In this document: piece by piece, positions 1-64,000 of the stretch | Position numbering within the stretch: the first letter of the stretch is position 1 | Layout: each line of letters starts with the position of its first letter | NCBI GenBank assembly: GCA_028291545.1 | Contig: JAQGHR010000040.1 | Coordinates: forward strand, 96,589-160,588 | Reading direction: 5' to 3' | DNA: 64,000 bases | From: Planctomycetota bacterium | Lineage (GTDB): Bacteria > Planctomycetota > Planctomycetia > Isosphaerales > Isosphaeraceae | The notes under the pieces: model-generated | The model's input: only the letters and a program-made list of their open reading frames with translations | Databases searched by the model: none | What the model was told of the DNA's origin: nothing | Translations under genes and position numbers: made by a program

Positions 1-2120
1 CCGACGACATGAGGGCGCTCGCGGAATCTCAGGATGACGTGAAGGTCCAGTTCATCACGGAGTTGAACCTTGCGCGCTCGCGCAACATCGGGATCGGCCT
101 CTCCTCGGGCGAGATCCTTGCCTTCATCGACGACGACGCTGTGCCGAGTCATCTCTGGCTTCACGAGCTGGTCGAAGCCCTGGATCGCGAAGGGGCCGGC
201 TGCGGCGGGGTCGGGGGGGCGACGGTCCATGCCAACGCGTCCCCTGGTCCTTTGATGCAGAACCGGAACGCGATCCTTCACGAACTGGGCGACACCCATG
301 AGAGCGTTCGGCTGGAGCCGGGAACCCTGAACGACGCCGATGGACCCTGGTTCAACCGGCTTCACGGCTGCAACATGGCCTTTCGTCGGGCCGCGATCGA
401 GGCCGTCGGCGGGTTCGACGAGACGTTCATCTACCAGCACGAAGAGACCGATCTCTGCGTCCGCCTCATCCGCGCCGGATACCGCATCGCCCATCATCCC
501 CGTGGCCTGGTGGACCATTTCCCCGCGACCAGTCATTTTCGCCGCGATGCGTACGACGTCAGCTATTTCAATATACTTCGCAGTTACACCTACTTCGCCT
601 TGAAGCACGCTCGACAGTCGTTTCCGGCCACCGCCTGGCGCGTCTTCCGGGCTCATGTCCCGCATTGGAAGCGATTCGCCTTCTGGACGCTGACGTGCCG
701 GATCACGCCATGGCGTGCCGCGAAGTTCGTCGGGCAGTGGCTCAATGGCTATGCAAAGGGGCTTCGCCTCGGTTGGCAGTGGCGGCAGGGGATCATCAAG
801 CCTCGGCCGCTCGCGGCGACTGCTCCTCGGGAATTCCTGCCGATCCGCACCGTCTCCTCATGGACGGCTCCCGCACTCGACAGCTCGCGGCCGATGCGGA
901 TCGCGTTGCTTTGCGGCGAGCTTGGCGGCTCATCTCCCGGGGGAGTCGCGGTCTACACCGAGCATCTGGCCGAGGGTCTCGCCCGTCGCGGTCATGAGGT
1001 GGTCGTCTTCCGATCGGGCTATGGTCCCGGTTCCGCCAAGCCGACCGGATATCGCGTGCTCGGCATCCCTCCCGAAGCCGATCGGCCGCACTCGCTTTGT
1101 GTCCTTCGGCAACTCCGGGCGATGGCGCCTTTTGATCTCGTTGAGGCTCCCCTCTGGGGCGGCGAGGGGGCCGCAGTGGGCCTCTCGGGGCTGGCGCCGG
1201 TGGTCGTGCGGCTGGAGACGCCCCTGGAGGTTGTTCGCCAGATGTCGGGCCTCCCCCTCTCGCCCGACATGGTCGCGGGCATCGGCGCGGAACGGCTCGG
1301 GCTGAGCTATGCCTCGGGGGTGATCGCGATCAGCCAGGCCATCGCCGGCACGGTCGAGGCAATCTATGACGTTCGACTCGCGACCCATGCCCGTCTCTCG
1401 ACGGTCATCCCGATCGGTGTGCCGGCCGCGTGCGTATTGTCGGGTGACGAGGCGAATCCGCCCGAGATGAACGGGGTGCGATTCCTCTACCTGGGTCGTC
1501 TCGAAGCTCGGAAAGGAATCCTCGACCTCGGCGCCGCTTTCTTGCGGGCCGCCAAACAGCACGCGGATCTGACCCTCTGGATTGCCGGTTCCGATAACAG
1601 CGAGTCCGACGGCCATCGCGCCCGGACCGGACAAACCTACGAGCAAACCCTACGCGCCATGTGGGGCCCGGACATTGCTCGCCGCGTCCGATTCCTTGGT
1701 CGAGTCACTGAGGACGCCAAGAATCTCCTGATGGCCCACTGTGACGTGTTCGTCGCGCCCTCGCTCTACGAGTCCTTCGGGATCGTCTTCCTCGAAGCGA
1801 TGCGGCTGGGCAAGCCCGTGATCGGGACCGACGTAGGAGGCATCCCCGAGATCGTCATTCACGGGGAAACCGGCCTGCTCGTACCGGCGAACGACCCCGA
1901 GCAACTCGCCCAGGCGATGCTGGCGCTGGCCTCGGACTCCGAGCGACGAAATCGACTGGGCGGCTCTGGCCTGGAGCGATTTCAATCCCGATTCACGATC
2001 GACGAGTTCGCCCGCCGGAGCGAGAGCTTCTATCGAGAGGTCATCGCCCACTGGCAGGGCAGTCGATTCGCCGAGGCCGTGCAAGGCCGGGTCGAACCCG
2101 CCACGTTCAAGGCGGCGTGA
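1..2120 (+). CDS. Bifunctional glycosyltransferase: GT2 (GT-A) N-terminal part fused to a GT1/GT4 (GT-B) C-terminal domain. The 5' end is cut by the window edge.
   Basis: The frame is open from nt 3 to the first ATG at 9. The N-terminal part has GT2-like ILAFIDDDAVP and HGCNMAFRR motifs. From about aa 295 there are GT4 signatures: RIALLCGELGG..GGVAVYTEHLAEGLARRGHEVVVF and ESFGIVFLEAMRLGKPVIGTDVGGIPEIV. Confidence 0.8.
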   Translation, partial: DDMRALAESQDDVKVQFITELNLARSRNIGIGLSSGEILAFIDDDAVPSHLWLHELVEALDREGAGCGGVGGATVHANASPGPLMQNRNAILHELGDTHESVRLEPGTLNDADGPWFNRLHGCNMAFRRAAIEAVGGFDETFIYQHEETDLCVRLIRAGYRIAHHPRGLVDHFPATSHFRRDAYDVSYFNILRSYTYFALKHARQSFPATAWRVFRAHVPHWKRFAFWTLTCRITPWRAAKFVGQWLNGYAKGLRLGWQWRQGIIKPRPLAATAPREFLPIRTVSSWTAPALDSSRPMRIALLCGELGGSSPGGVAVYTEHLAEGLARRGHEVVVFRSGYGPGSAKPTGYRVLGIPPEADRPHSLCVLRQLRAMAPFDLVEAPLWGGEGAAVGLSGLAPVVVRLETPLEVVRQMSGLPLSPDMVAGIGAERLGLSYASGVIAISQAIAGTVEAIYDVRLATHARLSTVIPIGVPAACVLSGDEANPPEMNGVRFLYLGRLEARKGILDLGAAFLRAAKQHADLTLWIAGSDNSESDGHRARTGQTYEQTLRAMWGPDIARRVRFLGRVTEDAKNLLMAHCDVFVAPSLYESFGIVFLEAMRLGKPVIGTDVGGIPEIVIHGETGLLVPANDPEQLAQAMLALASDSERRNRLGGSGLERFQSRFTIDEFARRSESFYREVIAHWQGSRFAEAVQGRVEPATFKAA

Positions 2121-2122
2121 TC

Positions 2123-2500
2123 TCAGGCGGCCTCGCGTTCCCGGCCGGAGGTGGTCCGCTCACGCTGTTCGAGCCGCCAGGACATCTCCTCGCACTCGAG
2201 TTGCAGGCGGGTCAGCTCGCGAAGGAAGGAATTGAACATCGGATTCATCTCGCGAACCAGGTCGCAGTCGGCCTGGATGGCGCGCAGGGTCTCGTTGTGG
2301 GTCCGAAAATCTTGAAGGACCTCGGGAGCGATATTGATATCCAGGATCTGATCCATTTTCGCGTTCAGGACCTTGAGGTCATCCCGGACCGGCTCAAGGC
2401 ACGCGTCGATCAGGCCGGCGAGCTTGCGCTTGACCAAACGCTCGACCCGGTCAATCACCAGCCGGATCGGCTTCAGGAGAAGTTGTCGTAATCCCGACAT
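2123..2500 (-). CDS. Small hypothetical coiled-coil protein (125 aa), downstream of and co-oriented with the GT1 gene.
   Basis: GGAGG lies 6 nt upstream of the ATG at 2500. The gap to the stop of the upstream GT gene is 15 nt. GC3 is higher than in the mirror ORF on the plus strand. The sequence is heptad-like and charged (LTRLQLECEEMSWRLEQ). Confidence 0.55.
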   Translation of the reverse strand: MSGLRQLLLKPIRLVIDRVERLVKRKLAGLIDACLEPVRDDLKVLNAKMDQILDINIAPEVLQDFRTHNETLRAIQADCDLVREMNPMFNSFLRELTRLQLECEEMSWRLEQRERTTSGREREAA

Positions 2501-2515
2501 GATCGCCTCCAGGAC

Positions 2516-4225
2516 TCAGGACGCTTGGCGCAAGGATTCGTGGGAAGCCGTGATCGGCGTCGCGAACGTGGGGATTCGCAACCCGGGGTCGTCGCTCGCC
2601 ATGCGGCGCATCTGCTCGTACAACCAGGGCGAATAACACGTCACACCGATCGCCAACCGTAAGACCTCGCGAAGGTCATTCTCGGCATTACCATGCGTCG
2701 AGTGCTCCGTCAGGTCGGTGATGTGGATGTTCCCGAACACGACGACACCGGCATGAGCCGTCAGGTCGCCGATCAGCGGCGAAAGTGAGTCCAGCGAATC
2801 GACCAGGTAGAGGATTTCCGGGTTGCCCACGAGCGGGAGAATTCGTCCCAGGAGCCGCCTTTCGTACCAACCCGAACGATCTGGCAAGGGGAACAGCGAC
2901 GGTGCGCGACGTTCGTCGATGAAGAGGATCGTGGGCTTCGAGCCCATGAGCTCCGCGACGATCGCAGCCGTTCCGGGGTCGTAACTCAGGCCGGAACGAG
3001 ACGGATACGCGACGATGGCCATTCGATCGCCGGTATCGGCCATGCGTTTGGGGAACGCCTCGATTGCGTCTCGAACGGCCTCGGCCGACTTGTTCCACGA
3101 GAATTGCCGAGCCTGAAGTATTGCAGCGCCTCTCAGCGCAGCCAGACGGTCCGGGTCGCGAATCAGGTCGGTGATCTTGCAGGCCCAGTCGGCCGGATGA
3201 TCGGTCCGGGCCAGCACTCCCGCCGGGCCGGCGACCTCCGGCTGAGAGGAATTGTCGGCGACGACCACGGCGGCGCCGCAGCTCATGGCCTCCAGGATGG
3301 GGAGGCCGAAGCCCTCATAATGCGAGGGCGAGAGAAAAATCGAGGCGCGCCGATAGAGCGCCCTGACGGCCTCATCGTTGGCCGGGCCGGTCGCGATCAC
3401 CCGACCACCAAGACCGAGTTCGTCGATCTTTTCTCGCAAGACCGCCGAGAACCAGGCGTTCGTGCCGAACGTCAGAACCAGCGGATACGCGTCCCGTACC
3501 GACTCGGGCAACAGGGCGTACGCATCGACCAGGCCGAGGACGTTCTTCCGCCAATCGACGTTGCCGAGGTAATAGAGAAATGGCCCGGTGATGCCGAGAT
3601 CGAGAAGGATTTGAATGTCGATGTCACCGGACGCGGCATCCTCGGCCGGTCGGAAGTACTCCGGATCGGTCGCCGCCTGGATATTCACGATCCGGCGATC
3701 GGGGACGCCGAGCAACGTCCGCAGATCCTTGCCGGTGGCCTCGGAGATGGCCAGGAGCAAGTCGTACGACCGGAGCCGACGGAGGTCACGGTGGTATTCC
3801 ATGGCCAACTTCGGATCGTCGAGATAGTGCTTCGGGAAAAGGCTGGGGATCAGGTCGTACACGATGGCCGCCAACTTCGGCCCGCCCGGCACCGGCTCGG
3901 GAAGCGCAAATCCGCGACGCTGGACAACCGGATTGGGCACCAGGAACCAGTCCAGCCGTTGCCGATTATTCTGTACAACCCGTTGCAGAGTCCCGTCTGG
4001 CTCCGAGCGGGGATCGGGCTCGACATCGACCCACTCACTCACCCGATCGTTGAGATTCTCGTCCCAGTCCATTTCCAGGTCGGGCCGGCGATAGAAGATG
4101 AAGTCCCACGAGGGATTTTCGAGGAGCAGAGTGCGCAAGAGCGACTTCGCGTAACGGCCGATTCCGCGCCCCCGGCAGCTCGTCGCCTGAATCGCGAGCA
4201 GGTCGATCCCGATCCGCATCCTCAA
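2516..4225 (-). CDS. Glycosyltransferase family 1 (GT4-like) with an additional C-terminal domain of about 170 aa.
   Basis: N-terminus MRIGIDLLAIQATSCRGRGIGRYAKSLL. GT-B motif HYEGFGLPILEAMSCGAAVVVADNSSQPEV. Confidence 0.85.
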   Translation of the reverse strand: MRMRIGIDLLAIQATSCRGRGIGRYAKSLLRTLLLENPSWDFIFYRRPDLEMDWDENLNDRVSEWVDVEPDPRSEPDGTLQRVVQNNRQRLDWFLVPNPVVQRRGFALPEPVPGGPKLAAIVYDLIPSLFPKHYLDDPKLAMEYHRDLRRLRSYDLLLAISEATGKDLRTLLGVPDRRIVNIQAATDPEYFRPAEDAASGDIDIQILLDLGITGPFLYYLGNVDWRKNVLGLVDAYALLPESVRDAYPLVLTFGTNAWFSAVLREKIDELGLGGRVIATGPANDEAVRALYRRASIFLSPSHYEGFGLPILEAMSCGAAVVVADNSSQPEVAGPAGVLARTDHPADWACKITDLIRDPDRLAALRGAAILQARQFSWNKSAEAVRDAIEAFPKRMADTGDRMAIVAYPSRSGLSYDPGTAAIVAELMGSKPTILFIDERRAPSLFPLPDRSGWYERRLLGRILPLVGNPEILYLVDSLDSLSPLIGDLTAHAGVVVFGNIHITDLTEHSTHGNAENDLREVLRLAIGVTCYSPWLYEQMRRMASDDPGLRIPTFATPITASHESLRQAS

Positions 4226-4383
4226 CCCTCACAACCGGTGCTACGCTTTTCCCGAGCGAGCGCGAAGCGGCAGAGGTTTACCAGGATTGCAGTAATCGGA
4301 GAAGGCGGATCGCCCTCTGACGGCGAGGTGCACCGAGCATTCGAAAGTCAAGTTTAATGAACAGTAACCTCGGAGTAGGGGGT

Positions 4384-4411
4384 TTGACATACGGAATAAT
4401 TCAGTTATTCT
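4384..4411 (+). promoter_or_regulatory. Candidate sigma70-type promoter (TTGACA-N16-TATTCT) in an AT-rich gap upstream of the beta-helix gene.
   Basis: TTGACA at 4384-4389 and TATTCT at 4406-4411, in a locally AT-rich 350-nt intergenic region. Confidence 0.3.
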
Positions 4412-4575
4412 CTTTTATCCTTACCTTTCACAAACCCCCGACTACGGATGGTCGTCGTTTGGCTGCGGACCCACGATGACCCGTGGGCTAACGTGCGGGG
4501 TTCGAGCTTTCGAGTTGTCGGATTCAGGGACGATCATTATTTGTCATCTGCCCCATCTCTCTCCCGAGGTGCCCT

Positions 4576-7131
4576 ATGTCCCTGCGTTTCTTGCCGAAGC
4601 GTCTCGGTCGATCGCGGATGCCGGTCCAGGGAAAGCGGCCGATACATCTCCGGTACGGCTTTGAGGGGCTGGAATCTCGGGCACTGATGGCAACGCTCTA
4701 CGTCGCGCCCAGCGGATCGGACGGAGGCTCGGGGACCACCACCAGTAGCCCGCTTCATTCGATCCAGGCCGCCGTGAACGCGGCGAATACGGGCGATGAG
4801 ATCCGGGTGGCCGCGGGAACCTACATCTTCGAGCCGGGCGCGGACAACTACGCCCCCGCGAAGCAGAGCTACTCCGCGTTCCTGGGCGCGTCGTCAGTGG
4901 TCAGCATCGTTGGAAAGCAGCTCCACATTCTGGGCGGGTTCACGACGAGTAACTGGGCGGTGCCCGACCCGGTGAACAACCTGACGGTCATCGACGGACA
5001 GGGAAGCCATCGGGGCATCTTCGTCCTTGGCGGGCCCGGAGCGACGAGCCTCGACCTGGAAGGGTTCACGGTTCAGAACGCGCTCGCACAGGGCATCGCG
5101 AAGCGGGGCGGAACCGAGGCCGCATACGCATTCGGCGGCGGCCTCTTCGCCGACCTGGGCGGTGACCAAAGTGACACCAGCCCCTGGATCTTGAAAAACC
5201 TCGTCTTCCGCAACGATAAAGCCATCGCCAGCGGCGCGATCAACGGAGATGGCGGACGCGGGGCCGGTGGAGCGATTTCGTTCCGCTTCGTGAAGAATGC
5301 CACGTTCGATCACATCGTCTTCGACGCCAACCTGGCCCAGGGCATCACCGGCACATCCTCTGGTGGTGGCGCCCTGGGCGGCGCGGTGTTCCTCGACAAC
5401 TCGAACGTCGTCGGTAACGACCTGACCTTCACGGGAAATACCGCGCGAGCGGCGGATACCCAGGGTGAGGGCTCCACGAGCGGGCAGTCTGACGCTCTGG
5501 GTGGCGCCTTATCGCTGGTCACCAACAGCAACGCGACGCTGACACGTGTGATCGCGACGGGCAACAATGCGACCGCCGCCAATGCCAGCGCGGGCTCGTC
5601 CACCAGCCACGGCGGCGGCGGCTTCGGCGGCGCGTTTTATGCGGAAGGTCCGAACGGGCTCCTGAACCTCTCGGACGCCTACCTCCAGGGTAACGTGGCC
5701 CAGGGCGGAAACGGCCACACCGGGGGATTGGCCGGCGGAGGCGCCATCGAGACCCACAATGCGAGCCTCGTTCTCGACCGTTCCCGCGTCGTCGCGAACG
5801 TCTCCAGGAGCGGCAGTTCCACCAACGGAGGTCCCGTCGGCTCCGGCGGGGGTGGTGGGCTGTTCCTCACCCTTTTTACCGGCACCACAAGCACCACGAT
5901 CACGAACACCGTTGTTGCAGACAACACGGTCGTGGACGGTCAAGGCACGGGCAACGACGGCGGTGGCGGTGGAATCTGGCTCGCGGGGGTCACCGCGAAC
6001 CTCAGTCAGGTGACAATCGACAACAATCATCTCGACCCCCGTCAGGTCCTCGGCCAGGGGATCTTGGTCCTCGCCGGCGCGTCGGTGAACCTCTCCAACA
6101 GCATCGTCTCGGGCCACGTCGGGTCATCCGGCGGCGCGCTCGACGTGATCTCCCCGGGGAGTCAGCTCAACCTGGCGAGGATTCTCGACTCAGGAAACAC
6201 GACTCTCTTCGGACCTTTCACCAAGTCCGGTGTCTCCGGCCTCGCGACGGTCATCACGCCCCCCACGGCGTCACCGGCCCTTTACAATTCACCCGGCGGG
6301 CCGCACTGGGACTATCACCTCGATCGCAAGATCAATCCAAACCCGGCCGTCAATCAATCCGTCGGAAGCACGGCAACCCTGGACCTCGACGGCAACCCCC
6401 GGGTCGGGCTACCGGACCTCGGCGCTTACGAGCTAGTCACGCCCCGGGTCGAGTTTGTCACTCCGATCACCGTCTCCGAAGGGGGCAAGGCCCAGATCGT
6501 CATTGCCCGCCATGGTGATCTGACCGACACCGTCACCGTCCTGCTCTCGATCCTCTCCAGTGGCTCCGCGAAGTCGGGCGTGGATTTCACTCCATTCGGC
6601 AATAACGGAACGATCTCCGTCACCTTCAATCCCTACGAAGAAACGCACACGGTCGAGCTTCAGACGATCGATAATTCGGCCGTGAACCCGGACAAGACCG
6701 TGAACCTCTTGCTCGGGATCGACCCCGGCTCGAACTCTCTGGCCCGCGCCGGAGCCAGCCAGGCGACGGTCTCGATTCTCGACAACGACGGTGGCCCCGC
6801 ACCGGCGGCCGGATTCGTCGCCATCGATGCCCAGCCGATTCGTAACAAGAAGCAGCTTATCACCGGCGTCGTGATTCATTTCAATGCAGCGATGAATACC
6901 AAGGCCGCCAAAAATGTGCATTCGTACACGCTGAGGAAGGTGAGCGGCAAGGGCAAGTTCCCGAAGGTCAGCAGGGTCGTCTATACCGCCGGCTCAAACA
7001 CGGTGACGCTGAAGTTCTCCGGCCCGATGCCCGCCGGTTCCATCGGAAGCCTCGCGCTCTCCATGAGCAGACTCTCGGATACGGCCGGTCGCCCGCTTGG
7101 TGGCAATACGTCCTTCACACTGACGGTCTGA
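4576..7131 (+). CDS. Secreted right-handed beta-helix repeat protein with a choice-of-anchor-Q-like segment, a Calx-beta domain and an Ig-like C-terminus.
   Basis: Basic N-terminus followed by GLESRALMA. Long Gly/Asn/Ala-rich degenerate repeats (GGA..., NATL..). LDLDGNPRVGLPDLGAYE. Calx-beta-like VSEGGKAQIVIARHGDLTDTVTVLLS...SGVDF...ATVSILDND. Confidence 0.75.
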   Translation: MSLRFLPKRLGRSRMPVQGKRPIHLRYGFEGLESRALMATLYVAPSGSDGGSGTTTSSPLHSIQAAVNAANTGDEIRVAAGTYIFEPGADNYAPAKQSYSAFLGASSVVSIVGKQLHILGGFTTSNWAVPDPVNNLTVIDGQGSHRGIFVLGGPGATSLDLEGFTVQNALAQGIAKRGGTEAAYAFGGGLFADLGGDQSDTSPWILKNLVFRNDKAIASGAINGDGGRGAGGAISFRFVKNATFDHIVFDANLAQGITGTSSGGGALGGAVFLDNSNVVGNDLTFTGNTARAADTQGEGSTSGQSDALGGALSLVTNSNATLTRVIATGNNATAANASAGSSTSHGGGGFGGAFYAEGPNGLLNLSDAYLQGNVAQGGNGHTGGLAGGGAIETHNASLVLDRSRVVANVSRSGSSTNGGPVGSGGGGGLFLTLFTGTTSTTITNTVVADNTVVDGQGTGNDGGGGGIWLAGVTANLSQVTIDNNHLDPRQVLGQGILVLAGASVNLSNSIVSGHVGSSGGALDVISPGSQLNLARILDSGNTTLFGPFTKSGVSGLATVITPPTASPALYNSPGGPHWDYHLDRKINPNPAVNQSVGSTATLDLDGNPRVGLPDLGAYELVTPRVEFVTPITVSEGGKAQIVIARHGDLTDTVTVLLSILSSGSAKSGVDFTPFGNNGTISVTFNPYEETHTVELQTIDNSAVNPDKTVNLLLGIDPGSNSLARAGASQATVSILDNDGGPAPAAGFVAIDAQPIRNKKQLITGVVIHFNAAMNTKAAKNVHSYTLRKVSGKGKFPKVSRVVYTAGSNTVTLKFSGPMPAGSIGSLALSMSRLSDTAGRPLGGNTSFTLTV

Positions 7132-7148
7132 GAGTACTTCGGAGGGCG

Positions 7149-7185
7149 GAACCGCGACGACACACCGCCCGAGTCGTCGCGGTTC
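7149..7185. terminator. 13-bp perfect hairpin between convergent genes (possible bidirectional terminator, no U tract).
   Basis: GAACCGCGACGAC (7149-7161) / GTCGTCGCGGTTC (7173-7185), with an 11-nt loop. Confidence 0.4.
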
Positions 7186-7305
7186 TCCCACCGTCTTGCT
7201 CGATGCATTACCCACCGGTTCTCTTCGGGATTCCTGAGCCCCTTCGGGGCTGAAGAGGCGAACGCGACATCATGGGTAATGCATAGCCGTCTCGATCGGA
7301 AACAA

Positions 7306-8964
7306 TTACTCGTTCGCCTTCGGCGTGCCCGGAGCGGGGCTCGCAGCCGCGTCGGCATAAAAAACTTCGCACAAAGATCCCAGCAGCTTGCCGACGGCGG
7401 CCGTGGAATCGTTGACGTTGCCGCCCTTGAGCGGAATGTTGTTCACGAAGAAGGCAAAGACGAGCGGACGGCCCGAGGCCGTTTCCATATAGCCGGCCAG
7501 AGCCTTGCTCGTCAGCAGCGCCTCCCCGTTCAGGCCGTTGTTCAGCCAGTACGTTCCGGTCTTGGCACGGGCGTGGCCCCGCGCGGGACTGTCCGGTGCG
7601 ACCGCTTGCGACAGGGTCCCGTCACGACCGAGCACGGGCAGAGCTGCCTCGAACGCCGAGAAATCGGGGCGCTTCGCCATCGCCTGAAGCAGCGTCACCG
7701 TCGCCCTCGGCGTCACCAGATCGGCGCGAGCCCCGCCGGCGCCTCCCCCGAATGCGATCGACGAGATGTCGACCCCGAGCCCCTTCAGGAGAGCCCCCTC
7801 GCGACGAAGGCCCGCATCCAGGGTCGTCTCGCCGTGATGGGCCGCGATTATCAGGGGCAAGGTGCTCGCATGAAGGTTGTGGCTCACCTTGAGGATCACC
7901 TTCGCGTATTCCTTGAACGGCGGCGACGTGTATTCCGCCACGATGGGCAGCTTGGCCACATCGGGCCGAGCGGGTAGGGAGAGCGCCGCGTTGTCACCGA
8001 GAGGAGATGCGCTGAACTTGATCCCCTGGTCTCGCAGCGCTTCCAGGAAGAGCGTCCTCGCGAAGGCCGCCGGTTCCTCAACCTCGTAGATCTTGACGAC
8101 GGGACGATGACCAACGGGCAAGCGCCCTCGCACCGTGAATCGGCGCGGTCCGATCGCCGCGACTTCGATCGACGCCGTGGTCTTCTCCGCGGCGGTCGTG
8201 ACCTGGGCGTCAAACGAGACGAACGCGGTCTCCGGCTTGATTGTCACGACCGCCGGCTCTCCAACCTTGGAAGCGGGGGTCACGACGACATCCACCACGT
8301 TGTCATTTACGATGATCGGAACGACCCGCGATGGGCCGCTGCCAGTGCTCGCCGCGGGCTCGAAAAGGCGGTCGTCGACGAGGACATCGCCGGTGATCGT
8401 CTTGATGCCGGATTCCTTGATGCCTTTGGCCAGATGCTCCAGCCCCGCCCGCGGATTGCCGTTCACCAACGTGGCCTTGAACGATCCCGCCGCGTAGGAA
8501 TGATCATTATCCTCGAACAGCAACGCCCCGTCTGGTCCCGTGCGGCCCCCGAAACTCAGGTCGCCGCCAGCGACCAGGATCAGGTCGCCTTTGAGGGTCC
8601 CATCGGTCCCGACGTCTCCCCTACGGACGACCGGCGTCTTGAAGCGATAGTCGGCGCCCAGATCCGACATCGCGGCGGACGTGGAAAACAGCTTGGTGAC
8701 CGAGGCCGGGCAGAAAAGCTGATCCGGATTCTTCTCATAGACCGTCTCGCCCGTCTTGGCGTCGACCACGAGTAGGCCCCAGTGCCCCGTCTTGTAGGCG
8801 GGCGTACCAAGCACAGCCTCCACACGCTCCATGGCCGGATCGGCGGCCCTCGAACCCGAGCCCACCGCGATCACCAGCACCGCACCAATCAAGAATCGTC
8901 GCATCGGTTGCTCGCCCCCCGTCCCGTCTCGCCCGTCACCAGATCTTTCACGCGAAACGGACAT
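7306..8964 (-). CDS. dacB: D-alanyl-D-alanine carboxypeptidase/endopeptidase, PBP4 (peptidase S13).
   Basis: SxxK (PASVTKLF), SxN (VSHNLH) and KTG (AKTGTYW) motifs. Signal peptide MRRFLIGAVLVIAVGSGSRA. The start is uncertain: TTG 8985, ATG 8964 or ATG 8904 (the last gives a clean signal peptide). Confidence 0.85.
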   Translation of the reverse strand: MSVSRERSGDGRDGTGGEQPMRRFLIGAVLVIAVGSGSRAADPAMERVEAVLGTPAYKTGHWGLLVVDAKTGETVYEKNPDQLFCPASVTKLFSTSAAMSDLGADYRFKTPVVRRGDVGTDGTLKGDLILVAGGDLSFGGRTGPDGALLFEDNDHSYAAGSFKATLVNGNPRAGLEHLAKGIKESGIKTITGDVLVDDRLFEPAASTGSGPSRVVPIIVNDNVVDVVVTPASKVGEPAVVTIKPETAFVSFDAQVTTAAEKTTASIEVAAIGPRRFTVRGRLPVGHRPVVKIYEVEEPAAFARTLFLEALRDQGIKFSASPLGDNAALSLPARPDVAKLPIVAEYTSPPFKEYAKVILKVSHNLHASTLPLIIAAHHGETTLDAGLRREGALLKGLGVDISSIAFGGGAGGARADLVTPRATVTLLQAMAKRPDFSAFEAALPVLGRDGTLSQAVAPDSPARGHARAKTGTYWLNNGLNGEALLTSKALAGYMETASGRPLVFAFFVNNIPLKGGNVNDSTAAVGKLLGSLCEVFYADAAASPAPGTPKANE

Positions 8965-9009
8965 GATATCGCCTCGTCCTCCCAATTTCGGAACAATTTT
9001 CCCGGACTC

Positions 9010-9039
9010 TTGACGAACTCCTACAGAGTGTAGTAGATT
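9010..9039 (+). promoter_or_regulatory. Candidate promoter (TTGACG-N18-TAGATT) with an embedded BlaI/CopY-type operator palindrome, CTACA-GAG-TGTAG.
   Basis: Perfect dyad CTACAGAGTGTAG at 9021-9033, containing the TACA/TGTA core typical of BlaI/MecI/CopY operators. It lies between the -35 and -10 candidates, about 45 nt upstream of the blaI-like ATG. Confidence 0.45.
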
Positions 9040-9078
9040 CCGTCCAACGACACCCCGTAGTAGGGACGGAGGCCCTCG

Positions 9079-9468
9079 ATGGACAAGCCGGCGAGACCGA
9101 ATCTTAGCGACGCCGAGCGCGACGTCCTTCGCGCGCTCTGGGATGAGGGACCGGGCACGGTACGACAGATCCGAACGCGCCTGAACGCACGCGGAAGGAC
9201 CTGGGCCTACACCACGGTGCTAACCCTGTTGCAGAGGCTCCTAGCCAAGGACTGCGTGTCGAGCGATACCTCGGGCTCCGCGCATGTGTTTCGGGCGGAG
9301 GCGAGCCGAGACGACCTCTTGCAGGATCGTCTCCAGGTTCTCGCCCGCGAGCTTTGCGACGGCGCCTCGGCCCCTCTGGTCCTCGCGCTGGTCAAGAACC
9401 ACGCATTCTCGCCCGAGGAGATCGCGAAATTTCGCGCCATCCTTGATGGGCACGATGGCTCGAAGTGA
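9079..9468 (+). CDS. BlaI/MecI/CopY family transcriptional repressor (winged helix).
   Basis: LSDAERDVLRALWDEGPGTVRQIRTRL...WAYTTVLTLLQRLLAKDCV. Followed directly by an M56 peptidase gene. Confidence 0.85.
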   Translation: MDKPARPNLSDAERDVLRALWDEGPGTVRQIRTRLNARGRTWAYTTVLTLLQRLLAKDCVSSDTSGSAHVFRAEASRDDLLQDRLQVLARELCDGASAPLVLALVKNHAFSPEEIAKFRAILDGHDGSK

Positions 9469-9531
9469 TTGGCCCCGGCGCCGTCCTGCGTCCTTATCCT
9501 CATCTGTCCGAGACGATCGGAGGCGTGTGCC

Positions 9532-11508
9532 ATGTTCGCCTGGTTCGCCGAGACGACGATCGTGGCCGCCTTTCTCGCGGCCATTGCGGGATTTGCCTCA
9601 CGCTCCGGCAAGCTCGGGCCGGCCGGGAGGCATGCGCTCTGGCTGGTCGTCCTGCTCAAGATGATCTCGCCGCCGATTCTCCACTGGCCGTTCGCGAATT
9701 CGCAGTCCGTGCCACGGATTTCCTCGCACTCGCAGGACCAGATGGCTGCACCGCCGGGGCGTTCATTTTCTCCTCCGGACCGTGCGTCCGCGAGTCCCAG
9801 CAATCCGGACTTTGTCTCGATCGACGATCCATCCAACGGAAACGTCGGGTACGGAAGCGATCTTGAGATCCAGTTTCCCGTACCCCCGTCTTCCGCCGAG
9901 GAGCAAGAACCCTCGGCAACACGGCCGTTCGACGCGGAGGAGAACTCGAACGGCCTGGTCGTACCAGAGAGGCGAGCTCAACCCTCCGCCATCGGAGCGG
10001 TTTCTCTCACGACACGGATCCGAGCCTACTCGACATATGCCCGCGAGATCCTGATCGATCTTCAGCCCCTGGCCTTTCAGGCCTGGCTGCTCGGCTCGGC
10101 GCTGTTCATCGCGATCCATGGTTGGAGAATCGCACGGTTCGCGGACGTCCTGAGAAATGCGGAGCCCGTACCCGAGTGGCTTGGTGACGCGATCACCCAG
10201 GCCGCGGGCCACGTCGGTCTCCGGCCTCCGCCGGCTCGAGTCGTCGATGCGGGCGGATCGCCGTTCCTCTGGTGTGCGGGTCGCGCCACGTTTGTGGTCC
10301 CTTCCGGCCTGCTCGGGCGGCTGGAACCGGCGTGCTGGGACGGCATCCTCGCGCACGAGATGGCGCACCTCAAGCGTTTCGACGCCTGGACGAGCCGGGT
10401 CGCCCTTGTGGCCGGCGTGCTCTGGTGGTGGAACCCCTTGTACTGGCTGGTTCGGAGCCGTCTGGAACATGAGGCGGAACTGGCCTGCGATGCGATGGCG
10501 GTGGGATCGCATCCCGAGGCTCGGCGACGGTTCGCCGAGTCCCTCGTGGCGGTCTGCGAAGCAATTTCGGCCAAGCCCGCCCCGCCCGCGTTGGGCATGG
10601 GCAGCGAGGGCCGATTCCTGGAGAGGAGACTCCTGATGATCCTGAATGGTCACGATTCCGGCCGCCTGCCCGTGCGCGGAACGCTCGCCGTCGCACTACT
10701 GGCGGCGCTCTCCTTGCCGTCCTGGACACTCGCGCAGGACGCTCCCAAGGCCCCCGAGCCGCCGAAGCCCCCCTCCACGCCCGTTGATCCGAAACCGTTT
10801 CCTGACGTCGCTCCTGGAACACCCGGGACGCCTGTTCCCGCAGTGCCGGCCGTCCCGACCCCTCCCGTCCTTCCGCCGACACCGGCACCGCCGCAAACGG
10901 GCGTGGACGTCCGAACGCCAGGCGAACCCCGCCTGACTCCGGCACGTAATCCCGGTGAGGAGAATCGTCCCGCCGAACCCTTGGTGGACAGGCTCAAGAT
11001 GCTCGAAGCCCTTCGGAAGGAGCAGCAGAGACAGGTGGCGGAGACGCAAGCCCAGATCGACCGCGTGATCTCTCAAATCCGAACGAACGAGCATCATTCG
11101 AGAGCCATGGAACTGTTTCTCCAGGACCAGATCGAAGCGCGACGGATCGCCCGCAACCCCGCGGGCCGAGACGTCGATCCCCGCTCGACCCGCGACACGC
11201 CGCCCGGCGCAGACGAGCCGCGACGGACACGAACAGCCCCCGCCGATCCCGTGAGGCCGGAACCCCCGGCCGCGGCCCGGATCCGTTCGCGGTCGCCGGA
11301 ATCGAACGAGATCGAGATGCTGAACCGGCGCATGGACACGATGGAGAAGAAACTCGACATGCTCCTCAAGAAGCTCGAGATCAAGCCCGGCTCCCCTGTC
11401 GGTGCGCCGTTGGCCCCTCCGCCCTTGGACCCGCCACCTGTCGATGTCCGGCCAGGATCGGCTCTCCCCGGCTCCGCGTTCAATCACGCGATCGGAGGCT
11501 CATTCTGA
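9532..11508 (+). CDS. M56 family (BlaR1-like) membrane metalloprotease signal transducer with a Pro-rich linker and a coiled-coil C-terminus. No PBP-like sensor domain.
   Basis: HEXXH (HEMAHLKRFD). N-terminal TM helices. GGAGG lies 8 nt upstream of ATG 9532 (the ORF is open from TTG 9469). The C-terminus is PKAPEPPKPPSTP... followed by heptad-like IEMLNRRMDTMEKKLDMLLKKLE. Confidence 0.85.
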   Translation: MFAWFAETTIVAAFLAAIAGFASRSGKLGPAGRHALWLVVLLKMISPPILHWPFANSQSVPRISSHSQDQMAAPPGRSFSPPDRASASPSNPDFVSIDDPSNGNVGYGSDLEIQFPVPPSSAEEQEPSATRPFDAEENSNGLVVPERRAQPSAIGAVSLTTRIRAYSTYAREILIDLQPLAFQAWLLGSALFIAIHGWRIARFADVLRNAEPVPEWLGDAITQAAGHVGLRPPPARVVDAGGSPFLWCAGRATFVVPSGLLGRLEPACWDGILAHEMAHLKRFDAWTSRVALVAGVLWWWNPLYWLVRSRLEHEAELACDAMAVGSHPEARRRFAESLVAVCEAISAKPAPPALGMGSEGRFLERRLLMILNGHDSGRLPVRGTLAVALLAALSLPSWTLAQDAPKAPEPPKPPSTPVDPKPFPDVAPGTPGTPVPAVPAVPTPPVLPPTPAPPQTGVDVRTPGEPRLTPARNPGEENRPAEPLVDRLKMLEALRKEQQRQVAETQAQIDRVISQIRTNEHHSRAMELFLQDQIEARRIARNPAGRDVDPRSTRDTPPGADEPRRTRTAPADPVRPEPPAAARIRSRSPESNEIEMLNRRMDTMEKKLDMLLKKLEIKPGSPVGAPLAPPPLDPPPVDVRPGSALPGSAFNHAIGGSF

Positions 11509-11796
11509 GCCGTGCTCGCGATGCCTCCTTCGCATGGCGCCATCCCGGGAGCACGGCGAAGGAGGCTCGCAAACCCGGTGGTCCCGCGTTGACAGCCCGG
11601 GGGGTTCCGGGTACAAGACCGCCGCACGTCGCGACCCGAGGGCGACGGGCGATCGCAACGCCGCGTGACACCCCATGAGTCCTCAACTTCACCCGACGAT
11701 CGCTCGCGTGTTCATCGGGTCCCCGCGCGGGCTCGGGCGTACCCATGGATGGGAACGCATTCCGGTCCGTGTGGAATCGACGGGTGAGGGTGGGTC

Positions 11797-12975
11797 ATGG
11801 AAGATTTCCCCGCCGGTCCGGCGAGCCCGGCGCCCCGGAGGCCGCCGCTTTCGATCGTGATTCCCGTGTATAATGGCGGTCCCGATTTCGAGCGCTGCCT
11901 CCGGGGCGTCCGGTCCAATTCCGGAATCGAATACGAGATCGTCGTCGTCGATGACGGCTCGACCGACGGCTCGGCCGCAGTCGCCGAACGCTTCGGCGCA
12001 CGCGTGCTGCGCAACGAAACGGCGCGCGGTCCCGCCGCCGCGAGAAATGCCGGCGCCGAAGCTGCACTCGCGCCGATCGTCTTCTTCCTGGACGCCGACG
12101 TCGAACTCCATCCCGATGCGTTGAAGAAGGCCCTGGCTCGGTTCGAGAGTCACCCTCGCATCGACGCCCTCTTCGGCTCGTACGACGATCAACCGGCCGC
12201 GCCCGGCCTGGTGAGCCGTTATCGCAACCTGTTGCATCACTATGTTCACCAGCAGGGCGAATTCATCGACGAGGCCCGCCCCGCGCATACCTTCTGGACC
12301 GGCTGCGGCGCGATCCGCCGCGATGTGTTCCTGGGTCTCGGCGGCTTCGATCCATCCCTCTATCGCCGCCCCGCCATCGAGGATATCGAACTCGGCTATC
12401 GCCTGAGCCGCTCCGGATATGTGGTCAATCTCGTGCGCGACATCCAGGCGACCCATCTGAAGCGATGGACGCTGAGATCTGTCCTCATGACCGACATTTT
12501 CCATCGCGGATTGCCGTGGATGCTCCTCATGCTCCGGTCCCGCACGGCCGAGTCCGACCTGAACGTCAGCCAATCGCAACGCGCGAGCGTGGCGGCGACG
12601 GGGATGAGCCTGGCCGCGATTCCGCTCGCCATCAAGAGCCCGATCGCCGGACTGGTTCCGCTGGCCGCCCTGGTCTGGATCGCGATCTTGAATCGCGACT
12701 TCTATCGCTTCCTCGCGAGGAAACGTGGTTGGGGTTTCGCCTTCGCGGCCTTCCCGCTACATTACGCCTACTTCTGCTGCTGTGGCGCTTCGGTCGCACT
12801 CGCGCTCGTGGTCAAGAACCTTCCGAGGTTCGGCCAGATGCGTCCGAGAAACACAAGCGTCCGCACCGAGCCGGGCGAAACTGCGGTCCCGGCACCCAAG
12901 ACCTCGACGTCGAATTCGCCGTCGCCTTCCTCGGTCAAGACACGGAACTCCTCGCCATGGAACGGCAACCCGTGA
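11797..12975 (+). CDS. Glycosyltransferase family 2 with C-terminal TM segments.
   Basis: LSIVIPVYNGG, VVVDDGSTDGS, FLDADVEL. Hydrophobic C-terminal third. Confidence 0.85.
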   Translation: MEDFPAGPASPAPRRPPLSIVIPVYNGGPDFERCLRGVRSNSGIEYEIVVVDDGSTDGSAAVAERFGARVLRNETARGPAAARNAGAEAALAPIVFFLDADVELHPDALKKALARFESHPRIDALFGSYDDQPAAPGLVSRYRNLLHHYVHQQGEFIDEARPAHTFWTGCGAIRRDVFLGLGGFDPSLYRRPAIEDIELGYRLSRSGYVVNLVRDIQATHLKRWTLRSVLMTDIFHRGLPWMLLMLRSRTAESDLNVSQSQRASVAATGMSLAAIPLAIKSPIAGLVPLAALVWIAILNRDFYRFLARKRGWGFAFAAFPLHYAYFCCCGASVALALVVKNLPRFGQMRPRNTSVRTEPGETAVPAPKTSTSNSPSPSSVKTRNSSPWNGNP

Positions 12976-14087
12976 AGGTCGCGGTCATCCGATCCGACAA
13001 CCGCCGCGGCGCCACCGCGCAGGCCCTGGCGCTGATCGCAAGCGACCTGAAGACGTGCATGAGCGATCGCGTGCTCATCAAACCCAATCTGGTAAGCCAT
13101 CGCCGCCAGCTCCCCTCGACGCACGCCGACACGCTCTCGGCCGCGATGGACGCCGTCTTCGCCGCCGGGGCGAAGACCGCGATCGTCGCCGAGGGGGCGT
13201 CCGACGCCGCGGCGGGCTTCGCACGATTCGGTTATCACAGCGAATTGCACGGACGACCCGTGACCTTCTTCGACGTCAATCGCGACGAGGCCGAGTGGGT
13301 CCCCCTGCGCCTGTCCTCCATGGACGGTTCGCCCCTGGACGCGCGGGTTTCCAGGACGATCGCAGAGAGCGGCTGCCGGGTCTCTCTCTCGCTGGCCAAG
13401 ACCCACGTCACGTCAATCGTGACCCTCTCGCTGAAAAATATGCTCTCGAGCATCCACCCCAAAGACCGCGTGATGATGCACGGCAGCAAGGGGGGCGGGA
13501 ACGGCTATTCCGGCTGGAAACGGCTGGCGGTCGAGTTCCTCAAGGGCGACTCGGCGCTCGTCAACGTCCTGACCCGAGCGATGGGTCGAGCCCGCAACAC
13601 CAAGAATCATCTCGACGGGAAAAGCGGGGGCGACGCCTGGAAAACGCTCTCGACCAAGGAAATGGGATATCTCCGCTCGGTCGAGGCCATGAATCGAAAT
13701 CTCGTGGCACTCTCGCGTCTGGTCAAGCCACACGTGAGCGTCGTGGACGGGTTCGTCGGCATGCATCGCGAGGGGCCGCGCCACGGCACTCCCATCAATC
13801 TGGGCGTCGTGATCGCCGGCACGGACGCGGTGGCCGTGGATGCCGTGGCAACGGCCGTGATGGGCTTCGATCCGCTCAAGATCGGTTACCTGACTTACGC
13901 CGAGGCGGCGGGGCTGGGGACGGCGAATCTCGACGCGATCGAGATCGTCGGCGACCCGATCGCGAAGGTTCGTCAGCGGTTCGTGCCCCATTCCAATCAT
14001 GCCGTCGCGAGACACTGGGACCGCCTGGCGATCCTCAAAGGACCGCACGCGAGGGTCACGTCCTCTCGCCCAGTGGAGGCGCGATGA
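12957..14087 (+). CDS. DUF362 domain-containing protein.
   Basis: Internal ATG at 12957, in the frame of ORF 12465-14087, overlaps the GT2 stop by 19 nt. MERQPVKVAVIRS...RVLIKPNLV is typical of DUF362. The upstream part of the ORF is Arg-rich, out-of-frame read-through of the GT2 gene. Confidence 0.7.
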   Translation: MERQPVKVAVIRSDNRRGATAQALALIASDLKTCMSDRVLIKPNLVSHRRQLPSTHADTLSAAMDAVFAAGAKTAIVAEGASDAAAGFARFGYHSELHGRPVTFFDVNRDEAEWVPLRLSSMDGSPLDARVSRTIAESGCRVSLSLAKTHVTSIVTLSLKNMLSSIHPKDRVMMHGSKGGGNGYSGWKRLAVEFLKGDSALVNVLTRAMGRARNTKNHLDGKSGGDAWKTLSTKEMGYLRSVEAMNRNLVALSRLVKPHVSVVDGFVGMHREGPRHGTPINLGVVIAGTDAVAVDAVATAVMGFDPLKIGYLTYAEAAGLGTANLDAIEIVGDPIAKVRQRFVPHSNHAVARHWDRLAILKGPHARVTSSRPVEAR

Positions 14088-14989
14088 GGAATCTCCGATC
14101 GCAATCCGTGGCCGTGATTCTCGCGTCCGTCGACGCGTCGCCATCGTTCGAGGCGAGTGTGCGCGGCTTCTTGGCCGAGGTCGGCGATCACGGCGAGATC
14201 GTGGTCGTGGACGCGTCCGGAAAGGATTTGATCTCTCGCTTTGGCGAATTCTCCTCCCGAATCCGCGTGATCGAGACGCGCCCTGGATCGCTCGCGCCGG
14301 AACTCTGGCGCGACGGGCTGAATTCGACTGTCGCCGATCTCGTCGCGTTCTCGACCTGTCAGATGGTGCCGCGTACCGGATGGCTCGCCGCGATGGTCGA
14401 AGGATTGAGCAGAACCGGGGCGGCAGGAGCGGGCGGACCGATCTCGCCCGCCGGGGGGCTCTCGCCGACAGATCGCGCGCTCTACCTCCTGCGGTACGCG
14501 AACTACTTGCCGCCCGTCCCGGAATCTCCGGTCTTCGATCCGCCCGGGGACAACGCGATGTATCGTCGCGAGCGGCTCGTCGGCCTGGAGCACGCCTGGC
14601 GGGATGGATTCTGGGAAGTCGAGGTCCACAAGTGCCTTCGCGGTCGTGGCGAGGAACTGGTCGCGGTTCAGGCCGCGACCGTCGAGTTCATCGGGGGTGT
14701 TTCGCTGGGTCCGGCCGTCACTCATCGCATGGCCCACGCGCGACATTTCGGAGCGGGCCGTTCGCGAGGAGATCGCCTCTCGACACGGCTTGCACGAATG
14801 GCGATGGCACCGGCTGTCCCGCCGTTGCTGCTCGCCCGGATCGTGAGGAACCTACGCTCGCGAGGTGAGCCGATCGGCCCGTGGCTGTCGGCCATTCCGA
14901 GCCTGGGCGTCCTGCTCTCGACCTGGTCTCTGGGCGAGGCCACGGGGGCCGTCTTCGGAGCCGGGCGCCGACCAAGGATAGCCGTGTGA
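14084..14989 (+). CDS. GT-A/GT2-like protein in which I could not find DxD or DDGS motifs.
   Basis: ATGA start/stop overlap at 14084-14087. VAVILASVDAS..IVVVDASGKD..VAFSTCQMV sit where GT2 proteins carry PxxN / DDGS / DxD. There is a TM-like C-terminus. Confidence 0.45.
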   Translation: MRNLRSQSVAVILASVDASPSFEASVRGFLAEVGDHGEIVVVDASGKDLISRFGEFSSRIRVIETRPGSLAPELWRDGLNSTVADLVAFSTCQMVPRTGWLAAMVEGLSRTGAAGAGGPISPAGGLSPTDRALYLLRYANYLPPVPESPVFDPPGDNAMYRRERLVGLEHAWRDGFWEVEVHKCLRGRGEELVAVQAATVEFIGGVSLGPAVTHRMAHARHFGAGRSRGDRLSTRLARMAMAPAVPPLLLARIVRNLRSRGEPIGPWLSAIPSLGVLLSTWSLGEATGAVFGAGRRPRIAV

Positions 14990-15067
14990 CAACGTCGTTT
15001 GCCTATTGATCGGATCAGGACCCGAAGGACTCCCGGCCTCTCGGCCGAACCCACGGAGGAGCCTGGC

Positions 15068-16171
15068 ATGGATGCGAATTGTTCGAATACGGATCGGCTC
15101 GGCGTTCTGGTCGTCGGCGTGGGCTTCCTCGGCCGACAGCGGGCCTCGGCGTCAAGAATTGCCCGGCACACGCACCTCGTCGCAGTGACCGACGCGGACG
15201 CGTCGCTGGCCCGTCGCGTTGCGGAGGAACTCGGTGTGGCGGCCGTCCCAACGGTTGACGAGGGCCTCGGGCTGGACAAAGTCGATGTCGTCGTCGTCGC
15301 CACGCCGCACGCGGACCATGAGGAGGTCGTTCGTCGCGCCCTTGACGCCGGCAAGCATGTGCTCTGCGAGAAGCCGCTGGCCATCGATCCCGACGAATGC
15401 CGCGATCTGGCTCATCGGGCCGATGTGGCGGGCCTCCGTCTCGGTACCGGATTCAACCATCGCTTCTACTCGCCGGTTCGCGAGGCCCTGGCGCTGGTAT
15501 CTTCGTGGATGATAGGCCGCGTGGAGAGCGTGCGCCTGACCATCGGCCATAGTGCGACCCCGGAGTTTCTCGCGGGCTGGCACGCCGACCGCGCCGTTTC
15601 CGGCGGCGGCACTCTGATGGATAACGGCGTCCACGGTTGCGACCTCGCGCGGAGGTTCCTCGGCGAAGTCGTCGCCGCGAAAGGATACACGCGAGACGCA
15701 ATCGGGCTGCCGTTCGGGATCGAGTCCGAGGCCTTCGCCCTGTTCCGCAACCACGAGCGCGGCGTGGCCGAAGTCCGTTCAAGCTGGACCCTGGAAGCCG
15801 GGTATCTCACGATCGAGGTGCGCGGCAGCGCGGGGCACGTGAAGCTCGAGACCGCACCCTGGCGACTCTCGGGGCGACTGGCCGACGGATCGAGCCTCGA
15901 TCGACGATACATTGCGGAGAGGCTTCTCGAAAAAGTTCACCGGCGACGGTTCGGGTGCGAGCGTTCCCTCGTCGACGAGATGGAGGACTTCGCGACTCTC
16001 GATCCGGATCATCCCAGAGCCTCGGCCAGCGGTTGGGACGGCGCAAGGGCCACGGAGATGGCCGACGCCGTCTATCGCGCGGCGGCATCGGGCGAGGAGG
16101 TCGCTCTGACTCCCCCGATCGTTCGATCTCCGTCGCAACAAGCCACCCTGCAAGCCTCCCGTCTCGCATGA
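15068..16171 (+). CDS. Gfo/Idh/MocA family NAD(P)-dependent oxidoreductase.
   Basis: Rossmann N-terminus LGVLVVGVGFLGRQRA. EKPLA motif (CEKPLAIDPDE). Confidence 0.85.
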   Translation: MDANCSNTDRLGVLVVGVGFLGRQRASASRIARHTHLVAVTDADASLARRVAEELGVAAVPTVDEGLGLDKVDVVVVATPHADHEEVVRRALDAGKHVLCEKPLAIDPDECRDLAHRADVAGLRLGTGFNHRFYSPVREALALVSSWMIGRVESVRLTIGHSATPEFLAGWHADRAVSGGGTLMDNGVHGCDLARRFLGEVVAAKGYTRDAIGLPFGIESEAFALFRNHERGVAEVRSSWTLEAGYLTIEVRGSAGHVKLETAPWRLSGRLADGSSLDRRYIAERLLEKVHRRRFGCERSLVDEMEDFATLDPDHPRASASGWDGARATEMADAVYRAAASGEEVALTPPIVRSPSQQATLQASRLA

Positions 16172-16956
16172 CGGGCCTGCCGATCCTGATGTACCATTCG
16201 CTCGACACCTCGGGGAGCGTCATCTCGACGTCTCCCTCGTGGTTCCGGGCGACGATGGCCGCCTTGCACGCCGAGGGGTTCGCCTGCGTCGATCTCAACG
16301 ACTGGATCTCGGCCGGCCGGCCCGCCGTCGAGCGTGGCTTCGCGTTGACCTTTGACGACGGGCTGGCGTCCTTGACGATTGCGGCCGAGACGATGGCCCA
16401 TCATGGCTTCTCGGCGACGGCCTTCCTGGTGGCCGGCCGGATGGGGCGAGACAACGGCTGGGCGGGTGTTCGCCGCGGCATCCCGAGCCTCGCCTTGCTC
16501 GATTGGAGCGATCTCGCGGCTCTCCGTGACGCGGGGATTCGGTTCGGTGCCCACACGATGAGTCATCCTTATCTGGGCGTCTGCGACAAGAACGAGATGG
16601 AACGTGAGATCCTCCATTCCCGGGAATCGATCGAGGACCACACCGGCGTGCCCTGTCCTCTGTTCTCCTATCCTTACGGAGATGCGCCGGCATCGGCGAG
16701 AACGCTCGTGAAGCGACGGTTTTCCGCCGGATTCGGGACGCGATTGGCGTTTGCCCCGGCGAGTGAGGATCACGCTTGCTTATCCCGCGTGGACGCCTAT
16801 TATCTCCGCTCGCCGCGCAATCTGGAGCGGTTCATCTCCGGTCGCTGGAGCGGCTATCTTCGAGCTCGCCGGACGGCCAGGGCGGTGCGTCGGACGATCG
16901 CCGTTGCCCGATCGGCCGCGAGCGGGTATGGTTCGGCTCCAGACGGTCGGAGATGA
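16168..16956 (+). CDS. Polysaccharide deacetylase (CE4 family).
   Basis: ATGA overlap at 16168-16171. ILMYHSL, TFDDGLAS, HTMSHPYL motifs. Confidence 0.85.
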   Translation: MTGLPILMYHSLDTSGSVISTSPSWFRATMAALHAEGFACVDLNDWISAGRPAVERGFALTFDDGLASLTIAAETMAHHGFSATAFLVAGRMGRDNGWAGVRRGIPSLALLDWSDLAALRDAGIRFGAHTMSHPYLGVCDKNEMEREILHSRESIEDHTGVPCPLFSYPYGDAPASARTLVKRRFSAGFGTRLAFAPASEDHACLSRVDAYYLRSPRNLERFISGRWSGYLRARRTARAVRRTIAVARSAASGYGSAPDGRR

Positions 16957-17080
16957 CACACCAGGCGTCGCCTCGGCATGCGTCCGGGAAGGAGCCCCGA
17001 TGAGCCACGACGCGAATGCGCGACGATGCGGCCGCGGGGCAGATCGGATCGCGCGTCCCACCTTCGAGAGGAGGTGCTGA

Positions 17081-18121
17081 GTGATGTCCTCCTCGGTCCA
17101 AGTGGCATCGTCTTCGATAAATCGGACGAATCTCGACGAGCGAGTATGTCCGAAATGCCACTCGTCGCTCGACGTTGTTTCGTCGTCGATCGTCTGTGGA
17201 CATTGCGGACACTCATTCCTGACGATCGCCGGCATCCCAGATTTGAGATTGTTTCCAGACCGCTATCTTTCGATGAACGCGGAGCGAGCCAAGGCGGACC
17301 GACTCGCCGCAATCGCCGGGGACGGCGACCTCTCCAGCCTCTCTTCGGCCTATTACGCGATGACGGAGGATGTCGATGCCCTGCGCCGACGGCGATTCCA
17401 GGCGCACATTCTCGCGGCCGAGGATCGTGGCGAAGCTCTGGCCGATCGGCTCCAACGAGACGAACACGTCCTGGAAGTTGGCTGCGGCACGGGAGGACTA
17501 CTCCTCGCGGCTCGCCGTCGAGGGATTCGGATCCAGGGCGTGGATATCGGCTTGCGTTGGCTCGTCTTCGGCAGGAAACGACTAGCGGAAGGCTCACGAA
17601 CATCGCTCGGGGACGACCAGATACCCGATGACATCCTCACCGCGGCAAACGCCGAAGCGTTGCCCTGGCCGGATTCGAGCTTCGATTGCGTCGTGGCGGA
17701 CAGCGTGCTCGAACACCTGGAGGATCCTCTCGCCTCGCTCGCCGAATGGCGTCGCGTCGTCAGGCCGGGCGGACGACTGTTGCTCTGGTCGCCGAATCGA
17801 TTCTCGCTCCTGTCGGACCCGCACGTTGGTTTATGGGGAGTAGGTTGGCTGCCAAGATCGCTCCAGGCGACCTACGTGCGATCGCGACGCGGATGCCGAT
17901 GGCCAGTCCAGCTCCGATCGGCTCTTGAAGCCGCGCGGATGATTCAAAGCTCGGGATGGACGGTTCATAACGTCCAGGCCGCACCCGTTCCGGGGCCATC
18001 GCGAGGACGCACCCTCCTTCGTCTGTATGATCGGGTCCGGTGCCTTCCCATCCTGGGCGAAACGCTTCGCGAATTCGGGCCGTTGTGGCAGATCGTCGCC
18101 CGGCGGGAGGGGCGATCATGA
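17081..18121 (+). CDS. Class I SAM-dependent methyltransferase with an N-terminal Trm112-like zinc ribbon.
   Basis: CPKCHSSL...CGHCGHSF...IPDL. SAM motif I VLEVGCGTGG. GAGAGGAGG RBS upstream of GTG 17081 / ATG 17084. Confidence 0.85.
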   Translation: MMSSSVQVASSSINRTNLDERVCPKCHSSLDVVSSSIVCGHCGHSFLTIAGIPDLRLFPDRYLSMNAERAKADRLAAIAGDGDLSSLSSAYYAMTEDVDALRRRRFQAHILAAEDRGEALADRLQRDEHVLEVGCGTGGLLLAARRRGIRIQGVDIGLRWLVFGRKRLAEGSRTSLGDDQIPDDILTAANAEALPWPDSSFDCVVADSVLEHLEDPLASLAEWRRVVRPGGRLLLWSPNRFSLLSDPHVGLWGVGWLPRSLQATYVRSRRGCRWPVQLRSALEAARMIQSSGWTVHNVQAAPVPGPSRGRTLLRLYDRVRCLPILGETLREFGPLWQIVARREGRS

Positions 18122-18939
18122 CGAGGCTGGCAATGGCTCCCGCGCTCCACATCGACGATGTCGCCTACTTTGATCGACTCAGGGAAGTCGAGGCCGATCA
18201 TTGGTGGTCCGCCGGGATGTGGCGGATCGCGTCGCACTGGCTCGACCGTTGGCTGAGAGGCCGCAGCGCCCTCGCTGCTCTCGACGTGGGCTGCGGGGCA
18301 GCGGGCACACTCGGTCGGCTCTCGGCACGAGCGGAGATTGCAACCGTCGTGGGGCTCGATCCGAGCCCGTACGCCCTGGCCCACGCGCGGCGAGAGGATG
18401 TCGTCCTGGGTTCCGCCCTCAACTTGCCATTCCCGGACGCGTCGTTCGATGTCACGACCAGCTTCGACGTGCTCCAGCATCTGCCCCCGGGCGGAGATCG
18501 CGTGGCCGCCGCCGAGATGCTCCGCGTCCTGCGGCCGGGGGGCCTTTGCGTGATCCGGGCCAACGGGAGGGGATTATGGCCCGATCCGCAGTCCGAATCG
18601 CGACCCTACCGCCTTGGGGAACTGCGAGAATTGATGCGCAGCGTCGGGTTCCGCGTCCGCGCCGCGACCTATGCCAATTGTCTACCGGCCGTCGCCGTGG
18701 AGGTTGCGGGACGCCTTCGTCGGGAACTGGGGATGACGCCTTCGCACCTGCGGCACCCTTCGGGAGGCGGCTTGCGCATCAGGCCGGCGAGTCCCGTGCG
18801 AAACCGTCTGATGGGGGCGATCAGCGGCGCCGAAGCGATGGCCGTCGGACGGCTGCGAATCGTTCTGCCCGTGGGTCATAGCACGATGCTGATGCTGGAA
18901 AAACGGTCGGTGGCTCCGTCGTCAGGGGGGCACCGATGA
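18118..18939 (+). CDS. Class I SAM-dependent methyltransferase.
   Basis: ATGA overlap at 18118-18121. ALDVGCGAAG motif I. FDVLQHLP. Confidence 0.8.
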   Translation: MTRLAMAPALHIDDVAYFDRLREVEADHWWSAGMWRIASHWLDRWLRGRSALAALDVGCGAAGTLGRLSARAEIATVVGLDPSPYALAHARREDVVLGSALNLPFPDASFDVTTSFDVLQHLPPGGDRVAAAEMLRVLRPGGLCVIRANGRGLWPDPQSESRPYRLGELRELMRSVGFRVRAATYANCLPAVAVEVAGRLRRELGMTPSHLRHPSGGGLRIRPASPVRNRLMGAISGAEAMAVGRLRIVLPVGHSTMLMLEKRSVAPSSGGHR

Positions 18940-20123
18940 GGATCGGGATCGACGGGGGATGCCTGTCCAATCGCCGCGGGTTCGGCCGGTTCGCGAGGCA
19001 GACCCTCCAGGCTCTGGCCGAGGTCGGCGACAACGCCCATGAGTTCGTCGTGCTCGTGGATCGGCCCTCGCTCGATCAGGTGGAAATCCCCTCTGCGTTC
19101 GAGACCAGGCCCGTCGAGGTTCGCGAGGCGCCAAGCCGCGCGGCGTCTGCAACGGGCCGGCGCGGGGTGCGTGACCTCCTCGCCATGGGTCGTGCGGCCG
19201 CGAAGTCTCGCCTGGACATGATGTACTTCCCCGCCTCGTACAGCTTCTTCCCCGTATGGAATGTCGGCAAGGTCGTCGTGACGATGCACGACACACTAGC
19301 TCTGGCGCACCCGGAACTCGTGTTTACGAACTGGAGAGGCCGCCTCGCCTGGGCCGTCAAGGAGCACGCGGCCGTTCGGTGGGCGGACCGGATCTTGACC
19401 GTCTCTCAGGCGGCCCGGAACGACCTGATCGCCTGGTTCGGCCTGGAACCGCACGAGGTGGGCGTGGTGCCCGAAGGGCCGGAATCGGTCTTTCGCCCTG
19501 TGAGGGACTCGGAGGAATCGAGGTCGATCCTCAGGAAGTATCGGATCGATCCCTCCCGGCGATTCCTGCTCTACGTCGGGGGATTGAGCCCGCACAAGAA
19601 CCTTCCGAGGCTGCTCGAAGCCTTCGCGACTGGCGCTTCCGATGATGTCGATCTGATCCTTGTGGGCGATACCGGCGATGTGTTCCTGACGCATGTGCCC
19701 GCACTCAAAGCGGCCGTCAAGCGATTGGGACTCCAATCGCGGGTGAATTTCACGGGATTCGTGCCCGATGCGGAGCTGGCGCATCTCTACTCGCGCGCCT
19801 ATGCCCTGGTGCAACCGTCCTTGATGGAAGGGTTCGGGCTACCCCCCGTGGAGGCGATGGCCTGCGGCACCCCCATCCTTTCCAGCCGAGCTGGTTCCCT
19901 CCCCGAAGTGGTGGGCAAGGCGGGCATCTTCTTCGACCCGACCGACGTGGGGGCCATGGCGGACGCAATCCGCGATTTCCTCGGCTCGGCCGAGCGGCGA
20001 CGGGACCTCGCGGCGAAGGCGCTCGATCGCTCCTCGCTGTTCACATGGTCGGCGGCGGCCTCCGCGCTGCTGGAATGCTTCGATTCTCTGGATGCCGGCC
20101 GCGCGCCGGGGAGGGCCGCGTGA
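18936..20123 (+). CDS. Glycosyltransferase family 1 (GT4).
   Basis: ATGA overlap at 18936-18939. MRIGIDGGCLSNRRGFGRF. EGFGLPPVEAMACGTPILSSRAGSLPEVVG. Confidence 0.9.
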   Translation: MRIGIDGGCLSNRRGFGRFARQTLQALAEVGDNAHEFVVLVDRPSLDQVEIPSAFETRPVEVREAPSRAASATGRRGVRDLLAMGRAAAKSRLDMMYFPASYSFFPVWNVGKVVVTMHDTLALAHPELVFTNWRGRLAWAVKEHAAVRWADRILTVSQAARNDLIAWFGLEPHEVGVVPEGPESVFRPVRDSEESRSILRKYRIDPSRRFLLYVGGLSPHKNLPRLLEAFATGASDDVDLILVGDTGDVFLTHVPALKAAVKRLGLQSRVNFTGFVPDAELAHLYSRAYALVQPSLMEGFGLPPVEAMACGTPILSSRAGSLPEVVGKAGIFFDPTDVGAMADAIRDFLGSAERRRDLAAKALDRSSLFTWSAAASALLECFDSLDAGRAPGRAA

Positions 20124-21370
20124 AGTTCTGCATGCTGACGACGTTCTTCGGCCCTCACAGTTTCGGTGGCGATGCCGCGTTCGTGGATCGTCTGTCCCGC
20201 GCCCTGGCCAGGCACGGGCACGAGGTGCATGTGATCTACTGCAAAGATGCCTTCGACCTGGTTCGCGGCGAGCAAACACCACGGCCGTACCAGGCTCCTC
20301 GCGACGTCACGATTCACCCGCTGGAGAGCCCGGCCGGCCCCTTATCGCCCCTGCTCACGCATCAGACGGGTCACCCGGCGTTCAAGGCTCGCGCGATCCA
20401 GAAGCTGATCGGAGAAATCCGGCCGGACGTGGTGCATTTTCACAACCTGTCGCTGATTGGCGGACCCGGCCTGCTGGCAATGTCCATGCCGGGCGCGATG
20501 AAGCTCATGACGACGCACGAACACTGGCTGGTCTGCCCGCTCCATGTCCTCTGGAAGTTCGGCTCCGAGGTCTGCGAGACGCCCGAATGCGTGAAGTGCT
20601 GCGTAAGGGAACGTAAGCCTCCGCAATTTTGGCGTAAGACCGACCTCACGGGACGCTCGCTACGCCACCTAGACGCTCTGATCTGCCCGAGTCGATCGAC
20701 TCAACGTGAGCATGCCCGCCGCGGCATCCGGTTTCCGACCACGCATCTCCCCTACTTTCTGCCGGAAGACTACACGGGCATGCCCGAGGCCCCGACGCCG
20801 AGGTACGCTCGACCGTACGTCGCGGCGGCCGGCCGACTGGAGAAGATCAAGGGGTTTCAGGACGCCATCGACGCGATGCGGTCGTTGCCGGGTCTGGACC
20901 TGCGAATCGCCGGGGCCGGTCAGTTCGAGGGCGAGTTGCGAGCCCGGGCCAAGGGCCTGACTAACGTCCATTTCGAGGGCCGCCTCGACGCCGCCCAGCT
21001 CGCCGCGTTCTTCCGAGGTGCCAGAGCCGTGGTCGTACCTTCGCTCGTCTACGAGACCTTCGGCTACGTCGTCCTGGAGGCGTTCGCCGAGGGAACGCCG
21101 GTCGTCGTTCGCGACCTCGGCGCCCTGCCCGAGCTCGTGGCGGAGAGCGGCGGAGGTCTCGTTTTCGACACGCCGGGCGGCCTGGTGGACGCGCTCGACC
21201 GGATCATGGGCGACGACGTCCTCAGGGACGAACTGGGCGCGAACGGGCGAGCGGCCAGGAATGGAATCTGGTCCGAGGAGGAGCATCTCAAACGCTACTT
21301 CGACCTCATCGACGGCGCCCGGATTCCCCGAGCCCGGACTCGTCCCAGACGCGCTGAAGCTCGCGTGTGA
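20120..21370 (+). CDS. Glycosyltransferase family 1 (GT4).
   Basis: GTGA overlap at 20120-20123 (alternative ATG at 20132). FGPHSFGGDAAFVDRLSRALARHGHEVHVIY. ETFGYVVLEAFAEGTPVVVRDLGALPELV. Confidence 0.85.
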   Translation: MKFCMLTTFFGPHSFGGDAAFVDRLSRALARHGHEVHVIYCKDAFDLVRGEQTPRPYQAPRDVTIHPLESPAGPLSPLLTHQTGHPAFKARAIQKLIGEIRPDVVHFHNLSLIGGPGLLAMSMPGAMKLMTTHEHWLVCPLHVLWKFGSEVCETPECVKCCVRERKPPQFWRKTDLTGRSLRHLDALICPSRSTQREHARRGIRFPTTHLPYFLPEDYTGMPEAPTPRYARPYVAAAGRLEKIKGFQDAIDAMRSLPGLDLRIAGAGQFEGELRARAKGLTNVHFEGRLDAAQLAAFFRGARAVVVPSLVYETFGYVVLEAFAEGTPVVVRDLGALPELVAESGGGLVFDTPGGLVDALDRIMGDDVLRDELGANGRAARNGIWSEEEHLKRYFDLIDGARIPRARTRPRRAEARV

Positions 21371-22517
21371 CGGCGGCGGCAAACGCCTCCATGCGAAACC
21401 GCGAGGCGTGCTCCAGGCCGATCGCGACGCGCTCTGCGCGGAATGACGACTCCGTCGCCAGGGAAGACATCGCCGCCGCCAGGGATTCGGCCGTTGCCTC
21501 ATCCAGATATACCGGTCCGTCGCCTCCCGCCTCGATCAGGGCATCGCGCCGCAGCGTGATCACCGGGCAACCGCTGGCCATCGCCTCGACGACGGGCAGC
21601 CCGAACCCCTCATGTTCGGACGGATAGAGTACGGCCCTCGCCGTCGCCATCAGCCCACGCAGGATCGGCTCGGAGACGTGACCGGCATTGAGAACCCCGT
21701 CTCCCTCGCATCGGTTCGGCAGGCCCCGGTCCGCCACCTCGCCAACGAAGACGAGCCGATGCGATGGAAACCCGATCCGGTGCCTTCGAAACGCGTCCAG
21801 GATCGCCGGGATGTTCCTTCGCCGCGACTGCTTGCCCACAAACAGGAAAAACGGGGCTCCGCCCAGCTTGAGCGTCTCCCGTGCCTGCCTGACCTCCATC
21901 GCGTCCGCCGCTAGCGGACGGAACGCGGGTTCGGGTGCCGGGTGGATCACCGTCATCCGGTCGCGAGACAGACCGTAGACTCGCGAGAGGTCCGCGGCCG
22001 TGGCCTCGGAAGGAACGATGACCCGATCGGCCCGAGCGACCGCGTTCCGGTACCGGCGCCCGAATCGCAGCCGGACCAGTCGCGAGAACTCGTCGGGCCG
22101 TCGTTCCTGGAGTGCGTCGAACATCACCAGTACGGTCGGTCCCCGCCAGTTCGACGGGATCAGGTTCGTTGGAGCGAACAGCAGATCCCCCCGACGCAGC
22201 GTCCTGCCCAATCCGAACCGCTCCCACAGCAGACCCGGGAGCCCTGGCGCGACCAGTTCAGTACGCAGCCCCGCCGAAGCCGGCACGCGGTCTTGTCCCG
22301 CGGCACCGGCAAGAGCAACGCAGGTCTCGGTCGCGGGTAGACCCGATCGTGCCCACTCCTGAAGCAAGCATTCCAGGTAGCGGCCGACGCCCGTCCGATG
22401 GGCGGTCAGTCGCCGGCCGTCGATGACCAGCCGAGGAATCCGCGACGTGGTACCATCGCGAATCCAGGATTCGGCCTTCGATCGTACAAATTGCGAATCG
22501 TCCCGGTGCGTCGCCAC
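21306..22517 (-). CDS. Glycosyltransferase family 1 (GT4). It is convergent with the previous GT, and the 3' ends overlap by 65 nt.
   Basis: LVIDGRRLTAHRTGVGRYLECLL. EGFGLPVVEAMASGCPVITL. Confidence 0.85.
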   Translation of the reverse strand: MATHRDDSQFVRSKAESWIRDGTTSRIPRLVIDGRRLTAHRTGVGRYLECLLQEWARSGLPATETCVALAGAAGQDRVPASAGLRTELVAPGLPGLLWERFGLGRTLRRGDLLFAPTNLIPSNWRGPTVLVMFDALQERRPDEFSRLVRLRFGRRYRNAVARADRVIVPSEATAADLSRVYGLSRDRMTVIHPAPEPAFRPLAADAMEVRQARETLKLGGAPFFLFVGKQSRRRNIPAILDAFRRHRIGFPSHRLVFVGEVADRGLPNRCEGDGVLNAGHVSEPILRGLMATARAVLYPSEHEGFGLPVVEAMASGCPVITLRRDALIEAGGDGPVYLDEATAESLAAAMSSLATESSFRAERVAIGLEHASRFRMEAFAAAVTRELQRVWDESGLGESGRRR

Positions 22518-22578
22518 GATAGTTCTTCAAGGGCCAAATAAAACGTGCGTAAATTCCCCGAAGGAAAGGAGACCGGGG

Positions 22579-22614
22579 ATCGACCCTCCCTGGATTATCG
22601 ACCCTCCCTGGATT
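22579..22614. repeat. Exact 18-nt tandem direct repeat (ATCGACCCTCCCTGGATT x2), followed by a CCTGGAT/ATCCAGG hairpin.
   Basis: Copies at 22579-22596 and 22597-22614 are identical. Inverted repeat 22608-22614 / 22623-22629. Confidence 0.85.
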
Positions 22615-22974
22615 TCCGATCGATCCAGGCCGGGTTCGGCGACTCTCCAATCGATCGAATCCGGCAAATTATCGCCAATTCTCACGGAACGGCCTTCGCT
22701 TAGCTTGACCCGCATGATACACTATTTCTGTTCTCTAAGTTTTTGTGTTATCCCCGCCGGCTTGAGGCCGATTGCTCCCTCGCGAGCCGTTTGACCGTTC
22801 GTTTGGTCTATCTGCGCTGACCTCCCCCTGCCAAGCCCAGCATCCTGCCTTGGGCGAGGCCATCCTGTGTGTTGTGGCGCGACCAGGCTGACACGGAAGC
22901 CGCGTTCCGAACGCGGGACGACCGATTGCGTCGTCGCCGCCGCGCCACAAGTCGGGGTGTGAAGGAGAGTTAGG

Positions 22975-24303
22975 TTGCAGACGACGACGCAGACGACGGA
23001 AACTCCGTCCGGATTCACCAAGCTCGGTCTCTCGGAAGTGACGCTCCTCGCGCTTGAACGCGCCGGGTTCCAAACTCCGAGCCCCGTGCAGACCCATCTC
23101 ATCCCTCCGGCGATGCTGGGTCGCGACTGCCTTGGCAACGCCCCGACGGGCACTGGCAAGACGGCCGCCTTTCTCGTGCCGATCATCGAGAAGCTCGACG
23201 ACCGCGAACGCGGGGTTCAGGCCCTGATCCTCGTGCCGACGCGAGAACTCGCCCATCAGATCGGCCGCGAGTTCGAAACGCTTTCCCATGGCCGGCGTCT
23301 CCGCGCCGCGGCCATCGTGGGGGGCGAGTCTATGTTCAAGCAGATCAAGCTCTTGCAGTCCGGCTGCCAGATCGTGATCGCCACCCCGGGCCGGCTGATG
23401 GATCTCATGGATCGGAACGCGATCCGGCTCGACAAGGCCCGCTTCGTGGTCCTGGACGAGGCCGACCAGATGCTCGACATCGGGTTCCGCCCGGCCGTCG
23501 AATCGATCATGGACGCCTGCCCGACGCCCCGGCAGACGTTCCTCCTGTCGGCCACCATGCCGCGCGAGGTTCGTGACCTGACGCGACGTTACCTGGTCGA
23601 CCCGGCCGACGTCCGCCTGATTCATGAGGACGAAGACGCGACGATCCCGGCCATCCGCCAGGCCTTCGTCATGGTCGCCCCCGAGCGAAAGCTCGAGCTG
23701 CTCTTTCGATTGTTGGAACGCGAGCAGCCAACTCGCGCCATCGTCTTCTGCCGCACCAAGCACGGGGCGGACAAGGTGGGCAATCTGCTCCGTAACGATG
23801 GATTCAAGGCCGAGGCGATGCACGGCGACCTGTCGCAGGGGCAGCGAAATCGTGTCCTCGCGGCCTTCCGGTCGGGACGGCTCACGACCCTTGTTGCGAC
23901 CGATGTCGTCGGCCGCGGGATCGACGTGCCGGGTATCTCTCACGTCGTGAATTTCGATATCCCGGAAGACCCCGAGCACTATGTCCATCGCATCGGCCGC
24001 ACCGGCCGGATGGGCAAGGACGGCGCGGCATTCACCTTCATCTTGCCCGATCAGGGTAAGCTCCTGGACCAGATTGAGAAGTCGATCTCTCGTCGACTCG
24101 ATCAGGACCAGGTCGAGGGGGTTCCGACGCTCTTGAGGCCGATGACCGCCCCGAAGCGCGGCCAGCAGGGCCGTCCGTTCCAGGGAGGCGGTCGCGGCCG
24201 TCGGATGGCACCCGCGGCCCCGCAGCATCGCCGAGGTCAGGGCCTGCCCGTCGGCAGCGGGATTCGCCGCAAGCGATCGAATTCGCCCCAGCGTACCTCC
24301 TGA
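22975..24303 (+). CDS. DEAD-box ATP-dependent RNA helicase with an RG-rich C-terminal tail.
   Basis: Q motif GFQTPSPVQ, Walker A APTGTGKTAAF, VLDEADQM, SAT, HRIGRTGR. GAAGGAGAG RBS 5 nt upstream of the TTG start. Confidence 0.9.
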   Translation: MQTTTQTTETPSGFTKLGLSEVTLLALERAGFQTPSPVQTHLIPPAMLGRDCLGNAPTGTGKTAAFLVPIIEKLDDRERGVQALILVPTRELAHQIGREFETLSHGRRLRAAAIVGGESMFKQIKLLQSGCQIVIATPGRLMDLMDRNAIRLDKARFVVLDEADQMLDIGFRPAVESIMDACPTPRQTFLLSATMPREVRDLTRRYLVDPADVRLIHEDEDATIPAIRQAFVMVAPERKLELLFRLLEREQPTRAIVFCRTKHGADKVGNLLRNDGFKAEAMHGDLSQGQRNRVLAAFRSGRLTTLVATDVVGRGIDVPGISHVVNFDIPEDPEHYVHRIGRTGRMGKDGAAFTFILPDQGKLLDQIEKSISRRLDQDQVEGVPTLLRPMTAPKRGQQGRPFQGGGRGRRMAPAAPQHRRGQGLPVGSGIRRKRSNSPQRTS

Positions 24304-24321
24304 TCGTCCTCGACAAGTCCC

Positions 24322-24368
24322 GAAACGCGTCAGGTCATCCATCGCGGCTGGCCTGACGCGTTTCTTTG
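24322..24368 (+). terminator. Rho-independent terminator candidate after the helicase gene.
   Basis: GAAACGCGTCAGG (24322-24334) / CCTGACGCGTTTC (24352-24364), a 13-bp perfect stem followed by a TTTCTTT-type tail. Confidence 0.6.
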
Positions 24369-24451
24369 CGCGCTTGCTTGACCCGTCCGGCCACTCATGG
24401 CACATTCGGACGTCCCTCGATCTTCCGGACCCGTGAGAAAGACCTCGTCCC

Positions 24452-25465
24452 ATGGCGCAACGCTTTCGCTTGAACGTGCGTCAATGGCCCCGGCAACGCT
24501 GGATCGGGATCGGCCTGATCTCTGCAAGCCTGCTCGCTCTCGGCTGGTGGTCGAGCCTTTTTCTCGGAGGCGGAGAGACGCCGGTTTTTCCCCTGCCGAT
24601 GGCCGAATCGCCGGTAGAACCATCGCAACTGCCCCAGGTGCTCGACGACGACTTCCTCTACGGGGCTCGTGGCGATGATGATCTGCTGGTCAAGATCGAC
24701 CCCAGGACGGGCACGGCGACCCGCCAATTCGAGATGGGTCTACGTCTGGGCGTCGAAGAGCTGGTGATGGACCCTTCGGGACGCATTTTCGGCATTGCGG
24801 GAATCCTCACCGGCTATCTCTTTCGGGTCACTCCGGAAACAGGAAAGACCGTCAAGATCGCGGACATTTCCGGTGCATCGAAGACCTATAAAGTGCTCGA
24901 AGCCATGGCGTTCGTTGACGGAGTTCTTTACGCCTCGGCGAGTTCGGACGACAGTTACTGCGGTGACTGTGCGAATCACCTGATCAAATTGGATCTGGCC
25001 ACGGGCAAGGCCAGCGAGATCGGCACTTTCGGCCCCGATTTCCTCAACATCGAGGCGATGGCCTACTCGCCTCGTCACGGTCTGATCGGCGCGGACATCG
25101 GCACCCTGATCGGGCCCGATTTTCGCGAATTTCACACCCGCCCCGCACTCGTCAGGATCGACTTGTCCTCCGGGCAGGCCACCAAGATCGGCGACCTGCC
25201 TCCGAAGACGGACGTCCTCGTCCCAAACGCGACCAACAACAAACTGAGCCCGTTCGGCCCTTTCCTTTGCGGGATGACGTTTGCCCCCGACGGCACGCTC
25301 TACGCTTCGACCTTTCCCACCCATTTCGGGGGAGATTCAAGGCTCGTGCGCGTGAACCCCGAGACGGCGAGCGTGATCGATGTCGGCTCGATGGGCTTGA
25401 AAAACGTGGATGGAATCGTCTACGTCCGCCCCCGAAAACCGACGGAACCAAAGACCGGCCCATGA
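24452..25465 (+). CDS. Hypothetical membrane-anchored protein with repeated beta-propeller-like blades.
   Basis: N-terminal TM helix WIGIGLISASLLALGWW. Recurring L..ID..TG.AT.IG and DG.LYAS segments. Confidence 0.5.
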   Translation: MAQRFRLNVRQWPRQRWIGIGLISASLLALGWWSSLFLGGGETPVFPLPMAESPVEPSQLPQVLDDDFLYGARGDDDLLVKIDPRTGTATRQFEMGLRLGVEELVMDPSGRIFGIAGILTGYLFRVTPETGKTVKIADISGASKTYKVLEAMAFVDGVLYASASSDDSYCGDCANHLIKLDLATGKASEIGTFGPDFLNIEAMAYSPRHGLIGADIGTLIGPDFREFHTRPALVRIDLSSGQATKIGDLPPKTDVLVPNATNNKLSPFGPFLCGMTFAPDGTLYASTFPTHFGGDSRLVRVNPETASVIDVGSMGLKNVDGIVYVRPRKPTEPKTGP

Positions 25466-25517
25466 TGCGCCGGAGCTTGGCTCGCCGCAGTCGCTCCGAT
25501 CAAGAGCGCAGGCCGTC

Positions 25518-27317
25518 CTACACGTCCAGTCCGACCGCCCGCATCAGGGCCAGGGCGTTGCTCTTCTTCACGACCCCAGGCCGCATGGTGTAATCGAAGC
25601 GCATCACTCCGTCCTCAAAGTGATCTTCGAAGTGGACATTCGCGGCCCGAGGCGTAAGCGTTTCGCCCACCTCGGCCAGCGCGAGGTCGTGGGTCGTGAC
25701 CAGGCCGATCGCCCCGCGATCGATCAGGCCGCGAACGATCGCCGAAGCCCCTTCGAGCCGGTCGTGCGAGTTCGTCCCGTGAAGGATCTCATCGAGTAAG
25801 AACATCAACGGCAAGGGGCCGCCGGTGAGATCCACGACCTGTCGTAGTCGGAGGATTTCCGCGTAAAATCGCGATTTTCCCTCCTGAAGCGAGTCCTGGA
25901 TTCGCAGCGTCGCGCCGATCGCCACCGGCGAGATCCGGAGCCGTTCGGCCTTCACCGGAGCGCCGGCCAGCCCCAGCACCACATTCACACCCACGGAGCG
26001 GAGGAGCGTGCTCTTGCCCGACATATTCGAGCCGCTCACGATCAAGACGCACGGCTCGCCTCCCAATCGGAGGTCGTTGCGGACACAAGATGAGTCCGGC
26101 AATAACGGATGTCCCAGGGCGGTTGCCTCGAGGATCGTCCCGGCCGGATCCGCAATCTCGGCGAACGGGTCGTCGGGATTTTCAAAGCTGTAGGCCGCGA
26201 TCGAACTGATCGCCTCGAACTCCGCCATCGCCGACACCCATCCGGCCACGTCGCGGCCCCATCGCCTCCTCCACCCTTCGACGGCCAGCGCCACGTGAGT
26301 CCCCCAGAGCCACAGCAAGGAGGACGGCGCGAAGAACATATTTCTCCGCCACTCCAGGCGATCGACCGTTCTGTGCAGCGCTGAAATCCGCGATGACGCT
26401 GTCTGGCCATCGGCCATCAAAGCGAAGCGCAACCTCGTCAGCAGGGCGGAGGCAAATGACTCCTGTTCGATCCGGTCCAACGTCGCCGCGAGCATGGCCA
26501 GTTCATCGGCCCGCCGCGAGACCCGCTCAAGGATTCGGTTGCATCGCTTCATCAGCCAGAGGGCGAACGCCGCCTCGGCCACGAACACCGCAAGGACGGC
26601 TCGACCATCGAAGTTGAAGAAAAGCCATCCCACCACGGCCACCGTTGCCCCGATCGCCAGAATCGCGGCGGCGGACCGGGCCTGCCCTAGCGGGATCGGT
26701 ACCCTTTCCGCGCACCAGGCCGCCAGGCCCTCGACATCCACGACGTCGCCCAGGCCCTCCCCGAGTCGAGCGAGATCTTCTCTCAGGTCGAGCCTCTCAC
26801 GCAATTCCGCGATGGCCTCCTGGCGCAGCGCGATGGTCGCACGATCCGCGGGCGCGAGAAGCCAGGACGCCAGCACAGCCTCGCCTTTGCGCGTCCGCGC
26901 CGTCGAAAGCCTCTGGAACAGCGATCCCTTCCCGAACAGGTCGAGATCGGCCGAATACGGGTGGGTCGGATCAAGAAACCGAGATCCGTCCCCGCCAAGC
27001 CCGATCCACCGGTCGTCGACCCGCGCCAGCCCTCGCTCATAGACCGCGATCGCCTTCTTCGCCCGATCGCGAGCCCGTCCGGCTCGCTCGTGCAGGCGGA
27101 TCAGTCCCAGGAAGCCTCCCGCCGGGATCAGGAGCCACCATGCCGAGAGCCAACCGGCCACAACCGACGCCCAGGCCAGTGGGATCGCGAGCAGGACCAG
27201 TACGAGCCTTCCATTTGCGATCGCCGCATCACGCCGGTCCTGGACCGCTTCTACCTCGCGTGCAACGACCAGGCGCCGCGTGTATTCCTCACGAGGCGAA
27301 CGAGAGGCGATATTCAA
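25518..27317 (-). CDS. MutS-related ATPase (MutS domain V only) with an N-terminal multi-TM region.
   Basis: GSNMSGKSTLLRSVGVNVVLGLAGAPV (Walker A), LLDEILHGTNSHDR (Walker B region), TTHD. There are hydrophobic helices in the first ~250 aa. No mismatch-binding domain is evident. Confidence 0.8.
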   Translation of the reverse strand: MNIASRSPREEYTRRLVVAREVEAVQDRRDAAIANGRLVLVLLAIPLAWASVVAGWLSAWWLLIPAGGFLGLIRLHERAGRARDRAKKAIAVYERGLARVDDRWIGLGGDGSRFLDPTHPYSADLDLFGKGSLFQRLSTARTRKGEAVLASWLLAPADRATIALRQEAIAELRERLDLREDLARLGEGLGDVVDVEGLAAWCAERVPIPLGQARSAAAILAIGATVAVVGWLFFNFDGRAVLAVFVAEAAFALWLMKRCNRILERVSRRADELAMLAATLDRIEQESFASALLTRLRFALMADGQTASSRISALHRTVDRLEWRRNMFFAPSSLLWLWGTHVALAVEGWRRRWGRDVAGWVSAMAEFEAISSIAAYSFENPDDPFAEIADPAGTILEATALGHPLLPDSSCVRNDLRLGGEPCVLIVSGSNMSGKSTLLRSVGVNVVLGLAGAPVKAERLRISPVAIGATLRIQDSLQEGKSRFYAEILRLRQVVDLTGGPLPLMFLLDEILHGTNSHDRLEGASAIVRGLIDRGAIGLVTTHDLALAEVGETLTPRAANVHFEDHFEDGVMRFDYTMRPGVVKKSNALALMRAVGLDV

Positions 27318-27455
27318 GGAATCGAGATCCTGAGCCTGAGAGGGGGACTTGGGGCAAACCGTCGTGCAAGAATCTCACAGGTTACGAAAAACAACCCCGC
27401 CTGGCCACGTTAGTGCGACCGGACGGGGAGGATGTTCGACGAGCCTCGGAACCTC

Positions 27456-28172
27456 TCAAACCTGGACGACCTTCCTGCGACTCCAACCATAGCCCCCAAG
27501 GCCGATCAGGCCCCCGATCCCGGCCAAGGCGAGGCCCGAGGGCTCCGGAACCGGTCGGAGTTCCGTGCCCGTCGAGCCCGAAGTTCCCAAAGACGTCGGG
27601 TCGCTGAAACCCAGAAGTGTCCCCGTCGTGGCATAATTGTTCGGCCCAACCTGCGTCCATGTCGGGAAATCGGCGAGGTAGGTGGTGAAGAACGAAACGA
27701 TGGTCTGTGTCTGATTGCCCTGCAGGGCGGTGATCATATCTCCCTCGGTGAAATCCGGGAACAGCGTATCCCAGGACTTGTTATTCAGGAGGATGTCGGC
27801 CGCGACTGTGTTATCGAACATCAGGATAACGCCGATGCCACCCGGATCGCTGGCATTGGCGTATGTGCCGATCAGCGTTGAGTACTGTGTGTAAGCGGAG
27901 GGTTGGTTGGGAACCTCCTGAAGGAAGGACTGCATGTCCAGCGTGCCGGCGGGGATGTTCGCGAGTGATTGGGCCCAGGGGATCGAGAAGAAAGCCGGTA
28001 CGGGCGACACGGAACCCGGTGCCGCGTACGCGAAATACGGATTGTCGATCTCCACCGACGAAAGCGTCGTCACGCCAAAGGAGGCGTTGTACGTGATTAG
28101 ACTGGCCGTCGCTTGCCGTCCCGCTCCGAGCAGCAACGCCAGAACCGTCACCGACCTGATCAGCCGCTTCAT
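27456..28172 (-). CDS. PEP-CTERM sorting-domain secreted protein.
   Basis: Signal peptide MKRLIRSVTVLALLLGAG. C-terminus VPEPSGLALAGIGGLIGLGGYGWSRRK. Confidence 0.85.
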   Translation of the reverse strand: MKRLIRSVTVLALLLGAGRQATASLITYNASFGVTTLSSVEIDNPYFAYAAPGSVSPVPAFFSIPWAQSLANIPAGTLDMQSFLQEVPNQPSAYTQYSTLIGTYANASDPGGIGVILMFDNTVAADILLNNKSWDTLFPDFTEGDMITALQGNQTQTIVSFFTTYLADFPTWTQVGPNNYATTGTLLGFSDPTSLGTSGSTGTELRPVPEPSGLALAGIGGLIGLGGYGWSRRKVVQV

Positions 28173-28665
28173 ATCAGGATTCCTCCCTGTTCGTCATCGA
28201 ACTCGTTACCAGCACCGCGTCACCGTGCCGATTGAGAAATCCTTACGAATCCCTGCTCCATATGCAACGGTTTCCGCAAACCCTGGGGCATAATTACAAC
28301 GCGACATGTCAGCCCATCTCTCCTACTCTGCGCAAACTCTCGGAGCTCGTAATCCCAAAAATCTGTAGCCGCCGCGGTTGCCGCCGGCTTACCGGTGTCC
28401 GCCCCAGCGACTGCACATGGGTCAGAACAATTCGCCTGGGAGCACGCTACGGATGTGAGAGTCTACCGCCCGCCCAAGCATGGCGGCGTCTCGCCCCTTT
28501 GCTCACGAAGTCGATAAGGGCGCGGGTCTGTCCGTTCCCGTTGAAACTCTCACGCTTCGACCCGGCCATGAATCGAGCAAACGTCCGTGACACGCCATTT
28601 TCGGGCCCAAGACCTGGCGATTGAGAGGCGGACTCCACACGGATAAACTTCTTGAGATGCGTTCA

Positions 28666-28736
28666 AGCGGGTAGCGGGAATCGAACCCGCATGTCTAGCT
28701 TGGGAAGCTAGCGCTCTACCACTGAGCTATACCCGC
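28666..28736 (-). tRNA. tRNA-Gly (anticodon CCC).
   Basis: Minus-strand cloverleaf GCGGGTA-TA-GCTC-AGTGGTA-GAGC-G-CTAGC-TTCCCAA-GCTAG-ACAT-GCGGG-TTCGATT-CCCGC-TACCCGC-T. Confidence 0.9.
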
Positions 28737-28867
28737 ACTTTCCACGATTAGCGAAAGCGAACTCTTCAGAACGCCAAATCTGGCCACGACCGTCGCATTA
28801 TCCTCGATCAACTTAACACTTCATCGATCTCTTCCGCAAGTCTTATTGGAAGCGACCCAAACTTCAA

Positions 28868-29257
28868 TGACCGGGGTGGGGCTCGAACCCACGACCAACG
28901 GATTAACGTACTGCATCGGCTTTCACCGACCGCCCGCATTGAGAAAATTCGGGGCGTTGCGAGTCTGGACTCTCCCATCGCCATCGCAGGCGTACCGCGT
29001 CGAGTCTCTGAGGCTGGGACCGACGATCCGTCGGACCCTTGCCTGCTGATTGCCCAATCCCCTGCCTTTTCAAACCGTCACGCTTGCCGTTACCAGCGAC
29101 GTTGTGGTGGCAGGGGCTCTGAGGGGGTCCCAGCAAATTGCGGCATTCTCATCTCGCGGTTCTGTGATCTTCCCGCGAGAGGCTCCTATTCTTGAGCTCG
29201 GCGCGATCGCCAAGCTCGGGTTGAAGTCCGTTGCTCTACCGACTGAGCTACCCGGTC
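28868..29257 (-). tRNA. tRNA-Lys (anticodon UUU) gene split by an intron. Exons are 29257-29224 and 28906-28868.
   Basis: The two halves join to a canonical 73-nt tRNA: acceptor GACCGGG/CCCGGTC, anticodon stem ACGGA/TCCGT, loop CTTTTAA, variable TGGTC, T arm GTGGG-TTCGAGC-CCCAC, discriminator A. Confidence 0.8.
28907..29223 (-). ncRNA. Group I-like (IC3-like) intron, 317 nt, inserted between positions 34 and 35 of tRNA-Lys(UUU). It has no ORF.
   Basis: The 5' exon ends in U and the intron ends in G. It contains AGAGACUCGACG (compare the Azoarcus IC3 core AGAGACUAGACGG, recalled from memory), the CCCCUGCC/GGCAGGGG helix, and the GAAA-capped hairpin UCGGU-GAAA-GCCGA near the 3' end. Confidence 0.7.
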
Positions 29258-29540
29258 AGGGTCGGCGAGGTTATCGCCAGGGGCTTAGGATAAACTGCGG
29301 GAGTGCCTGGCGTCCAGACCCAGGACGGAATCGTGGTGGGTTCAGATCGGCGTCGCACCTGTTCCGCTGGACGTGAAAGAATTATTCAACATAACACTTG
29401 CCGCTCACCAAGGCAGGCGTTAGAGTCCCATTGGGATGGACTCCCGCGCGGCCGAGGCTCTCCCAGTGCGAGGGGAGGCGGGTCAATCCCGATCCAAGGC
29501 CCCCTCCGCGGGTCTTCCCGAAGTTCGAGAGGGGAAGGCG

Positions 29541-31973
29541 ATGGCACGTACGATCGGACTGGCTCTGCTGGCGATGACGATCGTCGCCAACGTGGCCGAG
29601 GCGGGCGAGCGTCCTCGCGTGTTTCCGACGAAAGCCCTGCTGCGTGGGCCGGATGCGGTTCAGCAGATCGCCATCGAGAGCCCGGATGACCGGGACCTGG
29701 CGGCGAAGACGATCTTCACCTCGTCCAACCCGACGGTGGCGAGCGTGGATGCCTCGGGGTTGATTACCGCGACAGGAGACGGGGGGGCGGTCGTGTCCGC
29801 CCGGGTCGGGACCGACGAGATCACGATCCCGGTCACCGTCCGGGATTTCGTGACGCCACCGCCGATCCACTTCACGAATCAGATCGTCCCGATCTTCACC
29901 AAGCTCGGCTGCAACTCGGGCGGATGCCACGGCAAGTCCGGCGGCCAGAATGGTTTCCGGCTGAGTTTGCTCGGGTTCGAGCCCGAACTTGATTACGAAA
30001 CGCTCGTGAACGAGGGCCGGGGGCGTCGCCTGTTCCCGGCGGCCCCGGAGCGCAGCCTCCTGCTGACCAAGGCCACGGCCAGAGTGCCGCACGGAGGGGG
30101 ACGGAAATTGGATCCCCGCTCGCACGAGGCGACCATCCTCTCGCGATGGATTGCATCCGGCATGCCCGTGGGACCGCCGGATGCCCCGAGCGTCTCGCGG
30201 ATTGAGATGTTTCCCGTCAGTCGCACAATGACGTCGGGCCAGCGACGGCAACTGGTGGTGACTGCGGTCTATTCGGACGGTTCCACCGAGGACGTCACGA
30301 GATTCGCCCAGTACCAATCCAACGAACCCGAGGTCGTCATCGTCGGAGAGGGCGGCCAGATCGAGGCCCGCACACTGGCCGGTCAAGCGGCGGTGATGGC
30401 GCGATATCAGGGGCAGGTCGCCGTCTTTCGCGCCACCGTCCCGTTCGGCACTGCGGCGGCCCAGCTCGATGCGTTCAAGCCGGTGAATTTCGTGGATGAA
30501 TTCGCGGCGAAGCGATGGAAGGCGCTGGGGATCACACCGTCGGAACCCTGCACGGACGCGGAGTTCATCCGTCGAACGAGCCTCGACATCGCCGGGACGA
30601 TGCCGACGAGCCAGGAGGTCCAGGCGTTCGTCGAGAGCAAGGAGGCCGGCAAGCGGCTTGGTCTCGTCAATCGTCTCCTCGATTCCCCGAATTACGCGTC
30701 CTTCTTCGCGACGAAATGGGGCGATGTACTTCGGAACAAACGCGAGGGGAACCCGCTTTTTCAGGCAAACACCTATCGATTTCACGACTGGATTCGCAAG
30801 AGCCTCGCCAACAATGTCCCATACGACCAGTTCGCCCGCGCCATCTTGACGGCCAGCGGATCGTCCGAGTCCTCGCCCCCCACGGCCTGGTATCGTCATC
30901 TGAAGACGCCCGAGCAGTTCGTGGACGACACGGCGCAGGTCTTCCTCGGCATGCGTCTCCAGTGCGCCCGCTGCCACCATCACCCGTTCGAGTCCTGGAG
31001 CCAGGACGACTACTTCGGGCTGGCGGCTTATTACGCGAAGGTCGGCAAGAAGCCTTCGCCGAACGGCCAGAAGTTGGGTCGCCAGGAGCAGGTCATTCAC
31101 CTCGCGCGGTCTGGCGAAGTCCTCCAGCCCAAGAGCGGGAAGAAGATGGCGCCGAAGCCTCCCGGCGGCCTGGCACCCGTGCTTGCACCGACCGACGACC
31201 CCCGGCGAGCGCTGGCCGACTGGATGTCGGACCCGAAGAATCCGTTCTTCGCGCGCGCCGTGGTCAATCGCTACTGGTCGCATTTTTTCGGGCGAGGGAT
31301 TTGCGAGCCGATTGATGACCTGCGGGTCACGAACCCTCCGACCGATCCGGAACTCCTCGACGCGCTGGCCGACCATTTCGTGAAGTGCGGTTACGATCTC
31401 AAAGCCCTGGTCCGCCTGATCTGCACGAGCCAGGTTTACGGCCTTTCGAGCATCCCGAATGACACGAACGCTCGTGACCGCCAGAGCTTTGCCCGCCACT
31501 ATCCCCGGCGCATGCCGGCGGAAGTATTGCTCGACGCGATCTCCCAGGTCACCGGCTCTCCCAGCGACTTCGCGGCCCTCCCCAAGGGCACCCGCGCCAT
31601 CGAGTTGCCCGACGAGTCGGTGAGCACGTCGTTCCTGGACAGCTTTGGCCGCCCGAAACGCGACACCGCCTGCGAATGCGAGCGCGTCACCGACGCGAGC
31701 CTGGGGCAAAGCCTGGTCCTGCTGAATTCCGCCGAGATCCAGCAAAAAGTCGCCAACGAGACCGGTCGAGCCGCGCTACTCGTCAAAGATACCAGGTCCG
31801 ACGCTCAAAAGGTCGACGACATCTTCTGGTCGGCACTCGCGAGGGCCCCCAGTTCCACCGAATCCGCGGTGGCAGTCGCCCACGTGAAGGCGAACAAGGA
31901 GACCCCGAGAAAAGCCTTCGAGGACATCCTCTGGGCGGTGGTCAATACCAAGGAATTTCAGTTCAACAAATAG
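29541..31973 (+). CDS. DUF1549/DUF1553 (PSCyt/PSD) domain protein with an N-terminal Big_2 Ig-like domain.
   Basis: Signal peptide MARTIGLALLAMTIVANVAEA with a GAGAGGGGAAGG RBS. IVPIFTKLGCNSGGCHGK, LQCARCHHHPFE, FGRPKRDTACECER. Confidence 0.9.
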   Translation: MARTIGLALLAMTIVANVAEAGERPRVFPTKALLRGPDAVQQIAIESPDDRDLAAKTIFTSSNPTVASVDASGLITATGDGGAVVSARVGTDEITIPVTVRDFVTPPPIHFTNQIVPIFTKLGCNSGGCHGKSGGQNGFRLSLLGFEPELDYETLVNEGRGRRLFPAAPERSLLLTKATARVPHGGGRKLDPRSHEATILSRWIASGMPVGPPDAPSVSRIEMFPVSRTMTSGQRRQLVVTAVYSDGSTEDVTRFAQYQSNEPEVVIVGEGGQIEARTLAGQAAVMARYQGQVAVFRATVPFGTAAAQLDAFKPVNFVDEFAAKRWKALGITPSEPCTDAEFIRRTSLDIAGTMPTSQEVQAFVESKEAGKRLGLVNRLLDSPNYASFFATKWGDVLRNKREGNPLFQANTYRFHDWIRKSLANNVPYDQFARAILTASGSSESSPPTAWYRHLKTPEQFVDDTAQVFLGMRLQCARCHHHPFESWSQDDYFGLAAYYAKVGKKPSPNGQKLGRQEQVIHLARSGEVLQPKSGKKMAPKPPGGLAPVLAPTDDPRRALADWMSDPKNPFFARAVVNRYWSHFFGRGICEPIDDLRVTNPPTDPELLDALADHFVKCGYDLKALVRLICTSQVYGLSSIPNDTNARDRQSFARHYPRRMPAEVLLDAISQVTGSPSDFAALPKGTRAIELPDESVSTSFLDSFGRPKRDTACECERVTDASLGQSLVLLNSAEIQQKVANETGRAALLVKDTRSDAQKVDDIFWSALARAPSSTESAVAVAHVKANKETPRKAFEDILWAVVNTKEFQFNK

Positions 31974-32054
31974 TCGTCAGGCTTACCGATGGGCACTCAA
32001 ATCAAGTGTGCCTACATATTAGAATCCTGACGACGGAACGCGGGAGACGCCCTC

Positions 32055-33416
32055 ATGCTGACCCTTCCCTGGCAACCGGTCCGAACGAGCGACGGCGTGA
32101 CTCGGCGAAGCGTGCTCAGGGCGGGCGTCCTCGGCCTGGCCGGGCTGAGCCTTCCCGAATTGCTGCGGTCACGGGCGGCGGCCGGCGCGGCGGCGGCCGA
32201 CGACATGTCGGTCATCCTGGTGTGGCTCGATGGCGGCCCGCCCCAGCACGAGACCTATGATCCCAAGCCGGAAGCGCCGGTGGAATTTCGCGGGCCGTTG
32301 AAGGCGATGAGTACCAGGGTACCGGGCATCCGCGTCTCGGAGCTGATGCCGGAACACGCGAGGATGATGGACAAGATCGCCCTGATCCGCTCGATGCATC
32401 ACGACAACGGCGACCATTTCGCCGCGGCGCACTGGATGCTCACGGGCTACCTCGGATCGACGTCCACGGACCTCAGCCCGCAGTATCCTTCGGCCGGTTC
32501 GGTGATCGCCAAGATCAAGGGGGCGAAGAGGCCGGGCATGCCGGCCTATGTGGGATTGCCCAATACGCACTCGGTCGGGCTCGTTCCCGGCTACCACGGC
32601 GGCGCGTACCTCGGCGTGGCCTACAACCCGTTCTCCGCCGACGGCGACCCGAACTCCGAGAGCTACGCCGTCCCCAACCTCGCAATTCCCGCAGGCGTCG
32701 ATCCCACGCGTCTGACCGGCCGCAAGGGGTTACTATCCGCGTTCGACACGTCGCGTCGCGACGTTGACGCGACGGGGCTCATGGACGGCCTGGACAAGTT
32801 CGGGCGCGAGGCGTTCGAGATGGTTAGCGGGCCCGCGGCCCGCGCGGCGTTCGACCTGACGAAGGAGAGCCCGCACCTCCGCGACCGATATGGGCGGAAT
32901 TCCTGGGGCCAGAGCGCGTTGATGGCTCGCCGTCTGGTCGAGGCAGGCGTCCGCTTCGTGACGCTCACCTACAGCGGGTGGGACATGCATTCGAGCATCG
33001 AGCGCTCGGTCCGTAATGCGGTCCCGATGGTCGATTCGGCCGTCGCCACGCTGGTGGACGACCTGCATGTCCGCGGACGGCTCGATTCGACCATCATCGT
33101 CGTGATGGGCGAGTTCGGCCGCACCCCCCGCATCAACACCGGCGGCGTCCCCGGCTCCGATCCCGTCCCCGGCCGCGACCACTGGGGTGACGTCATGAGC
33201 GTCATGATCGCCGGCGGCGGCATCCGGGGCGGCCAGGTCATCGGTTCCTCGAATTCGCGAGGCGAGGTCCCCAAGGACCGCCCCGTCCGTCCCCAGGACC
33301 TGATCGCCAGCCTCTATCGCAAGCTCGGCATCGACCCGGAAACCAGCTTCGACAACCGATCGGGACGCCCGATCACGATCGGCGGTTCCGGCAAGCCGAT
33401 CGATGAGCTATTCTGA
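32055..33416 (+). CDS. DUF1501 domain protein (sulfatase-like fold) with a Tat-type leader.
   Basis: TRRSVLRAGVLGLAGLSL. DGGPPQHETYDPKP, GEFGRTPRIN, RDHW motifs. Canonical partner of the preceding gene. Confidence 0.9.
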   Translation: MLTLPWQPVRTSDGVTRRSVLRAGVLGLAGLSLPELLRSRAAAGAAAADDMSVILVWLDGGPPQHETYDPKPEAPVEFRGPLKAMSTRVPGIRVSELMPEHARMMDKIALIRSMHHDNGDHFAAAHWMLTGYLGSTSTDLSPQYPSAGSVIAKIKGAKRPGMPAYVGLPNTHSVGLVPGYHGGAYLGVAYNPFSADGDPNSESYAVPNLAIPAGVDPTRLTGRKGLLSAFDTSRRDVDATGLMDGLDKFGREAFEMVSGPAARAAFDLTKESPHLRDRYGRNSWGQSALMARRLVEAGVRFVTLTYSGWDMHSSIERSVRNAVPMVDSAVATLVDDLHVRGRLDSTIIVVMGEFGRTPRINTGGVPGSDPVPGRDHWGDVMSVMIAGGGIRGGQVIGSSNSRGEVPKDRPVRPQDLIASLYRKLGIDPETSFDNRSGRPITIGGSGKPIDELF

Positions 33417-33788
33417 TCGCAGAGGCGTGTCCGCACACCCGTGCAGCACACGTCTGTCCTACAAATATGCGTAGCTCGCTCGGGAAACGAACCAGACCAG
33501 GTCGCCGCGGGCGACCCTGGTCGTCGTCGGCTCCGCGCGCCGAAGATGAGGGACCGTGCCAACCCGTAACGCCCCCGGGTCGGCTTGAGGCCGTCGACTC
33601 ACCTGGAGGTTGCGTTCGTTCCGGTCACGGGATTGCGCTCGATCCCGCGCCCAGGAACCCGTCAAGAAATCGCGTTCGGGCGGAGTGTGCAGGCTATTGC
33701 GAACCGTGACTCGCTGATATATTACCGAGTGGGAGAGTCGCGGCAGGGACAGGAATCCCTCCGGCCCCATCAGGCCCTCCAGGGAGAA

Positions 33789-34187
33789 ATGATGGAAAAC
33801 CGCATTCGCAAGTACTTCGGGCGCGATGACTCGGTTCCCTTTCCGGTCCAGCATGAAGACCTTCGTCTGGCCGTTCAAGACAGTATCTCCTTTCTTGGCA
33901 CGACCGGTACTCTTGAAGAACGCGCCTATCACTTCGACCCGACCGATGGCAACATCCCGGAACACTACCTCTATCACTTCTACCCGTCCGAGGGTAGCCG
34001 CGTCGTCTGCGATGTGTCCAACCTCACGGAAAGCCTCCCGGATACGGACCATTCCGAAGATGGTCAGCGAGTCCAGGTCCACGGTCCGGGCGACGGCTTC
34101 CCCGCCTACATCGAAATTCAGGGCGTCGACGCCGACATCGCTTACGAGGTCCACATCTACACCGGGCCGCTCCCCTTATGGGGATAG
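33789..34187 (+). CDS. Hypothetical protein (132 aa), no recognisable family.
   Basis: AGGGAG RBS upstream of ATG 33789. C-biased third codon positions. The antisense ORF 33459-34154 looks non-protein-like. Confidence 0.45.
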   Translation: MMENRIRKYFGRDDSVPFPVQHEDLRLAVQDSISFLGTTGTLEERAYHFDPTDGNIPEHYLYHFYPSEGSRVVCDVSNLTESLPDTDHSEDGQRVQVHGPGDGFPAYIEIQGVDADIAYEVHIYTGPLPLWG

Positions 34188-34373
34188 CATCCGGCCCCAA
34201 GGCTGTATCGTCAGGCGAATGGGCGGACCCGGATGGTCCGCTCTTGCGTTCTCGGACCAAGGCACCAAGGGCACGGACCTCAAGCGCTCGGAGGTCCCTT
34301 GTCCGGGATTGGGTCCTTATCGTTCGGCCCCCCGACCGCGACGACTTCTGGTCGGTGACGTCCTCGATGGTCC

Positions 34374-35228
34374 TTGAATTCGTCTCCGCGCTGGTGTCTG
34401 ATCTCACGCGACGGTACGGAACACTCACCAGGCAGACAAGGACCCACCGTGAGCTACTCTCTCGGCACGATCACCTACAACATCGCCAAGGACTGGGACC
34501 TCGACACAATCCTCAAGCGATTGGAAGCCTTGAAGATCCCGGGCGTCGAGCTGCGAACGAGCCACAAGCACGGGGTCGAGCTTACACTCTCGCCGACCGA
34601 GCGGCGTGAGGTCCGCAAGAAGTTCGAGGATTCGCCCGTCGATCTCGCGGGGATGGGCAGCGCGTTTGAATACCACGCCGCCGACCCGGCCGAGGTGCGC
34701 CGGAACATCGAGGGGACGAAAGCCTACGTCCGCCTGGCCCACGACATCGGATCGCCCGGTGTGAAGGTCCGCCCCAATGGGGTCCCGAAGGGCGAGGACC
34801 TCGATGTCGCGTTCCGTCGGATCGGCATGGCGCTCAATGAGGTCGGCAAGGACGCGCAGGACTACGGCGTCGAGATCCGCGTCGAGGTCCACGGCGCGAT
34901 CACCAGCGACGTCCCGAACCTCGCCAAGATCATCGCGTATGCCGACCAGCCCAATGTTTACGTGTGCTGGAACTCCAATCCCGGCGATGTGAAGAACGGC
35001 TCCGTGCGCGAGAACTTCGCCCTTGTCGCGAAGAAAATCCGCGAGGTGCATCTCCGCGATTTGACCGATGAATCCTATCCCTGGGTCGAGCTATTCAGGC
35101 TGCTCGACGGGATCGGATACAGCGGTTATACCCTGGCCGAGATCCCGGAAAGCCCGGACCCGATGCGCGTCCTGGCCTACTTCCGCTCCCTGTGGCTCGC
35201 GCAGTGTCAGCTCGCGCGGGTCAGATAG
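34374..35228 (+). CDS. Sugar phosphate isomerase/epimerase (xylose isomerase-like TIM barrel).
   Basis: ALKIPGVELR, VEVHG, YSGYTLAE patterns. An alternative GTG start at 34449 is possible. Confidence 0.8.
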   Translation: MNSSPRWCLISRDGTEHSPGRQGPTVSYSLGTITYNIAKDWDLDTILKRLEALKIPGVELRTSHKHGVELTLSPTERREVRKKFEDSPVDLAGMGSAFEYHAADPAEVRRNIEGTKAYVRLAHDIGSPGVKVRPNGVPKGEDLDVAFRRIGMALNEVGKDAQDYGVEIRVEVHGAITSDVPNLAKIIAYADQPNVYVCWNSNPGDVKNGSVRENFALVAKKIREVHLRDLTDESYPWVELFRLLDGIGYSGYTLAEIPESPDPMRVLAYFRSLWLAQCQLARVR

Positions 35229-35256
35229 ACACGGCACAGGGCGCCCGGCGTGGGAC

Positions 35257-36108
35257 CTACGCGAAGTAGCCGCATTTGCGGAGATGGTCCGCGCTTCGGC
35301 GCACCCGCTCGACCCGGGCATCGAGTCCGGGCTCCGACTCCCCTCCGATTCCTTCGATCTCCACGGTATACGGACCCGCAAAGCCCTCGCCGTCGAGGAT
35401 CTCGCGGATTCGCACGAAGTCGACCGAGCCCCCATCGCCCACGGCCGGGAAGTACCAGTCCTCGAACCCGCCTCGATTGTCCTTCACGTGGACGTTCCTG
35501 ACATACTTGGCCACCCGCTCCAGCTCGGCAACCGGATCGACGCCCCGATTGTAATATGCGATGTTGCCGGTATCGAAATTCAACCGAATGTTCGGATGAT
35601 CGAGTTCTCGCATCAGCGTCAGCATGGCTTCCGCGTTCTGGGTTGGCCCCTTGTGGGTTTCGAGCGCGATAGTCAGTTCCAGGGACCCCGCGAGATCCCC
35701 GAGTCGAGAGAGGTGGCGTAGCACGATCGCCCGTTCCGATGCGTCGGTGGGCTGGCCGGCTCCGGAAACGACGACCGCGACGCCGAACCAGCGTTTCGCG
35801 AACCGGATGCGGCGCTCGGTGAGCTCGACGCCCTCGATCGTGCGAATGTCGGCCCCGCCGACGTTGCAACCGCTCACGGACACGCCGCGCGACGCGAGCA
35901 AGTCACAGAAGGCGCGCGCGTCGGCATCGGTGGCCGACTCGGTGATTACGGCCGACTCGGGAATGACGAGCCCGCCGAAATTGTGGCCTCGAAGGGCCAG
36001 CTCAAGGTGGTCGAATCCGGCCTCCTTGACGCGTTCCGCCGCGGCCCGTACGCCGTCGGGTCCGAAACAGTTAGTGAACACGCTAAGAATTCGTCGCATC
36101 GTCCTCAT
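35257..36108 (-). CDS. Sugar phosphate isomerase/epimerase (xylose isomerase-like TIM barrel).
   Basis: FTNCFGPDGVRAAAERVKEAGFDHLEL, LALETH, NFDTGN, VHVKD. Confidence 0.8.
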   Translation of the reverse strand: MRTMRRILSVFTNCFGPDGVRAAAERVKEAGFDHLELALRGHNFGGLVIPESAVITESATDADARAFCDLLASRGVSVSGCNVGGADIRTIEGVELTERRIRFAKRWFGVAVVVSGAGQPTDASERAIVLRHLSRLGDLAGSLELTIALETHKGPTQNAEAMLTLMRELDHPNIRLNFDTGNIAYYNRGVDPVAELERVAKYVRNVHVKDNRGGFEDWYFPAVGDGGSVDFVRIREILDGEGFAGPYTVEIEGIGGESEPGLDARVERVRRSADHLRKCGYFA

Positions 36109-37306
36109 CCTCGATCGGGTCGAGCGCGACGGGAACCTCGGCTTCGGGATCGACGATCCTCAGCGCTCGTCGTCCCGTCAACACATCGAGCAAGGTCTGC
36201 CCGCAGACCTCACCTCGCCAGCCACTCAGCAGTGCCGGCCGTCGCGCTTCCGGACGTCCGGAGACGTGCCAGCGAATCAAGTCCTTGAGATCCGCGCTCG
36301 AACCGACCAGGCTGGTCGCGACCTTTTTCTGGGTCGCGCACTGGTTCAAGGTCGCATTCATCAGGCTCACGACCATCGCCAGTCCCGGTCCGTCCTCGTG
36401 GCGTTCGGCGTGCTCCGGAAGATCCTCGGGCGAGACGTTCTGGGCGTCGGCAATCAAGGTCAAGATCTCGTTCGATCTCGCGAGCAAGTGCGGTCGGTTG
36501 AAATCGCGTAGCGCTTCCAGGTCACGACGACTGGCCGGCTGCCTCTTGGCGATGGCGACCAGAAGGTCGTCACGCAAGACCTGCCTGAGCGGCCGGTTCG
36601 CCCGTCGTGAGTCATCTCGCCGCCATTCCGAGAGCCTTCGAGCCACTTCCAGTCCACGGCGGCTCAGTTGCTGTAAACCGGAGAGCCGTCGCCACCGGTC
36701 CTCGTCATCGCGGGCTCGAACTGACTCGATCAGCGATCGATACTCGATCTCCGCCCACTCGCGCCGATCAAGAGCGTCCAATCTCGCATTCAGGGTGTCG
36801 GCAACCTCTAGCAGGTAGGCCACGTCGTCGAGGGCATAGCGAACCTGCCCGGCGCTGAGCGGCCGTCGCCTCCAATCGGTGCGTGTCTCTCCGCCCGCCA
36901 ACGAGACACCGAGCGTCTGGGAGACGAGGTTGCCGAGCGACAACGGGTAGCCGAAGCCGACGAGGGCCGCGGCGACCTGGACATCGACCACTCTCTCGGG
37001 CAGGCGGCCCGACCGGATTCGACCGATGCGAAGATCCTCGCCCGCGGCATGCATCACGACTTCGATCTCGGGATCGTTTACCACGTCCCAGAACGCGGTC
37101 AGATCACCGACAGCGAGCGGATCGACGACCACATGACGCTCGCGGGTCGCGACCTGGATCAGGCAGAGGACGGGCTCAAAAGTGTCCTCGGAGACAAATT
37201 CGGTATCAAATGCGAATCGCGCCGAGTCCCGAAGGTGCGCGACAAGTCGCTCCAGATCGCTGGCATTCGTGACGAGTGGTTCCGCCGGAGCTTCAGCCAT
37301 GGCCAA
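36083..37306 (-). CDS. rnd: Ribonuclease D (DEDD 3'-5' exonuclease + HRDC).
   Basis: FAFDTEFVSE (Exo I), MHAAGEDL (Exo II), YALDDVAYL (Exo III). HRDC-like C-terminal part. Confidence 0.85.
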   Translation of the reverse strand: MAMAEAPAEPLVTNASDLERLVAHLRDSARFAFDTEFVSEDTFEPVLCLIQVATRERHVVVDPLAVGDLTAFWDVVNDPEIEVVMHAAGEDLRIGRIRSGRLPERVVDVQVAAALVGFGYPLSLGNLVSQTLGVSLAGGETRTDWRRRPLSAGQVRYALDDVAYLLEVADTLNARLDALDRREWAEIEYRSLIESVRARDDEDRWRRLSGLQQLSRRGLEVARRLSEWRRDDSRRANRPLRQVLRDDLLVAIAKRQPASRRDLEALRDFNRPHLLARSNEILTLIADAQNVSPEDLPEHAERHEDGPGLAMVVSLMNATLNQCATQKKVATSLVGSSADLKDLIRWHVSGRPEARRPALLSGWRGEVCGQTLLDVLTGRRALRIVDPEAEVPVALDPIEDEDDATNS

Positions 37307-37970
37307 CCTGCGCGCGCCGCGCCCCGCACACTCTCCTCCTCCCGTAACGAGGCAAAGCGAGGGGCTCGTCCGTGATTATCGACGCTCGCTCGATGATGAG
37401 CAAGGGTGCCCCCAAACCGTCCGAACGCTTCTTTCGAAGATCTGTGACGCACTCACGGACAGGATCATGGGGGCTTCGCGATTCGCGAGCAGACGTCCGG
37501 CGAATTCGGCTGATTGATCCTCGCGAATCCGGAATCCTCCCTTCCGGGTCGCCATTGAGAGGCGGTCCGGATTGTGGTTTGGCCCCGAAGTGGCATGGAA
37601 GAACCGTCGAGAACGCCTCGGAGAAGCGATCCGGACGGGTGCCGTTCAGCCCGGAATGGGCTGGAGAGATCCGGCCGATTCGGGCTCGGAAATCGTCTGC
37701 TGGATAGCTCGTGAGAATCGGGCCGCATCGGCGGATTCCGCGATTAATCTTTACGACATTTGCGATGATCATCCTGACGTCTGAGATCTTGATTCCCGTT
37801 CGCCGGCGAGACCTAGCTGAAGAGGAGTTTCGATTCCACTCAGGGGATTTTTATTCCATCGCCGGGCGCCGAGGTGCGAGCGAGCGGAGATCCGAGACGG
37901 ACGGAAAAAAACACAGGTTTAGTCACAAAACATTCTAATTAGACCAAATAATCATCCAATTTCCGTCCGC

Positions 37971-38981
37971 TCAAGGCATGGACGCGCTCAGGAACGCGTC
38001 AATTTCGTCGAGGAGATTCCTGCCCCCGACCATCAGGCCAAACCCGTGACTCGCCCCCGGGATGATCTCCAACCGGTTGGGGACGCCGACGGAAGAAAGC
38101 TTGTCGGCTAGCCCGGTCGATTGGGACACATTCACGAGCCAGTCCCTGGAACCGTGGACGATCAGGAATGGGGGATCGGTCGCCGCGACGTGACTGGACG
38201 GCGATGCGGAGGCGTACCGACCCGGTGCTTGCTCCGGGCTGGCTCCGAGAAATTGACGGATCGGCCCCGAGGCCCCCGCACTCCTCGCGTCGAGCGCGGA
38301 GAGATCCGTGGGACCATAGAAATCGACGACGGCCTGCACGCGAGCAGAGACAACCTGCGCGCTCGAAGTCCCGACGGCCGGCCCATCGGGATTCACGGCT
38401 CCGTCCGGGTAGGTGCCGAGGAGCGCCGCGAGATGCCCACCGGCGGATTCACCCATCGCGGCGATCCGATTCGGATCGGCCCCAAGCTCCGTCGCATGGG
38501 ACCGAACCCAACGGACGCTGTCGCGCACATCCTCGAAATTGGTCGGCCAGCTCGGCGATCGCGGGGCCGACAGCCGATAATTCGGAGCCACCACGATGTA
38601 TCCGAGCTTCGCGAATGGGGCCACAATCGGCTCGTATTCTTCCTTGCTGAACTTCCGCCACCCACCCCCGTGGATCGCCACGATTACTGGTCGTCCGCCT
38701 GCTGGGGCCGGTCCGGCGGGAAGGTAGACGTCCAGCTTCTGGCGATCCCCCGCAACGTCGCGGTAGGTCACATTTTTTTCGACTCGCACCGATCGCTCGG
38801 TCAGCGAATGCGACCGCTCAACATGGCTCGCCCACCCGTGGTGCTGACCTTCGCCGGCCCGATGTGGCGCGCCGCGTCCCGAAATGGATGACAACAACGC
38901 GCGATTTTCCAACGCCTGCGGAGACGCCGGTATGAACGGACGACGGCGATCCAGTCGTCTTGGCGGTCGCGGCAGGCTCAT
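37971..38981 (-). CDS. Secreted alpha/beta hydrolase (esterase/lipase-like).
   Basis: VAIHGGGW oxyanion motif, nucleophile elbow GESAGGH. N-terminal basic stretch followed by ALENRALLSS. Confidence 0.85.
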   Translation of the reverse strand: MSLPRPPRRLDRRRPFIPASPQALENRALLSSISGRGAPHRAGEGQHHGWASHVERSHSLTERSVRVEKNVTYRDVAGDRQKLDVYLPAGPAPAGGRPVIVAIHGGGWRKFSKEEYEPIVAPFAKLGYIVVAPNYRLSAPRSPSWPTNFEDVRDSVRWVRSHATELGADPNRIAAMGESAGGHLAALLGTYPDGAVNPDGPAVGTSSAQVVSARVQAVVDFYGPTDLSALDARSAGASGPIRQFLGASPEQAPGRYASASPSSHVAATDPPFLIVHGSRDWLVNVSQSTGLADKLSSVGVPNRLEIIPGASHGFGLMVGGRNLLDEIDAFLSASMP

Positions 38982-39167
38982 ATTTGACCGTCCCCGATCC
39001 GATCTCGCCGGTCGTCCCGGTTGGGTGGACCTGGTTCGCTGAAAACAGTCTCAGGCGTGTGCCAAGACGCCTGAACTCTGCCTCCCGGCGGCACGGAGTC
39101 AACTGGTGGGCCGTCCAGCGGCGTAATTACCCCCGCTAGAGTCCGAGGGGATTCCTCGCACAACACC

Positions 39168-42100
39168 TCACGGACCGTAGAGAACATATCCGGCCCAATG
39201 AACGGGATCACGGAATTTCGGGTCGCGAGCCACGGCGGCTCGGGCGTCCGAGAAGGCCGTCATCGCGGAGGTTCCCGAGGCAAGGGACGCGTAGAACGCG
39301 AGGAAGAAGCGTTGCGCGGACTCGGCGGGAGGCTCCCAGAGCGTGAGCAGCACCGATTCGGACCCGGTCAATAACCCCGCGCGGGCCATCGCGAGAAGCC
39401 CGTCGCCCGTCGTCCCGTGGCGATCGGAAATCGACAGGACGAGCACCCGCGCTCGCAGGGGGATCTCGCTCAACTCCTGAGCGGAGAGCCGGCCGTCGTC
39501 GTGCGACGGCGACGCACCTGCCGTCAGGCAGAGTTCCGGCTCGCCGGAACCGGAGGCGATCGCTTCAAACACGGCCCTCGACGACAGGTGGATGGCGGCG
39601 TAACTTGACAGGCGATCAACCTTGAGGCGATCGGCACGAGCCGCACTCCCGCGCCAGAGTTGTGCGGACCAGGGCGGTGCCCGAAGGACGGCGAGGAGCG
39701 GCTCCGACCGAGGACTTCCGTCCGGATCCACGAACAGCAACCTGCGATCGGACGGCCGATCGGGGCGTTGATCGTCTCGCATTGCTGCGAGGAACGAGGC
39801 CGCCGGCAAATAGCTCACGGCTCGTCCCTCCAGGAGCCGCGAGCCTCGACCCAGGATTTCGATCGGCATCCCCGCCGAGGCAGGGCTCGGCACCAGGAAC
39901 AGCCGGGTCACGCCGGCCAATTCCGCCTGAAACGGCAGGATCAACGCGTCATGAAGCCTCGCCTCGTGCGAGCCGTTCGAGGACTTCGTCGTGGCGGATA
40001 GAAGCAGATCGGGCTCTGCGCCGAGGCTCAAGATCGCCCCCGGGGTCGTCGGTGAGCGTGGGGAAAGGGGTCGTCCGCCGTCGCCGAGCGCCGAGCGCCA
40101 GGATTGCACGGTGCGGACCAATTCCGATCGACGCATCGGCAATCGCTTCGCTGACAGCACGCCCGTGCTTTTCACGATCACGCCCAGCATCGACTCGGGT
40201 CCAACCTCCGCGAAGACCAGGATCGCCTCGCCTTCGGCCAGCTTCAGGGCACTTACGTCCATCGCGGTCGTTGGGTCATGGATGGCAAAGACCCGATCGT
40301 GTCCCGCCAGGGCCGATTGGAGGCGTCTCAGCTCAACCTCGGCCGCCTCCGCCTCGGCTCCCCCGCTGGTCGTTCCTTGCCGTTCCAGTTTCGCCCGCGC
40401 TTCTCGGAGTGCCTCCGCCTGCATGAACTCGGCGGCGGATAGCCCGAGTGCGGAAATGCCCGTCCGGCCATCGGCGTGAACCTCGGCGGGTCGCATCGCC
40501 GAGAGGGCTTCGATCGCGGCGAGTGTCTTCTCGGGTTGCGTCCCCGCAAATTCGCACCGAGCCAGGCCTCGCAAGGCGCGGGCCGATGCGTCGAGGATCG
40601 GACGCGACGCCCGGCGAAGTCGATCGATCCCATTGAGCGGGCGCAGCTTCCTCACCACGGAGGAATGCAGTGACGCCGCTTCCGCGTGGCGCCCCAGGCT
40701 CTCCAGGATCTCCGCCCGAGCCAGTTCGGCCTCGATCGCCAGGTCTTCCCGGTCCCCGTTCCGAGGTCCTCCCACGGCAACGGCCAGGTCCGCGGCCTCT
40801 CGCGCCGATGGGCTCCGATTCGGGTCACGCAGAGAGAACAACACGTCCAGTTGAGCCGCGTACAAATCCTTCTGCGACGACCCGGCTGGCGGTTCGTTCG
40901 GGAGACCGGCGGAACGGCGACAGATCGCCCTGCGAAGCGCCCCTACCGGGTCCGTGACGGCCATTCGTTGCAGCGTTACCGCAGCCTCGGCCCACCGCCC
41001 GAGCGCAGCCAACGAAGAGGCCCGGCCCAGGGCGGTCTCTCGTTGCAGAGACGGACGCTCGTCGTCTGACAGCCTCTGGAGCAGGCGACCGTCGATGGCT
41101 TCCGCACCCGCCCAGTCCCCTCTGGCGTAGGCGAGGGCGGACGCGACCCGATCCAGCTCGACCACATGGCCGAGGACCGTATCGATCCGGGCCGCTTCCT
41201 CCACTCCGGTGAAAATCCGCTGCGCGGACCGGCGATCGCCTCGATCCAGGAAGACCCAGGCCAGGGCGGCATCGCACAGGATCGCCTGCCGCTCCAGGGA
41301 CCGCGCACACTGTCGATAGAGCCTCGCGGCCCTCGTCAATGCGGCCATCGCCTCCGCCGATGACTTCCGATCGTCGCGGCCGACCACGCGCTCGAAGGGC
41401 CGGCTCAACATCAGGCCTCGCCAGAATTCCATGTCGGCCTCGCGATCCGTCAAACCTTCACGCGAGAACGCCGAGCGGGCCACCTCCAGCTTGCGGATGA
41501 TCCTCGTGCTTGACTCACCGCCCGCCTGTTCGATCGCGGCCTCCATCGCCAGGATCTCGCCGAGATCGGCCGGAGAGAGCGTTGGATGCTCCGCCATTTT
41601 CCCGAGCTCGACCGCCAGGCCCGCCATGCCTTCGCGCCGGGACTTTTCCCAGATCGAATCGAGGCGCGTCTGAATCTTGGGGGTCGCATTCGGACGTGCC
41701 CCGGGCCTCGGACGCGCGAATCGCAACTCGGGGCGGAACGCCCATTCCGGCGTTTCGTCCAGACAGATCGGCGAGCCTCGGCGCCCGATCGTGTCTCGCT
41801 CGATGATCTCGACGCGCCCCGACCCATCCCCTACCGCAAGGCGGGCGCTCACCGGGTCGACGGCGACGACGACCATTCCTTGATGACCGGTTTCCTCGCG
41901 GACATCATCCAGGCGTAACGCTCCCGAGACCGAGGCCGGGATCATGAGCAACGAACGATCCGATCCGACCACGACCCAGGGATTCTCGCCGCAGAATGCG
42001 AGGGAGGAGGACGCGGACGGCAGGCGGAATCGTCGCGATGGCCCCTTCCCATCAAGCGGCTGGACCTCGATGGAGGGACCGTCGACAAGTCGAGCCAGGC

Positions 42101-42836
42101 GTTGCCCATCGGCGGAGATCGCCAGGTCACGCGCCGAGCCGGAGCGTCGTGCTTTCCCGATCCCATCGGCGCGCACGGTCCATGTCGAGCCGTCGTCGTG
42201 GGTCGCCAATACCGTGCTGGGATCGGGCAGGAGGCCGAGCCGCGTGACGGCCGATCGCGATCCGCTCGCGACCTCGGTAAAGGCGCGCTCCAACCGGTCC
42301 TCCCCGACGAGTCGAAACCGCCCCACGCTCCCGTCCGTCCGGCCCACGAAGAGGTCGGTCTGCCCCGAAAGCCCACGAGTGACGGCAAGCGCCGAGACGG
42401 GCCCGCAATTTACTCTCGCGATCGGCCGTGCGGGGTCCGTCGCGGTGTTCCACAGACACAAGCCCGACAGGTCCCCGGTCGCCGCTCGATGGTGCCCGAG
42501 GATCGCGAGAGCCCGGACCGGCGGCGTCTCCGGCGGAGCCCCAACGCGCCGCGACGCCATTCCTGGCTCCATCTGATACACGAAAAACCGACCGTCGGTA
42601 TGCCGCACCCCGACGCGACGAGGCGCGGAGGTTCCCCCCCAGGCAATCGCGGAGACTCCCGAAACCGTGCCGTCGGGCGGGAGGAGTGCGAGAGCATGGA
42701 CAGCCGCAACGGACGATTTAGCCTTGGCGGCAATTGGCATCGTCTGCGGCGACGGAGCGTGCGATCCCCCGCAGCCGTAGGCGGAGAGGAAAGCGATCCA
42801 GACCACACCGCGACATCCTTGCCGCCGAGGAATCAT
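39168..42836 (-). CDS. Large CHAT-domain protein with a beta-propeller-like N-terminus and TPR-like middle. The catalytic His and Cys positions appear substituted.
   Basis: Lipoprotein-like leader ...FLSAYGC. The C-terminal ~250 aa align by eye to the CHAT consensus (…LLTLWEPPAESAQRFFLAFY…HWAGYVLYGP), but read AIHLSSRAVF and VLVLSISDRHG at the catalytic sites. Confidence 0.85.
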   Translation of the reverse strand: MIPRRQGCRGVVWIAFLSAYGCGGSHAPSPQTMPIAAKAKSSVAAVHALALLPPDGTVSGVSAIAWGGTSAPRRVGVRHTDGRFFVYQMEPGMASRRVGAPPETPPVRALAILGHHRAATGDLSGLCLWNTATDPARPIARVNCGPVSALAVTRGLSGQTDLFVGRTDGSVGRFRLVGEDRLERAFTEVASGSRSAVTRLGLLPDPSTVLATHDDGSTWTVRADGIGKARRSGSARDLAISADGQRLARLVDGPSIEVQPLDGKGPSRRFRLPSASSSLAFCGENPWVVVGSDRSLLMIPASVSGALRLDDVREETGHQGMVVVAVDPVSARLAVGDGSGRVEIIERDTIGRRGSPICLDETPEWAFRPELRFARPRPGARPNATPKIQTRLDSIWEKSRREGMAGLAVELGKMAEHPTLSPADLGEILAMEAAIEQAGGESSTRIIRKLEVARSAFSREGLTDREADMEFWRGLMLSRPFERVVGRDDRKSSAEAMAALTRAARLYRQCARSLERQAILCDAALAWVFLDRGDRRSAQRIFTGVEEAARIDTVLGHVVELDRVASALAYARGDWAGAEAIDGRLLQRLSDDERPSLQRETALGRASSLAALGRWAEAAVTLQRMAVTDPVGALRRAICRRSAGLPNEPPAGSSQKDLYAAQLDVLFSLRDPNRSPSAREAADLAVAVGGPRNGDREDLAIEAELARAEILESLGRHAEAASLHSSVVRKLRPLNGIDRLRRASRPILDASARALRGLARCEFAGTQPEKTLAAIEALSAMRPAEVHADGRTGISALGLSAAEFMQAEALREARAKLERQGTTSGGAEAEAAEVELRRLQSALAGHDRVFAIHDPTTAMDVSALKLAEGEAILVFAEVGPESMLGVIVKSTGVLSAKRLPMRRSELVRTVQSWRSALGDGGRPLSPRSPTTPGAILSLGAEPDLLLSATTKSSNGSHEARLHDALILPFQAELAGVTRLFLVPSPASAGMPIEILGRGSRLLEGRAVSYLPAASFLAAMRDDQRPDRPSDRRLLFVDPDGSPRSEPLLAVLRAPPWSAQLWRGSAARADRLKVDRLSSYAAIHLSSRAVFEAIASGSGEPELCLTAGASPSHDDGRLSAQELSEIPLRARVLVLSISDRHGTTGDGLLAMARAGLLTGSESVLLTLWEPPAESAQRFFLAFYASLASGTSAMTAFSDARAAVARDPKFRDPVHWAGYVLYGP

Positions 42837-43702
42837 GCCAGAGAGCCCAGGAAACGAAGGATCGCGGAGTTCGCCGCCGTCGGATTCTCCATCGGCGCAA
42901 GGTGCCCGGAATCCGGGATCACGACCAGTTCCGCGGACGGCAGCCCGTTCGCCATCGCCCTGGACTCGGCCATGGGGATCAACGCATCGCTCACGCCGGC
43001 GAGGACCATGGTGGGTATCTTGATCCGTCCCAGGTCCGCAGTCCGATCCGGTCTTACCGCCAGACCTCGCAGCGTGCCCGAGACCGCTCGCGCCGGCGTG
43101 CGGGACATGACGCGATGACTTTCTTCGATGAGATCGGGCCGTGCCCGCCGCGTCTCGGCGGCAAAGAGCCGCGGCAACATCGTGGCCACGACCGGCTCGA
43201 CGTCTCCGGTGCGATCGACCTCCCTGGCGAGGTCCTCCCGAACCTGTGCCGTCTCAGGCGCGTCGGCACCGGCGCGGGTATTCATGAGCATGAGCCCGCG
43301 CAGACGCTTGGGAAAGCGCACCGCGATCGATAGCGCGACATAGCCTCCCATCGAGAGCCCGCCGATGACGATCGGTTCGGTGATCCGAAGCGCGTCGAGC
43401 AGCTCGATCACGTCGTTCGCCAGGTCGTCCACGGGATAAATCCCCTCCGGCGCGGCGGACTTGCCGTGTCCCCGAAGGTCGGGCGCGATCACTCGATACA
43501 TGGAGCCGATCGTCCCGAGCTGGGCGTCCCACATGCTATGGTCGAGCAGCAGTCCATGGAGCAGGAGCACAACCGGTCCGGGACCATCGTCTTCAAAGTT
43601 GAGCAGCATGGTCGACGGCTCCACCGAGATAGGTCGCAGCTCCTCGTCGAGGCGCGAAGGGGATTGTATGTCACGTTCCATCAAGGGGTCAATCGTCGTC
43701 AT
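42833..43702 (-). CDS. Alpha/beta hydrolase (3-oxoadipate enol-lactonase-like fold). Its stop overlaps the CHAT gene start.
   Basis: VVLLLHGLLLD, GLSMGGYV (GxSxG). Start at internal ATG 43702. ATGA overlap at 42833-42836. Confidence 0.85.
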   Translation of the reverse strand: MTTIDPLMERDIQSPSRLDEELRPISVEPSTMLLNFEDDGPGPVVLLLHGLLLDHSMWDAQLGTIGSMYRVIAPDLRGHGKSAAPEGIYPVDDLANDVIELLDALRITEPIVIGGLSMGGYVALSIAVRFPKRLRGLMLMNTRAGADAPETAQVREDLAREVDRTGDVEPVVATMLPRLFAAETRRARPDLIEESHRVMSRTPARAVSGTLRGLAVRPDRTADLGRIKIPTMVLAGVSDALIPMAESRAMANGLPSAELVVIPDSGHLAPMENPTAANSAILRFLGSLA

Positions 43703-44001
43703 CGGCGCCCCGCGAGCGCACGCCTCTCGCGTGCGAGTTTCATGCCGAACGTAACGCCAAAGTTGCTGTAGCGATCTTGATCTGTGCGGCCGGGCCTGAT
43801 GCGTCCCGGTCCATCCTGTCCGTCCGCTCAACCGCCCTGACACGATTCCCGGGGCTTGCGAGAACTTCCCGCGTGCGGCATCGTAAGGCAAGTGAACGAT
43901 CCCCAGCTTGCTCCAAATGCAAACGTGAGCTCGGTGCAAGGGCGGGAATCCATCAACATAGTTCCCGATTCACGTTTCCGAGAGAGAAAAAGGGCACCTT
44001 C

Positions 44002-45153
44002 ATGCTATGCACTGCCGTTTTCGCCCTGGCGACTCTCTCGTTCGCCGATGACTTCGACCGGCTCGAAGGCCCCTCGCTTTCCGGCATCCCCAAGCACGCC
44101 GACTCGATGGCGAGGGAGTCGCTCACGATCGTCGAACTCGGGGCCCTGCCGAACATCCTCGCCGGTGCGCGATCGCCGTTTCTCGTCGTGAAAACCGACG
44201 AGGGGAACTACGCGAGGCTCCTGGTCTCGCCCGCGCTGCGAAAGCCGCCGGGAGGGCAGGGGGAGCCGATCCCGATCCTCATCGTCGAGCGATTCGACAC
44301 CTTCGAAGGCAACTCCGCGACCCGTCGTATCGCCAGGGGCCGGGACCTGACCCTGTTCGACGGATTTCGGCTCGACCTCGATTCCGGCCAGGTCGTTCCC
44401 GACGGACAAGGGGGCGATCTCCAGTTCGTCGGCAAAGGCGAATCCGGCGCACGCTTGACGGCGACGAAACCGGCACAGATATTCACGCTTGCCAAGACAC
44501 CTCTGCCCACCTCGGCCGGCGGCTCGAAGCCTTCCGTAGGGCGAACAATCGCACCGGAAGACTTCGCCGGCACCTATCGCCTCTTCGCGAACGGCCAATC
44601 CTCCGGGCGTCTGGAGCTGAAGGTGGGCGAAGGCGGCGGCGTGACGGGACGATTCCGTTCGGACCAGACGGGAGGCGCCTACAAGGTCACCGGCGATGTG
44701 GGCAAGGACTCACCTAACCGCATCCGGTTCAGCGCGGAGTTGCCCCGGACCCGCCAGGAATTCGATGGCCTCCTGTTCTTGGATGGCAAGGGGGCCATCT
44801 CGGGCTCTTATACCTTGCTCGATCGCACGTTCGGATTCTTCGCGGTCCGAGAAGGCGGCACGTATCTTCCCGACGGCGAGGATCTGGGCGGTAAGGGCAT
44901 CGAGGCCGAGAGGCCCGCCAAGGTCGTCGTCGATCTCACGTCCGCCGGCTGTACCCTCGCCGGGAAGAGCCTTGATGATGCGAGACTAGCCACCGCGATG
45001 AAGGCCGCCGTCAATGCCGAGCCCTCGTCTTGGGCGCAGATTCGCGTTGCGAAGGATGTCCCGGCGGGCCGCCTCCTGAAGGTCATTGAGATCCTGACGG
45101 AATCGGGTGCGACCACCATCCGCGTGCTTCCGAGCGAGACGGCCAAGCCTTGA
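44002..45153 (+). CDS. Hypothetical secreted protein with an ExbD/TolR-like C-terminal domain.
   Basis: Signal peptide MLCTAVFALATLSFA. The last ~75 aa (KVVVDLTSAGCTLAGKSLDDARLATAMK...IRVAKDVPAGRLLKVIEILTESGATTIRV) resemble the periplasmic domain of ExbD. Confidence 0.6.
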   Translation: MLCTAVFALATLSFADDFDRLEGPSLSGIPKHADSMARESLTIVELGALPNILAGARSPFLVVKTDEGNYARLLVSPALRKPPGGQGEPIPILIVERFDTFEGNSATRRIARGRDLTLFDGFRLDLDSGQVVPDGQGGDLQFVGKGESGARLTATKPAQIFTLAKTPLPTSAGGSKPSVGRTIAPEDFAGTYRLFANGQSSGRLELKVGEGGGVTGRFRSDQTGGAYKVTGDVGKDSPNRIRFSAELPRTRQEFDGLLFLDGKGAISGSYTLLDRTFGFFAVREGGTYLPDGEDLGGKGIEAERPAKVVVDLTSAGCTLAGKSLDDARLATAMKAAVNAEPSSWAQIRVAKDVPAGRLLKVIEILTESGATTIRVLPSETAKP

Positions 45154-45267
45154 GGCAGAACGCTTCAACTTTCGATCGGAAATGCCGGTTCGCTTGCTTG
45201 CGTCGTGTTCGGGGCACCTGTAGGATCGAACCGCTCCTTTTGTTCCTCGGAATGAGGCGGTTCTTTC

Positions 45268-45720
45268 GTGCCCCGCAACAGGCCCCAATTCGCTGGTCGA
45301 CGACTCAACCGCGCATGGGCGCTGGCGATCGTCCTGGCGCTGGGGATGATCATGCTGGGCGGCCCCGGTCGCGCACAAGCCTCCCCGGGTGCTCCGCATC
45401 ACCATTGTGCCTGCGAAGAGGCATGCCGCGGGGCGTCTTGTTGCTGTGCCAGCCCGGAGCCGAAAGCGCCATCGCCTCCGGTCCGGGCGAACACGCCAAT
45501 AGCCTCCAATCCTTCCGTCCCCTGCCTCGGCGGGCTGCCCTGCGGGGGCGGGGATGCTCCCTCGATTCCTCAGGGGACCTCGGCCCCGAAGGCGGCACTC
45601 TCCGAGAGTGGCCTCCTCTTCGATCTGCCGTCCGGCAAGCTCGGGGAACCGTCCGGAAATCGAGCCATCCCGGCGACCTATTTCGCGCGACTCGACGATC
45701 CCCCCGAAACGACGCGATGA
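45268..45720 (+). CDS. Small membrane-anchored His/Cys-rich hypothetical protein.
   Basis: GTG start with GAGG upstream. TM/signal anchor [35 protein letters not shown] cluster. The other frames here give Arg-rich nonsense. Confidence 0.4.
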
Positions 45721-45877
45721 GCTGACATACTCCGTCCGCCATGCCCACCCGGGGCCTTGCGCCCGGGTCACGCGCCGTCGTCGTATTCGCGTCGATCGAT
45801 CATCATCGCAGCTCGCTGCGTGGAGTCATCTCCGCGTGCGCTGTTCGCGCCTACCTCATTCATCGAGGCTGTATTCC

Positions 45878-46978
45878 ATGCGCTCCTCACGTCGTGCGTT
45901 TACTTTGATTGAGCTACTGGTTGTGATCGCGATCATCGGAGTCCTGGTCGCCCTCTTGTTGCCCGCCGTCCAGGCGGCACGCGAGGCGGCCAGGCGCGCT
46001 CAATGCACCAACAACCAGAAGCAGATCGGGATCGCCCTCCACAATTACCACTCGTCCGTCGGCAGTTTCCCGGTCGGATTCCTCTTCCCGGCGTTCGCCA
46101 GCCCGACCGGTAGCAACGCCCAGGGCATCCCGGACCTTCACTGGCGGTGGTCGGTCCTGGCGCAGTTGTCTCCTTACATGGAGCAGGCGGCCGTCTATAA
46201 CGCGATGAACTTCAACTGGCCGATCGCGCCGGGGGTGGGCTCGACCGGACCGTTCGCCGGCTACCCAGCATTCAAGCCATTCCCCGCGAACTACACCGCG
46301 ATGACCACGAAAGTCGCCAGCTTCTTCTGCCCGAGCGACGGGACCGACACGCACGCAACGCTGATCGACGGCGTCACCGCGTTCGGGGGGACGAATTATC
46401 ATTTCTGTACGGGCGACGGCCAGCCCGGAAGCGGTCACGTCGGGGACGCGGGCGACCCGACCAACGGGGCCCAGACGGCCGATGGCGCCTTCGTGCTCGG
46501 CCCCCCGCAAACCATGGCCACCATCCTGGACGGATCGAGCAGCACGGTCGCGGCCTCGGAGCAACTGATCGGACCGGCGGTCGGGACAGCGACGACATCC
46601 GCGACGGCCCCACCCGATGCACGTCGGGGTGCCGTGTTCGTCAAGGCCTCCGTCCTTCCCGACGACCCCGCGAATGGCTGCAACGCCCAGGTTGCCGGCT
46701 GGCGGTTGGACAAGGGCTACGCCTGGTGGGATGGCGATTATCGCAGCGGCCTCTATAACCACTACTTGACGCCAAACTCCAAGATTTTCGACTGCTGGCT
46801 TTCCAGCCCGCCTCACGACCCGGCGATCAAGGCCGCTCGCAGCAATCACCCGGGCGGCGTGAACGTCCTGTTCTGCGATGGTCACGTCTCCTTCATCAAG
46901 GATGGCATCAGCCCCCGAGCCTGGCGCGCGATCTCCACGCGCATGGGCAACGAGATCGTCTCCGCCAACGAGCTTTGA
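45878..46978 (+). CDS. DUF1559 protein with a prepilin-type N-terminal cleavage/methylation domain (H-X9-DG family).
   Basis: [40 protein letters not shown]-terminal [17 protein letters not shown]. Confidence 0.9.
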
Positions 46979-47164
46979 GATTCACTCTGGGACCCGTTCG
47001 AGGGCCGCCGCCACGCGCCGGGTGCTCGCAAAATTGTTTCGGTGAGGCATACTTCGCGCCGAAACCGCCTTCTGTATGATAGGGAGCCTTTCCGATGCTC
47101 TCTCGTGAGGCGTTCGGACTATCCTGGTTCTCATTCGATCCTTCTCGACGTGGAGTTTTTTTCG

Positions 47165-47593
47165 ATGACGCGACGACTGTTCGGTGCCGCGACCGCGGCA
47201 TGCGTGAGCCTCGGAGTCCTGGGGCTGGCACTCGCATCGGCCGGGGCCGGCGACGCCGAGACGCCGACGATCAAATCGGTGATGCAGAAACTCAACGGCA
47301 AGGGTGCGAAGGCCGAGAGCGCGAGGCTCCGGACCGCCCTGGCGAAGCCCTCTCCTGACTGGAAGACCGTCCAGACATCGACCAAGGAATTCGCGGCGCT
47401 GTCCGCCTCGCTCGCCAAGAGCGAGCCGCCGCGGGGCGACGCCGAGTCCTGGAAGAAGTTCGCCGAGGCCTATGCCAGCCAGTGCCAGGCCCTGGACGAT
47501 GCGGCCGGGAAGAAGAGCGTGGCCGACACCAAGGCCGCGTTCCAGAAGGTCTCGATGTCCTGCATGGGCTGTCACAAATCCCACAAGAAGTGA
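47165..47593 (+). CDS. Class II (four-helix-bundle, cytochrome c'/c-556-like) c-type cytochrome.
   Basis: Signal peptide. Helical, Ala/Lys-rich body. A single C-terminal CxxCH (CMGCHKSHKK). Confidence 0.65.
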   Translation: MTRRLFGAATAACVSLGVLGLALASAGAGDAETPTIKSVMQKLNGKGAKAESARLRTALAKPSPDWKTVQTSTKEFAALSASLAKSEPPRGDAESWKKFAEAYASQCQALDDAAGKKSVADTKAAFQKVSMSCMGCHKSHKK

Positions 47594-47619
47594 TCGGGCC
47601 AGCCACACTGTCGCCAACC

Positions 47620-47715
47620 GGGAGTGTGTGTTCGGCTGGTGCCGGCCCCGGTCTTCAAAACCGGTGAGGGGTCTGGAAACAGGCTCCTGGTGGGTTCGAT
47701 TCCCATACGCTCCCG
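47620..47715 (+). tRNA. selC: tRNA-Sec (anticodon UCA).
   Basis: 8-bp acceptor GGGAGUGU/ACGCUCCC + discriminator G. D arm UCGGC-UGGU-GCCGG (4-nt loop). Anticodon arm CCGGU-CUUCAAA-ACCGG. 8-bp extra arm GGGGUCUG-GAAA-CAGGCUCC. 5-bp T arm GUGGG-UUCGAUU-CCCAU. This is the bacterial 8/5 architecture. Confidence 0.85.
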
Positions 47716-47918
47716 TCACGCGTGGTTCCAGGAACGAACCGTTGATCATCGCGACCGGACCGATGATCGACCAGGATCGGTACAGGATTCACGTCGCTAC
47801 GAGTCAAGAATATTATGAATTGGGCGATCTCTCAGAAAAATTGAGTTGCACTTGACAATCCGCCTTCGTAGTATGTTCAAAGTTCGGCCTTGACCGGGCA
47901 CCGCACGGATGCGGCAGG

Positions 47919-48320
47919 ATGATTGCTCAACAACATGGAGGTTACCCCGTGGACCGCACCGACGACAGCGAAGGCAATGGACTCTGCATCTCGCGGCGCC
48001 CGCACGAGCGCACTCTTATCATTCATGATAAGACGACATCTTATGAACTCGAAGTATCCTCGATCGAGGGCGATTCGGTTCGCCTGACCCTGCGGACACC
48101 GGATGGGTCCGAGGTCGAGCACTGCCTCACGCCCACCGCCGCCCGGCCGATGACGATTCGGCGTCGCGGGGAAACCCTGGAGATCCGGGTTGGTCGTCCG
48201 CAGCCCAGCCGCGTGAAGCTCTGGTTCAAGGGCCCTCGGAGCTTCGAAGTTGAGCGACCGGATTCGCCAGAGAAGCCTCTGGGCGAACCTTGCCAGTCGC
48301 ACTCGACGCGCATTCAATAA
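47919..48320 (+). CDS. Tandem-duplicated CsrA-like RNA-binding protein (two CsrA modules in one chain).
   Basis: Module 1: LCISRRPHERTLII...SIEGDSVRLTLRTPDGSEVEH. Module 2: MTIRRRGETLEIRVGRPQPSRVKLWFKGPRSFEVERPD. Both align by eye to E. coli CsrA: LILTRRVGETLMIG...[22 protein letters not shown]. Confidence 0.6.
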   Translation: MIAQQHGGYPVDRTDDSEGNGLCISRRPHERTLIIHDKTTSYELEVSSIEGDSVRLTLRTPDGSEVEHCLTPTAARPMTIRRRGETLEIRVGRPQPSRVKLWFKGPRSFEVERPDSPEKPLGEPCQSHSTRIQ

Positions 48321-48325
48321 AAAAA

Positions 48326-48357
48326 GCGGGCCGTGGTGTTGCAACACCACGGCCCGC
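48326..48357. terminator. Bidirectional intrinsic terminator shared by the csrA-like gene (+) and clpC (-).
   Basis: AAAAAAA-GCGGGCCGTGGTGTTG/CAACACCACGGCCCGC-TTTCTT. A perfect 32-nt palindrome flanked by A and T runs. Confidence 0.75.
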
Positions 48358-48379
48358 TTTCTTCGTAGTGCGACCCGGC

Positions 48380-50899
48380 TCAGCTCGCCTTGGTCGAGCT
48401 TTCGCTCGGTCCACCGACCGCGACGGGTTCGTTCTCGGCCTTGGACGACGACTCGAACTTGAGCTTCTTGCCGTCGGGCGATTCGTCGAGCGTGACGGAC
48501 AGGGTGTCCTTGCCCTTGAACGAGCCGCGAAGGATCTCCTCGGAGAGGGGATCTTCGATCATGTTCTCGATCGCGCGACGCAGGGGGCGTGCCCCGTAGT
48601 CGGCGTTGAACCCCTTCTCGATGATGTAGTCCTTCGCCGCCTCGGTCAGGAGCAGCTCCAGGCCACGATCGCGGAGTCGGCTGCGGACCTTGGACAGCTC
48701 GATATCCACGATCTGCTTGAGGTTGTCCTTGTTCAACTGGTGGAACACGATCACGTCGTCGAGCCGGTTGAGGAACTCGGGACGGAAGTAGCGCTCGATG
48801 GAGACCGCGAGCCGTTCCTTCATCTGCTCGTAGCTCGCCGCGTCGTCCTGGCTGCGGCCGAACCCGAAGACGCTGTTCGTCGAGGTCGATTCGGCCCCGG
48901 CGTTGGTCGTCATGATGATGATCGTGTTCTTGAAGTCCACGTTGCGGCCGAAGCTGTCGGTCAGACGGCCTTCCTCCATGATCTGGAGGAGCATGTTATA
49001 GACGTCCGGGTGCGCCTTCTCGATCTCGTCCAGGAGGACGACGGCATACGGACGGCGACGGATCTTCTCCGTGAGCTGGCCGCCCTCTTCGTAGCCGACG
49101 TAGCCCGGAGGGGCGCCGATCAGACGGGAGACGTTGTGCTTCTCCATGTACTCCGACATGTCGATCTGGATCAACGCGTCGGTGTCGCCGAACATGAATT
49201 CGGCCAGCGACTTCGCCAGAAGGGTTTTCCCGACGCCGGTCGGCCCGGCGAAGATGAAGCACCCGATCGGCCGCTTCGGATCCTTGAGCCCGGCCCGCGA
49301 ACGACGGACCGCATGGCTGATCCGCTTGATCGCCTCGGTCTGGGAGATGACCTTTTTCTGGATCTCCGATTCCATGTTGAGCAGGCGGGCCGTCTCCTCG
49401 GCCTCCAGACGGGTGAGCGGGATACCGGTCATCTTGGAGACGACCTCGGCGACGACCTCCTCGTCCACCGTCCCGTCCACTTCCTTCGAGCGCTCGCGCC
49501 ACTCGCGGTTGATCTGTTCCTTCTTCTTCTTGAGCCGGTCGGCCTGATCACGCAGGGCGGCCGCGCGCTCGAAATCCTGATTGGCGACCGACTCTTCCTT
49601 GTCCTGATTGAGCCGTTCGATCTGCTCATCCAGCTCTTTCAGGTCGGGCGGTCGCGTCATGGCCTTCAGCCGGACGCGTGCGCCGGCCTCGTCGACGACG
49701 TCGATGGCCTTATCCGGCAGGCATCGGCCCGTAATATAGCGGTCCGACAGCTCGACGGCGGCTTCGAGGGCCTCGTCGGTGATCTGCACGCGGTGATGCG
49801 CCTCGTAGCGGTCGCGAAGGCCGCGAAGGATCTCCAGCGCCTCCGATTTCGAGGGCGGGCTCACGTCCACGCGCTGGAACCGGCGTTCCAGGGCGCCTTC
49901 CTTCTCGATGTACGTGCGGTACTCGTCAAGAGTGGGGGCGCCGATGCACTGGACCTCGCCCCGTGCCAGCGCGGGCTTGAGCACGTTCGAGGCGTCGATC
50001 GCGCCTTCGGCACCACCGGCACCCACGAGCGTATGAAGCTCGTCGATGAACAGGATGGTGTTCTTGGCGCGCCGGACCTCGTTCATGACGGCCTTGATGC
50101 GCTCCTCGAACTGGCCGCGATACTTCGTGCCGGCGACCATCATGGCGAGGTCGAGCACGACGATACGACGATCCCGGAGCAATTCCGGGACGTTGCCGTC
50201 CACAATCATCTGGGCCAGGCCCTCGACGATCGCCGTCTTGCCGACGCCGGCCTCACCAAGGAGGACCGGGTTGTTCTTCGTCCGGCGTGAGAGGACCTGA
50301 ATCACGCGCTCGATTTCATTTGCGCGGCCGATGACCGGGTCCAGCTTGCTTTGACGAGCCAGATCGGTAAGGTCGCGACCGAACGAATCCAAGGCGGGCG
50401 TCTTGGACTTTCCGCCTTTGGCGGCGGCGCGTTCTCCGCCCTCGCCACCACCCGCTTCCATCCCGTGACCGAGCAAGTTCAGGACCTCCTCGCGAACCTC
50501 TTCGAGCTTCAGGTTCAAGTTCATCAGGACCTGGGCTGCCACGCCCTCTTGCTCGCGCAAGAGGCCGAGTAGCAGGTGTTCGGTCCCAACATAGTTGTGG
50601 TTCAGGTTCCGTGCTTCCTCGATCGCATATTCGATGACTTTCTTGGCCCGAGGCGTCTGGGGCAGTTTCCCCATCGTGACCATGTCGGGGCCGGATTGGA
50701 CGATTTTCTCGACCTCGACCCGGATCTTCCTGAGGTCGACGTCCAGATTCTTCAAGACGTTGGCCGCGACGCCGCTGCCTTCCTTGACAAGGCCAAGCAG
50801 GACGTGTTCGGTGCCGACGTACTCGTGGTTGAAGCGCTGGGCCTCCTGGTTGGCCAGCTGCATCACCTTGCGGGCACGATCGGTGAAGCGCTCATACAT
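48380..50899 (-). CDS. clpC: ATP-dependent Clp protease ATP-binding subunit ClpC.
   Basis: Clp_N repeats ([20 protein letters not shown]...), two Walker A motifs ([16 protein letters not shown]), UVR-like motif ([12 protein letters not shown]). Start at internal ATG 50899. Confidence 0.9.
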
Positions 50900-51218
50900 G
50901 CCGACGACTCCGACGATTTCACCGGACCAAGCCCGATCCTTCTGCCCAACGCCCCTCATTATAGACGCTCGGGCGAGCCGTCGTCCGCTAATCGGGGCCG
51001 GGGCGGGACGGATCATCCCTACCCAGGACCGATAGGAATGGTACACGGCCGGATCTCAATTGGCAAACCCTGCCATGGCGGGGGGTTCCGATCGTCTCCC
51101 CCGCAAGCCACGACTTCAGGCCTGCGGACCGAGTCCGGAGTTCTAGGACGTCCTGGGTGACCTGCAAGGGATGAGAGCCTGAATCGAGACGATCCCTGGC
51201 GGGCAATCGGCCGATCGG

Positions 51219-51767
51219 TCACGCAGCTACACGGGGCTCGGCAGCCGGCGCGTCCAGGCTTGCCATGGCCCGACCGATCTCCCATTTCCACTTTACGCCG
51301 CCTTCGAGATCCTGGCACTGGCGGAACGTGGATCTCGCCAGCTCGGACTGGCCGGTCCGCATGTATAGCGTCGCGAGTTGTATCAAGGCATCCGCGTCGG
51401 TCTCGTCAAGAGCGAGCAATCGCTCCAATGTACGTCGCGATTCGTCCCATCGACCCTGGAGATACGACTCCGTCGCCTGACGGAACAACCCGTCGATGGC
51501 GTCGCGGTGACGTGCGGGATGGCATCGCCATAGCCACCACAGCGTATAGCCCAGGCCCGCCAGCCACGTCAGGGCCGCCAGGGTGGCGAAGAACAGCGGC
51601 AGGCCGTTCGCGAACGCCTCGGTCCAGAGAAACCGCGAGAGGATCGCAAGGTTCAACGTCGCCGCGAAGAGCGTCGCCAGGATCAGGCCGAGGACCTCCT
51701 GCCCGGTCCAGATCTGCGCGAGCCCAGGCCAGAAGCTTAGTAACACGATCGGCAAGCGGCGCGGCAT
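51219..51767 (-). CDS. Membrane protein with three or four TM helices and a C-terminal TPR-like domain.
   Basis: Hydrophobic N-terminal half. YLQGRWDESRRTLERLLALDETDADALIQLATLYMRTGQSELA. Confidence 0.65.
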   Translation of the reverse strand: MPRRLPIVLLSFWPGLAQIWTGQEVLGLILATLFAATLNLAILSRFLWTEAFANGLPLFFATLAALTWLAGLGYTLWWLWRCHPARHRDAIDGLFRQATESYLQGRWDESRRTLERLLALDETDADALIQLATLYMRTGQSELARSTFRQCQDLEGGVKWKWEIGRAMASLDAPAAEPRVAA

Positions 51768-51849
51768 GGTATGTCTCCGGCAATCGAGCGCGGCCCCAGC
51801 TTCAATTCGGATCTGCGCGAATCGCGAGGTTTCCGTACCGTGAGGCCGA

Positions 51850-53172
51850 TCAGCGTAACACTTTGTCCAGGAACTTCTTACCCGCAGCCTTCAGTTTCGC
51901 TCGATCCTCGGCGCGTCGGGACGGGTCCTTCGATCCGTTCTTGCTTGCCAGGACGCCTCCATCCACGGGTCGGACGGTCAAACGGTTGATCGATCCCGAC
52001 ACGCGCACGCCCGCCAGTCCGCCGAGGTCATCCACGGGCAGATCCGCCAGAAGCTCGCGGGCTTCGGGCGGTAGCTTGCGAGCCAGGCCCGACACGGTTT
52101 TCCCTAGCTTCTCGCACTTCACCAGATAATCCAGATGACCATCCAGGTCGGACCAGCCGACGAGGCTGACGGGAACGCCCCCGATTCGGAGGACCGTATT
52201 GGACGTCGTCACGCGCCGGCTCGCGAGTTGAAAGTCGCCCCGGATCGAGCCGAGCTTCCCTCTGGCGGGAACGGGAAGGACTTTCGTCATCTCGGCCATG
52301 ACCCGCGAATCGTCGAGCGTCAGGTCGTCGAGCGCCATGGAACCCCGTCCCGTCAGGGCCTCGGCCAGCGAGTTAGCCGTCTTTCCCTGGGCCCGCAGAT
52401 CGAGTTCGAAGCTCAGCGTGCCCCTGGCATGCGGACCGCTCGGCGGATTTGCGACGAACGGGATGAAGTACGCGAGCGCCTTCATGCCCGCGTCGAGGGC
52501 CACGTCCCGGGATCGGATCTGGCCATCGATCATCAGGCCGTCCGACCGATCCGCCCGGGCGGTGAGCGTGAACGTGCCGCCGTTGACGAGACCGGTCAGA
52601 TGGGCCACGTTGGCGACCGTGCCATCGTCGCTGCCGAGGCCGAGGACGTCCGTGAATTCCAGGCGCGAGTCGGTCGCCTGATCGTCCACAAGGATTGTCG
52701 CGTCCTCGATGTGAAACGTGACCTCGGGCGCGGTATGGGCGCCCGCCGCGCCGGGGGACTCGGGGGCGGCCTTCTTCTCGGGGTTCAGAAGATCCTCGAA
52801 TTCCAGACGGCCGGCGCGGTCCCGACGAATGCGAAGACTCATCCCCGAAAGGTGGCAATCGGTCGAGGTAAACGTGCCCCGAAGCAGGTCGAACAGGCTC
52901 GCATCAACGGCCACCGATGCGATCTTGAGCCAGGGATCGTCACTGGACTGGCGGGCGGCAATTTCGAGCCCATTCAGACGAATCCCTCCGAACGGCCCGA
53001 GCCGAACGCTCGCGAGACGAATGTCCTGACGGGTGGCGTCCTTGAGCGAAACCACGAGTCTGGCACGCGCCCATTCCATGGGCAGGAACAGCACGACGAG
53101 GACCCAGAGTATCGGCGGGGCGATCACCGCCGCGGCCAGCACCCGGTATGCCCTCTTCCCCGGTCGCTTCAT
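51850..53172 (-). CDS. AsmA-family-like membrane-anchored protein.
   Basis: GGAGG RBS upstream of ATG 53172. N-terminal anchor VLAAAVIAPPILWVLVVLFL. IRLASVRLGPFGGIRLNGLEI-type repeats. Confidence 0.55.
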   Translation of the reverse strand: MKRPGKRAYRVLAAAVIAPPILWVLVVLFLPMEWARARLVVSLKDATRQDIRLASVRLGPFGGIRLNGLEIAARQSSDDPWLKIASVAVDASLFDLLRGTFTSTDCHLSGMSLRIRRDRAGRLEFEDLLNPEKKAAPESPGAAGAHTAPEVTFHIEDATILVDDQATDSRLEFTDVLGLGSDDGTVANVAHLTGLVNGGTFTLTARADRSDGLMIDGQIRSRDVALDAGMKALAYFIPFVANPPSGPHARGTLSFELDLRAQGKTANSLAEALTGRGSMALDDLTLDDSRVMAEMTKVLPVPARGKLGSIRGDFQLASRRVTTSNTVLRIGGVPVSLVGWSDLDGHLDYLVKCEKLGKTVSGLARKLPPEARELLADLPVDDLGGLAGVRVSGSINRLTVRPVDGGVLASKNGSKDPSRRAEDRAKLKAAGKKFLDKVLR

Positions 53173-53390
53173 GGGGAAGCCTCCGTTCCCTCTATTGATC
53201 GCGCCAATTCGGCCCGGCCAAGGCACCCAACCGGAGCCAGACCGCATCTTCTTGAAGCGCGATGCGCGGGGACGATAGCGGATCGAGCCGATCCCGGCAA
53301 GGCGACTCGCTCGCGAACCGCTTGCCTGGGACGCCGGGGCCGATTAGCCTCGGACATGGACCGTACGCCATTCTGCCGAGGACCCCAGCC

Positions 53391-55661
53391 ATGCGCCTCC
53401 GCCTCGCATTCGTCGCGCTCGTCGCCATCGCGGCCCCGTCGTCATCGAGGGCGGATGACCTCCCGTTCGTGGACAGCGTCGATGCTCAACCCCTCCTCGC
53501 CCAGGCCCGTCGCATTGCCGAGACGCTCGAGATGCTCGGACAGCCCCTGAGCGAAAAAGATAAATCTCGCCTCCTGACGGCGAACGAAAACCCGAAGGAC
53601 GCGATCAAGATCGTCCAGCAGGTCCTCGATCCGCTCTGCCTCGCGGGCGTGAACATCAATCCCGAGAGCCGCGTCAAGGCCACGCCCGGACCGGCCTCGC
53701 CGACGCTGGTGCAACAGGGCTGGCGCGTCTTCCTCGTCAAGGTCCACAACGAGGCGGGCGTCACGGCTCTGCTCCGCGCGGAGAGCCCGAATTCCGCCCC
53801 GGTCTACAAGACGTCCACCAACGTGGCCGAGCCCAGGAAGACCATCACGGCGGCCATGCTCCCGGACCGCTGGATGGAGCTACGCATGTATAACGATCGA
53901 CCCCTGAACCGGACGCTCTCGGGTCTGAGCCTGGAATACCGCGTCATGCAGCTCTACAGCCGGGAGGTCGGCAAACGCGAAGCCAAGCTGACGTTCGACG
54001 TGGGCCAGGGCACCCAAGACCTCGGATTTCGCGCCGATCTGGACGTCCTGTTCACCTCCCAGCCCAGTGTGAAGGTGACCCTGGACATCCTCGACGTCGA
54101 CGGCTCCCCCACGACCGCCTCCCTGCTGATCCGCGACTCCGCCCGCCGGGTGTATCCCGCGCAGAGCAAGCGGCTCGCGCCCGACTTTTACTTCCACCCG
54201 CAGATCTACCGCCATCACGGTGAGAACGTCGTGCTGCCTGCCGGGACCTACGACGTCGAGGTGACGCGCGGTCCCGAATACGTGGTCGAGCGTCGCAAGA
54301 TGACCGTCCCCGACGCCAGGGAGCATCGCGAGTCGTTCCGCCTGAAGCGCTGGACGGATCTTGCGAAAATGGGCTGGTTCTCCGGCGATCACCACGTCCA
54401 CGCCGCCGGTTGCGGCCATTACGAGAGCCCGACCGAAGGTGTGACGCCCGACGACATGATGCGCCATATCCTGGGCGAAGACCTCGACGTGGGCTGCGTC
54501 CTCTCCTGGGGACCGTGCTGGTACGCCCAGAAGGCGTATTTCGACGGGAAGCTGCATCCTCTCTCTACGCCCAAACACCTGATGCGCTACGACGTGGAAG
54601 TCTCGGGTTTTCCCTCCTCGCACGCGGGGCACCTCTGCCTGATCCGCCTCAAGGAGGACGATTATCCGAATACCACGCGGATCGAGGAGTGGCCGAGCTG
54701 GGACCTCCCCGTCCTGAAATGGGGCAAATCCCAGGGCGGCGTGGTCGGGTTCTCCCATTCGGGCTGGGGGCTGATGACGAAGGACCAGAGCGTCCCGACC
54801 CTGGAAATCCCGCCGTTCGACGGCATCGGGGCCAACGAGTACATCGTGGACGTGGTCCACGACGCCGTGGATTTCATCTCCACCGTGGACACGCCCGCGC
54901 CCTCGGAACTCTCGATCTGGTATCACACGCTCAACTGCGGTTTCCGCTGCCGGATCAGCGGCGAGACCGACTTCCCCTGCATCTACGGCGAGCGCGTCGG
55001 CCTCGGTCGCTCCTACGTCCGCCTGGAAGACGGCAAGCTCGATTTCGACCGCTGGGCCGACGGCGTCAAGCAAGGCCGCTCGTACGTGTCCGACGGCAAG
55101 AGCCACCTCGTCGACTTCCGCGTCGAGAACGTCCGCGTGGGCGAGGGCGGGAGCGAGCTGAAGCTGGACAAGCCCGGCACGGTCAAGATCGTCGCCAATG
55201 TCGCGGCCATGATGGCCCCGGAGGCGACGAGCGACGGCAAGGCCATCAAGGCCAGGCCCCTCTACGAAAAGCCCTACTGGGACATCGAGCGTGCCCGGAT
55301 CGGCAACACCCGCAAGGTGCCCGTGGAACTGGTCGTGAATGGCAAGTCCGTGGCCCGCCGGGAGATCGACGGCGATGGCCAGTTCCGGGAGCTGGAGTTC
55401 TCGCTGCCGATCGAGCGATCGAGTTGGGTCGCCCTGCGGATCTTCCCCTCGTCCCACACCAACCCGATCTTCGTGACGGTCGCCGGCAAGCCGATTCGAG
55501 CCTCGAAACAATCGGCCGACTGGTGCATCAAGAGCGTGGACCAGTGCTGGTCCAAGAAATCGCCCTTGACCCGACCCGCCGAACGGGAGGAAGCCAAAAA
55601 GGCGTACGACACCGCGCGCCAGGCCTACAAGAACATCCTCGACGAGAGTGAGGTCGATTGA
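53391..55661 (+). CDS. Secreted metallohydrolase-like protein (PHP / CehA-McbA-type HxH motif) with an N-terminal beta-rich region.
   Basis: Signal peptide MRLRLAFVALVAIAAPSSSRA. WFSGDHHVHAAGCGHY. Confidence 0.55.
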   Translation: MRLRLAFVALVAIAAPSSSRADDLPFVDSVDAQPLLAQARRIAETLEMLGQPLSEKDKSRLLTANENPKDAIKIVQQVLDPLCLAGVNINPESRVKATPGPASPTLVQQGWRVFLVKVHNEAGVTALLRAESPNSAPVYKTSTNVAEPRKTITAAMLPDRWMELRMYNDRPLNRTLSGLSLEYRVMQLYSREVGKREAKLTFDVGQGTQDLGFRADLDVLFTSQPSVKVTLDILDVDGSPTTASLLIRDSARRVYPAQSKRLAPDFYFHPQIYRHHGENVVLPAGTYDVEVTRGPEYVVERRKMTVPDAREHRESFRLKRWTDLAKMGWFSGDHHVHAAGCGHYESPTEGVTPDDMMRHILGEDLDVGCVLSWGPCWYAQKAYFDGKLHPLSTPKHLMRYDVEVSGFPSSHAGHLCLIRLKEDDYPNTTRIEEWPSWDLPVLKWGKSQGGVVGFSHSGWGLMTKDQSVPTLEIPPFDGIGANEYIVDVVHDAVDFISTVDTPAPSELSIWYHTLNCGFRCRISGETDFPCIYGERVGLGRSYVRLEDGKLDFDRWADGVKQGRSYVSDGKSHLVDFRVENVRVGEGGSELKLDKPGTVKIVANVAAMMAPEATSDGKAIKARPLYEKPYWDIERARIGNTRKVPVELVVNGKSVARREIDGDGQFRELEFSLPIERSSWVALRIFPSSHTNPIFVTVAGKPIRASKQSADWCIKSVDQCWSKKSPLTRPAEREEAKKAYDTARQAYKNILDESEVD

Positions 55662-55680
55662 CCCTGGGGACGCCGACACG

Positions 55681-55708
55681 ACGGTCCGCGACGAGGCGGA
55701 CCGTTTTC
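55681..55708 (+). terminator. Rho-independent terminator candidate.
   Basis: ACGGTCCGC (55681-55689) / GCGGACCGT (55696-55704), followed by TTTTCGC. Confidence 0.6.
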
Positions 55709-55791
55709 GCTATTGCGCGAACTCTCGACGGGCTCCGCGTGTCCGTTCTCCACCCCTGAACCCTTGAAACGAACAACGCGGGTGCGGATTC

Positions 55792-57012
55792 ATGGATACG
55801 TTTGACTTTCTCAACTCGGCGCTCGCCCTTTCGCCGAACGCGATCTCCTATCATGTGAGCGAACGCCTCGCGAATATCTTCCCCGAAAGCGCGATCATCG
55901 AGGGCGAGGCCGGCTATTTTGATATCGAGAAATACGCCGAGGCGCACGCTTGCACGATTCGCCCCAGGGACGACGTCCATAGTCAATTCACGATCGGATG
56001 GGACGAGGACGATGGCGTCTGGAAACGCGGGCGAAACGCCTGGTTCTCGGCCGAGTGGGAGGGCCACGACTTCGAAGTCCTGATGTTGAGCTGGAACGCC
56101 GGTTTCTGCGACGAGAAGTTCATCTGGATCGTCGCCGACGAGGAAGCAACGGCCAACGCCTTCTACGCCGAGGTCTGCGCATGGAACGCCGAGATCCGGG
56201 ACGAGGTCCTCGTTTTCGACGGCGGCGGCTGGGCCAAGAGCGAATCCCTGTTCGAATCGATCAAGAACGCCACGTTCGAGAACCTGGTCCTCGCCGGCTC
56301 CCTCAAGGCCGAGATCCGCAACGATCTGAATCGGTTCTTCGCCATGAAGGAAACCTACGAGACCCACCGCGTCCCGTGGAAGCGAGGTGTGCTCTTCGTG
56401 GGTCCTCCCGGAAACGGCAAGACCCATGCGGTCAAGGCCCTGATCAACGCAATCGGCAAGCCCTGCCTCTACGTGAAGAGCTTCCAGGCCGAGCACTCCA
56501 CCGAGCACGATTGCATCCGCCAGGTCTTCCAGCGCGCGAGGAAAAGCGCCCCCTGCATCCTGGTCCTGGAAGACCTCGACTCACTCATCAACGCGAACAA
56601 TCGTTCGTTCTTCCTGAACGAGCTGGACGGCTTCGCGGCCAACACGGGCGTGGTCACTCTGGCCACGACGAACCATCCCGACCGGCTCGATCCCGCGATC
56701 CTGGATCGTCCCAGCCGGTTCGATCGCAAGTACCATTTCGACCTCCCGGCACTCTCGGAGCGGCTCGCGTACGTCCGTCTCTGGTCCTGTTCGCTGGCGG
56801 ACACCCTTCGCCCGACCGAGGCCGGACTGGCCGAGGTGGCGGAACGGACCCGGGCGTTCTCGTTCGCCTACCTGAAGGAGCTTTTTCTTTCCTCCATGAT
56901 GCGCTGGATGGCCGAGCCGGGCGCTGCCTCCATGGACGCGGTTCTCCTGGAGCAGATCGAACTGCTTCGCTCCCAGATGGTCAGTGCCGTGGCGGAACCG
57001 ACCGAATCGTGA
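55792..57012 (+). CDS. AAA+ ATPase (classic AAA clade) with an uncharacterised ~190-aa N-terminal domain.
   Basis: Walker A GPPGNGKTH, Walker B ILVLEDLD, second region of homology TTNHPDRLDPAILDRPSRFDR. Confidence 0.85.
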   Translation: MDTFDFLNSALALSPNAISYHVSERLANIFPESAIIEGEAGYFDIEKYAEAHACTIRPRDDVHSQFTIGWDEDDGVWKRGRNAWFSAEWEGHDFEVLMLSWNAGFCDEKFIWIVADEEATANAFYAEVCAWNAEIRDEVLVFDGGGWAKSESLFESIKNATFENLVLAGSLKAEIRNDLNRFFAMKETYETHRVPWKRGVLFVGPPGNGKTHAVKALINAIGKPCLYVKSFQAEHSTEHDCIRQVFQRARKSAPCILVLEDLDSLINANNRSFFLNELDGFAANTGVVTLATTNHPDRLDPAILDRPSRFDRKYHFDLPALSERLAYVRLWSCSLADTLRPTEAGLAEVAERTRAFSFAYLKELFLSSMMRWMAEPGAASMDAVLLEQIELLRSQMVSAVAEPTES

Positions 57013-57050
57013 GGATCGGGATTCCCATCGGTCCCATACGGATTGAACGA

Positions 57051-58883
57051 TCAGCCAAGAATGCCGTGCAACGGTCCCCCACGAACGGCGAGCGCCTCGA
57101 CTCGCGCCACGATCCTCGGGTCATCCTCCAGCGGCGGGGCGTGATGGGGCTTGATCCGGGCGTCGATCACGAGAGGCCCGGCACATCCCCAATGCTTTTG
57201 GTGGGTGAAGGCGCCGATACCATCGATATCGGCCGCGGGATTGGACCGGGTAAACGTGACCCAGAGGAAGTTGCGAAGCGATCGTGCCGAGAACTCGGCG
57301 TCATCGACGATCACGATGAGAGGGAACGATCGGAGCGGATGCTGGTGTTCGATCTCCTGGCAGAACCGGCGGATGTCCTGGGAGTCCTGAGAATATCCCG
57401 GCCCCTGAATCACGAGCGCCCCTGGAAAGGCGGCACGGGGCGTATGGAATCCGTCGGGCAGACGGAACCCGGATGCGAGTTCGGTCGGCAATTCGCGGCG
57501 ACGTGGTCCGGCCGCGGCGATCACGACCTTGGAACCCTGGTTCAGGCCGTGGCCCGAGTAGTCGAGCGTGTCGATCGTCGTCCGGGTCTGAAAATGCAGG
57601 TCTTCGGCGAAGTCCACCCGCTCCAGGACGTGGCGCAGGAAGCCGCCGATGTCGTGGATATCCAGGTCGGGGGCGTCTCCCTTCGCAATGATCAACAGAT
57701 ACTTGGCCAGCGACATTTGCCCCTGGCCCAGGATCGCGTTGGCCTGCGTGAGAAGCTCTTGCGGCCGTCGTGAAACGGCATAGGGAACGTAGCGCTCGCT
57801 GCCGATCGCCAGCAGGAGGGGATGGACCCCGGCGGCGTCGACGGCATGAACGGCATGGACGCCGGGCAGGACCGTCGGCACGAGCGGCCCGGTCAGTTCG
57901 TGAATCAGCTCGCCGAACGAGGTGTCCTCCTGCGGAGGCCGACCGACCGAGGTGAAGGGCCAGATGGCACCCTCGCGATGGTAGACGCGATCGACCCGCA
58001 TGACGGGGAAATCGTGCGTCAGCGAGTAATACCCAAGGTGGTCGCCGAACGGCCCTTCCGGCTTCTGCATGGCCGGGTCGATCGACCCACAGAGCACGAA
58101 ATCCGCCTCCGCCGGCATGGGAAGACCGCCATCGGGCGTCACCATGCGGACGCGATGGCCGCCGAGAGCGCCGGCGAAGCTCAGTTCCGGAAGTCCCTCG
58201 GGCAGGGGCATCACGGCCGCGACGGTCATCGCCGGAGGCCCGCCGACGAACACGTTCACCCGTAACGATTCACCGCGACGGATCGCCGCCGCGTGATGCA
58301 CGCCAATCCCTCGGTGGATCTGGTAGTGGAGGCCCACTTCGCTGTTCGGCTCGTAGCGATTCCCCGAGATCTGGACGCGGTACATCCCCAGGTTCGCCTT
58401 CGCCAGGCCGGGCCGGTCGGGGTCCTCGGTGTAGACCTGCGGCAACGTGATGAACGCGCCCCCATCGTTGGGCCACGAGACGAGCTGAGGGAGGCGATCG
58501 AGGGTCGTTTGATGGGCCAGAATGGGTCCGGTCCGTACCCGTCGGGGAAGAAGATGCAACGCCGCGAAGGGAACGTCGCGATACCTCCAGGGATTCCGCA
58601 AGGCGGCCGGTGGCCGGATCTTCAAGTCGACGAGGTGGCGAACGGCCTGGAGGGTGTCGCGAAACAGGAATCGGGTCCGCTCCATCGTGCCGAACAGATT
58701 CCCGAGCATCGGGAAGGCGCAACCCGTCACGTTCTTGAACAGGATCGCCGGCCCGTGCGCCTCGAAGACCCGTCGCTGGATCAAGGCGGCTTCCAATCGA
58801 GCGTCGATCTCGCACTCAATTTCGAGCAGATGCCCGTGCCGACGCAGGTCCGCGACACAATCCGCCAGAGAACGGTAACCCAT
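57051..58883 (-). CDS. UbiD-family (prenyl-FMN dependent) decarboxylase, probably a quinone/menaquinone biosynthesis decarboxylase.
   Basis: N-terminus YRSLADCVADLRRHGHLLEIECEIDARLE. GPAILFKNV. Divergent from the ubiE-ubiX operon. Confidence 0.85.
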   Translation of the reverse strand: MGYRSLADCVADLRRHGHLLEIECEIDARLEAALIQRRVFEAHGPAILFKNVTGCAFPMLGNLFGTMERTRFLFRDTLQAVRHLVDLKIRPPAALRNPWRYRDVPFAALHLLPRRVRTGPILAHQTTLDRLPQLVSWPNDGGAFITLPQVYTEDPDRPGLAKANLGMYRVQISGNRYEPNSEVGLHYQIHRGIGVHHAAAIRRGESLRVNVFVGGPPAMTVAAVMPLPEGLPELSFAGALGGHRVRMVTPDGGLPMPAEADFVLCGSIDPAMQKPEGPFGDHLGYYSLTHDFPVMRVDRVYHREGAIWPFTSVGRPPQEDTSFGELIHELTGPLVPTVLPGVHAVHAVDAAGVHPLLLAIGSERYVPYAVSRRPQELLTQANAILGQGQMSLAKYLLIIAKGDAPDLDIHDIGGFLRHVLERVDFAEDLHFQTRTTIDTLDYSGHGLNQGSKVVIAAAGPRRRELPTELASGFRLPDGFHTPRAAFPGALVIQGPGYSQDSQDIRRFCQEIEHQHPLRSFPLIVIVDDAEFSARSLRNFLWVTFTRSNPAADIDGIGAFTHQKHWGCAGPLVIDARIKPHHAPPLEDDPRIVARVEALAVRGGPLHGILG

Positions 58884-59034
58884 GCGTCGACGGCCTCACT
58901 CCGATGCAAATCCGAGCCGAGGAATCTCGGCCATCCTGAGCATAGACGTTTTCGGCGGAAGAACCAGCCCGGAAGGATGCCTCCACGAGGCGCGGGGATG
59001 GACATGGACATCGCGCCCGCCTATACCTGAATCT

Positions 59035-59844
59035 ATGGGAACCCGGGTTACCGCGCCCTTTCTCGCCCTCGATGAGTGCCCCGTGACCATTCAAACGCAA
59101 CGGCCACCCGTCGATAAATCCGGTCGCCGCGTCCGTGCGATGTTCGGCTCGATCGCCGGTCGATACGACCTCATGAATCACCTCTTGAGCCTGAACATAG
59201 ACAGGCTCTGGAGACGCTTCACGACAAGAACCGTCCCGCCCCAGCCGGGCGTCCCCGTCCTCGACTGCTGCACCGGGACGGCGGATCTGGCGCTCGCCTA
59301 CGACCGGGCGGGCCGGGGCGCGTCTCCCATCGTCGGGACCGATTTCTGCCACGAGATGCTGGCCGTCGGGGTCAAGAAAGTCCACAAGGCAGGGGCTGGC
59401 AAACGCGTGTCTCTGATCGAGGGCGATACGCAAAGGCTGCCGGTCCCGAGCGACACCTTCGGGGTCGTGACGGTGGCCTTCGGCCTTCGAAATGTCGCCA
59501 ACACCGTCCTGGGTATCGACGAGATGATCCGCGCCGCGAGGCCGGGCGGAAAGGTGGCCATCCTCGAATTCTCTCGGCCCCGGGGCCGCATCCTCGGCCC
59601 GATCTGGACCGGATTCTTCAAGCGAGTGCTCCCGAGGGTCGGCCAGGCGCTCGCCCCGAACGAGCACGGTGCCTATGACTACCTCCCGAACAGCGTGATG
59701 CAGTTTCCCGACGGCCAGGCCATGCTCGATTTGATGTCCTCGCGAGGTCTGGTTGACGTTCGCCAGCACGCGCTCACGTTCGGGATCGCCAGCCTCTATG
59801 TCGGGACCAAGCGCGACCTGACCGGGGCTGACGATGGACGCTGA
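59035..59844 (+). CDS. ubiE: Demethylmenaquinone/ubiquinone C-methyltransferase (UbiE/MenG).
   Basis: VRAMFGSIAGRYDLMNHLLSLNIDRLWRR, VLDCCTGTADL, ILEFSRP. The start is uncertain (ATG 59035 or GTG 59083). Confidence 0.85.
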   Translation: MGTRVTAPFLALDECPVTIQTQRPPVDKSGRRVRAMFGSIAGRYDLMNHLLSLNIDRLWRRFTTRTVPPQPGVPVLDCCTGTADLALAYDRAGRGASPIVGTDFCHEMLAVGVKKVHKAGAGKRVSLIEGDTQRLPVPSDTFGVVTVAFGLRNVANTVLGIDEMIRAARPGGKVAILEFSRPRGRILGPIWTGFFKRVLPRVGQALAPNEHGAYDYLPNSVMQFPDGQAMLDLMSSRGLVDVRQHALTFGIASLYVGTKRDLTGADDGR

Positions 59845-60427
59845 CTTGCCCCTGGTGATGGCGATGACCGGCGCCAGCGGCGCACCGATCGCCGTCCGAC
59901 TGCTCAACGTGCTCGTCGCGTCCGGACGGACCGTCCACCTGACCATCAGTCCGAGCGCGGTCCAGGTCATTCGCGAGGAGATGGATCTGGAGGTCTCGCT
60001 CTCCCGGTTCGAGCCGTCGAGTCTGGGCGTCACGAATCCCGATCGCGTCGTCTACCATCATTCCTCGGATTTCAAGGCGGGAATTGCGAGTGGTTCGTTC
60101 CGAACCGGTGGCATGGTAGTCGCCCCATGCAGCATGAGCACGCTGGCGTCCATCGCCCACGGCATCACGACCAATCTGATCACTCGCGCGGCCGATGTTC
60201 ATCTGAAGGAAAGGCGAAAGTTGATTCTCATCCCGAGGGAGACGCCACTCAGCCTCGTTCACCTGGAAAACATGACGGCCGTCACTCGGGCCGGAGCCGT
60301 CGTCCTCCCCGCGATGCCCGGTTGGTATCATCGCCCGAAAACGATCGAGGATCTTGTGGATTTCGTCGTCTCGCGCATCTGCGATCAACTGAACATTCCC
60401 AATGAATTGATGAACCGATGGGGATGA
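59834..60427 (+). CDS. ubiX: Flavin prenyltransferase UbiX.
   Basis: VMAMTGASGAPIAVRLL, MVVAPCSMSTLASIAHG, LILIPRETPL. Confidence 0.9.
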   Translation: MDADLPLVMAMTGASGAPIAVRLLNVLVASGRTVHLTISPSAVQVIREEMDLEVSLSRFEPSSLGVTNPDRVVYHHSSDFKAGIASGSFRTGGMVVAPCSMSTLASIAHGITTNLITRAADVHLKERRKLILIPRETPLSLVHLENMTAVTRAGAVVLPAMPGWYHRPKTIEDLVDFVVSRICDQLNIPNELMNRWG

Positions 60428-61383
60428 CGAACCGGATGAATCAACGGCGTCCTCGATCTCGCACGGTGCTCGTCACCGGCGCATCGAGCGGCATCGGCGC
60501 CGGGATTGCTCGGCGATTGATGAGCGAAGGAGCGAGTCATCGTCTGGTCCTGACCGCGCGACGGGTGGAATCGCTCGAATCCCTCGCGAATGACGCAAGG
60601 CAACAGGGCTGCGACGTGCTCGTTTTGCCCGACGATCTGGCCGATCCCGACGCCCCGGAACGCATCATCAGCGCGGCGGTCGCTCGGTTCGGGGGGATCG
60701 ACGTCCTGATCAATAACGCCGGCCTCGGCCTGCCGGACCCCTTCTCGCGAGCGAATCCGCTGGAGCTCGCGCGGCAGATCCAGGTGAACTTCACCGCGCC
60801 ACTGATCCTGACCAGGCTCGCGCTTCCGTATCTGGTCAAGTCCAAGGGGACGATAATCAACATCGGTTCCTCCATCACCTGCGTGGCGAACCCAATTTTC
60901 GGCGCGTACGGCGCGACCAAGGCCGCCCTGGCGTACTGGAACGATGCCCTGCGTCGCGAGTTGAGGCCCCACGGCGTAAGCGTCTGCCTCGCCGAGCCCG
61001 GCCCGGTCGTCACGGAATTCTTCCAGGCGGTGGCCTCGCGTTTCCCGGGTCGCGGTTCGCAAGGAGGTGGTTTTTCGGCCGAGGATCTCGCGTCGGCCGA
61101 GACGTTCCGCCAGTTCGCCGCCATCGATCCCCCTCCCGCGTGGACGTCGGCAACCGTTGACGATGTTGCATGCCGGATCGTCCGGCTCCTCGAGCATCCC
61201 AGGAGGAGGATCTCCGTATTGCGTCGCGTGGTCTGGCCGTTCCGCGCCCTCGGCTTGCTGATTCGTGCCGTCCCGCTGCTGGGCGACATCGCAATCGGAC
61301 GGATGGTGACGAGAATGGAAGCACTACCTGCCGACCCCAATTCCAACGCGGGGGGCGTCGCCGATGTTCGGGCCGGTCGCTGA
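60424..61383 (+). CDS. SDR family oxidoreductase.
   Basis: ATGA overlap at 60424-60427 (an upstream ATG at 60418 is also possible). TGASSGIG, NNAG, YGATKAA. Confidence 0.85.
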   Translation: MTNRMNQRRPRSRTVLVTGASSGIGAGIARRLMSEGASHRLVLTARRVESLESLANDARQQGCDVLVLPDDLADPDAPERIISAAVARFGGIDVLINNAGLGLPDPFSRANPLELARQIQVNFTAPLILTRLALPYLVKSKGTIINIGSSITCVANPIFGAYGATKAALAYWNDALRRELRPHGVSVCLAEPGPVVTEFFQAVASRFPGRGSQGGGFSAEDLASAETFRQFAAIDPPPAWTSATVDDVACRIVRLLEHPRRRISVLRRVVWPFRALGLLIRAVPLLGDIAIGRMVTRMEALPADPNSNAGGVADVRAGR

Positions 61384-62239
61384 GCTTCTCGGGATGATCA
61401 AGTTCAGCCACACGCTATTCGCTCTGCCGTTCGCGCTGCTTGGCGCGGCACTCGCGGCGAGGGATGCCGCCGGATGGCGAGGATCCTGGCGGGACTGGCT
61501 GGGAATCCTGCTTTGCATGGCGACCGCTCGATCCGCCGCCATGGCGTTCAACCGCCTCGTGGACCGGAAAATTGATGCGAAAAATCCCAGGACCGCTTCG
61601 CGACACCTCCCCTCCGGTCGATTATCGGTCGCTTCGGTCATCGCCTTCACGACGGCTTGTTCCGCCGGATTCGTTCTGTCCACCCTGCTGTTTCTCCCGA
61701 ACCGCTGGCCTCTCGTGCTCGCGTTGCCCGTATTGATTTGGCTCTTCGGGTACTCCTACGCCAAACGGTTCACGAGCCTGGCCCATTTCTGGCTGGGAGC
61801 GGCCCTGATGATGGCTCCCGTGGCGGCGTGGATCGCGATCCGAGGGAATCTGGCATGGCCGCCTGTCCTTTTGGGTGTGGCGGTACTGTTCTGGGTCGCC
61901 GGATTCGACGTGATCTACGCGTGTCAGGATGCCGAGTTCGATCGCTCCTCCGGACTACATAGCCTTCCGTCGCGTTTGGGCGTGGCCGGGGCGCTTCGAC
62001 TCGCGGCGATCTGTCACGGATTAATGATCGTCGCCCTGATTGGGCTGGGTCTGACCGATTCCCCTCCGCTTGGCGCAATTTATTTCGCAGGCGTCGCAAT
62101 TGTTGCAGCACTATTGATTTATGAACACGCGATCGTCAAGCCCGATGACCTCGCACGCGTCAACGTCGCGTTCTTTCAGGTCAATGTCGGCATCAGCCTG
62201 GGCCTTCTCGCCGTCGGGGTGACGGACCTGATCTTCTAG
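61364..62239 (+). CDS. UbiA-family aromatic polyprenyltransferase (4-hydroxybenzoate or 1,4-dihydroxy-6-naphthoate type).
   Basis: IKFSHTLFALPFALLGA, NRLVDRKIDAKNPRTASRHLPSG, second Asp-rich region DVIYACQDAEFD. Eight or nine TM helices. Confidence 0.85.
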   Translation: MFGPVAELLGMIKFSHTLFALPFALLGAALAARDAAGWRGSWRDWLGILLCMATARSAAMAFNRLVDRKIDAKNPRTASRHLPSGRLSVASVIAFTTACSAGFVLSTLLFLPNRWPLVLALPVLIWLFGYSYAKRFTSLAHFWLGAALMMAPVAAWIAIRGNLAWPPVLLGVAVLFWVAGFDVIYACQDAEFDRSSGLHSLPSRLGVAGALRLAAICHGLMIVALIGLGLTDSPPLGAIYFAGVAIVAALLIYEHAIVKPDDLARVNVAFFQVNVGISLGLLAVGVTDLIF

Positions 62240-62261
62240 AGCCATTCCGGGTGCATTCACC

Positions 62262-62984
62262 ATGCGAGCGATCCTCATCTCCCTCCTGTTCGTCACCAGC
62301 AGCTTCGGCGCGGATGCACCTGCCCAGCCGACGATCGCTCCGGGCATCCGCGAAAGCCAGGTCACCCTGCTGCTCGAACGGGCCGGCAAACGGACGCAAC
62401 TTCAGGCGACGGTCATTGCCAAGGGCGCGACCAGCCTGACCGTGATGACCGCCGGACACGGCCTCGGGCCGGCCGATTTGGGAGTACCCCTCCGAATCCG
62501 AGCCCGAGACCGGATGATTGCCGGACGGGTCGAAGCCGTGACCCGGAACCCCAACTATCGCGCCGCACCGTCGGGAGACATCCCCGGGGCCGACAATGCC
62601 GTGGCGCGGTTCCGTCTGGATGCCGCGGACGCGCCGGCACCCGATTTCTTGCAAATTGCCGAGGTCGCGGGCTGGGCGATCCCGGAGCCATCCGGCAGCG
62701 CGTTGACCATCCAGACGATCGATCAATTCCATGTTCCCCACGTCGTCAAGGCGGGGAACTACACGAATCCTCGCTGGCTGGAATGGGGGCCGAATTACCG
62801 GCCCGTCCCCGGAGACTCGGGGAGCGGAGTTTTTGTCGTCCGACTCCGGCCCGACGGATCCGCCGGCCCCGTCCTGATCGGAGTCGTCGTGGATCGCAGC
62901 GAGCGCGGGGGAGGCGCGGCGCTGGTCCATCGGAAGGACGGATGGGTGAACGCGGCGATCAAGAATCTCGGTACGAAAAAGTGA
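62262..62984 (+). CDS. Secreted trypsin-like serine protease-fold protein.
   Basis: Signal peptide MRAILISLLFVTSSFGA. MTAGHGL (His region) and GDSGSGVFV (Ser region). Confidence 0.6.
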   Translation: MRAILISLLFVTSSFGADAPAQPTIAPGIRESQVTLLLERAGKRTQLQATVIAKGATSLTVMTAGHGLGPADLGVPLRIRARDRMIAGRVEAVTRNPNYRAAPSGDIPGADNAVARFRLDAADAPAPDFLQIAEVAGWAIPEPSGSALTIQTIDQFHVPHVVKAGNYTNPRWLEWGPNYRPVPGDSGSGVFVVRLRPDGSAGPVLIGVVVDRSERGGGAALVHRKDGWVNAAIKNLGTKK

Positions 62985-63025
62985 TCCCGGGGTATGAGTC
63001 CAGTTTGGTGCTGGTGTCGGGATTC

Positions 63026-63103
63026 GGGTGCCACTGGCAGCTCGCCTGCCAGTGTCCGCGGCCCCCGACCAGCACACTGGCAGGCGAGCTGCCAGTGGCA
63101 CCC
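63026..63103. repeat. 30-bp perfect inverted repeat with an 18-nt spacer. Each arm is itself a hairpin (nested palindromes).
   Basis: GGGTGCCACTGGCAGCTCGCCTGCCAGTGT (63026-63055) is the exact reverse complement of 63074-63103. Within each arm, CACTGGCAG/CTGCCAGTG pair. Confidence 0.9.
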
Positions 63104-63305
63104 GGCGCCGGATCCAACCGTTGCAATAATCGCCGAAGGTACGCGTTCACGGGGCGATGGCGACCGCCGTCCGGGTGAGAGCCCGGTGCGGCGGGAACAA
63201 ACCTGACCTGGCCACATCAAGACCAGAGGCAACCCGCCGGACGCGCCGGCGTGATCGACCGACGCGCCCGATGAGTCCGGAATTCGACCGCGGCGAGTCT
63301 CCGAA

Positions 63306-64000
63306 TCAGCCACGTACGCGGATGACGGCGGAGGTGTTCAACGTGTTGCCGCCTGCGTCGAGCGCCTTGACCTCGAAGAAGGGTCCTGCGGCCGTGGTGG
63401 CGATCGCCGTCTCAAAGCCCGATCGGGGCGTGATCGACACTTGCGAGAGCGACGCGCGGCTCGGCCCTGCGAGCAGCTCCCAGGACTGCGTCTCCGTCGA
63501 GCCGTTCCACGACGCGTACACGGTCGTTCGCCCGTTCGCGGAGGCGCCCGCCACGGACGGCTTCGTGAGGGGGAGGCCCGCCCACGGAAGGCTGAACGCG
63601 CGGTAAGAAATCTGCTGGCCGTCCAGGAGGTAATCGGCGAGGACCGACCCGCTGCGGGAATACTCCGTGACGTGAGAGCCGATCCCCCCGCCCGGCCTAG
63701 CATTCAGGCCCGAACCGATAAGCACATGGCCGTTCGCGAGGTTTTGCAAGTTGCCCTGGCTGTTCGAAAAGAGCGCCGGATCGTGGACATCGGGCGGACT
63801 TGCGAGGCTTGCGGCGTGGTTTTGCAAGTCGAGGTTCAGGGTCAAGCCCCGCGACGCGCCATAGGGACCGCCGTATGGCGGCGATCCCGCGCCGGCGTTG
63901 TCGTAGAGACTGATCCCCCCGGGCACGAAACGAGCGTCATGCTGATACTGGAACGCCGAGCCGAAAGGGCCCGTGACCAGGCTGGACGGCAAGTGGAACT
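63306..64000 (-). CDS. Arylsulfotransferase (ASST)-family-like protein, C-terminal part. The gene continues beyond the window.
   Basis: FQYQHDARFVPGGISLYDN, TVYASWNGSTETQSWELLAG, GFETAIATT...FFEVKALDAGGNTL resemble the C-terminal region of ASST-family proteins. Confidence 0.55.
   Translation of the reverse strand, partial: FHLPSSLVTGPFGSAFQYQHDARFVPGGISLYDNAGAGSPPYGGPYGASRGLTLNLDLQNHAASLASPPDVHDPALFSNSQGNLQNLANGHVLIGSGLNARPGGGIGSHVTEYSRSGSVLADYLLDGQQISYRAFSLPWAGLPLTKPSVAGASANGRTTVYASWNGSTETQSWELLAGPSRASLSQVSITPRSGFETAIATTAAGPFFEVKALDAGGNTLNTSAVIRVRG

Follow-up and report, generated by a model that had tools for sequence, protein, structure and literature searches.

The locus considered here raises the question of what separates the two halves of a tRNA-Lys(UUU) gene in an Isosphaeraceae-like planctomycete, and whether such an interrupted gene is likely to yield a mature tRNA. 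In the window, i.e., the whole 64 kb stretch of DNA that was analyzed, positions 29257-29224 and 28906-28868 of the minus strand form the two halves of one perfect 73-nt tRNA-Lys(UUU), letter by letter as described in a sequence-only reading that preceded this work, with 317 nt inserted between U34 and U35. The joined exons (34 and 39 nt) give a canonical 73-nt cloverleaf with anticodon UUU and discriminator A73, which is called tRNA-Lys(ttt) by ARAGORN. The interrupted gene was detected neither by ARAGORN in its default mode nor by the Rfam tRNA model, and no other tRNA-Lys was found within the 64 kb window. When its intron search was used, which the same reading had suggested, ARAGORN recovered an interrupted tRNA with a 317-nt intron, though with the boundary slid by one base and the product called Asn(gtt). 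As set out below, the locus is very likely a functional tRNA-Lys(UUU) gene carrying an ORF-less 317-nt group I intron of the Lys.3Ug type between U34 and U35. The exons are:

29224-29257, minus strand: 5′ exon, tRNA nt 1-34, with acceptor, D arm, 5′ anticodon stem and C32 U33 U34 (sequence, ARAGORN).
28868-28906, minus strand: 3′ exon, tRNA nt 35-73, with U35 U36 A37 A38, 3′ anticodon stem, variable loop, T arm, acceptor and A73 (sequence, ARAGORN).

Judged from sequence comparison, the insert belongs to the group I introns. A covariance model, R1, built from 138 positions of 12 tRNA intron cores (Ile, Leu, Arg, fMet, Thr, Met, and Ser, with Lys introns excluded), gave a single match on both strands of the 64 kb at E ≤ 10, namely at 28965-29109 of the minus strand with 30.8 bits and a rough E-value of ~1.4e-6. 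Its alignment puts the 5′ strand of P3 in the wrong place because of the insertion in P5. The Rfam model RF00028 reported nothing on the whole window or on a 901-nt segment (for the latter also at E ≤ 10), and on a 331-nt segment only a partial match that scores 20.6 bits (E 0.0034) and spans positions 48-158 of the model. This partial alignment agrees with the manual model in placing P3, P4, P5, P6, and P7. The sequence-only reading had named the lack of a significant RF00028 match as evidence against an intron; at 20.6 bits the match indeed falls short of the gathering score of 50 bits, yet this is uninformative for an intron lineage that diverges from the Rfam seed and bears a 67-nt extension of P5. 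Other weak Rfam matches (hya, isrJ, Acido-1, and plastid UTR elements) were set aside as chance or tRNA-like. The minimum free energy (MFE) fold, with z = -3.6, gives P1a, P2, P3, P4, P5-P5c, P6/P6a, and P9b. Together with the alignments of relatives it leads to the following map, in which intron positions are counted from the 5′ splice site:

28907-29223, minus strand: the 317-nt group I intron, lacking a conserved ORF (covariation, R1, partial RF00028 match, homology).
29223-29226, minus strand: 5′ strand of P1, made of exon C32-U33-U34 and intron C1; the 5′ splice site follows 29224.
29194-29217, minus strand: P1a, a 10-bp hairpin within the P1 loop (MFE fold).
29183-29186, minus strand: internal guide sequence, intron G38-G39-A40-G41, with G39 wobble-pairing with U34.
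29152-29180, minus strand: P2 with a 13-nt A-rich loop, GAAGAUCACAGAA (MFE fold, covariation).
29140-29145, minus strand: 5′ strand of P3, UGCCGC (100% paired; two-sided changes across phyla in five of six pairs).
29131-29135, minus strand: 5′ strand of P4, UGCUG, preceded by J3/4 AAU-U (RF00028 alignment).
29053-29125, minus strand: P5 (intron 99-101/169-171) with its 67-nt extension (covariation, MFE fold).
Within this extension: a conserved internal loop UCAGAG/AUU, followed by P5a (intron 108-115/158-165).
Within this extension: an A-rich bulge UUGAAAA and P5b (intron 116-118/148-150 and 122-124/142-144).
Within this extension: P5c (intron 127-138), capped by the GNRA loop GUAA.
29044-29048, minus strand: 3′ strand of P4, CAGCA (RF00028 alignment).
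29012-29043, minus strand: P6 (GGC/GCC) and the P6a hairpin (covariation).
29002-29008, minus strand: 5′ strand of P7, G216, bulged A217 and G218-A-C-U-C222, region of the guanosine-binding site.
28993-28998, minus strand: 3′ strand of P3, GCGGUA (covariation, RF00028 alignment).
28979-28992, minus strand: P8, CGCC/GGCG, with a 6-nt loop (100% paired).
28973-28978, minus strand: J8/7, AUGGGA (by position and by a purine-rich sequence like the AAGGGA/AAGAGA of classical tRNA introns).
28967-28972, minus strand: 3′ strand of P7, GAGUCC, in a pseudoknot with 29002-29008 (covariation).
28911-28963, minus strand: P9 domain with P9 (intron 261-262 and 264-266/309-313), a variable P9a hairpin and P9b.
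28916-28929, minus strand: P9b hairpin with the GAAA tetraloop L9 (covariation).
28907, minus strand: omega-G, with which the intron ends at nt 317, next to the 3′ splice site (sequence).

Support for this map comes from covariation. In an alignment of 31 planctomycete sequences, the 91 proposed pairs are 92.1% paired, compared to 33-41% with the partners slid; 41 pairs show two-sided changes, and the observed values were reached in none of 500 shuffles. A core alignment of 21 sequences from several phyla is 94.4% paired, with double changes in 22 of 45 pairs and covariation in P3, P7, P8, and P9b. Helices P3, P5, P6, P7, and P8 are 92-100% paired and contain two-sided changes, with 32-45% for the slid controls, and P4 is uninformative in this respect because it is invariant. 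That compensatory changes keep every core helix implies selection acting on the RNA fold.

Regarding the single elements, P1 carries the U.G wobble at the 5′ splice site that is typical of group I introns: the pairs C32-G41, U33-A40, and U34.G39 are invariant in 31/31 planctomycete and 21/21 cross-phylum sequences, and the fourth pair, C1-G38, varies to U-A or U.G in relatives. The segment GGAGCC directly 5′ of P2, which includes the guide, is invariant among relatives, its position matching that of GUGCC in the Azoarcus intron and of GAGCC in tRNA-Leu introns. The P1a region varies in length and sequence among the aligned relatives. Paired by eye, intron U36-A37-G38 and exon U35-U36-A37 can form a weak 3-bp P10, a pairing that is not conserved among relatives. 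In P2 the five inner pairs are 94-100% paired with compensatory changes, and the outer ones are bulge-shifted in most relatives. Compensatory changes occur in seven of the eight pairs of P5a and also in pairs of P5, P5b, and P5c (pairing 96-100%), and P6 is 100% paired, with such changes in six of nine pairs of P6a. P7 likewise pairs at 100%; 21 of 31 sequences have A-U where the window intron has C222-G252, and Rhodothermales have C-G for U-A and G.U for A-U. In P8, G-C is replaced by A-U in five planctomycete sequences, with further pair types across phyla. All five pairs of P9b covary across phyla, its GAAA loop being nearly invariant. G216, bulged A217, and G218-C256 are invariant, as expected for the guanosine-binding site, which P7 would by homology provide in this intron, and both CAGAGACU in J6/7 and A(U/A)G(G/A)GA in J8/7 are conserved. 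The P4-P6 and P3-P8 domains with the P3/P7 pseudoknot are thus present, and G317 is the last intron nucleotide; that relatives share this omega-G carries no independent weight, a G at this position having been a condition of the search pattern. A 77-aa ORF starting with TTG (28903-29136, minus strand) overlaps the intron and was rejected as non-coding, since indels of the relatives in this region are not multiples of three.

Most of what the sequence-only reading had picked out by eye is borne out by this analysis. The U preceding the insert and the terminal omega-G are in the sequence as U34 and G317; the reported motif AGAGACUCGACG spans intron nt 215-226 and corresponds to J6/7-P7-J7/3; and the hairpin UCGGU-GAAA-GCCGA (intron 295-308) is the L9 hairpin. 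The 8-bp helix CCCCUGCC/GGCAGGGG exists as well (intron 108-115/158-165), but it is P5a, part of the P5 extension, and not P4 as had been supposed. With the P1-P9 folding that was envisaged there, all helices and the guide sequence could be assigned, and a P3-P8 core is foldable. Its central proposal, a group I intron in tRNA-Lys(UUU), is upheld by covariation in every core helix, the unique R1 match and intron-less relatives.

These features suggest that the intron is very probably functional, and splicing is predicted by homology with the introns of Azoarcus tRNA-Ile and cyanobacterial tRNA-Leu. In the pre-tRNA, C32-U33-U34 would pair with the guide GAG, and a free guanosine bound in P7 would attack the bond 3′ of U34. 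Omega-G317 would next enter the G site, and the 3′-OH of U34 would attack the bond after G317. Since P10 comprises only 2-3 bp, the exons would be held mainly by the tRNA body. Exon ligation would restore the loop CUUUUAA, and the mature tRNA would read AAA and AAG codons. The long P5 arm, with its internal loops, A-rich bulge and GNRA cap, and the L9 GAAA probably supply tertiary contacts that stabilize the core; as L2 of this intron is not a GNRA tetraloop and P5 is without the 11-nt receptor of Azoarcus, any particular contacts are guesses.

With respect to novelty, the sequence-only reading knew of no described tRNA-Lys host, which is outdated: Lys.3Ug, Lys.4Ug, and Lys.2Ug introns are part of the seed alignment in a preprint on bacterial tRNA introns (Williams, 2020; bioRxiv 10.1101/2020.01.27.920355). 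The intron is therefore an already catalogued kind of element, and tRNA-Lys is not a new host. Besides this preprint, a literature search on group I introns in tRNA-Lys or Planctomycetes yielded nothing relevant. The window gene shows the features that define Lys.3Ug, i.e., a tRNA-Lys split after nt 3 of the anticodon loop with U at position -1 and G at omega. It is homologous to the seed Mle24.Lys.3Ug, aligning with Microbacterium/Agromyces introns of the seed type through all core helices. Mle24.Lys.3Ug shares with it the host tRNA, the site CUU/intron...g/UUAA with U-1 and omega-G, the P4-P5 signature UAUGCUGGGAC...CCCUGAGAG...GAUUGGG.AAUCAGCAGG, the motif UCAGAGACU in J6/7-P7 and the GAAA of L9. 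Like the intron described here, the Lys.3Ug seed is a purely bioinformatic prediction, and its host is apparently a Microbacterium-type actinobacterium, in contrast to the Isosphaeraceae-like planctomycete of the window. Compared to the Microbacteriaceae-type homologs found in this study (247-262 nt), the window intron is longer (317 nt), has the 10-bp hairpin in the P1 loop, a 13-nt L2 in place of GAAA, longer P5b/P5c and P6a, and an additional P9a hairpin.

Similarities also extend to the classical tRNA introns. The Azoarcus tRNA-Ile(CAU) intron (subgroup IC3; seed Aol6.Ile2.5Ug), with a length of ~205 nt, likewise lies in the anticodon loop, has a 3-bp exon part of P1 and a guide directly 5′ of P2 (GUGCC versus GAGCC), and agrees in helix order from P2 to P9, AGAGACU(A/C)GACGG, J8/7 AAGG.A, the P7 strand (UAGUCC/GAGUCC) and the GAAA of L9. 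It differs in being inserted after nt 5 of the anticodon loop instead of nt 3, in P4 (UCGGCG/CGCCGA) and J3/4 (AAA), in a P5 with the CCUAAG/UAUGG receptor and no extension, and in the GAAA of L2. The cyanobacterial and plastid tRNA-Leu(UAA) intron (Leu.3Ug) is inserted at the identical position between nt 34 and 35, U34 again being the wobble partner and exon CUU pairing to a G(A/G)G guide; it is ORF-less and anciently inherited within its clade. Unlike the window intron, it resides in another tRNA, has a canonical IC3 core and is without a P5 extension. The traits of IC3 found here are the presence of P2, the absence of P2.1 and P7.1/P7.2 (no extra helix lies between P7 and P3′ or between P2 and P3), the small size and the GAAA of L9. 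The short P5 of this subgroup is not among them: P5(a-d) is described as absent from IC3 (PMC11835236), whereas the window intron has a 67-nt covarying P5a-c arm and no classical CCUAAG/UAUGG receptor. As to the similarity of the core to classical IC3 introns, R1 scores are bimodal, with 78-125 bits for canonical Lys.3Ug introns and 16-51 bits for the lineage of the window intron (30.8 bits).

That the intron is removed in vivo but not autonomously, requiring a host chaperone, a maturase-like factor or special conditions, is unlikely, even though several group I introns do depend on protein factors or such conditions. The low R1 scores of the lineage relative to those of classical tRNA introns, the missing Azoarcus-type L2 tetraloop and 11-nt receptor, and a large additional P5 arm without an assigned role would fit such a dependence. 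Against this stand the full conservation of the catalytic core, a P5 arm whose A-rich bulge and GNRA cap recall RNA-only stabilizers such as P5abc of Tetrahymena, and the lack of any conserved intron ORF or conserved neighboring gene that would suggest a cofactor.

How widespread the interrupted gene is was addressed by a genome scan, whose pattern required G as the last intron base. The species representatives that carry it number at least 72, of which 30 are labeled Planctomycetota, the other hosts being Actinomycetota, Rhodothermales, Alphaproteobacteria, Gemmatimonadota, Poribacteria, and one Lachnospiraceae, and also on phage contigs. The same arrangement in more than 70 independent genomes is more than chance. 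Exons and intron of the window gene are 72-83% identical to the interrupted genes of 30 loci with the Isosphaeraceae-type tRNA body, and two genomes contain two distinct interrupted copies each (L056 and L115; L060 and L113). Comparison of sequences places the window intron in a divergent lineage common to Planctomycetota, Microbacteriaceae, Rhodothermales, and Poribacteria. In addition to these homologous introns, the intron-less copies that had been thought worth looking for in relatives exist as well: six metagenome contigs carry an uninterrupted tRNA-Lys(UUU) of the same body type, all with CUUUUAA and called Lys(ttt). Four of the six are identical to predicted spliced products of other interrupted loci, and one (L122) sits at a locus orthologous to the intron-containing L080. 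A PSCyt2/PSD1 gene adjoins the tRNA gene and aligns at 68-69% in related loci from three hosts (Singulisphaera, Tautonia, and an Isosphaeraceae MAG), a shared neighbor that may be counted toward vertical inheritance. In the cultured Singulisphaera acidiphila DSM 18658, the homologous gene (L034) is located at about NC_019892.1:3,860,567-3,860,968. That the neighboring tRNA-Gly forms a conserved operon with the tRNA-Lys gene was considered and rejected, as in each of 30 relatives the first 600 nt downstream are free of tRNAs.

On the phage-borne loci L154 and L172, an ORF is located in the P6/P6a region of the intron. Both ORFs match PF11645, a PD-(D/E)XK endonuclease family (E 2e-18 and 3e-17), and a phmmer search of the L172 ORF against PDB sequences yielded no significant match. 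This family is built around I-Ssp6803I, the PD-(D/E)XK homing endonuclease of the Synechocystis tRNA-fMet intron. The phage relatives of the ORF-less window intron resemble that system in carrying a PF11645 ORF within the intron, and their ORFs may be related to I-Ssp6803I itself. These phage members suggest that the intron spread by homing and that the ORF was lost later. Integrases use the intron-containing tRNA-Lys gene as attachment site. Of 120 scanned loci, 44 were not resolved as Lys.3Ug, comprising unusual uninterrupted tRNAs, tRNA-Asn 3′ fragments, and att-type repeats; they contain no clear group I core, with only a weak match of 15.4 bits for L043 (Gemmataceae). L043 and L099 remain outside the resolved Lys.3Ug set.

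It is very unlikely that the locus is a dead tRNA-Lys pseudogene, with a decayed, non-splicing group I intron or another insertion and with AAA decoded by another copy. Such a reading could draw on the sub-threshold RF00028 score, on the minus strand at the locus, where no sigma-70-like promoter was matched and a terminator scan gave nothing useful, and on the intron-less alleles of relatives, which make the intron dispensable in principle. Yet both exons are intact, the same 5′ half being found in 26 related loci, compensatory changes hold every core helix in the 31 planctomycete and 21 cross-phylum sequences, and in some genomes (those of L056/L115 and L060/L113) only interrupted copies were among those recovered. 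A product tRNA-Asn(GUU), with the boundaries one base toward the 5′ side as in the ARAGORN output (317-nt intron, ggact-intron-gttaa), can practically be dismissed, since the last intron base would then be C and not G, P1 with guide GAG would lose its invariant C-G/U-A/U.G pairing, the tRNA body has A73 and a Lys-type variable loop, the uninterrupted genes of this body type are all CUUUUAA and Lys(ttt), and the rule set of Williams (U-1, omega-G, isotype score) yields Lys.3Ug for the homologous seed.

For a functional tRNA-Lys(UUU) gene with a Lys.3Ug intron, a further-reaching reading can be put forward tentatively, as something possible rather than probable: that the intron stands for a lineage of distinct structure that crosses phyla (Planctomycetota, Microbacteriaceae, Rhodothermales, Poribacteria, and phages), with a P4-P5 region unlike that of classical IC3, in which a conserved UGAGAG/GAUU internal loop and a long P5a-c arm bearing the A-rich bulge and GNRA cap replace the 11-nt receptor, and that it is obligatory for the only AAA-reading tRNA in whole families such as Isosphaeraceae, and spread by phage copies with a PD-(D/E)XK homing endonuclease. 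If so, it would offer a new natural scaffold for structural work on ribozymes and reveal a systematic hole in tRNA annotation. As default tRNA finders and the Rfam gathering threshold miss the gene, genomes seem to be without tRNA-Lys(UUU) unless intron-aware tools are used, a gap that concerns Isosphaeraceae, many Microbacteriaceae, Rhodothermales, and Alphaproteobacteria. Bacterial tRNA group I introns have been known since 1990, and the general picture of them, extended to Lys in 2020, is unchanged. The lineage adds a compact group I ribozyme whose P5 arm is unusual and covaries well. How introns are gained, lost and passed on horizontally can be followed well in this family, given its intron-less alleles at the orthologous locus, the phage copies that bear an ORF, and the integrases that target the intron-containing gene. 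Should no UUU copy exist besides the interrupted gene, these bacteria would depend on ribozyme activity to read AAA codons.

Base for base, the minus strand carries the two tRNA halves and the 317-nt spacer described in the sequence-only reading:

29257..29224, minus strand, tRNA-Lys 5′ half GACCGGGTAGCTCAGTCGGTAGAGCAACGGACTT (sequence reading)
28906..28868, minus strand, tRNA-Lys 3′ half TTAATCCGTTGGTCGTGGGTTCGAGCCCCACCCCGGTCA (sequence reading)

Joined, the halves form a 73-nt cloverleaf identified by ARAGORN as tRNA-Lys(ttt). The interrupted gene was missed in the whole window by default ARAGORN and the Rfam tRNA model, which called only tRNA-Gly(CCC) (28736..28666, minus strand) and tRNA-SeC(TCA) (47620..47715, plus strand, 76.3 bits); tRNAscan-SE 2.0 is, by its own statement, not designed to detect such introns. 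The ARAGORN intron search proposed in the sequence-only reading detected a tRNA split by an intron of 317 nt, the junction being placed one base off to give Asn(gtt). As tRNA-Asn(GUU), however, the intron would end in C and the invariant P1 would be destroyed. By sequence comparison, the exon junction is fixed by uninterrupted metagenome genes: the uninterrupted Isosphaeraceae-type tRNA was found in six contigs (L121-L126), all six being tRNA-Lys(ttt), and four of them match exactly what splicing of interrupted loci is predicted to yield. Since a flank of the gene in one of these contigs, L122, is 82.7% identical over 1141 nt to that of the intron-containing gene of a Paludisphaera MAG (L080), L122 represents the orthologous locus without the intron, and intron presence is, judged from this pair, polymorphic among close relatives.

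All the elements of a group I intron could be assigned in the insert.

Helix map of the intron (minus strand; intron numbered 1-317; subtracting the intron position from 29224 gives the window coordinate)
P1: exon C32-U33-U34 and C1 with G41-A40-G39-G38, wobble pair U34.G39
P1a: 7-16/21-30, hairpin inside the P1 loop
P2: 44-51/65-72
P3: 79-84/226-231
P4: 89-93/176-180
P5: 99-101/169-171
P5 extension (67 nt in total): P5a 108-115/158-165; P5b 116-118/148-150 and 122-124/142-144; P5c 127-130/135-138, loop GUAA
P6: 181-183/210-212
P6a: 186-194/200-208
P7: G216, bulged A217 and 218-222 with 252-257, pseudoknot with P3
P8: 232-235/242-245
J8/7: 246-251
P9: 261-262 and 264-266 with 309-313
P9a: 268-272/289-293
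P9b: 295-299/304-308, GAAA loop
Omega-G: 317

In this map, the 8-bp helix previously placed where P4 was expected is P5a. The minimum free energy fold of the intron alone recovered P1a, P2, P3, P4, P5-P5c, P6/P6a and P9b (z = -3.6 vs. shuffles), the P7 pseudoknot being beyond the reach of such a fold.

Relatives were searched for in 185,579 species-representative genomes, the query being a 3′ half of tRNA-Lys type with G and a non-T base before it. At least 120 loci matched, and among the matches listed the same split arrangement (5′ exon ending ...ACTT, intron of ~200-380 nt, 3′ exon starting TTAATC) was reconstructed in at least 72, grouped here by record title:

Planctomycetota: at least 30 loci (Isosphaeraceae MAGs, Singulisphaera acidiphila DSM 18658, Tautonia sociabilis, Paludisphaera)
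Isosphaeraceae type under other bin labels: at least 2
Actinomycetota: at least 18 (Microbacterium, Agromyces, Arthrobacter, Nesterenkonia)
Alphaproteobacteria/Pseudomonadota: at least 10
Rhodothermales/Bacteroidota: at least 7
Gemmatimonadaceae: at least 2
Poribacteria: at least 2
Lachnospiraceae: at least 1

Four further loci (L033, L075, L076, L096) are cut by contig ends, with a group I core in three of them. Both L010 ("Alphaproteobacteria bacterium RI_251") and L087 ("Terriglobia bacterium MFD04780.bin.2.4") carry an Isosphaeraceae-type tRNA-Lys body and intron, and their contigs are probably mis-binned planctomycete DNA. Nesterenkonia alkaliphila (L056, L115) and MAG MFD01872.bin.2.91 (L060, L113) each possess two distinct tRNA-Lys(UUU) genes, both split by a Lys.3Ug intron. 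In two Alphaproteobacteria/Pseudomonadota MAGs (L051, L020), the interrupted gene has ~125-200 nt upstream of it an extra intron-less tRNA-Lys 5′ half, which runs through CTTTTAA and then diverges and is possibly a remnant of rearrangement or integration.

Covariation shows the predicted ribozyme fold to be complete and under selection. When the structure derived from the window was tested on 31 planctomycete-type sequences, 92.1% of cells were paired vs. 33-41% with the 3′ partners slid by 1-3 columns, a figure favoured by taking the structure from one aligned sequence; the double-change counts, unaffected by this, comprised changes on both sides in 41 of 91 pairs. Whichever measure was used, none of 500 shuffles reached the observed value. 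Across phyla (21 sequences, core helices only), 94.4% of cells were paired vs. 32-45% for slid partners, with compensatory changes in five of six P3 pairs, in P7 and P8, and in all five L9-hairpin pairs; no variation occurs in P4 or in the three P1 pairs that involve the exon, so these neither support nor contradict the fold.

The RF00028 search suggested in the sequence-only reading gave a match below the gathering score. At the gathering score, no group I match was obtained in the whole window (Rfam 15), nor did Rfam 15 return one at E ≤ 10 on 901 nt; on 331 nt (intron alone), RF00028 gave 20.6 bits (E 0.0034; gathering score 50), a partial match spanning P3-P4-P5-P6-P7-P3′ whose alignment agrees with the helix map. 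As an independent test, a covariance model, R1, was built from 12 introns of tRNAs other than Lys (Azoarcus-type Ile, three Leu, three Arg, fMet, Met, two Thr, Ser), each represented by its P3-to-P7′ core as given in the seed alignment of K. P. Williams (2020; bioRxiv 10.1101/2020.01.27.920355), with P3, P4, P5, P6, P6a and P8 annotated. Its single match at E ≤ 10 in 64 kb on both strands was 28965-29109 (minus; 30.8 bits, E ~1e-6, with rough calibration), aligned correctly in the 3′ two-thirds, whereas the 67-nt insertion caused the P3 5′ strand to be placed wrongly in the P5 arm. A second weak R1 match in an Isosphaeraceae MAG (L104:1237-1386, plus; 22.7 bits) lies ~5.5 kb from its tRNA-Lys intron. 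A Roseivirga MAG (L027) has a pair of tRNA-Asn-type 3′ halves at a distance of 378 nt, each after ...gcacgtgcgggg, downstream of a tRNA-Asn 5′ half ending GACTG; R1 detected no group I core there.

Across the at least 72 related loci, R1 scores were bimodal, with canonical IC3-like introns at 78-125 bits (Nesterenkonia, some Microbacterium, Alphaproteobacteria, Gemmatimonadaceae, Lachnospiraceae) vs. 16-51 bits for a set including the window intron (Planctomycetota, most Microbacteriaceae, Rhodothermales, Poribacteria). The low-scoring lineage has J3/4 UAU/AUU, P4 UGCUG/CAGCA, a conserved UGAGAG/GAUU internal loop above P5, and UCAGAGACU in place of GUAGAGACU. Given these lineage-specific elements, the insert is, on its modelled structure, a group I intron resembling classical IC3 introns in overall layout but differing from them in the P4-P5 region. 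The original reading of a group I intron splitting tRNA-Lys is upheld by covariation, R1 and the helix map.

The accompanying belief that tRNA-Lys was undescribed as a host has to be abandoned, as the seed alignment of this purely computational preprint includes Mle24.Lys.3Ug, Mpe6.Lys.4Ug and Dba165.Lys.2Ug, the first sharing both insertion site and lineage-specific signatures with the window intron. The latter is thus of a kind already catalogued in the preprint, within a divergent and widespread lineage. No peer-reviewed account of tRNA-Lys group I introns was found in the literature, and none of such introns in Planctomycetes, the phylum table of Williams (2020) aside.

The genes neighbouring tRNA-Lys are a typical planctomycete set, encoding PSCyt2/PSD1 (DUF1549/DUF1553), DUF1501, PEP-CTERM and MutS-like proteins. 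Among the matches listed, the interrupted genes of 30 related loci share 72-83% identity with that of the window, the closest being L087 (83%), with L114, L045 and Singulisphaera acidiphila L034 next, and PSCyt2/PSD1 aligns at 68-69% beside the tRNA in three loci (Tautonia L058, Singulisphaera L034, Isosphaeraceae MAG L016). This identity and the shared neighbour point to vertical inheritance of the intron within Isosphaeraceae. The tRNA-Gly, 131 nt downstream on the same strand, was not seen adjoining tRNA-Lys in the 30 related loci and is peculiar to this genome. Scanning the minus strand revealed neither a sigma-70-type promoter nor an intrinsic terminator.

Scanning IMG/VR with the same 3′-half pattern gave 51 loci, nine of them phage-borne tRNA-Lys(UUU) genes with a Lys.3Ug group I intron. 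Two of the nine, L154 (648 nt) and L172 (708 nt), belong to the lineage of the window intron and owe their larger size to a P6-loop ORF matching the PD-(D/E)XK endonuclease family PF11645 (Pfam; E 2e-18 and 3e-17), probably a homing endonuclease; no PDB sequence match was found for the L172 ORF. These ORFs suggest that the family may have spread by homing, with loss of the ORF in chromosomal copies.

Four Isosphaeraceae loci (L009, L025, L093, L101) lack an upstream group I core and hold only the tRNA-Lys 3′ exon with the final 5-8 nt of the intron. This intron tail matches that of the full interrupted gene of the same genome (L025 vs. L103; L101 vs. L098). A tyrosine-recombinase ORF ends 65 nt before the fragment in L025, and a DUF3987 protein is present at L093. 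The four fragments resemble att repeats of elements that integrate at the intron-containing tRNA-Lys gene. L122 has an integrase-like region downstream, similar to L025 and L098. Hairpin-forming insertions between anticodon nt 34 and 35 occur in viral tRNA genes at further IMG/VR loci, of 29-32 nt in tRNA-Asn-like genes (L127, L134, L138, L151) and 50 nt in tRNA-Lys (L139, L168), e.g., CUG|ACAC...UUUAAG|UUAA. They are far too small for group I introns; candidates are a mini-intron, a BHB-like element or other.

In the window gene, both exons are intact, a U.G pair marks the 5′ splice site and the intron ends in G. By the group I pathway as established for Tetrahymena and Azoarcus, exogenous G would bind at the G218-C256 pair beside bulged A217, attack after U34 and then be replaced by omega-G317, whereupon the 3′-OH of U34 would attack after G317; the ligated loop CUUUUAA would be modified as in other tRNA-Lys(UUU). 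P10 (exon U35-U36-A37 with intron U36-A37-G38) has no more than 3 bp and lacks conservation in the 31 planctomycete-type sequences; the 3′ exon is probably aligned by the tRNA body. As guesses by analogy, L9 GAAA, the UCAGAG/AUU loop, the UUGAAAA bulge and the GUAA cap may make tertiary contacts. The value of the finding lies mainly in annotation, and also in a covariation-rich natural ribozyme variant.
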